Below, in pieces: positions 1 through 20,000 of a stretch of 20,000 nucleotides of DNA. Origin of the DNA: an uncultured virus (IMG/VR IMGVR_UViG_3300025653_003319) (lineage: Duplodnaviria > Heunggongvirae > Uroviricota > Caudoviricetes); IMG/VR virus record IMGVR_UViG_3300025653_003319; one strand, 5' to 3'. Position 1 is the first letter of the stretch, and each line of letters starts with the position of its first letter. A program made the translations under genes and the position numbers. The notes beneath the pieces were generated by a model that had not been told where the DNA came from, searched no databases, and saw only the letters and a list, made by a program, of their open reading frames with translations.

Positions 1-85
1 TTTTACTGACAACATTTTTTGCACCTTGCTTCATTCGGTCAACTGCACCGAATTCAACTTCGTTTATTACTTCATCAATTCTCAT
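1..85 (-). CDS. 5' part of a hypothetical phage protein running off the left edge (MRIDEVINEVEFGAVDRMKQGAKNVVSK...)
   Basis: ATG at 85-83 on the minus strand, AGGAGA Shine-Dalgarno just upstream (92-97), GATAAATA motif at 104-111, and an open frame to the window edge. Not in the ORF track because it is truncated. Confidence 0.7.
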   Translation of the reverse strand, partial: MRIDEVINEVEFGAVDRMKQGAKNVVSK

Positions 86-103
86 TTAATATCTCCTGCC
101 AGT

Positions 104-111
104 TATTTATC
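104..111 (-). promoter_or_regulatory. Putative T4-type late promoter (GATAAATA)
   Basis: Variant of the T4 gp55 promoter TATAAATA, intergenic and upstream of an RBS and ATG; the same motif recurs before other genes, and gp55 is encoded in the window. Confidence 0.55.
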
Positions 112-165
112 TCTTTTCTTATATCAATTAAATAATTACAAGTACAACTATTACTAGAGGAAATT

Positions 166-711
166 ATGAAATATGTTTTAGCAGTTGCACTGGCAGACGA
201 ACTCGAAGGATTGCAAGGCAACTATAACACAATTATTACAGGTGTTGGTAAGATTAACGCCACACTTAAACTCACTGAGTATTTGACAAATAATCCAGAT
301 ACAGAACTGGTTATCAATTATGGTACTGCTGGAGGAGTAGACCCTAATATGAAAGGCATGTTGCACATTGGAAAATTTGTACAAGCAGATATGGATTGTA
401 GAGAATTTGGCTTTGACAAATATCAAACACCATTTGAAACAAATACCCAAGAAATTGTGGTTGACCACAAAGGATTTACATGTTATACTCAAGATAAGTT
501 TGCTACAACTAAACCTGATGGTTATTGCAATGTAGTTGACATGGAGGCTTATGCAATCGCTAAAGTGTGTATGCATTTTGGCGTAGACTTTAAATGTTTA
601 AAGTTTATAAGCGATATAATCGGACAAGGAGATCAGACATCCGAATGGCAGGCGAATAAAGCATTAGGTGTCGAGATGTTCGAGTCCACATTAAAGGATT
701 TAATAAAATAA
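166..711 (+). CDS. mtnN: 5'-methylthioadenosine/S-adenosylhomocysteine nucleosidase-like (PNP/UDP phosphorylase superfamily)
   Basis: Motifs TGVGKINA, VINYGTAGG, VQADMD, T-QDKF, VDMEAYAIAKVC and KFISD match MtnN/Pfs (GIGKVNA, INTGSAGG, EMEA, RAISD). RBS GAGG upstream. Confidence 0.85.
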   Translation: MKYVLAVALADELEGLQGNYNTIITGVGKINATLKLTEYLTNNPDTELVINYGTAGGVDPNMKGMLHIGKFVQADMDCREFGFDKYQTPFETNTQEIVVDHKGFTCYTQDKFATTKPDGYCNVVDMEAYAIAKVCMHFGVDFKCLKFISDIIGQGDQTSEWQANKALGVEMFESTLKDLIK

Positions 712-713
712 AA

Positions 714-2699
714 ATGAACGAATTTGATAAAAACTTTCACATAAACTTTAGTCCACTTTACATTGCCGCAGTTGTGATGTTTTTTCTATTATGGGCAGTA
801 GAGGCTAAAGCAGACGAGATAGAAGAAATTGTTGTAACTGCTCAACAAGAAAAAGTGGTCAAAGCAGACCCAATAACTAGCGGTAGTTTAATAAGTGCTA
901 TTATGCCAGCCTTTACTTGGAATCCAGGTGGCTATGGAGGCTTTGTAGGTTTCAATGAAAGAGGTGCTCAAACATCTCACACTTCAGTTTATGTGAATGG
1001 TATCCCGGCAAATGATCCAGGGGCAAGTTGGTATGACTTTGGACATGACTTTGCAAGTGGACAAACAGTAAAAGTAATTACTGGTGCAAATGGTGTTATA
1101 TATGGCTCAGGCAGTATGGCAGGATCAGTACTTATACAGGATACAATAGAAAGAGGTATTACACTTAGAGTAGAAGATGGTATAAACTATGTCAGAGTTG
1201 CTCCAATAGATCAGTTAGAGTTTAGTACGGTTAAAGATGGCATGGATAGTGTTCGTAATGACAATGAAGAGGAAGATAATTACGAAAACAAAACTGCTAG
1301 GTTTAATGTAGATGCAGGAGACTTTACTATTGTAGGTAAGTTTACTGAATACGAATACGACTATGACAACTGTTATGATTATAATTGGGGTCAAAGCAAT
1401 GACTGTTTACAAGACGGCCAAAGATATAATATTGCTATTAGAAATGATTATATTACAATAGGTAGAAACTATAATACTGCTGAGTATTTCACAGTAGAAG
1501 ATCCTACATATTTAAATGAGGGTTATAGAGATTATTTTAGAATAGGCAATCAAGTAGAACTCAGTCAAAGTTTAAATGTTGCATTTGGTATAGATGTAGA
1601 AAAACAGTATTACAATACAAGCAGTTGGCAAAATGTGGAAGGATCTGAAACAGTTTTAGTAAGTGATACAAGACCAGGTTCCTTTACAGATGAAAATTTA
1701 ACATATAATGATGGTACATTATTACCTTTGTGGAACGGTACAATAGAACCTGATCTTGATAATGCATATGAAGTTATACAAGGTAACGGTGTATATACTC
1801 TAACACAAATAGATGAAAAGTATTCAGACGAAAATGGAGGTATATACTTTCAAGCCAATGCTAACTTTATACTAAATTATAACTTTGGTATTAGACTGGG
1901 CAACGATGATCAGAATGCTCTTAGACTGGGTATTGAAAAAGGCGACTGGTTCTTTAATATAGGAAACAGTTTTAGAAAGCCTAATCTATATGAAAAGTTT
2001 GGCGATGGATATGTACAAGGTAATGAAGAACTAGAACCTGAAAAAGGTGTAGGCATTGAATTAGGATATGGTGTGCTAAGTGTGTTTATGTATGATTTTG
2101 AAGAATCAATAGAGTATGTTCCAGGATATTATACAGACAATATTACAACATCATTGGAATTAGATGCTGAAGCATCTGTTAATACAGATGGTACATATGG
2201 TGGTTGTGTTTTAGATCCTAATTATACAGCATCAGATGGAATGCCATTAGGTTGTGCATATGAAATTGTAGAAGATAATAATCCAGTTTACACTATGGCT
2301 ACATATTCTAACACAGGAGAGTACACCACAGCAGGTGTTAGATATGCAAATAACTTTGGTCCTGTTTTTATAATGTTAAAATATACTGATACAGACCAAA
2401 CTAGAGTACCTAAATTTGCTGGTGTATTACAATACAGCGAAGACTTTTTTGATGTAAACTTTAGATTAAAGTACGCATTTAATTTAGATAGAGCACCTGG
2501 TCCCTATGATGTATTAGAAGAAGGGCAGGAGTATTTGGAAGATCTAAATAAGTTAAACTTATATGTAACCAAAGTGTTTACAAATGGCTTAACACTTTCT
2601 TTTAAAGCAGAAAACATAACAGATGAAATTGTAGAGGTTGTTCCTTTTTATAATACACAAGGTAGAGAAATTTACTTGACATTACATTATAACTGGTAA
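714..2699 (+). CDS. TonB-dependent outer-membrane receptor, BtuB-like
   Basis: Signal peptide ending AEAKA-like (WAVEAKA|DE), TonB box EEIVVTA, plug motifs RGAQTSHTSVYVNGIPAND and GANGVIYGSGSMAGSV, FRKPNLYEKFG...GNEELEPEKG, and C-terminal ENITDE...YNTQGREIYLTLHYNW ending in an aromatic residue. Substrate assignment is less certain than the family. Confidence 0.88.
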   Translation: MNEFDKNFHINFSPLYIAAVVMFFLLWAVEAKADEIEEIVVTAQQEKVVKADPITSGSLISAIMPAFTWNPGGYGGFVGFNERGAQTSHTSVYVNGIPANDPGASWYDFGHDFASGQTVKVITGANGVIYGSGSMAGSVLIQDTIERGITLRVEDGINYVRVAPIDQLEFSTVKDGMDSVRNDNEEEDNYENKTARFNVDAGDFTIVGKFTEYEYDYDNCYDYNWGQSNDCLQDGQRYNIAIRNDYITIGRNYNTAEYFTVEDPTYLNEGYRDYFRIGNQVELSQSLNVAFGIDVEKQYYNTSSWQNVEGSETVLVSDTRPGSFTDENLTYNDGTLLPLWNGTIEPDLDNAYEVIQGNGVYTLTQIDEKYSDENGGIYFQANANFILNYNFGIRLGNDDQNALRLGIEKGDWFFNIGNSFRKPNLYEKFGDGYVQGNEELEPEKGVGIELGYGVLSVFMYDFEESIEYVPGYYTDNITTSLELDAEASVNTDGTYGGCVLDPNYTASDGMPLGCAYEIVEDNNPVYTMATYSNTGEYTTAGVRYANNFGPVFIMLKYTDTDQTRVPKFAGVLQYSEDFFDVNFRLKYAFNLDRAPGPYDVLEEGQEYLEDLNKLNLYVTKVFTNGLTLSFKAENITDEIVEVVPFYNTQGREIYLTLHYNW

Positions 2700-2775
2700 A
2701 AAATATCATATTTTGATTTGTTTGAATTGAATTAGTAGTAAATACAAGTGTATCATTTAACAACATAGGACTAAA

Positions 2776-3039
2776 ATGAAAACTGATAAAATTATTAAGA
2801 ATATTGTATCTACTTTTAAAGATCTAGAGGAAAAGGCCAGTCACATTAATTCGGCAAGTGGTAAGACTGTAATTCACTCTATGATACAAAGAGATAGGAG
2901 AGGCAAGTTTGATAGTTTGGGATTTTATAATTCTAAAACTAAAAGATATGCCTTAGTTTTTATAAGAGATTACATTGCAAGAAATGTAGATGTAATTCCT
3001 GAACTGGATGACATGAAAAGAGTTATCACTGTAAAATAA
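2776..3039 (+). CDS. Hypothetical protein (87 aa, basic)
   Basis: ORF with AGGA RBS and GTAAATA (2738-2744) upstream; its stop overlaps the next start (TAATG). Confidence 0.7.
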   Translation: MKTDKIIKNIVSTFKDLEEKASHINSASGKTVIHSMIQRDRRGKFDSLGFYNSKTKRYALVFIRDYIARNVDVIPELDDMKRVITVK

Positions 3040-3245
3040 TGACCGACCACTTAACAAAAAAATTCACAAACAATACCTTAGAAGAAGATTTAAGAATTAT
3101 GCTCGTTGAAAAAAACAACGAGTGTAATGCACTTAGAGAAGAAATAAAAATGCTTAAAGTGTCTGTTGCTGAAGAGTCAGATGCAAAGTATAGAGCATTT
3201 GTTAAAATTTCTGATTTACAAAGAGAATTAAATTCGACTAAATAG
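3039..3245 (+). CDS. Hypothetical coiled-coil protein (68 aa)
   Basis: TAATG coupling to the upstream ORF; heptad-like helical sequence; 3' end overlaps the convergent gene by 18 nt. Confidence 0.7.
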   Translation: MTDHLTKKFTNNTLEEDLRIMLVEKNNECNALREEIKMLKVSVAEESDAKYRAFVKISDLQRELNSTK

Positions 3246-4046
3246 GTTGGCTTCGGCTACACGTCTATTGTATAATAATGTGCTGATTCCATTACCTCTT
3301 TTAATAGGTATTTCAGTAAACTCCATAAAGTATGTAGCACAATTATAATTTTCACTATTGAGTGCTTTTATTAATTTGCTAGTTGTAAATTTTTTCATAC
3401 CTATATCAAATGCTAGAGATATTAATGCAACTGTTTGATTTGTATTAAGCGGTACTTTGACTCTGTCTACTACCACACTAAAAGCACGGGTCAAATCAAG
3501 TTTATACAGCCTATCGATAAATTCTGGTTTTGCACCATTTACTAGACTATAAACATAAAAATTATTTATTTGGTCATATACAGCAATTGATTTTACTGCT
3601 AATTCATAATCAACTCTACCATTTTTAATAATAGTTGCTCCTTGTAAGTAAGCATGATTATTTCTAATAATTTTTCTTACATCAGGATGATCTAAATCCA
3701 GTTTACTATAATCATTGAATGCTATCATTTTGTTTGATATTTCTAGAGAACTCATTTTATGAGATATACCAATGTATGTTTCGTTTTGTATTTCAGTTGG
3801 CACAAGATATGTATTAAAATTACCAATTATAAAATCATTTGCATGTATTAAAATTTGAGTCGTATCTACTAAATTAGGCAGAATAAATTTAGGTACTACT
3901 GTATTTGTTTTAGAATATACTCCAGTAAGATAATCTGTGCCTTCAAAATGTGATCCTATATAAAAACCACCTGGGTTACAATAACTTAACGGTACATTAT
4001 CCGATGGATCCAACTGCCCTATATTTAGATCATCTATGTATGCCAT
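3228..4046 (-). CDS. GH24 (phage lysozyme-fold) protein, baseplate-associated, probably catalytically degenerate
   Basis: C-terminal VKVPLNTNQTVALISLAFDIG...SKLIKALN...RRVAEANLF matches the GH24 C-lobe. Start placed at 4046 (MAYIDD) because it forms a TAATG overlap with the gp5-like stop. Confidence 0.75.
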   Translation of the reverse strand: MAYIDDLNIGQLDPSDNVPLSYCNPGGFYIGSHFEGTDYLTGVYSKTNTVVPKFILPNLVDTTQILIHANDFIIGNFNTYLVPTEIQNETYIGISHKMSSLEISNKMIAFNDYSKLDLDHPDVRKIIRNNHAYLQGATIIKNGRVDYELAVKSIAVYDQINNFYVYSLVNGAKPEFIDRLYKLDLTRAFSVVVDRVKVPLNTNQTVALISLAFDIGMKKFTTSKLIKALNSENYNCATYFMEFTEIPIKRGNGISTLLYNRRVAEANLFSRI

Positions 4047-5656
4047 TATTTGTTTGTCCTTGAAGGACTTGGTTCTATACCAGGCCATCTTGTAATAATA
4101 GTATTAACTTTTTTATCAAATAAAAGCAATGGCGTTAATGGACTTTTGCCTTGTTCTGCTCTTTTAGGATAACCACCTGATAGTATACCTGCTAATTCAA
4201 ACGATAGTAATGTGTTTGTTGTTTCGGTTGTTTTTATGCCACTCATGTTAGGTGCAACAGGCAAAGGTGGCAAAGTCGGCAATGTTGTTGTTTGAATATC
4301 AACTGTGTCGCCAGCATTGATGTATGTTTTTGTTAGACCCATTATATGTGTATGAGTTGTTGAAAATATATCTACATCTCCCATTGACTTGATTTGTAAT
4401 GTAGGTTCAGAGGGCGGATTATTTGCAGAGGCTGGTGCGGCTATTTCTATTTGTGTGCCTGCCATATGTACTTTGTTATCACCAAATAATTGTAAACTAC
4501 CTGGCATTGTGGTACCAGCGGTTGTAAATAGTCTAGGTCTTGCTTCTATACTTATAGCATTAGAATACATATTAATATCTTTCACACCTTCGATGTTCAC
4601 ACTACCGTTATTTAATACACTCTGATATACTGGATTTAAGTATGCTAATTCTTCTACATCTACAATACCTTTTTGTGTTTCGTTAGGGTCGTTTGGATGT
4701 GGATAGTTGTTAGCGGCTTTGATATTAACATTTTGTCCTGCTTCTATATTTACATCCTTGTCCGCTCTGAGGTTCATATCACCTGATGTTCTTACATTGT
4801 AACTGCCTGTGCCGTAAATGTCTATGTTACCATCGGCATCTATTTCTATATGCCCTGTACCTGACTTATTAGATATGTATATTAAATTTTCTGCGTCATT
4901 GAGTACTATTTGATTTCCGCCACCGGTTCGTATTCTTATAAATGGATTATCGTTACTATCATCCATTACAAATTGATGTCCAGCATGTCTTAGTCCTGGA
5001 TCTTTAGGATTCTTGGGACCTGGTGTTAATATACCATATACTTCACTTGCGCCTTCCCGCCTAGCACCACTAGTACTTTGCCCTCTTATAAAATCATCTA
5101 TCAGTCCTTGTGAAAAAATAACACTTTCTAATTCGTGCATTGATCTGTCATCTGCTTTTACTTTGACACTTTTAACAGTACCGCTGTATTCTACATTATG
5201 ATCCTTGATATTTGCAGACATGTTTGCTTCATTAACAGGTGTCACTCCACCTATGGATTTTCCTGCTGGAATACCTGGTACCATAAAATTTCTATTTGTT
5301 TGAAATAAGCACCCTAAGATTATTCCGGAGAGTTGGCCTTCGTATTCATAAAAACCTACTACAACTTGATTACCATTATCAGGTGGTCTCATCCACATTC
5401 CATAACTGGTTTGTGCAACGTCAGGTGCATTTTTATCGCCTGTGCCTCTCTCAGGAGTTGCACCAGCAAATGGTGATGTCCATATACAATCAAATAAGGC
5501 ACTAGTACTTTTGTTTGTGCCTGTTAATTCTGGTATATGCACTAAGAGTATTCCATTTCTAGAAGGATCGTCTGCACTAATTACTGTGCCAAAATACAGC
5601 GACAAACCTTTACTTGCATTGGATGTGATTTTTTCTTTTATGCGGTTTGGTATCAT
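4046..5656 (-). CDS. gp5: Baseplate central spike protein (T4 gp5/VgrG-like: OB-fold plus beta-helix repeats)
   Basis: N-terminal GTVISADDPSRNGILLVHIPEL, YGMWMRPPDNGNQVVVGF, then GHQFVMDD...IRIRTGGGNQIVLND...HIEIDADGNIDIY and repetitive beta-strands (DMNLRADKDVNIEAGQNVNIKA). Confidence 0.85.
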   Translation of the reverse strand: MIPNRIKEKITSNASKGLSLYFGTVISADDPSRNGILLVHIPELTGTNKSTSALFDCIWTSPFAGATPERGTGDKNAPDVAQTSYGMWMRPPDNGNQVVVGFYEYEGQLSGIILGCLFQTNRNFMVPGIPAGKSIGGVTPVNEANMSANIKDHNVEYSGTVKSVKVKADDRSMHELESVIFSQGLIDDFIRGQSTSGARREGASEVYGILTPGPKNPKDPGLRHAGHQFVMDDSNDNPFIRIRTGGGNQIVLNDAENLIYISNKSGTGHIEIDADGNIDIYGTGSYNVRTSGDMNLRADKDVNIEAGQNVNIKAANNYPHPNDPNETQKGIVDVEELAYLNPVYQSVLNNGSVNIEGVKDINMYSNAISIEARPRLFTTAGTTMPGSLQLFGDNKVHMAGTQIEIAAPASANNPPSEPTLQIKSMGDVDIFSTTHTHIMGLTKTYINAGDTVDIQTTTLPTLPPLPVAPNMSGIKTTETTNTLLSFELAGILSGGYPKRAEQGKSPLTPLLLFDKKVNTIITRWPGIEPSPSRTNK

Positions 5657-5664
5657 ATTACTAT

Positions 5665-8661
5665 TTAACCACCGTCACTATTATTAAGTCTATCTATTGA
5701 TAGGGGATTTACATATCCGGCTGTCGCTAAGTCAGATTCAGTAAAAGTTAAATTGTTTATTGCATTCTCTAACGGATCACCTGAGTCAAGAACCAATTTG
5801 CCGTTTTCATCAAACTGTAATTTAGACGCATCTAAAGATGCTGATATTTGCTCCTCTAAGTGTTCCTCTGCCTCTATTTCTTCGGCACTTTTTGGAAATT
5901 GTCCTTTATAAATTGTTCTATAACATTGTAGAGTTTGTCTAAACTGTCCACCATTAAAGTTATGAAGTACTTTGTAAGGGAAAAACGTTCCTGAGAAAGA
6001 GTTGTCCATGGATAGATCATTTATTTCTCCAGTATGCCTGCTTGGATCATCATGCCATGTATCGTATTCTCTTGGAAACAAATATGTAAAGAAAAAGCCT
6101 ACTTCGCCTATTCCGTATGGTGCAATATTTTCTTTTATAGACTGTTCGCGTACTTTACCTATATCTGTTTGCAGTGAACCTAAATATTCATTGCCTGGCT
6201 TGTGAATAAATACATTGTTTACTTTTGGTGCTTCTTTGCCAAGCCAATAAGGATCTCCTTTGATAGTTAATTCCATTTGTACTAAGTATGGTGCACCCAA
6301 TTGGCTATTTGACAAAGCCGTTGTAAAAATACTTTTATTTGCAAATTTAGAGTTTGGACCTACTAGTGTTTTTATTTTTGGATCATATTCACCAAAAGGT
6401 AAATTCTCACCATGGGTGTTTTGAGAACCATATCCTGCTTGATCAAATTCAAATTCTTCCATATATATAGAATTAAAATTTTCTACCACAGAGTTCTGAA
6501 CAGTACCAGGGCCTACTCCAGTGGAGAATCCTGCAGGAACTGTAATGGAATTAAGTTCTTTGGTAAATTCGCTCATTTTTTCTTTGGCGTCATCTAACAA
6601 TGAGCCTGTGTCAATGCCATATTGGTCTAGTCCAAGATCGCCTACTGCACTTTCAATTTCATTAATAAAGCCACTGACTCCTTCGCTTATTTCATTAAAT
6701 GCACTATCTATTACTGCAAAAGGAGTAAAAGCATTTGCTGTAATTTTTGCTATCTGTTCGCTAATTTCATTTGATATAATGTCTTCCACATCAGACTGCA
6801 AAGTTGATATTCTGTTTGTGATTGTATCTAAATCTGAGGTCAAGTCTTTTATGGTTTTGGTTTTTTGTAATATTGCAACCGGAGAACTGGGTAACTTTAA
6901 ATTGAGTTTTCTAATATTTTTGGAATTTGGTTTTGTAATACCAACTGGACTCAGTCCAGAGGCTACTGCGGCTAAATCTTCTGTGAGTGTTATAGGCAAC
7001 TTTGCTAGTGTTGTAAGTAAATTTTTTGCATCTGTGGCAAGTTGTTCAAACTTCTCAAGAATTTGATCTTTTGTAGTAGGCCTCACTTTACTATTGAAAT
7101 CGTTAAGTTTATCAGTGCCTGCTGAACTTATTTGTGCGGCTGGCGACTGTGTGTAATTAGTTTGTCGTCCACCTGCAACTGGTACTAAATATCTTATACC
7201 ATTTTCTATTTTTAAATCAACATCAAAAATCTGATCATTAATGCCAGAATATGTATAAGCATAAAGTTTATTAATATTCCTGTCTTTTGCGGCTTTTACT
7301 AATTTAACCTTTTTCTTCTTGTCACCTTTTGTTGTACTGGTTTCTATGTCTAATTCTTTTGCATCTATCACAGATGATGAATCTAGTTTGCCGGTAAGTA
7401 CATAAGTATATTCCATTGCTGGTTTTCCAGTCGATGTATACAAGTATTTGTCATCAAATTTTTGCCACGTGTATTCTCTACGAATCGCTGGTGTAATATA
7501 TTGTGTTTTATCTTTATTGAGTTTTTCAGTATCTAATTGTGCTTCGCCTTCATCCATATCATACCTATGATTGGTTTTTGCATATTTGTGATTCATTGAG
7601 GCTAAGCCATACATTACAGTATCAACTGGGGTATTTTTTTTGATATGTATTTTAATTTTGGCTTTTTTGCCATCATCGGCTGGTTTTTCTTCACCGGCTT
7701 CTGCGGCCTGTTCAATTCTACCTATAGTTTCATTGCCATCTTCCTCGGTAGTGAGTGTTAAATTTTGCATTGTATCAAAATATTCTTTATCAATAGGCAT
7801 ATCTTTAAATATAGTTTTCAATCCAGGAAGTCCAAGAGGATCTAACATGTAGATGCCTTTTTCAATACCTATACTTGGCTTTGGTTTTTCTAATTCAATA
7901 TCCCCAGTCTGCGTCTTTTGTAGTTTTTGCATTTGTTTGGTAAAACTCTCAAACAATTCGTTAACTGTGCCTTTGTCACCTGATACAATTTTGATATCCT
8001 CCGGGACTCTTTGTACTGATGCATCCGCAGATGCAACTACTTCGTCGATTGCAACTGCTTGAATATTATACTCAGAACCTGTTGGACTTGGATTTACATC
8101 AAAATTTATAATTCTTATGGGTATTGCTGTGTGATAAAAAGGCTCAGCATTGTTAATATCGCCAAATAATTTATCATTTTCTGTTAATTTGTCTTCCTGA
8201 CCGATCAATTCTATTTCCAAAAGGTACGGCATAGATTGTAAAGGAAATGGGTCACTCTCGCCCAAAGTTTTGTTAAGTTCAAATTGAGATCTATTCAGCA
8301 AATCAATAAATGACATTCCAAATGGTTCTTTTAAATCAAAATGCATTATGTAATTGTACATTTTATGACCTTTCATTGTTGGAGGAGGCGATGGATGTAC
8401 AACAGTACTAATTGATAAATTATCTATTTGAAATTTAGTAACACTTGTTTGTGCAATAATAATCCTGTTACCTTGTTTTAAATCTAAATTCACAAGACCA
8501 TCAGTATAAAAATTAGATGGCAACATACTAAAAGTTAAACGATAAGTGTATGAAGAATATGCATCTGTAGGATTAAATAGGATATTGCTTTGCAATTCTT
8601 CTGGCAGTATGTGTTTGAATAGGTTTGGATTAGCAAAATATTCTGATTTTATTTCTGCCAT
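5665..8661 (-). CDS. Large baseplate hub protein (gp27-like) with long insertions
   Basis: Lies between the gp53-like and gp5-like genes; motifs YSSYTYRLTF, FDLKEPFGMSFIDLL, YAYTYSGINDQIFDVDL, ELTIKGDPYWLG, and C-terminal FSGTF...VLHNFNGGQFRQTLQCYR typical of hub proteins. Confidence 0.65.
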   Translation of the reverse strand: MAEIKSEYFANPNLFKHILPEELQSNILFNPTDAYSSYTYRLTFSMLPSNFYTDGLVNLDLKQGNRIIIAQTSVTKFQIDNLSISTVVHPSPPPTMKGHKMYNYIMHFDLKEPFGMSFIDLLNRSQFELNKTLGESDPFPLQSMPYLLEIELIGQEDKLTENDKLFGDINNAEPFYHTAIPIRIINFDVNPSPTGSEYNIQAVAIDEVVASADASVQRVPEDIKIVSGDKGTVNELFESFTKQMQKLQKTQTGDIELEKPKPSIGIEKGIYMLDPLGLPGLKTIFKDMPIDKEYFDTMQNLTLTTEEDGNETIGRIEQAAEAGEEKPADDGKKAKIKIHIKKNTPVDTVMYGLASMNHKYAKTNHRYDMDEGEAQLDTEKLNKDKTQYITPAIRREYTWQKFDDKYLYTSTGKPAMEYTYVLTGKLDSSSVIDAKELDIETSTTKGDKKKKVKLVKAAKDRNINKLYAYTYSGINDQIFDVDLKIENGIRYLVPVAGGRQTNYTQSPAAQISSAGTDKLNDFNSKVRPTTKDQILEKFEQLATDAKNLLTTLAKLPITLTEDLAAVASGLSPVGITKPNSKNIRKLNLKLPSSPVAILQKTKTIKDLTSDLDTITNRISTLQSDVEDIISNEISEQIAKITANAFTPFAVIDSAFNEISEGVSGFINEIESAVGDLGLDQYGIDTGSLLDDAKEKMSEFTKELNSITVPAGFSTGVGPGTVQNSVVENFNSIYMEEFEFDQAGYGSQNTHGENLPFGEYDPKIKTLVGPNSKFANKSIFTTALSNSQLGAPYLVQMELTIKGDPYWLGKEAPKVNNVFIHKPGNEYLGSLQTDIGKVREQSIKENIAPYGIGEVGFFFTYLFPREYDTWHDDPSRHTGEINDLSMDNSFSGTFFPYKVLHNFNGGQFRQTLQCYRTIYKGQFPKSAEEIEAEEHLEEQISASLDASKLQFDENGKLVLDSGDPLENAINNLTFTESDLATAGYVNPLSIDRLNNSDGG

Positions 8662-8662
8662 A

Positions 8663-8968
8663 TTAATTACCTGCTATCTGTCTTGCTCGGCTACCTGTGA
8701 CTAATCTTATAATTGTACCTTCTTTGAAATCTTGTATAGGATCTTTTATTATTTCTGGATTACTTAGTACCAATATCCACCATAACTCAGGACTACCAAA
8801 TTTTTCAAATGCAAGTAAGTCAGGCCTACTGGCATATTTTTTAGTAATTAAAAATTTTTGATCACTTACCGTAGATGGTACTGCAGGTAAATTCATGTAA
8901 TTTAAACCTGTATAAAACGACATATTTTGTGCGTCTTTTAAAAAACTGTTTTTGTTATATACTGCCAT
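8663..8968 (-). CDS. Baseplate wedge protein (gp53/LysM-like)
   Basis: Motif YASRPDLLAFEKFGSPELWWILVLSNPEIIKDPIQDFKEGTIIRL is typical of gp53/tail-X LysM-like proteins; position in the baseplate operon. Confidence 0.8.
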   Translation of the reverse strand: MAVYNKNSFLKDAQNMSFYTGLNYMNLPAVPSTVSDQKFLITKKYASRPDLLAFEKFGSPELWWILVLSNPEIIKDPIQDFKEGTIIRLVTGSRARQIAGN

Positions 8969-9708
8969 TAAATAAATCCTATATTTCCGCCTTTTTTCAT
9001 TTGATCAAGGTCAAATAATCTTCGCTGTCTTCTAGGCGAGTATTGCACCATTAGTGTAATTGTCATTTGTAAGTCTGTTGGTACATAAGTTACTCCTGCG
9101 GCTTCTCCGGCATTATTTTCTGTAGTCCCATCTGTAGTTGTTTGTGTTTTAAATGCACTAACAAATTTTCCGTTAGTTTTTATAATATTATGTTGTACTG
9201 GTATGTAGTCTACATTATTTTCCATAATAAAGTTGACGTCATTAATAACAACTGGTACTCTGTCGTATCCATGGGGGCCTAAATAACTAAATTCTAAAAC
9301 AGGCGGCGGTGCACCAAATTTATTAGATGATACTGCCGCTTCACCAAAGTTTGCTTTAGTTGTAACTTTTAAAAAGTGCATTATTGCTAGTAAATATCGT
9401 GCTTCTTCTTGTGTAGTCACTGAATACTGCACCTGTAATGGTATTGTAGGAGGCGAACTCATCATATAAGTATGTAACGGATAATTTGTGCCTTGAAATT
9501 GCTGTGTATCATACGTTGCACTAAAGGCTATAAAAATACTTGGCTGGTAGTGAAACATAATGCCGCGGTCAGGCTTGAGAGGACTCAATATATCAGTCTT
9601 TACTAGGCTATCTGGAAAGAATGAATCTTTATTGGCTCGCATAACCTGTAGTCGTGCTCTCCAGTCAATGTCTAGATTACTATTTCTTCCTAAATCTGTA
9701 TTTGCCAT
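8968..9708 (-). CDS. Tail tube initiator / baseplate-tube junction protein (gp48/gp54/gp19-fold-like)
   Basis: FHYQPSI, GAPPPVLEFSYLG...VPVVINDVNF...VDY and VPT...ITLMVQYSP motifs; first gene of the baseplate operon; RBS AGGAG and late-promoter motif upstream. Confidence 0.65.
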   Translation of the reverse strand: MANTDLGRNSNLDIDWRARLQVMRANKDSFFPDSLVKTDILSPLKPDRGIMFHYQPSIFIAFSATYDTQQFQGTNYPLHTYMMSSPPTIPLQVQYSVTTQEEARYLLAIMHFLKVTTKANFGEAAVSSNKFGAPPPVLEFSYLGPHGYDRVPVVINDVNFIMENNVDYIPVQHNIIKTNGKFVSAFKTQTTTDGTTENNAGEAAGVTYVPTDLQMTITLMVQYSPRRQRRLFDLDQMKKGGNIGFI

Positions 9709-9729
9709 TCTTTCTCCTAATGTACTATG

Positions 9730-9738
9730 TATTTATCG
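9730..9738 (-). promoter_or_regulatory. Putative late promoter (CGATAAATA) for the baseplate operon
   Basis: Identical 9-mer to both motifs in the 16978-17092 intergenic region; about 20 nt upstream of the ATG at 9708. Confidence 0.65.
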
Positions 9739-9783
9739 ATATCAATAAACTAGCCGTTATTGGCCAGAATTGGATAATTATAC

Positions 9784-9811
9784 TTGACACTAGAAAAATT
9801 TAATGTATAAT
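9784..9811 (+). promoter_or_regulatory. Sigma70-type early/middle promoter TTGACA-N16-TATAAT
   Basis: Perfect -35 (9784-9789) and -10 (9806-9811) hexamers, followed by AAGGAG (9825-9830) and the gp55 ATG at 9836. Confidence 0.8.
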
Positions 9812-9835
9812 AAAGGTTAATTATAAGGAGACACA

Positions 9836-10684
9836 ATGGTCGCAAAAGTTAAATACTTGAACAACAAAGATTTACTTAAACAAATACATCTCAGTAAGAT
9901 GTCCTTTTGTTGGGTTAAATCACCCCAATACGATTATCCAGACATTATTATTAATTTAGAAGATGAAATTACTGATGCAGTGATACTCGAAGCAAAACAA
10001 AACAAAGCAGGAAAAATGAAAGATATTGCTTATAAAAAAGCAGTTGAAAATTACGACGGACCTGCTAATAAAAAGCCTAGACAAAAAGACTTTTTAGTTG
10101 CTCTAGAGGATATTGCAGACGAAGATGTAGTAGTAAGGCAAATGACTTACGAGCATATTCCATTAGAGCCAGGCAGAAAAAAGAATCCTAGAAACGAAGC
10201 AGAAACAAAAGCAAAAGCAAACTTTCCACCATTTAAGCATTATGGCTTGATAAACGGTACATGGGAAGAGGTTGCTAGGAGTCACTGGAAAGGCGGTCCT
10301 AAGAGTGGTAAGTTTTCTGTTGATCATGGTAGCATTACAAACGAATTAGGTAAGATGTACCTTAAGTTAGTAGATAGATATAGTCAAAGATCTAATTGGA
10401 GAGGCTATACTTATGTTGACGAAATGAGAGGACAGGCATTACTACAACTTGCAATGATTGGATTACAATTCAATGAAGCAAAATCGGATAATCCATTTGC
10501 TTATTATACAGCCGCAATTACAAATAGTTTTACAAGAGTGTTAAACATAGAAAAGAAAAATCAAAACATCAGAGACGACATATTAATCGACTCTGGGCAC
10601 TTACCAAGTTATGGCAGACAGATAGCACACGAAAATGAAATTAAGGCTTTAAGAGAAGCAAAAAATTCAGAATCGGATGCCTAA
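9836..10684 (+). CDS. gp55: T4 gp55-like sigma factor for late transcription
   Basis: YLNNKDLL N-terminus and core ITNELGKMYLKLVDRYSQRSNWRGYTYVDEM...FNEAKSDNPFAYYT...NSFTRVLNIEKKNQNIRD; the 55-47-46 gene order matches T4-like phages. Confidence 0.9.
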   Translation: MVAKVKYLNNKDLLKQIHLSKMSFCWVKSPQYDYPDIIINLEDEITDAVILEAKQNKAGKMKDIAYKKAVENYDGPANKKPRQKDFLVALEDIADEDVVVRQMTYEHIPLEPGRKKNPRNEAETKAKANFPPFKHYGLINGTWEEVARSHWKGGPKSGKFSVDHGSITNELGKMYLKLVDRYSQRSNWRGYTYVDEMRGQALLQLAMIGLQFNEAKSDNPFAYYTAAITNSFTRVLNIEKKNQNIRDDILIDSGHLPSYGRQIAHENEIKALREAKNSESDA

Positions 10685-10686
10685 GT

Positions 10687-11700
10687 ATGACAGACAATTT
10701 ATTTGAAAAAGCAGTTGTCTTTACGGACATACATTACGGACTAAAATCTAATAGTCATCAACACTTAAAAGATTGTAGTAATTTTGTTGACTGGTTTATT
10801 GCTGAGGCAAAAGTCCGCGGTGCTGAAACCTGTTTCTTTTTAGGCGACTGGCATCATCATAGAGCAAGTGTTAATGTAGCAACACTAAATGCTAGTTGGA
10901 GAGACCTTAAGAAACTTAACGAAGCATTTAACAAAGTATACTTTATTACAGGTAATCACGATTTATATTACAGAGATAAACGTGAATTAAACAGCATGGA
11001 GTTTGCTAGAGACTTAAACAACTTTGTAATGATAGACGAGTTGTTTGAAGAAGGCAATGTTGGTATTGTACCTTGGTTAGTAGAAAACGAATACAAGAGA
11101 GTTGCTAAAATGCAATGCAAGTATATGTTTGGTCATTTTGAATTACCGTTCTTTAAAATGAATGCAATGATAGAGATGCCAGACCACGGTGGCATTAATG
11201 CATCAATGTTGCGTAATCCAGAATATGTGTTTAGTGGACACTTTCATAAAAGACAATATGACGAAAACATTCATTATATAGGTAATGCATTTCCACACAA
11301 TTACGCAGACGCACAAGACAATGATAGAGGTTACATGTATCTTGAATGGGGCAAGGAACCAGTATATGTAAACTGGCCTGAGTGTCCTAAGTATGTTACA
11401 TGCGGACTTGTTGAATTAATTGATGATCCTGCAAAATACTTAGATGCATATACTTATGCAAGAATCAAATTAGATGTTGATATCAGTTATGAAGAAGCAA
11501 CATTCATAAAAGAAAACTTTATGGAAAAATACAAGTGTAGAGAAATACAACTTGTACCTATTAAAGAAGTTGAAGAAGAATACGAAGCCGGCGAAATATC
11601 ATTTGAAAGTGTTGAACAAATTGTTATAAGCCAATTACAAACCATAGAAAGTAATACAATTAACACAGAAAAGTTAATTGACATTTACCAAAATTTATAA
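10687..11700 (+). CDS. gp47: Recombination endonuclease subunit (T4 gp47, Mre11/SbcD-like metallophosphoesterase)
   Basis: Phosphoesterase motifs DIHYG, GDWHH, GNHD, GHFE and SGHFH. Confidence 0.93.
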   Translation: MTDNLFEKAVVFTDIHYGLKSNSHQHLKDCSNFVDWFIAEAKVRGAETCFFLGDWHHHRASVNVATLNASWRDLKKLNEAFNKVYFITGNHDLYYRDKRELNSMEFARDLNNFVMIDELFEEGNVGIVPWLVENEYKRVAKMQCKYMFGHFELPFFKMNAMIEMPDHGGINASMLRNPEYVFSGHFHKRQYDENIHYIGNAFPHNYADAQDNDRGYMYLEWGKEPVYVNWPECPKYVTCGLVELIDDPAKYLDAYTYARIKLDVDISYEEATFIKENFMEKYKCREIQLVPIKEVEEEYEAGEISFESVEQIVISQLQTIESNTINTEKLIDIYQNL

Positions 11701-11703
11701 TAT

Positions 11704-13473
11704 ATGCTTAAATTAAAAAACATCAGTGTAAAGAATTTCATGAGTGTTGGAAACAACGTTCAAGGTGTGCGGTTTGACGACAAGAACTTAACACTAGTAC
11801 TAGGTAACAATCTAGACCTAGGTGGTGACGGTAGTAGAAATGGCACAGGTAAGACTACTATTATTAATGCACTCAGTTACGCATTATATGGTGAAGCACT
11901 TACTAACATTCGTCGCGATAACTTAATTAACAAAACAAATGCCAAGGGCATGATAGTTAGTGTAGACTTTGAACTTAACGGTGTTGAATATCGTATAGAA
12001 AGAGGCAGACGTCCTAATATATTACGTTTCTTTGTTAACGGTACTGAGTCAGGTGATCAAGAGCAACAAGGCGACAGCAGAGAAACACAAAAACACATTG
12101 AAAAAATAATTGGCTTTACTCACGAAATGTTTAAGCATATTGTTGCACTAAACACATACACTGAACCTTTCTTAGGCATGAAAAATAACGATCAGAGAGA
12201 CATGATTGAGCAACTACTTGGTATACAGGAGTTGTCAGAAAAAGCAGAAACACTCAAAGAAAGAATGAAGGATACTAGAGACAGTATCAAGGAAGAGGAA
12301 ATTCGAATCAATGCTGTCAAAGATGGCAATGCTAGAATGGAAAAGAATATCAAAGAAATCGAAAGCCGCAGTATGGCCTGGGAAGCCAATAAGAAATCTA
12401 AACTATCTGAAATGGCTGATGCTCTAGAAGAAGTCAACGAACTAGATGTAGACGAAGAAATTGCAAAGCATAATGCATTAGTTGAAATAAAAGATCACGA
12501 AGCAAATTTAAATGTATTAGTAAGTAATATCACTAACACAGAAACCAGTATTAAAAGAAGTAATACTAAACTGCAAACACTAGAAGCAAATTTGGCTAAA
12601 GCAAAAGAAGGTACATGCCCTGCTTGTGGACAAGATACAGCACATTTAGACACACATGAAGAATATACGGCCGATTTAAACACCGAAATAACAGAGGAAA
12701 GGACATATAACAACACCCTAATCACTAAAGAAAAAGAGTTAAAAACAGGCGTAGAAATGCTAGGACCTGTTCAAGAACGCCCTAAAACCTTCTATAGAAC
12801 ACTAGAAGAGGCCCTTACTCATAGAAATAATGTAGATAACTTAATACAAAGTATTGAAGACAAGAACAACGAAGAAAATCCTTACATAGAACAAATAGAA
12901 TCTATGAAACAAACTGGTATACAAGAAGTCAGTTGGGATATTATAAATGAACTCACAGCATTAAAAGATCACCAAGAGTTCTTGTATAAACTGCTAACAA
13001 GCAAAGACAGTTTTATCCGTAGACGTATTATTGATCAAAACATTGCTTACTTGAATCACAGACTGGCACACTACTTAAATGCTATTGGTTTGCCACATGA
13101 TGTTAAATTTAACAGTGACCTAAGTGTAGAGATCACAGAGTATGGCAGAGACTTAGACTTTGATAATTTAAGTAGAGGTGAACGTAACAGACTAATACTG
13201 AGTTTGAGTTGGGCATTCAGAGACATATATGAAAGTCTTAATCACCCAATGAACTTTTTATGCATTGACGAACTTATTGACAGTGGTTTAGACGGTGTTG
13301 GTGTAGAGAATGCATTGGGCATACTCAAGAAAATGAGCAGAGAACAAAACAAAAATATCATGCTTATATCACACAGAGAAGAACTCAGTGGTAGAGTAAA
13401 TGATGTATTATATGTAATCAAAGAAGGCGGCTTCACTAGTTACAACACTGATACGGAATATGTGGAAAGTTAG
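11704..13473 (+). CDS. gp46: Recombination ATPase subunit (T4 gp46, Rad50/SbcC-like)
   Basis: Walker A NGTGKTT, coiled coil with zinc hook CPACG, signature LSRGE, Walker B/D-loop IDELIDSGLD, H-loop ISH. Confidence 0.95.
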   Translation: MLKLKNISVKNFMSVGNNVQGVRFDDKNLTLVLGNNLDLGGDGSRNGTGKTTIINALSYALYGEALTNIRRDNLINKTNAKGMIVSVDFELNGVEYRIERGRRPNILRFFVNGTESGDQEQQGDSRETQKHIEKIIGFTHEMFKHIVALNTYTEPFLGMKNNDQRDMIEQLLGIQELSEKAETLKERMKDTRDSIKEEEIRINAVKDGNARMEKNIKEIESRSMAWEANKKSKLSEMADALEEVNELDVDEEIAKHNALVEIKDHEANLNVLVSNITNTETSIKRSNTKLQTLEANLAKAKEGTCPACGQDTAHLDTHEEYTADLNTEITEERTYNNTLITKEKELKTGVEMLGPVQERPKTFYRTLEEALTHRNNVDNLIQSIEDKNNEENPYIEQIESMKQTGIQEVSWDIINELTALKDHQEFLYKLLTSKDSFIRRRIIDQNIAYLNHRLAHYLNAIGLPHDVKFNSDLSVEITEYGRDLDFDNLSRGERNRLILSLSWAFRDIYESLNHPMNFLCIDELIDSGLDGVGVENALGILKKMSREQNKNIMLISHREELSGRVNDVLYVIKEGGFTSYNTDTEYVES

Positions 13474-13917
13474 GTGAGCAACTGGACATACAACGGAAAG
13501 GCAGTAGACAACTTACCCGAAGATTGCGAAGCATTCGTGTATCTAATTACTAACAACACAAATAACAAAAAGTATGTAGGTAAGAAACTAGCAAAGTTTA
13601 AAACTACTAAACCACCACTCAAAGGCAAAAAGAATAAACGCCGTGGTTTCAAAGAAAGCGATTGGCAAACTTATTGGGGCAGTTCAGACAATCTAAAAGA
13701 AGACGTAGAAGCACTAGGTGAAGATAAATTTACCAGAGAGATTTTATACTTTTGTCCTAGCAGAGGCGTTGCTAGTTATATAGAAGCAAGAGAACAATTT
13801 GAAAGAAAAGTGTTATTGCGTGATGACTACTACAATGGTATTATCAACGTTCGAGTAGGTGGTTCAAAAATCTTACGTGAAGGCGTTAAAGATTCACTCC
13901 ATAATCCAGATACATAA
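13474..13917 (+). CDS. GIY-YIG family nuclease-like protein (stand-alone, T4-like phage type)
   Basis: AFVYLITN...KKYVGKK (GIY-YIG variant), YWGSS, REIL, conserved E (YIEAREQF) and YYNG; GTG start directly after the gp46 TAG. Confidence 0.8.
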   Translation: MSNWTYNGKAVDNLPEDCEAFVYLITNNTNNKKYVGKKLAKFKTTKPPLKGKKNKRRGFKESDWQTYWGSSDNLKEDVEALGEDKFTREILYFCPSRGVASYIEAREQFERKVLLRDDYYNGIINVRVGGSKILREGVKDSLHNPDT

Positions 13918-14391
13918 ACTCCATCTAGTACCAGAAATAACTTTGCTTACTTCATGTTCTGTATCACCTGGAAAAACTATTCCGTCCCCTGCTTTTAGTT
14001 CTACAGGCTTATCCTCAATATAAAATATCCCGCCTTCAAACTCGTCATTGAGGGGAATACATATAGAGTACTTTGATAGATCTTTGTGTTTAGTACAAGT
14101 GTCATTTTTGTTATAATAATTAGCATAGAAAACATTATGATTTGTTATTATGTATGGTTCTGAATCTATACTTACTGGCATGATCAAACTGCTAACATAC
14201 TCTGCTAACTCCTGTGTTAATCGTAACCGGTGCGTATTAAATGTTTTATGTGTGTTATTCCAGTTGGTGTCAGTCCAGTAACCAGGTACCATTGTAAGAC
14301 CCCCAGGGTTGGGAGATTCGTCTGGTAATTTGTTTATTATTTCAGAACACTGATCTTTAGTCAAAATGCCGGTGATCGTAAAATGCTCCAT
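13894..14391 (-). CDS. 2OG-Fe(II) oxygenase (prolyl 4-hydroxylase-like)
   Basis: HxD (HKD), SICIPLNDEFEGG, GDGIVFP, distal H (EHEVSKV) and GTRWSL with the 2OG-binding Arg. Confidence 0.88.
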   Translation of the reverse strand: MEHFTITGILTKDQCSEIINKLPDESPNPGGLTMVPGYWTDTNWNNTHKTFNTHRLRLTQELAEYVSSLIMPVSIDSEPYIITNHNVFYANYYNKNDTCTKHKDLSKYSICIPLNDEFEGGIFYIEDKPVELKAGDGIVFPGDTEHEVSKVISGTRWSLCIWIME

Positions 14392-14396
14392 AGCAA

Positions 14397-14404
14397 TATT
14401 TATG
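14397..14404 (-). promoter_or_regulatory. Putative late promoter CATAAATA, 5 nt before the ATG (likely leaderless transcript)
   Basis: Minus strand reads CATAAATA TTGCT ATG; no Shine-Dalgarno. Confidence 0.55.
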
Positions 14405-14459
14405 ACTAGGATTACTCAAAAAATGTTATAAGCAACATCATAAGACGATAACTATTTGC

Positions 14460-14880
14460 TGAAGAACACAAAAAACACGGCACACTCAGACACAAAGTCT
14501 AACTCACATTACGGCACACAAATAGGACTATACACCCGCCCCAACCGAGGCATTGAATATCGGGCTCTTTGACAATCCGGCAATGGAAACACCCGGTGCG
14601 AGATTCTGGAGATGTATAGCGGCAAAGATACAAACACACGACAAACAGTATTAGAAGGATGTAGGCTCTGAGAAAAAGCAACCTACAAATTGATATAACT
14701 AAACTCTACAAGGTTATAACAATTTCCGTGAGATTCGAGACGGTAGTGTATGGGGACAAAAGGCTCACTGGTTCCTAATAGCACCCGAGTTAGAGATGGT
14801 AATGGTTCACTTGATGACACCTGACATTGTTCTCCTTGCATAAGGAGAATTATGGCTCAAGTTACTTGATAACTTCTTTT
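14460..14880 (+). ncRNA. Candidate large structured non-coding RNA of unassigned family (boundaries approximate)
   Basis: No credible ORF and higher GC than flanks. Helices: 14528-14534/14613-14619; CCGG..TG-GAAA-CA..CCGG (14577-14596); TGTAGG/CCTACA (14660-14687); AATTG-TATAAC/GTTATA-CAATT (14688-14724); CCGT/ACGG (14726-14743); TTCTCCTT/AAGGAGAA (14830-14849). A/C-rich unpaired linkers. Confidence 0.6.
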
Positions 14881-14887
14881 AAAAAAA

Positions 14888-14952
14888 TTGCAAACAAAAA
14901 CTGATTGAACGAAGTGAATGAAGTTTGCAGTTGGCAAAGACACGAAGTGTCT
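14888..14952. repeat. Cluster of inverted repeats with GAA-triloop hairpins
   Basis: TGCAAAC/GTTTGCA (14889-14895/14923-14929) enclosing GAACGAAGT-GAATGAAGT, and perfect AGACAC-GAA-GTGTCT (14938-14952). Confidence 0.6.
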
Positions 14953-14965
14953 ATAAACATTAACA

Positions 14966-14973
14966 CATAAATA
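14966..14973 (+). promoter_or_regulatory. Putative late promoter CATAAATA, 5 nt before the ATG (likely leaderless transcript)
   Basis: Reads CATAAATA TTAAC ATG; no Shine-Dalgarno. Confidence 0.55.
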
Positions 14974-14978
14974 TTAAC

Positions 14979-15875
14979 ATGATACCAGTAGAAGATAATT
15001 GGTTACACATAAAACATGAATTTCTTGAAGCATGTGATAACTTAAACAATAACAGTTTCATCGACAACCTCATGACTTTTAGAAACTTAGGATTGTTTAA
15101 ACTTTTATTGGATAAACAACACAACGGTTTATCAGGACATCCACAAGACTTCCTAGAATGTGTATTGGCTATAGCAGAGCATGATGTAACAGTTGCACAT
15201 GAGTTTGCCAAGATAGGCAGTATGTGTTTTCTTGTGCAACAGTTTCCACAACATGTAGCAGAGTCTGTGTATAAGGATTCCCCTGATGAAATCATAGTTA
15301 AAACAAACAGCGAAGCACCTGAGTATGCCGATTGGATAATAAAGCAAGATGATGCTGGATATATGCTGGGCAGGAATGTAAAAAATTTTAAGCCGGAGCA
15401 TACTGTATCTTTCCGCGACCTACTAGACCCACAGCATGATAATTACATACTTAAATTAAGTTGGTTCCAACTGTATAACAGAGTATTAGTGTGCAGTCAC
15501 TTAGGGGGTCTACAACGCATTATAAACGTCGCTATGCAACACAATACACATCAAGGGTTCATTGGTATAGCGGCACAAGAACTCGATGCTATGCGTCTTG
15601 TAATGCACAGAAACATTAACCATGCATTACTGCATTTAAAACACAATGAACAAATACCAATGTTTGATCGTACCAAGTATAAATTACAAGCAAGTGTAGT
15701 TCCTGGTAATGTGATTAATTGTGTTTCAGAGTATTGTTATCTATCCGACGAAATCGAATCTATAGTAGACCAGTTAGAACAACTTGACTTAGAGCATTTG
15801 ATAAACGAGCATGATGATGGTGTTAACCACGTGGAACAATTAAAAGGCAATAACAGTAAAGACTTATTCCTCTGA
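14979..15875 (+). CDS. Acyl-CoA-dehydrogenase-fold flavin-dependent monooxygenase-like protein (HsaA-like), internally shortened
   Basis: LGLFKLLLDKQHNGLSGHPQDFLECVLAIAE, FPQHVAESVY, LKLSWFQLYNR...HLGGLQ and AAQELDAMRLVMHRNI...EQIPMFDRTKYKLQAS resemble the N- and C-terminal helical domains of HsaA-type oxygenases; the middle beta domain appears largely missing. Confidence 0.6.
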   Translation: MIPVEDNWLHIKHEFLEACDNLNNNSFIDNLMTFRNLGLFKLLLDKQHNGLSGHPQDFLECVLAIAEHDVTVAHEFAKIGSMCFLVQQFPQHVAESVYKDSPDEIIVKTNSEAPEYADWIIKQDDAGYMLGRNVKNFKPEHTVSFRDLLDPQHDNYILKLSWFQLYNRVLVCSHLGGLQRIINVAMQHNTHQGFIGIAAQELDAMRLVMHRNINHALLHLKHNEQIPMFDRTKYKLQASVVPGNVINCVSEYCYLSDEIESIVDQLEQLDLEHLINEHDDGVNHVEQLKGNNSKDLFL

Positions 15876-16145
15876 TGGTGATTGAGGTGCAGTATCAGGT
15901 ATCATTTCCTGTTTCATTTCATTATCTTTTTTACCGCCGTTCTTGGCAGTAATATACGAACTAAAAGATTGTAGTACCATAACCTGATCGACTACGCCCA
16001 TATGCCAGGCAGTAGGCCAGTCAATAGCACCTTCAGAATACATTACAAAATCAGCAATGCCCTTTGTGATATCTTCTGCCTGCTGTTCTAGACTTCCTAG
16101 ATAGTCCCTGATTTGCTCAGGGTCTGCCCCACCTAGGAATTTAAG
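15864..16145 (-). CDS. Uncalled -1-frame extension (93 aa) of the gp26-like gene; gp51/tail-chaperone 'T'-like domain
   Basis: Open -1 frame from the slippery site to TAA at 15866-15864: LKFLGGADPEQIRDYLGSLEQQAEDITKGIADFVMYSEGAIDWPTAWHMGVVDQVMVLQSFSSYITAKNGGKKDNEMKQEMIPDTAPQSPSEE. It fills the whole gap, and its first ATG (codon 35) has no obvious RBS. Confidence 0.75.
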   Translation of the reverse strand, partial: LKFLGGADPEQIRDYLGSLEQQAEDITKGIADFVMYSEGAIDWPTAWHMGVVDQVMVLQSFSSYITAKNGGKKDNEMKQEMIPDTAPQSPSEE

Positions 16146-16151
16146 AAAAAA
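16094..16151 (-). other. Programmed -1 ribosomal frameshift signal
   Basis: In-frame heptamer T TTT TTC (16151-16145), spacer TTAAA, then stem TTCCTAGGTGG/CTATCTAGGAA (11 bp with 2 G-U) capped by inner hairpin CCCTGA-GCAAA-TCAGGG. Confidence 0.75.
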
Positions 16152-16978
16152 CCTACTGGATCGTAGTTTATAGGTGTAGTGTAAACATGTTCACACTCAC
16201 CGCATTGCATTTCTACTTCTTTTTGGATGCCACCATTGTTAATGCTAGAAACTGCATCATTTAATTCTATGCCAATTGCTTTTTCTACATTATCTAAAAA
16301 GTCTGCAATTTGTTTTACATCGTCAACAACAAGTTCTGTATCTGGTATTGTGATACTTACTATAGAATTAAGAATAACTTCGTAGTTCATTGTGCTAAGT
16401 TTTTCCAGTGCATCACCTAATGCTTTTAATTGTTCGTCACTGTTATTTACATCTATATTTTGAAACTGTCTATTTTGTTCTATAACTGCCTTGGCACCTT
16501 GTATGGTGTGCATGTAATTTGTAGGCGATATTAATACTTTTAAACCGTTTGATAACACAACTTCTTTGAGTGCTTCGATCTCTTGTGATTCTGCTAATGC
16601 AACAGATAAGTCTAAATCGAATCTGTTTGGCTCATTGCATTCTGGACAGTTTCTATCAATTTCCATAAATTTAGTATCTGAACTTGCTTGTCTAATTGCA
16701 ATCAGCAATACTTCCATATCTGGAGCAAGTAGTAAAGCAGGATTTTTTACAGCAGGAACACAACTCTTAACAAGTTTTATAACTGCATCACCATTTAATA
16801 GTGCGTCTGGGTTTTTTGTAAGAATGTCATCTTTGGCTGTCATTGGGTAAACTGGTAGTTCACCAACTTCGGTCATTTCAACAACATCTTTGCTATAAAA
16901 ATCAGTACCACTTGGTAATGCTACATATAACTTGGGATTTCTGTAAAAATCTGCTAAAGGGTTAGTATTCTGTGTCAT
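16133..16978 (-). CDS. gp26: Baseplate hub assembly chaperone (T4 gp26-like)
   Basis: NPLADFYRNPKLYVALPSG, PVYPMTAKDDILTKNPDALLNG, DMEVLLIAIRQAS, two CxxC motifs (CPEC, CGEC) and C-terminal ...DPVGFF; RBS GGAGAG. Confidence 0.8.
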   Translation of the reverse strand: MTQNTNPLADFYRNPKLYVALPSGTDFYSKDVVEMTEVGELPVYPMTAKDDILTKNPDALLNGDAVIKLVKSCVPAVKNPALLLAPDMEVLLIAIRQASSDTKFMEIDRNCPECNEPNRFDLDLSVALAESQEIEALKEVVLSNGLKVLISPTNYMHTIQGAKAVIEQNRQFQNIDVNNSDEQLKALGDALEKLSTMNYEVILNSIVSITIPDTELVVDDVKQIADFLDNVEKAIGIELNDAVSSINNGGIQKEVEMQCGECEHVYTTPINYDPVGFFLNS

Positions 16979-17010
16979 ATTCTCTCCAATATGTGATGTT
17001 TTAATAAAAA

Positions 17011-17060
17011 CGATAAATATAACTATCGAAGCATCACTTTATTTGTAGTGTTATTTATCG
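17011..17060. promoter_or_regulatory. Pair of face-to-face late promoter motifs CGATAAATA (+ 17011-17019; - 17052-17060)
   Basis: Two identical 9-mers in opposite orientation in the 113-nt divergent intergenic region, each pointing to the distal gene. Confidence 0.65.
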
Positions 17061-17091
17061 ATTATAATATACTCAGTTTACAGGAATTGAA

Positions 17092-20000
17092 ATGACAGAC
17101 ATTGTAATAACTAATACCGAGGGTGTAACTAGCACTATTCAGAATCTTCCTGCATGGGCAACAGAAGCCACGCAGAAAAATATGCAAACCTTACTGAAAG
17201 GTTTAGGTACCAGTTCTCAAAAGATCGAGGCTATCATGCGATTACAATTAAAAGGTTATAAAGAGACTACTAAAAAAACTGCGGATGGTAATAAAGAAAT
17301 ACAGAAATTACTCAAAGTATTAGACAGCAATGATAAAAAAGAACAAAAAGAAGATAAAGCCGCTAACAAGGCCATGGAAAATGCTATCAAAGAACTCAAC
17401 AATCTCACTGAAGACAGTTTAACGCAATTAGGCAAGTTAGGTAGAAACACTAATGATCAATCAGACAATCTTAATAAAATTTTAAAGGATCTGAATAATT
17501 CTGGTGACGGTATTATGAGTTTTGCAAGTGTAGGCGGATTTGCATTGGGCGGATTTGCAAAAGCAGTTATGGGCGTTACCAAGATAATGGGTGCATTAGG
17601 TCTAGCAGTACTAGGAGCATTAAAGTATATAGGAAGTAGTTTTGTAGACACATTCAAAATACTTAATAATAGTTTAAGTCAAGGCACAGGAGGCATATTA
17701 GGTCTAACAACCAATATTGAAAATGTTGCAAGGTCGGCAAACCTGGCTGGTATGAGTTTAGATGAATTTGCCACATTTGCACAAGCAAACAGTAAAATTC
17801 TTAGGATACTAGGTGCTGAAAATTTTGCAAATTTATATAGTACTACACTTTTAACAACTAATGGATTACTTGCAATGGGCATGACAGCAGATGATTCGGT
17901 TGAAAGCATAATGACTGAATTAGAATATAGACGTAGATTTGGATTAGTGTTAAATCAAAATAGCGGAGAGTTACAAACAAGTTTATTGAGATCTGCCAGA
18001 GAACTAAGAATATTTGCTAATGCTGTGGGTATGTCAGAAGCAGATTTGCGAAACGAATCACAAATACGAGAAGATCACACCGATCTCATGCAGTCACAAG
18101 TAAAAACCATGGGCGGAAACACAATGGAACTTGCCAATAATGCTCAAACCATAAGCAGGACCTTAAGTGCAATAGGTGGACAAGGTCTTATAGATCCAAT
18201 ATTTGAGGCAATATCCAGAGGTGCTACTGGACTTTCAAGTGATTTTATCACTCTAGGTCAGAACATGCCTGAATTAATAAGCATGATAGAAAAAGAAGCG
18301 GCCAGGTTTGATAGAGGAGCAGGCACACTAAATGCAAACTTAGGCTTTGACTTAATACATTTGCTTAGAAATACCACACAACAACAAAGAGATTATATTG
18401 AGTCCATGCAAGAAGCAGGTATTGAAGGTGCGGCAGATTTACAAAACATGCTCAGAAAAGCACAGGCATTGTCCGAGGAAGCCATTCAGTCAATGAAAAA
18501 AGATTTAGATCCCCAAACGATGTCTGTATTAAACGTATTTAACAGGCTAGGGTTTGTGATCAACCAAGTAACTGCCACATTAGGAGATATTGGTAAAACG
18601 TTTGCCTTGGAATTTTTAGGTTTTGGTAAAACACTAGATGAAAACGGTAACGCAACCTATGATTTTACAAAAGGTGTCGAGTCAATGACTAAAAATATTA
18701 AAAAGTTTGCAACAAACGTATTTGGATATAATAGTCCAATAACAGATTCTTTTGATAGCCTTGCAAATTACATCGACAATATGTTCCTACCTCAAGGAGC
18801 AGATGAATCAGATGCAACGTATCAAGCCAGACTCGATGATGCACGAACTATGTTTGTATCAACTATCTCAAATTTTGCTCAAAACTTAGCAAGGGATCTG
18901 CAGGAACAAATCAAGCAAGGCACTTTATTTAGTTCTATAAAAGATTTCTTTATTACTTTCTTTGATGAGTTGCGAGTATCAATTTATAATGCAACAGGCG
19001 GAGTGTTATTTGGGGATGCAGTACACGAAATACAAGCAGGACGATTTATTAGTGGCAACATAGGTGCATCTGAATTTGGATTACATGCAGGTGATTTATC
19101 TGGAACTGAAAGAAAGAAAACTTCACAACTGCTATTTGGTGGTATAGTAGAAGAAGCAAAAAGACTTAACATCTCAGAAGACGATATTAACAAAATGATA
19201 CCTTTAAAAAGAGGTGTAGCATTCGGAGATCAAACGGCATTTAACCAAAAACGAGCAGTTAGTGCCATGGATAATGTCCAAGATGGATTTTCAGAAATCT
19301 TTGAATCTTATTTTGAAGGCTATGGTACTAATCTTAAAATGAAAGTAGGTGTAGATGAGGATCAAGCAGATAAAGTGTTAGCAGTACTACAAGAAAGAAT
19401 CAAACTTGTACAAGCATTCAACGATAGTTCTAAAGATACTGTATTTAATTTTATTGACAATGCAGAAAGATTAGGACTCAACTTTTCCCCAGGGCAGTTA
19501 AGTAGGATAAATTATACTTCTGATATGAATAATGTTCTAGAAGATATTAATAACGGTACACTAGTACTAAGTAATGACATTGACGAAGATAACACAGCAG
19601 AAGCAAATAGGATATTAAATAGATTACAGGGAATATATAATCCAACTTTAGGTCAAACAAATTTAAGAAGATCAAGTGGGTTTGACATGCAGGCCTATGC
19701 TCAAATGACTCTTGCAAAACTTGGTTATGACTCGGATTATAATAAAATGTCTGATCCGACTATGGCCGGTCTTTCTAGTTCAGTAGATGTTAGTAAATTT
19801 ATAACATCCTACAAAGATGCCATGGCAGATGGCGAAATGGATCACAAAGAAACAAAACAGTTAATTGCTACTCTTAATCAATTAAGCAGTAAAATTGACA
19901 CTAATGACAGCGATAGTCGACTTTTAATAACAGGAATTGAAAGCCTAATTAAGGCACAAGATGACCTTACCAATGAAATTAGAGCCGATAACGCATCATA
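17092..20000 (+). CDS. Tape-measure-like protein (at least 969 aa; not closed within the window)
   Basis: ATG at 17092 after AGGA; continuous frame (MTDIVITNTEGVTSTIQNLPAWATEATQK...) to the edge, ending ...ADNAS + TA (a stop may fall at 19999-20001). Helical, Ala/Gly/Leu-rich, with a hydrophobic segment (GGFALGGFAKAVMGVTKIMGALGLAVLGAL); adjacent to the tail chaperone gene. Absent from the ORF track. Confidence 0.7.
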   Translation, partial: MTDIVITNTEGVTSTIQNLPAWATEATQKNMQTLLKGLGTSSQKIEAIMRLQLKGYKETTKKTADGNKEIQKLLKVLDSNDKKEQKEDKAANKAMENAIKELNNLTEDSLTQLGKLGRNTNDQSDNLNKILKDLNNSGDGIMSFASVGGFALGGFAKAVMGVTKIMGALGLAVLGALKYIGSSFVDTFKILNNSLSQGTGGILGLTTNIENVARSANLAGMSLDEFATFAQANSKILRILGAENFANLYSTTLLTTNGLLAMGMTADDSVESIMTELEYRRRFGLVLNQNSGELQTSLLRSARELRIFANAVGMSEADLRNESQIREDHTDLMQSQVKTMGGNTMELANNAQTISRTLSAIGGQGLIDPIFEAISRGATGLSSDFITLGQNMPELISMIEKEAARFDRGAGTLNANLGFDLIHLLRNTTQQQRDYIESMQEAGIEGAADLQNMLRKAQALSEEAIQSMKKDLDPQTMSVLNVFNRLGFVINQVTATLGDIGKTFALEFLGFGKTLDENGNATYDFTKGVESMTKNIKKFATNVFGYNSPITDSFDSLANYIDNMFLPQGADESDATYQARLDDARTMFVSTISNFAQNLARDLQEQIKQGTLFSSIKDFFITFFDELRVSIYNATGGVLFGDAVHEIQAGRFISGNIGASEFGLHAGDLSGTERKKTSQLLFGGIVEEAKRLNISEDDINKMIPLKRGVAFGDQTAFNQKRAVSAMDNVQDGFSEIFESYFEGYGTNLKMKVGVDEDQADKVLAVLQERIKLVQAFNDSSKDTVFNFIDNAERLGLNFSPGQLSRINYTSDMNNVLEDINNGTLVLSNDIDEDNTAEANRILNRLQGIYNPTLGQTNLRRSSGFDMQAYAQMTLAKLGYDSDYNKMSDPTMAGLSSSVDVSKFITSYKDAMADGEMDHKETKQLIATLNQLSSKIDTNDSDSRLLITGIESLIKAQDDLTNEIRADNAS

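Follow-up and report, generated by a model that had tools for sequence, protein, structure and literature searches.

The locus described here raises the question of why a bacteriophage would carry a gene for a TonB-dependent outer-membrane receptor, and why this gene stands directly behind a gene for a nucleosidase. The window, by which we mean the whole 20,000-nucleotide stretch of DNA that was analysed, lies on a contig whose source is a jumbo T4-like aquatic phage, and this contig is part of the genome. The 90-kb contig of the source phage and the close relative G008 are each estimated to be about 25% complete; the largest relatives reach up to 340 kb, one 340-kb record being about 91% complete by estimate. 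The genes around the receptor are phage genes and include those for a lysozyme-domain protein, a gp5-like hub, baseplate wedge proteins, a gp55-like late sigma factor, the gp46/gp47 nuclease and a SegE-like endonuclease. On the left, a divergent neighbour gene starts in the window (1..85, minus strand, ATG on the complement of 83-85) and runs off its edge; it was mapped from contig ORF C1:19898-20482, is 194 aa long in the full contig and had no Pfam match, and the next contig gene is a gp25-like baseplate gene by Pfam. A plus-strand ORF at 2-157 was rejected as spurious, the true neighbour being this minus-strand gene, with its start at window position 85 and a GATAAATA motif of its own (104-111). 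On the right, two small ORFs of 87 and 68 aa (2776..3245, plus strand) come next after the receptor, as they do in all loci that share this synteny type, and both are without export leader and family match. Beyond them lie the convergent structural genes for the lysozyme-domain protein and the gp5-like baseplate hub (3228..5656, minus strand). The giant ORF and small neighbours were without a Pfam match, and no tRNA adjoined the receptor in the three relatives examined.

The upstream gene of the pair (166..711, plus strand, 181 aa) is supported as encoding an enzyme of the MTA/SAH-nucleosidase type with its catalytic motifs retained, and MTA, SAH and 5'-deoxyadenosine are its predicted substrates. 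Its product matched Pfam PNP_UDP_1 with 49.6 bits (cut-off 25.1), all 21 of its 21 PDB matches were MTA/SAH nucleosidases, and hhalign aligned it with E. coli Mtn at a probability of 99.1. In this alignment VDMEAYAIA and ISD pair with VEMEATAIA and ISD of E. coli Mtn, but the alignment does not reach the N-terminal Glu. The catalytic residues of MTA/SAH nucleosidase are Glu12, Met173-Glu174 and Ser196-Asp197 in E. coli numbering; across 14 short-form nucleosidase sequences, E12, M126-E127 and S149-D150 were invariant. The enzyme is of this short form (about 175-190 aa, common among aquatic bacteria, against about 230 aa for the full-length type). The original prediction of an MTA/SAH nucleosidase upstream of the receptor thus holds, yet the protein scored below the curated NCBIfam equivalog cut-offs (NF004168, 78.5 vs 129; NF004079, 52.5 vs 169; TIGR01704, 43.1 vs 73.8). 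Five of 50,697 GenBank phage records matched it at 36-38% identity. At least 577 cellular relatives were recovered in a scan of species genomes, the best at 46% identity, and because they are scattered over SAR116, SAR86, Porticoccaceae, Pelagibacter, Chloroflexota and others, the nucleosidase was discarded as a host clue and names neither donor nor host.

The receptor gene (714..2699, plus strand, 661 aa) was assigned by Pfam, hhalign and tree to a phage-only, BtuB-related clade of TonB-dependent outer-membrane receptors. Its beginning (714..842, plus strand) encodes an export leader (residues 1-33) and a TonB box (residues 35-43). The leader has the hydrophobic core LYIAAVVMFFLLWAV followed by a predicted cleavage between AKA and D, with a best 12-aa Kyte-Doolittle score of 2.84 (a heuristic), and such a core was present in all 57 distinct family members. 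The TonB box, EIEEIVVTA, pairs in hhalign with DTLVVTA of E. coli BtuB; E37, E38 and V41 are invariant, and 51 of the 57 distinct members carry the strict TonB-box pattern. The plug (cork) domain (846..1124, plus strand, residues 45-137) is the most conserved part of the family: it matched Pfam PF07715 with 34.5 bits (cut-off 23.9, E = 3e-8), has many invariant columns and is 75-89% identical between alleles. The protein ends in ...LHYNW, an aromatic W or Y being the last residue in 56 of 57 members. The barrel model PF00593 was not matched by the receptor; among the 120 relatives listed, 2 carry it in precomputed annotation, as do 47-79% of the members of related Atlas clusters. The alignment of residues 34-661 with cellular receptors by hhalign extended over 517 columns (probability 99.96, E = 7.5e-39). 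Judged by these comparisons, the product is intact and belongs to the TonB-dependent receptor superfamily, with the anticipated signal peptide, TonB box, plug and terminal aromatic residue all found in a gene that begins 2 nt after the nucleosidase stop and lies among phage genes.

The nucleosidase stop codon (TAA, 709-711) and the receptor start codon (ATG, 714-716) leave this 2-nt gap, and the receptor gene has no Shine-Dalgarno sequence of its own, so that the two genes are likely to be translationally coupled and to form one operon in this lineage. The divergent intergenic control region (86..165) holds the late-type motif GATAAATA of the leftward gene (104-111, minus strand), the word TTAAATA (128-134, plus strand) and the nucleosidase Shine-Dalgarno sequence AGAGGA (156-161). 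The TTAAATA upstream of the gene pair had been singled out beforehand; it is present, but it is a degenerate, partly conserved look-alike of the phage late-promoter word, which is GATAAATA (9 of 9 copies in the 90-kb contig sit in collected intergenic upstream stretches). The T4 late promoter TATAAATA was also considered and rejected: 3.4 copies would be expected in the window, and it has 0. The stretch 86-165 contained no sigma-70-like site, the number of such sites over 1-3400 was at chance level (21 vs 17.2), and no separate receptor promoter was found in the window's own lineage. The window stretch was found in RNA libraries, with contigs spanning 158-2534 and 168-3918. In 4 of 4 runs, perhaps from one campaign, RNA-library contigs end at 78-93 and restart at 158-168, and the uncovered intergenic positions 94-157 hint weakly at transcript ends.

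Most relatives have the receptor as a transcription unit of its own, of the early type, which stands by itself in the replication module. In 19 of the 22 relative loci inspected, a terminator-like hairpin is followed upstream of the receptor by the sigma-70 consensus TTGACA-N17-TATAAT plus GGAGA, and the receptor leaders are just 30-60 nt or so. The receptor occupies the site upstream of UvsW in 56 of the 64 loci that could be evaluated, and the nucleosidase adjoins it in 12 of 80 loci, which belong to one sub-lineage only. The idea of a coupled nucleosidase-receptor module is therefore upheld for these 12 loci and for the 2-nt junction seen here, but it does not carry over to the separate early unit of most relatives. 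The promoter and hairpin of its own in relatives and the variable presence within a conserved module mark the receptor as an accessory gene of the "moron" type.

The receptor family was recovered from 120 IMG/VR viral loci, always amid phage genes, and forms a single clade (SH-aLRT 100) that is separated from cellular receptors by a branch of 3.22 changes per site. Its best ESM Atlas clusters were 100% viral, and tblastn against 50,697 GenBank phage records gave no match for the receptor. One scan of 185,579 species genomes with two peptide patterns yielded 13 pattern matches, none related, and thus 0 receptor relatives; because the scan rests on two patterns, distant cellular kin may be missed. 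These searches place the receptor in a deep clade known from viral sequence only.

By profile comparison, the nearest cellular kin of this clade are BtuB-like small receptors. TonB-B12 was the best NCBIfam model for all 25 of the nearest ordinary receptors and for all 6 of the short relatives, and the PDB matches of the family profile were BtuB chains only. Among four E. coli references, hhalign gave the receptor E values of 2.1e-6 for BtuB, 3.1e-4 for CirA, 9e-3 for FepA and 0.08 for FhuA. Against the curated BtuB models it reached 19.9 bits (TIGR01779, cut-off 599.7) and 20.3 bits (NF007926, cut-off 836); the nearest cellular kin score under the cut-off as well. No cobalamin riboswitch, nor any Rfam family at gathering score, was found in the window, L009 or L029. 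The label "BtuB-like" that the original prediction gave to the receptor is accordingly right in that BtuB-type proteins are closest in the family comparisons, but the receptor fails as a BtuB equivalog, and because it lies far under every curated BtuB threshold its B12 specificity is putative.

The receptor shares with E. coli BtuB the size class (661 vs 614 aa), leader, TonB box, plug and C-terminal aromatic signal. The calcium cage of BtuB includes Asp193 and Asp195 (PMC7360065), and the acidic motif E/D-x-D-(G/N)-(Y/F) of the receptor aligns with these two aspartates through its invariant positions E186 or D183, plus D188, at an alignment confidence of 0-4 of 9. Unlike BtuB, the phage receptor is virus-encoded, lacks a riboswitch and has two long insertions, and three of the five cage aspartates (Asp179, Asp230 and Asp241) as well as the L3 cobalamin contacts T227-Y233 have no clear counterparts in an alignment that is of low confidence beyond the plug.

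The anticipated link with radical-SAM enzymes is reinforced by the gene content. Five twitch-domain radical-SAM genes, encoding [4Fe-4S] enzymes, are present on this contig, and 9 and about 10 in relatives; several 2OG-Fe(II) oxygenases are encoded on the contig as well. A KedN5-like homologue of cobalamin-type radical-SAM methyltransferases was found in 3 of 16 records, the only three with a completeness of at least 59%; the source phage's 90 kb and G008, each about 25% complete, yielded neither a B12-binding domain nor a KedN5 homologue. A class II ribonucleotide reductase, proposed earlier as a consumer of B12, was dismissed, as relatives encode the class I enzyme (NrdA with an ATP cone plus NrdB); the source phage's 90 kb contained no ribonucleotide reductase gene. 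Relatives encode an AAA protein upstream of the receptor, and the idea that it might be CobS was dropped after no NCBIfam match was obtained. Of the 16 records, 10 have the nucleosidase and 9 have MetK, and 15 have one or both. In most relatives a nucleosidase or SAM synthetase gene lies a few kb from the receptor, and in such loci the proximity to MetK or nucleosidase may simply reflect conserved synteny. No TonB_C domain was found in 15 related records, which are mostly fragments but include the 340-kb record (about 91% complete), and no MotA/ExbB in 5 related records, again mostly fragments. A parallel that had been drawn with E. coli is accurate: mtn adjoins btuF there, with an overlap of 8 nt. 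As in the phage, where the genes are separated by a 2-nt gap, an MTA/SAH nucleosidase gene is directly followed by a gene for B12 uptake, a putative one on the phage side; in the phage, however, the partner is an outer-membrane receptor instead of a periplasmic binding protein, and the nucleosidase is 181 instead of 232 aa long.

Our leading explanation, held tentatively and at somewhat less than even probability, is that the receptor is an accessory importer, powered by host TonB, that sustains the SAM and radical-SAM chemistry of the phage. The receptor would be exported by the host Sec system and inserted by BAM during infection, and host TonB-ExbBD would energise it via the conserved TonB box. 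It would then let the cell take up more of a micronutrient in short supply, for which a corrinoid of the vitamin B12 type is the likeliest candidate. The vitamin could serve the cobalamin-type radical-SAM methyltransferase of the phage and perhaps the B12-dependent methionine synthase of the host, and the supply of methionine and SAM for 5 to about 10 phage radical-SAM enzymes may thereby be kept up. The nucleosidase would clear 5'-deoxyadenosine, SAH and MTA, which are inhibitors of radical-SAM enzymes. Because the importer gene comes right after a gene for clearing SAM by-products, the phage probably re-equips the infected cell to feed its many radical-SAM enzymes.

The receptor gene is a divergence island, with DNA identity to a close relative of 85-90% on both flanks and 41-79% within the ORF. 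Two phage-specific insertions, presumed to be surface loops, are hypervariable and missing from shorter alleles: insertion 1 (1611..1826, plus strand, residues about 300-371) and insertion 2 (2124..2294, plus strand, residues about 471-527), the latter with a Cys pair. In the comparison with a close relative, identity was 38-39% in these insertions and 70-78% in plug and barrel; for insertion 1 against L066 the values were 38% for the protein and 41-43% for the DNA. On the receptor tree, genome context A requires at least three changes, and alleles of the other context form the sister group of the window allele. That the alleles are out of step with their genome context points to allele exchange between lineages. 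Fast loop divergence and allele swapping are more than a simple importer requires, and count against that reading.

Such loops and swapping keep alive a role in surface remodelling, in which the phage's own barrel would alter what competing phages or bacteriocins meet on the cell, through superinfection exclusion, receptor masking or a decoy, with transport secondary or lost. The early sigma-70 expression in relatives fits exclusion, and a role of this kind has been proposed for outer-membrane proteins of huge phages (10.64898/2026.10.24.761521). On the other hand, alleles with 49-93% identity show no or almost no change in the TonB box and in dozens of plug residues, which argues that energised transport is under selection, and there is no partner envelope gene nearby, the two downstream small ORFs being without leaders. 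We regard surface remodelling as the main function as rather unlikely.

The receptor could instead import another substrate, such as an iron chelate, haem or another cofactor, for the many iron-dependent enzymes of the phage. The five [4Fe-4S] radical-SAM enzymes and the several 2OG-Fe(II) oxygenases of the contig would agree with this, as would the iron-dependent class I ribonucleotide reductase of relatives, the position of the receptor under all BtuB equivalog thresholds and a weak match of its plug to the haemoglobin/transferrin receptor model (E = 1.6e-4); the large insertions, moreover, could shape a different binding site. Yet BtuB-type proteins rank first in every family-ranking comparison, and the siderophore references CirA, FepA and FhuA all gave worse E values than BtuB, so a different substrate seems to us unlikely. 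Finally, host DNA misjoined to a phage contig or recently captured from a host, which might be suspected since outer-membrane receptors are ordinarily cellular genes and IMG/VR tags two related records "provirus", has a very small probability and is already refuted as far as these data allow: the nucleosidase-receptor arrangement recurs on 12 IMG/VR contigs from different metagenomes, in identical or diverged copies, and the window stretch is present in 20 sequencing runs of 20 studies, so that the chimera against which the original prediction advised a check is not what was assembled, while the 120 viral loci, the long branch from cellular receptors, the lack of a GC break and the failure of the species-genome scan to find receptor relatives where it found hundreds for the nucleosidase speak against misjoining and capture alike.

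Phage products bound for the host envelope are familiar from other phages. Lambda Bor and T5 Llp are phage-encoded envelope proteins that alter the surface of the infected or lysogenic cell. Together with lambda Lom, they share with the present receptor that a phage gene with its own promoter encodes a product bound for the host outer membrane; they differ in being small barrels or lipoproteins without TonB box or plug, and an exclusion role of the phage receptor is putative. Lom blocks LamB, as cited in a 2026 preprint (10.64898/2026.10.24.761521). According to the available part of this preprint, it has already been reported that huge phages encode beta-barrel outer-membrane proteins, including TonB-dependent receptors such as the 22-strand receptor of Lak phages. 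Genomes above 200 kb, a signal peptide, metatranscriptome transcripts and a proposed role in envelope or nutrient supply are common to those barrels and to our family. The same part of the preprint does not mention an aquatic BtuB-related clade, a sigma-70 cassette, a link to nucleosidase and radical-SAM genes or allele swapping, and its supplementary tables may list the family. No description of the receptor family was found in the available portions of the literature, including PMC12619734, PMC9004378, PMC10504331 and PMC7288430; the "TonB-dependent receptor" of the Skadi pelagiphage (PMC10504331, in the portion available) was set aside as a separate case.

What is new here is a well-delimited receptor family, together with a link to SAM and radical-SAM chemistry that can be put to the test. 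With 120 viral loci, and the same site occupied in 56 of 64 related genomes, this family is both abundant and conserved, and its hypervariable loops and allele exchange make it a candidate system for phage-phage competition at the cell surface. A bolder version of the importer reading, which we consider improbable as a whole, is that a lineage of aquatic phages of 340-380 kb runs its own vitamin acquisition, with a virus-only transporter of the B12 type that a host-type promoter turns on early, a cobalamin radical-SAM methyltransferase that receives the corrinoid, up to about 10 radical-SAM enzymes, and MetK and nucleosidase keeping the SAM cycle open; the transporter would be exposed on infected cells, so that its loops would be drawn into an arms race with competing phages and its alleles swapped. 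If the receptor does import B12 or a trace cofactor, viruses would add uptake machinery to the cell surface besides reprogramming inner metabolism, and the partitioning of scarce vitamins in aquatic communities would be affected.

The first 19,982 bases of a 90,575-bp IMG/VR viral contig (about 25% complete by CheckV), read on the reverse strand, make up the window. In it, the nucleosidase ORF (166–711, plus strand, 181 aa; stop at 709–711) is followed two bases on by the ATG of the receptor ORF (714–2699, plus strand, 661 aa), which is the spacing originally noted. The neighbors of the two genes are phage genes, as had also been claimed, and encode a lysozyme-domain protein, a gp5-like hub, and baseplate wedge and hub proteins; a gp55-like late sigma factor, a gp46/gp47-type nuclease, a SegE-like GIY-YIG endonuclease, and a 2OG-Fe(II) oxygenase are also encoded in the window. 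The closest counterparts of the gp46 homolog (53%) are in PA5oct, a Pseudomonas jumbo phage, and its relatives. Because the receptor family also occurs on related contigs as long as 250,519, 216,820, and 339,794 bp (CheckV completeness 66, 59, and 91%, respectively), the phage is a jumbo myovirus of roughly 340–380 kb.

The SegE-type homing endonuclease gene (13474–13917, plus strand; Pfam E 1e-33) begins in the base after the end of the gp46-like gene and has probably inserted into the recombination nuclease operon as a mobile element. A 298-aa ORF (14979–15875, plus strand) has only a weak match, at the N-terminus, to flavin-dependent monooxygenase components (NCBIfam E 1e-6, well under the cut-off), and a second ORF (17092–19998, plus strand; at least 969 aa), which adjoins the baseplate genes, is without a family match. 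About 5 kb past the left end of the window, a single 7,093-aa ORF (G000:C1:25142-46423 of the window's own contig, plus strand) follows a 1,403-aa ORF and a gp25-like baseplate gene; it had no Pfam match over its entire length, and its product is probably a giant fiber or baseplate protein. Two related records, G007 and G014, are tagged 'provirus' by IMG/VR and have the gene content of the same lytic-type T4-like jumbo phages; the tag may be a misclassification owing to host-like metabolic genes.

No sigma-70-like site was found in 86–165. AGAGGA lies five bases before the nucleosidase ATG, and no ribosome site was found for the window receptor, which therefore probably relies on translational coupling to the nucleosidase. 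In the 90-kb contig, GATAAATA occurs nine times, each time within the upstream intergenic sequences that were collected and several times ahead of baseplate or other structural genes, and it appears to be the phage's own late-promoter word; the T4 word TATAAATA was absent from the window. Four copies are in the window (104–111, minus; 9730–9737, minus; 17012–17019, plus; 17052–17059, minus) and five elsewhere in the contig, and the copy at 104–111 serves the leftward gene. The TTAAATA that had been reported to precede the gene pair is a partly conserved look-alike of this late-type word, recognizable in five of six related sequences. Consensus sigma-70 promoters (TTGAC-N17-TATAAT) lie ahead of the gp55-like gene and several other genes. 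RNA-library contigs, which may derive from DNA in the libraries, end at 78–93 and restart at 158–168 in four runs, and single contigs span 158–2534 and 168–3918; these breaks and spans weakly suggest that both genes are on one transcript, with its start a short way before the nucleosidase.

The receptor is intact, as had been stated. A 15-residue hydrophobic core is followed by AKA|D, and the subsequent EIEEIVVTA was aligned by hhalign to DTLVVTA, the TonB box in E. coli BtuB; the Plug domain is above threshold (34.5 vs 23.9 bits, Pfam), and the protein ends in LHYNW. Among 57 distinct alleles, the leader is found in all, the strict TonB-box pattern in 51, and a terminal Trp or Tyr in 56. The barrel model PF00593 gave no match on the window receptor itself, and the predicted strand count is taken from homology only. 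A profile of 27 family members aligned with one of 17 ordinary cellular receptors over 517 columns and residues 34–661 (probability 99.96, E 7.5e-39). Two long unaligned stretches (residues about 300–371 and 471–527), both missing from shorter alleles, are insertions peculiar to the phage family.

In terms of kinship, the PDB matches of the family profile were BtuB chains only (E from 5e-4), and against four E. coli references the profile E values were 2e-6 for BtuB, 3e-4 for CirA, 9e-3 for FepA, and 0.08 for FhuA. When 1.84 billion representatives were searched exhaustively, ordinary full-length receptors came up only from E ~1e-8 onward. The best NCBIfam model was TonB-B12 for all 25 ordinary receptors tested, and six of six short relatives matched B12/BtuB models only, in every case under the cut-off. 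Judged by these scores, the BtuB type ranks first in every comparison of receptor families. The window receptor, however, scored about 20 bits against curated BtuB models with cut-offs of 599.7 and 836. The calcium cage of BtuB includes Asp193 and Asp195, and cobalamin-contact residues T227–Y233 lie in the loop 3 region (PMC7360065). When the loops are aligned, at low confidence, the two aspartates are matched by invariant acidic residues (E186 or D183, and D188) and the loop 3 start by a Y-x-Y-D-N motif, whereas the other three cage aspartates and T227–Y233 have no clear partners. Because the receptor falls below the curated models and these residues are only partly matched, yet BtuB leads the rankings, the original term 'BtuB-like' is fair for kinship, and not for BtuB membership or substrate.

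The nucleosidase looks like a conventional captured metabolic gene. It passes Pfam PNP_UDP_1, all 21 of its PDB matches are MTA/SAH nucleosidases, and hhalign paired it with E. coli Mtn at a probability of 99.1; the predicted MTA/SAH type is thus supported, although all curated nucleosidase models were below cut-off. E12, Met-Glu (126–127), and Ser-Asp (149–150), the catalytic residues, are invariant in the short forms (about 175–190 aa), for which a protein search gave 2,590 matches at E <= 0.001 and a genome scan found carriers among MAGs of many aquatic lineages.

Each radical-SAM turnover yields 5'-deoxyadenosine, which is a substrate of MTA/SAH nucleosidases. The proposed search for radical-SAM genes found five twitch-domain proteins on the phage's own contig (301–364 bits vs a cut-off of 170; NF033640; G000:C1:59869-65777 and 74860-78076), five in the close relative G008, nine in the 250-kb G006 (C1:162685-177055), and about ten in the 340-kb G011 (C1:4617-14231), with all members of the located arrays above cut-off. 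The arrays adjoin carbamoyltransferase, aminotransferase, sugar dehydrogenase, glycosyltransferase, and sulfotransferase genes, and together look like a large modification pathway. Among methyltransferase and B12 genes, a homolog of the KedN5-type methylcobalamin-dependent radical-SAM C-methyltransferase, with an N-terminal B12-binding region and a radical-SAM core (144–227 bits, under the cut-off of 700), was found in three of 16 related records (G006:C1:243332-246682, L119; G011:C1:111522-113054, L286, about 100 kb from the receptor; G012:C1:59093-60625, L285). These are exactly the three that are at least 59% complete; the homolog was absent from the 13 records that are at most 28% complete, including the window's own. 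A class II ribonucleotide reductase, which had been suggested as the B12 user, was rejected, as the relatives encode class I enzymes. Like the class I enzymes, the negative search for a cobalamin riboswitch counts against the SAM/B12 reading. So does the outcome for the energizing partners: 15 related records yielded no TonB and five yielded no ExbB, and the receptor must use host TonB.

Of the 16 related records, 10 have the nucleosidase, 9 have MetK, and 15 have one or both. The two genes are adjacent in three records (G013:C1:30096-31563, G014:C1:83936-85894, G015:C1:75509-76966), where they form a small SAM-cycle pair. As was noted originally, E. coli mtn neighbors the B12-uptake gene btuF, overlapping it by 8 nt, a pairing similar to that of the phage nucleosidase with a BtuB-like receptor. 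Our tentatively favored explanation is an accessory importer that works with the nucleosidase: the receptor would import a corrinoid, the leading but unproven substrate, and the nucleosidase would act alongside this import to sustain phage radical-SAM chemistry.

The proposed coupling of receptor and nucleosidase holds in 12 of 80 loci, which have the window's order of nucleosidase, receptor, two small ORFs, and convergent lysozyme and hub genes. Elsewhere the receptor lies in the replication module (gp32, UvsX, UvsY, AAA protein, receptor, UvsW helicase), followed farther downstream by a kinase/NMNAT-MazG-MetK group or a nucleosidase (annotated in L009, a locus of this type). MetK was inside the flanking sequence examined in 30 loci, and a nucleosidase, 39–42% identical, lay at +4.1 to +5.0 kb in 14; this linkage may be inherited synteny. 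Of 22 loci inspected, 19 have a TTGACA-N17-TATAAT promoter dedicated to the replication-module receptor, preceded by a GC-rich hairpin with a T run, along with a GGAGA ribosome site. Of 64 evaluable loci, 56 carry the receptor upstream of UvsW and 8 lack it. This pattern in the relatives is the one expected of an accessory cassette that host RNA polymerase transcribes. Upstream of the promoter, at L009:5833-6000 and the corresponding position of about 17 other loci, is a conserved element made up of a CCCCCTAG stretch and then the inverted repeat GTGTTCRAA...TTYGAACAC, followed by the GC hairpin with its T run; it had no Rfam or tRNA match and may represent paired terminators, or else a scar of recombination or insertion that marks the cassette boundary.

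In the phylogeny proposed against BtuB and other TonB-dependent receptors (quick IQ-TREE, 70 rows: 57 phage alleles, 10 BtuB-like cellular proteins, and E. coli BtuB, CirA, and FepA), the phage alleles formed one clade (SH-aLRT 100), separated from the cellular receptors by 3.22 changes per site. Alleles of the window's context fell in three separate places, each sister to alleles of the other context, so receptor alleles have been exchanged between lineages. Compared with a relative whose flanking DNA is 85–90% identical, the window is only 41–79% identical within the receptor ORF, with identity rising again immediately past its end, and the two insertions are 38–39% identical at the protein level vs 70–78% for the plug and most of the barrel. 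Divergence and exchange fit a surface protein under diversifying selection, and they keep surface remodeling, exclusion, or a decoy role in play, an explanation to which we give a lesser but real chance; the invariant TonB box and plug argue instead for maintained transport. An importer for another substrate is a little less likely than this explanation.

The receptor belongs to a phage-only clade and is not a chimera. The family had 517 matches in a set of 5.8 billion proteins (the best 120 of the 517 were 49–93% identical and almost all unnamed), and the nearest three ESM Atlas clusters were 100% viral; the same kind of species-genome scan that is cited below for the receptor found at least 577 relatives of the nucleosidase. 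The exact arrangement of the window is shared by 12 contigs, six of them near-identical and six diverged, the stretch is present in 20 sequencing runs of 20 studies labeled freshwater, estuary, or seawater, and window GC content showed no break across the two genes. An assembly chimera is extremely improbable given this recurrence on 12 contigs, the 120 IMG/VR loci with the family (80 of them kept for comparison), and the lack of any relative of the receptor among 185,579 species genomes scanned by pattern.

Huge-phage barrel proteins are described as including 22-strand TonB-dependent receptors, with a Lak phage example that has transcripts, and superinfection exclusion is discussed for them, in a preprint (bioRxiv 10.64898/2026.10.24.761521). 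The Lak protein is of the same kind as the aquatic phage receptor and likewise encoded by a huge phage. Our literature search, which covered passages of the preprint, found nothing on the BtuB-related aquatic clade or its nucleosidase/radical-SAM link. Overall, the original observation was confirmed and its interpretation partly supported, and the receptors constitute a new, well-delimited clade of a kind already described.

What the first reader, a model, noticed from the sequence alone, without database searches (positions are those of the whole stretch)
14460..14880. Large ornate ncRNA candidate that I cannot assign to a known family
Seen: an intergenic stretch of ~590 nt in an otherwise tightly packed genome. 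Domain 1 is closed by CTATACA/TGTATAG and holds CCCG/CGGG, GCC/GGC and a GAAA-tetraloop arm. Domain 2 has TGTAGG-CT-CTGAGAAAA-AG-CAA-CCTACA (T-loop-like), an 11-bp interrupted stem with loop TAAACTCTACAAG, CCGT/ACGG and TAGTG/CACTG. Possible long-range or pseudoknot pairings: CTCTA (14704-14708) with TAGAG (14791-14795), CCCCA (14539-14543) with TGGGG (14751-14755), TATTAG (14649-14654) with CTAATA (14775-14780). G-U pairs and A/C-rich linkers favour the + strand; CGATAACTA (14446-14454) is one mismatch from the late promoter motif. Known: phages carry large structured RNAs such as GOLLD and ROOL. Inference: a possibly undescribed phage RNA class (scaffold, ribozyme or RNP component).
Basis: partly seen in the sequence, partly recalled or inferred. 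Interest (0 to 1): 0.85.

Follow-up and report, generated by a model that had tools for sequence, protein, structure and literature searches.

The report
New large structured phage RNA
The gap between two genes of this marine T4-like phage encodes a roughly 500-base, intricately folded RNA that many related phages share, that matches no catalogued RNA family, and whose job is still unknown.

Summary
Window ~14455-14955 (+ strand) is a real, conserved, pseudoknotted non-coding RNA. It is longer than the reported 14460-14880.

- **Family size:** relatives occur in 154 of 203 fetched IMG/VR loci.
- **Structure:** on 45 sequences under 95.5% identical, a 94-pair model with two pseudoknots is 95.1% paired. 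Shuffled columns give 84.4% and slid partners 32-44%. Compensatory changes occur in 61 of 94 pairs, and 0 of 500 shuffles reach this.
- **Strand:** G-U cells outnumber A-C cells 361 to 50, which sets the + strand.
- **Known families:** Rfam 15 and ARAGORN give nothing. The region is not coding.
- **Expression:** metatranscriptome contigs of three studies cover it as a discrete, deeper piece.

Whole-region folding energy is no better than shuffles.

New observations:
- The RNA almost always lies just downstream of a SegE-like GIY-YIG nuclease gene.
- Its 3' part carries a hairpin-masked Shine-Dalgarno-like site, an invariant AUG and a mostly five-codon mini-ORF.
- Two internal direct repeats stay identical to each other in all 54 sequences while differing between phages.

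Function is unknown. My best guess is a stand-alone, late-transcribed, trans-acting RNA that engages ribosomes or proteins.

The parts
13474..13917 (+). SegE-like GIY-YIG nuclease gene (147 aa, GTG start abutting the gp46 stop). It is the near-constant upstream neighbour of the RNA.
   Evidence: Pfam PF19835 SegE_GIY-YIG E 9.9e-34. A GIY gene lies upstream on the same strand in 44 of 46 distinct tier-1 RNA variants that have 300 nt or more of upstream sequence.
13894..14391 (-). 2OG-Fe(II) oxygenase gene inserted between the GIY-YIG gene and the RNA, in this phage and some relatives only.
   Evidence: Pfam and PHROG matches. It is absent in L006, L010, L012, L013 and L016, where the GIY gene abuts the RNA. 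An X3 contig joins 13883 to 14446.
14411..14454 (+). Remnant of the original GIY-YIG 3' coding end, finishing in the conserved motif CGATAACTA (14446-14454). This is a candidate late-type promoter of the RNA.
   Evidence: It aligns with the last codons and TAA stop of the GIY gene in relatives that lack the oxygenase insertion. The motif xATAAxTA is kept in the 54 sequences. It is one mismatch from nATAAATA, which is enriched upstream of ORFs. Promoter function is inferred.
14455..14522 (+). A/C-rich 5' leader of variable length, with 1-5 GGC[A/U] motifs often 9-10 nt apart and an optional small hairpin (14488-91/14497-14500).
   Evidence: Length 46-79 nt; composition A 40%, C 28%, G 15%, U 17%; 42 of 45 sequences have at least 2 motifs. 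Alignment views.
14528..14619 (+). Domain 1, a multi-helix junction. P1 14528-34/14613-19; P2 14544-48/14560-64; P4 14565-68/14608-11 (weak); P3 14577-80/14593-96 plus pair 14573/14600.
   Evidence: Paired cells: P1 98.9%, P2 94.5%, P3 block 77.2% with all 7 pairs changing on both sides, P4 71.2%.
14627..14652 (+). Hairpin P5 (GAUAC/GUAUU) with a conserved ACGACAAACA loop.
   Evidence: 100% paired; 1 of 5 pairs changes on both sides.
14660..14795 (+). Domain 2, the most conserved core. P6 14660-65/14682-87 closes the invariant loop CUCUGAGAAAAAGCAA. P7 14688-14700/14712-24. P12 14741-43/14785-87, P11 14746-49/14781-84, P10 14752-57/14771-76. Pseudoknot 14728-32/14764-68 runs into the P10 loop. 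Pseudoknot 14704-07/14792-95 runs from the P7 loop.
   Evidence: All helices are 96-100% paired with changes on both sides. RNAalifold recovers P6, P7 and P10-12 on its own. In 35 distinct diverged sequences, the 14728-32/14764-68 pseudoknot, which the model does not encode, is 84.7% paired; the other pseudoknot is only 44.7% paired.
14805..14818 (+). Direct repeat A (GUUCACUUGAUGAC).
   Evidence: Identical to repeat B at every variable position in 54 of 54 sequences. Constant differences are an extra C and G in place of A.
14830..14849 (+). Hairpin P13. Its 3' strand (14843-49, AGGAGAA) is Shine-Dalgarno-like.
   Evidence: 100% paired; 3 of 7 pairs change on both sides. The 3' strand is always RGG[A/U]GAR.
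14852..14872 (+). Mini-ORF AUG GCU CAA GUU ACU UGA UAA. The AUG is invariant and lies 2-3 nt after the P13 hairpin, 5 nt after the GGAG core; the stops lie in repeat B.
   Evidence: The SD-like site plus AUG is present in 54 of 54 tier-1 sequences. 41 of 54 have five codons followed by UGAUAA. Similar arrangements were seen by eye in several tier-2 sequences. Translation was not tested.
14861..14873 (+). Direct repeat B (GUUACUUGAUAAC), 47-59 nt after repeat A.
   Evidence: Analogous repeats 53-66 nt apart occur in tier-2 relatives. No third copy turns up in the flanks of 45 loci, apart from one chance match.
14888..14952 (+). 3' domain. P14 14888-95/14930-37 encloses a GA-rich region. The terminal hairpin P15 is 14938-43/14947-52.
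   Evidence: P14 is 97.5% paired with 7 of 8 pairs covarying. P15 is 100% paired with 5 of 6 covarying. Metatranscriptome contigs end at 14952 and 14958. No U-tract terminator is found.

Best explanation
Window ~14455-14955 (+ strand) is the gene of a stand-alone, roughly 0.5-kb structured non-coding RNA. A whole clade of marine and freshwater T4-like myoviruses shares it.

**Shown**
- It folds into an A/C-rich leader, a junction domain, a doubly pseudoknotted core and a 3' domain.
- The fold has been kept through many compensatory changes.

**Inferred**
- It is made from its own late-type promoter (xATAAxTA), which overlaps the end of the neighbouring GIY-YIG gene.
- It ends at the terminal hairpin and acts in trans as a folded RNA or RNP late in infection.

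**Most likely mechanism, and the weakest step**
- The conserved core is a platform that binds a phage or host factor.
- The 3' module recruits ribosomes through a hairpin-gated Shine-Dalgarno site and a five-codon minigene.
- The RNA would therefore act on, or sense, the translation apparatus.

The GIY-YIG gene is a linked neighbour, inherited together with the RNA, and is not an obligatory partner.
For: **Structure**
- 95.1% of 4088 cells are paired, against 84.4% in shuffles and 32-44% with slid partners.
- 61 of 94 pairs change on both sides, and 0 of 500 shuffles reach any measure. This is on a MAFFT alignment of 45 sequences under 95.5% identical.
- RNAalifold recovers the nested core on its own.
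- Diverged relatives keep the core.

**Strand**
- 361 G-U cells against 50 A-C cells.

**Not coding**
- Variability shows no 3-nt periodicity.
- 370 of 384 deletion runs are not multiples of 3.

**Not a leader for the downstream gene**
- The downstream gene differs between loci: the 298-aa ORF, a baseplate hub on the other strand, or gp46 on the other strand.

**Own transcript**
- The 5' motif is kept even where the oxygenase gene separates the RNA from the GIY gene.
- RNA-library contigs of three studies cover 14497-14958, 14478-14952 and 14581-14816. Their depths are 17.2, 7.4 and 20.4, against 0-5 in the adjacent bins.

**Ribosome module**
- RGG[A/U]GAR plus an invariant AUG occurs in 54 of 54 sequences.
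- 41 of 54 have five codons and UGAUAA, although the peptide sequence itself varies.

**The GIY gene is not obligatory**
- The Melnitz phage has a 73% identical GIY gene but no such RNA beside it or anywhere in its genome.
- Only 24 of 80 GIY loci match the core model at E < 0.001, and 31 at E <= 1.
Against: - No raw reads were available, so the strand, the ends and the promoter of the transcript are not shown. Contigs in RNA libraries may include DNA.
- No sigma-70-type promoter and no intrinsic terminator fit the proposed ends.
- ATAACTA itself is not enriched upstream of ORFs: 2 of 65 against 0.9 expected.
- Whole-region folding energy is ordinary.
- The SD-like sequence could be conserved simply as one strand of hairpin P13. 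A strict SD-AUG pattern was found in only 12 of 29 GIY loci that match the core model, and in 0 of 30 that do not. The mini-ORF is therefore not universal in the wider family.
- The tight linkage to the GIY gene (44 of 46; 61 of 67 gp46-anchored loci) is also what a functional pair would show.
- The identical repeats A and B have no place in this explanation.
Confidence: 0.55

Rival explanations
1. The RNA and the GIY-YIG nuclease are one functional cassette. The RNA regulates, targets or protects against the short nuclease, which has no DNA-binding domain, in the way other nuclease-associated RNAs work. The co-varying repeats A and B would be its specificity elements.
For: - A GIY gene lies directly upstream on the same strand in 44 of 46 tier-1 variants and abuts the RNA in 7 of 16 tier-2 variants.
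- 61 of 67 gp46-anchored loci carry both, and none has an empty slot.
- The pair occurs in both orientations between gp46 and the hub gene (L085, L098, L356, L360).
- The protein is only 147 aa with a Lys/Arg-rich insert.
- Repeats A and B vary between phages but never within one.
Against: - GIY genes 70-80% identical commonly lack a detectable RNA: 30 of 59 loci with enough room, plus the complete Melnitz genome.
- Six tier-2 RNA variants have no GIY gene in the upstream flank, and three have it on the other strand.
- No segment of the RNA matches another place in the 90-kb contig beyond chance; the best are 13-15-mers at E >= 0.04.
- No third copy of the repeat occurs in the flanks.
Confidence: 0.15
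2. It is a cis-acting untranslated region. Either it is a long 3' UTR controlling expression of the GIY-YIG gene, or it is a leader-peptide attenuator for whatever lies downstream.
For: - It starts at the GIY stop codon in most loci.
- It carries a hairpin-masked SD and a mini-ORF of the kind seen in leader-peptide control.
Against: - It persists with its 5' motif where an opposite-strand gene separates it from the GIY gene.
- Downstream genes differ and are often convergent.
- Metatranscriptome contigs of the RNA are deeper than, and separate from, those of both neighbours.
Confidence: 0.08
3. It is a DNA-level element such as a replication origin, a homing-endonuclease target or a regulatory region. 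The leader repeats would be iterons, 14874-14887 an A/T-rich unwinding stretch, and repeats A and B protein-binding sites.
For: - GGC[A/U] motifs are spaced 9-10 nt apart.
- Direct repeats A and B are kept identical, as operator-like sites that co-evolve with a binding protein would be.
- An A-rich stretch is present.
Against: - Compensatory changes keep 13-bp and pseudoknot pairings.
- G-U is tolerated seven times more often than A-C, which a DNA structure would not allow.
- The stretch is over-represented in RNA libraries.
Confidence: 0.05
4. It is a very diverged member of a known family that the models miss, such as a two-piece tmRNA, a group I intron or RNase P RNA.
For: - Phages of the Melnitz and pelagimyophage group carry two-piece tmRNAs and glutamine riboswitches (PMC9004378, passages read).
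- The RNA has pseudoknots and a short frame ending in tandem stops.
- The neighbouring GIY-YIG protein scores weakly against the 'group I intron endonuclease' family (E 4.8e-4, below the cut-off).
Against: - Rfam 15 gives no tmRNA, intron or RNase P row even at E <= 10.
- ARAGORN finds none.
- I saw no acceptor-stem or CCA end, and no T-arm, when reading the sequence.
- The RNA interrupts no gene: gp46 is full length.
Confidence: 0.03

Closest known systems
GOLLD and ROOL (large ornate RNAs often carried by phages; Rfam families; structures in PMC12286853, search listing and abstract only)
   Same: It is a large (~0.5 kb), multi-domain, pseudoknotted RNA. It is phage-borne, has no assigned function, and was found by comparative analysis of metagenomic sequence.
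   Different: No sequence or structure match to any Rfam model. No tRNA genes lie nearby; that GOLLD and ROOL often sit beside tRNAs is recalled, not checked. It carries a mini-ORF and is linked to a nuclease gene. Whether it oligomerises is untested.
HEARO / omega-RNA of IscB and TnpB (structured RNA beside a nuclease ORF; recalled, see PMC13565253 and PMC10690162, search listing only)
   Same: A large structured RNA immediately beside, and partly overlapping the end of, a small nuclease gene. The pair is found in both orientations within one genomic slot.
   Different: The nuclease is GIY-YIG, not RuvC or HNH. Close homologues of the nuclease occur without the RNA. No guide-like match was found. 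No transposon ends were seen.
Free-standing Seg/Mob homing endonuclease genes of T4 beside conserved genes (for example segB in the tRNA region, and mobA with the gene 60 bypass insert); recalled, no paper read. The one search tried failed on a term of fewer than 3 characters and was not repeated.
   Same: A SegE-family GIY-YIG gene sits next to a conserved RNA gene in a T4-like phage. A ~50-nt hairpin-containing segment flanked by matching sequences resembles, in layout only, the gene 60 take-off and landing arrangement.
   Different: The gene is near-universal in this phage clade rather than sporadic: 61 of 67 loci and no empty site. No cleavage site is known. The repeats lie in a non-coding RNA, not in a protein gene.
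Dual-function RNAs and phage minigenes (for example lambda bar minigenes and RNAIII; recalled)
   Same: A structured RNA carrying a very short SD-led reading frame whose peptide sequence is not conserved.
   Different: Translation is not shown. The structured part is far larger and pseudoknotted. The frame's stop codons lie in a repeat that is mirrored upstream.
csRNAs predicted from IMG/VR by Fremin et al. 2023 (PMC10690425; abstract and section 2.1 read)
   Same: Same data source (IMG/VR intergenic regions) and same kind of evidence (covariation).
   Different: Those candidates are 29-151 nt, so none can be this ~500-nt RNA as a whole. Four motif strings were absent from the 6 supplementary files that could be searched. 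Files 1, 2 and 4, which hold the alignments, could not be searched, so sub-helices of this RNA may be listed there.

Membership tests
Any Rfam 15 family (including GOLLD, ROOL, tmRNA types, group I/II introns, RNase P, HEARO) | Score at or above the family's gathering threshold | tested here: not met
   0 matches over the whole window. At E <= 10 on 14300-15050 there are only SNORD56 (17.5 bits, cut-off 36), SNORD111 (17, cut-off 46) and U4 (11.1, cut-off 46).
tmRNA (one-piece or two-piece) | tRNA-like domain with acceptor stem and T-arm, plus a tag reading frame, as detected by ARAGORN | tested here: not met
   ARAGORN finds 0 genes in the window. There are no Rfam tmRNA rows. The short frame has an SD and an AUG, which tmRNA tag frames lack (the latter is recalled).
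Group I intron carrying a GIY-YIG endonuclease | Interrupts a host gene; ribozyme core recognised by the family model | tested here: not met
   gp46 upstream is full length (98% coverage against phage homologues). There is no Rfam intron row. The GIY protein scores 20.2 bits against TIGR01453, whose cut-off is 56.
Nuclease-guide RNA systems (omega-RNA type) | Constant co-occurrence of nuclease and RNA | tested here: not met
   RNA to nuclease: 44 of 46 tier-1 variants. Nuclease to RNA: 24 of 80 loci at E < 0.001, and none in the Melnitz genome.
Nuclease-guide RNA systems (omega-RNA type) | A variable guide segment matching a target | tested here: inconclusive
   No match beyond chance within the 90-kb contig. 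Targets in other genomes were not searched.
Seg-type free-standing homing endonuclease (the neighbouring gene) | GIY-YIG catalytic domain of the SegE family | tested here: met
   PF19835, E 9.9e-34, 116.7 bits against a cut-off of 25. GIY, YIG, Arg, Glu and Asn motifs are visible in the translation (the motif assignment is from recall).
Seg-type free-standing homing endonuclease (the neighbouring gene) | Sporadic presence or absence among close relatives | tested here: not met
   Of 67 gp46-anchored loci with 700 nt or more of room, 0 lack both the GIY gene and the RNA. The more distant PA5oct lacks both.
Box C/D RNA / K-turn RNP | C (RUGAUGA) and D (CUGA) boxes forming a K-turn, with a family model match | tested here: not met
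   UGAUGA is present in repeat A, but CUGA is not conserved. The SNORD rows fall far below threshold.
Translated minigene / leader peptide | SD, start codon, short frame and stop, all conserved | tested here: met
   54 of 54 tier-1 sequences have SD-like plus AUG. 41 of 54 have five codons plus UGAUAA. The evidence is sequence only.
Translated minigene / leader peptide | Ribosome occupancy or a peptide product | not testable with these tools
   Only assembled contigs of RNA libraries were available.

The most novel reading that the evidence does not exclude
The RNA is the programmable or regulatory subunit of the neighbouring GIY-YIG nuclease, which lacks a DNA-binding domain. The two internal repeats, identical within each phage but different between phages, would be its specificity code. 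This would be an RNA-dependent GIY-YIG system used in competition between phages.
Probability: 0.08. Interest if true: 0.95.

Novelty: categorically new. Interest (0 to 1): 0.8.

Why it matters
Large, highly structured RNAs of unknown function are rare, and they have repeatedly led to new biochemistry.

- **Abundance and support.** This RNA is common in marine and freshwater viral metagenomes. It appears in metatranscriptomes, and its covariation is strong enough to justify structural and functional work at once.
- **Three unusual features give direct experimental handles.**
  - Near-obligate linkage to a GIY-YIG nuclease gene.
  - A hairpin-gated ribosome-binding site with a five-codon frame inside a non-coding RNA.
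  - Two direct repeats that co-vary in parallel rather than as base pairs, which implies an unknown partner or copying process.
- **Annotation.** It shows that a 'non-coding gap' in an abundant group of ocean phages holds a conserved gene that current annotation misses.

Tried and rejected
**Searches with no result**
- Rfam at gathering score and at E <= 10.
- ARAGORN.
- blastn against named phages.
- tblastn of the 298-aa neighbour against named phages.
- This scan's earlier findings, by place and by sequence.
- A 21-nt core pattern in 185,579 prokaryote genomes: 0 matches, so there is no sign of a cellular or prophage copy.

**Methods that gave little**
- Whole-region MFE is not distinctive.
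- RNAalifold on the full MAFFT alignment gave a poor structure and was replaced by a covariation scan.
- mafft-qinsi is not installed.
- The sigma-70 promoter and intrinsic terminator scan gave nothing that fits.
- The first SD-AUG regular expression was wrong and returned zero everywhere. It was corrected.

**Ideas considered and dropped**
- Guide-like complementarity to the phage contig: chance level only.
- An internal or flanking partner for repeats A and B: none found.
- Coding potential: rejected. The frame that opens at AUG 14796 gives unrelated peptides of 10-46 residues.
- VIPR vrRNA-like GGY/NN repeats (bioRxiv 10.64898/2026.04.26.720920; abstract and outline only): the leader repeats have a 9-10 nt period and no RAMP protein is nearby, so I did not pursue it.

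**Literature gaps**
- The search on SegB failed on a term shorter than 3 characters and was not repeated.
- Supplementary files 1, 2 and 4 of PMC10690425 could not be searched.

**Metatranscriptome caveat**
- Parts of the laid stretch without cover, and the habitat labels of the runs, are not used as evidence.
Full report
**Setting**

The window is part of a 90,575-base IMG/VR virus record. Its genes mark a T4-related myovirus:
- late sigma factor gp55;
- gp47 and gp46 recombination nuclease subunits;
- baseplate and tail-lysozyme proteins.

The nearest named gp46 is that of the Pseudomonas jumbo phage PA5oct, at 53% identity.

The finding lies in the 587-nt gap 14392-14978. On one side is a 2OG-Fe(II) oxygenase gene on the minus strand (13894-14391). 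On the other is an unannotated 298-aa ORF (14979-15875). Just upstream of the oxygenase lies a 147-aa SegE-type GIY-YIG nuclease gene at 13474-13917 (Pfam E 9.9e-34).

**Is it a known RNA?**

- Rfam 15 gives no match at gathering thresholds over the whole window.
- With permissive filters on 14300-15050 it returns only three chance-level rows: SNORD56, SNORD111 and U4, at E 1.3-7.4, all far below their cut-offs.
- ARAGORN finds no tRNA or tmRNA.
- blastn at distant sensitivity finds nothing among 50,697 named phage records.
- The minimum free energy of the gap is no better than dinucleotide shuffles (z = -0.93 on +, -0.18 on -). I give it little weight, because the element turns out to be pseudoknotted with long single-stranded linkers.

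**Relatives**

- The 298-aa neighbour retrieved 16 IMG/VR loci. In these the gap is 77-84% identical at the nucleotide level, where the protein is 69-92% identical.
- An nhmmer profile of the first alignment matched 154 of the 203 loci then held.
  - 109 were full-length matches at 190-600 bits, giving 69 distinct sequences ('tier 1').
  - 45 were weaker matches, mostly to the central domain only, giving 39 distinct sequences ('tier 2').
- A 21-nt core pattern is absent from one genome each of 185,579 prokaryote species. The RNA looks strictly viral.

**Structure**

I aligned 45 tier-1 sequences under 95.5% identical with MAFFT, with no structural input (A1). I then scored a 94-pair model derived from a covariation scan.

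Whole-model result:
- 95.1% of 4088 cells form standard pairs.
- Shuffled columns give 84.4%, and partners slid by 1-3 columns give 32-44%.
- 61 of 94 pairs show changes on both sides, in 460 cells against 122 expected.
- No shuffle out of 500 reaches any of the five measures.

Individual helices:

| Helix | Coordinates | Cells paired | Pairs changed on both sides |
|---|---|---|---|
| P1 | 14528-34/14613-19 | 98.9% | 2 of 7 |
| P6 | 14660-65/14682-87 | 98.5% | 4 of 6 |
| P7 | 14688-14700/14712-24 | 96% | 12 of 13 |
| P10-P12 | nested, 14741-14787 | 99-100% | 6 of 13 |
| P13 | 14830-36/14843-49 | 100% | 3 of 7 |
| P14 | 14888-95/14930-37 | 97.5% | 7 of 8 |
| P15 | 14938-43/14947-52 | 100% | 5 of 6 |
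| Pseudoknot, P7 loop | 14704-07/14792-95 | 100% | 4 of 4 |
| Pseudoknot into P10 loop | 14728-32/14764-68 | 100% | 4 of 5 |

Weak parts are P4 (71%), the inner pairs of the P3 extension, and the optional leader hairpin.

Further support:
- RNAalifold on the core alone recovers P6, P7 and P10-12, with 23 of 36 pairs showing compensatory change.
- G-U cells outnumber A-C cells 361 to 50, which sets the + strand as the RNA strand.
- I built a covariance model of the core (R1) and aligned 37 diverged relatives to it (35 distinct rows once the window's own row is added). On that alignment the nested helices stay 83-95% paired.
- The 14728-32/14764-68 pseudoknot, which the model does not encode, stays 84.7% paired with 4 of 5 pairs covarying.
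- The other pseudoknot falls to 44.7% there. Either the alignment of the loops is poor or that pairing is tier-1 specific.

Four items are right: the domain-closing stem, the T-loop-like hairpin stem, the long interrupted stem, and CTCT/AGAG.

Five are not. CCCG/CGGG, CCCCA/TGGGG, TATTAG/CTAATA, CCGT/ACGG and TAGTG/CACTG are together 74.4% paired, against 74.2% in shuffles, with no covariation.

**Not coding**

- Column variability shows no three-base periodicity (0.58, 0.58, 0.61).
- 370 of 384 deletion runs are not multiples of three.
- The longest stop-free stretch has a median of 68 codons.

**Expression**

Fourteen runs recorded as RNA hold part of the stretch; the 20 holding rows of all kinds come from 15 studies. 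Only assembled contigs were available.

Laid on 12000-17500, contigs of three studies cover the RNA as a separate and deeper piece:
- X2: 14497-14958, depth 17.2, with flanks at 2-4.
- X4: 14478-14952, depth 7.4, with flanks at 0-4.5.
- X1: 14581-14816, depth 20.4, with flanks at 1-5.

Contigs cannot show strand or true ends, and DNA can be present in RNA libraries. This is a hint of an abundant discrete transcript ending at the terminal hairpin, not proof.

**Neighbourhood**

The constant neighbour is the GIY-YIG gene, not the downstream gene.
- Among distinct tier-1 variants with 300 nt or more of upstream sequence, 44 of 46 have the GIY gene upstream on the same strand. It abuts the RNA in 33. 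In 11 it is separated by an inserted oxygenase gene, as in the window.
- Where it abuts, the GIY stop codon is the TAA inside CGATAACTA.
- In the window, about 40 nt of that original GIY 3' end survive next to the RNA (14411-14454), although the oxygenase gene now lies between them. This argues that the RNA's start signals sit there.
- The motif is one mismatch from nATAAATA. That sequence lies within 80 nt upstream of 11 of 65 ORFs of the contig, against 0.7 expected. ATAACTA itself is not enriched.
- Anchoring on gp46 instead, 61 of 67 loci with enough room carry GIY plus RNA.
  - Four show GIY only, and three of those have under 1,010 nt of room.
  - Two show the RNA inverted.
  - None has an empty slot.
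- The pair occurs in both orientations between gp46 and the hub gene (L085, L098, L356, L360).
- PA5oct has neither the GIY gene nor the RNA.

The dependence is one-sided.
- Of 80 loci encoding GIY proteins 70-91% identical, the core model matches 24 at E < 0.001 and 31 at E <= 1.
- Thirty of the 59 loci with 700 nt or more of room have no match, although many keep a 400-700-nt stretch without long ORFs. Some show weak similarity to the 3' part of tier-2 RNAs.
- The cultured Methylophilales phage Melnitz has a 73% identical GIY gene next to nrdB, followed by ordinary small ORFs. It has no match to the core model anywhere in its genome.
- Six tier-2 variants have no GIY gene in the upstream flank.

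I therefore read the GIY gene as a linked, co-inherited neighbour. A functional pair is not excluded.

**Unexpected features of the 3' third**

1. **A ribosome-binding layout.** The 3' strand of hairpin P13 is always RGG[A/U]GAR, which is Shine-Dalgarno-like.
   - An invariant AUG (14852-54) follows 2-3 nt after the hairpin, 5 nt after the GGAG core.
   - It opens a frame of five codons followed by UGA UAA in 41 of 54 sequences. In the window this reads AUG GCU CAA GUU ACU UGA UAA.
   - The peptide varies between sequences (MTQHT, MAQVT, MAQLS and others).
   - Similar layouts are visible in several tier-2 sequences. They are not universal in the wider family.
2. **Two direct repeats.** A (14805-18) and B (14861-73) lie 47-59 nt apart and flank P13.
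   - They carry the same base at every variable position in 54 of 54 sequences (column entropies 0.7-1.3 bits).
   - They always differ by one extra C in A, and by G in A where B has A.
   - Tier-2 relatives have analogous repeats with the same G/A difference.
   - There is no complementary partner inside the RNA, and no third copy in the flanks.
   - Parallel covariation of this kind points to a shared external partner or a copying process. I could not explain it.
3. **The leader.** The 46-79-nt leader is A/C-rich and carries 1-5 GGC[A/U] motifs, often 9-10 nt apart.

**Literature**

- Four full-text searches found no description of this RNA.
- Fremin et al. 2023 (PMC10690425; abstract and section 2.1 read) predicted 8,495 structured RNA candidates of 29-151 nt from IMG/VR. 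Parts of this RNA may be among them. My motif strings were absent from the six searchable supplementary files, and the alignment files could not be searched.
- The Melnitz paper (PMC9004378; passages read) reports two-piece tmRNAs and glutamine riboswitches in this phage group, not this RNA.

**Verdict**

A real and, as far as I can tell, undescribed class of large structured phage RNA.
- **Shown:** conservation, fold, strand, non-coding nature, linkage to the GIY-YIG gene, and presence in RNA libraries.
- **Inferred:** its own late-type promoter, the 3' end at the terminal hairpin, and action in trans.
- **Speculative:** ribosome engagement through the minigene module, or partnership with the nuclease.

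Noticed in passing
window 13894-14454: A 2OG-Fe(II) oxygenase gene on the minus strand is inserted near codon 140 of the GIY-YIG gene. About 40 nt of the original GIY 3' end remain stranded beside the RNA. Relatives and one metatranscriptome contig (joint 13883 to 14446) lack the insertion.
   Followed up: partly
L085, L098, L356, L360: The GIY-YIG plus RNA pair lies in the opposite orientation between the same two flanking genes (gp46 and the baseplate hub). This suggests the pair moves or inverts as one unit.
   Followed up: partly
window 714-2699 and 166-711: A 661-aa phage ORF has a TonB-dependent-receptor plug domain (Pfam E 3e-8). A 181-aa ORF matches only the C-terminal part of the nucleoside phosphorylase family. 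Both are unusual cargo for a T4-like phage.
   Followed up: no
window 14979-15875: The 298-aa ORF downstream of the RNA has no Pfam or PHROG match and no relative in named phages. Its N-terminus weakly resembles flavin-dependent monooxygenase subunits (NCBIfam E 1.2e-6, far below the cut-off).
   Followed up: no
G000 whole contig; window 14965-14972: [ACG]ATAAATA lies within 80 nt upstream of 11 of 65 ORFs (0.7 expected), four times exactly 13 nt before the ATG. This leaves no room for a Shine-Dalgarno site and suggests near-leaderless late mRNAs.
   Followed up: partly
L232, L233, L237, L238, L244, L248 and other GIY loci without a core-model match: These loci still have 400-700 nt without long ORFs after the GIY gene, and some show weak similarity to the 3' part of tier-2 RNAs. 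More diverged or different RNAs may follow this nuclease gene family.
   Followed up: partly
L127-L201 (tier 2): Tier-2 relatives keep the central domain and a terminal hairpin. Their 5' domain is different, and their 3' internal helix reads CUUCGAGCG-UAA-GCGAAG. The family is therefore modular.
   Followed up: partly
L285 (Melnitz MZ577097.1 30449-30889): The Melnitz homologue of the GIY-YIG gene is annotated only as a hypothetical protein and sits directly after the ribonucleotide reductase small-subunit gene. This recalls the position of mobE in T4 (recalled).
   Followed up: no
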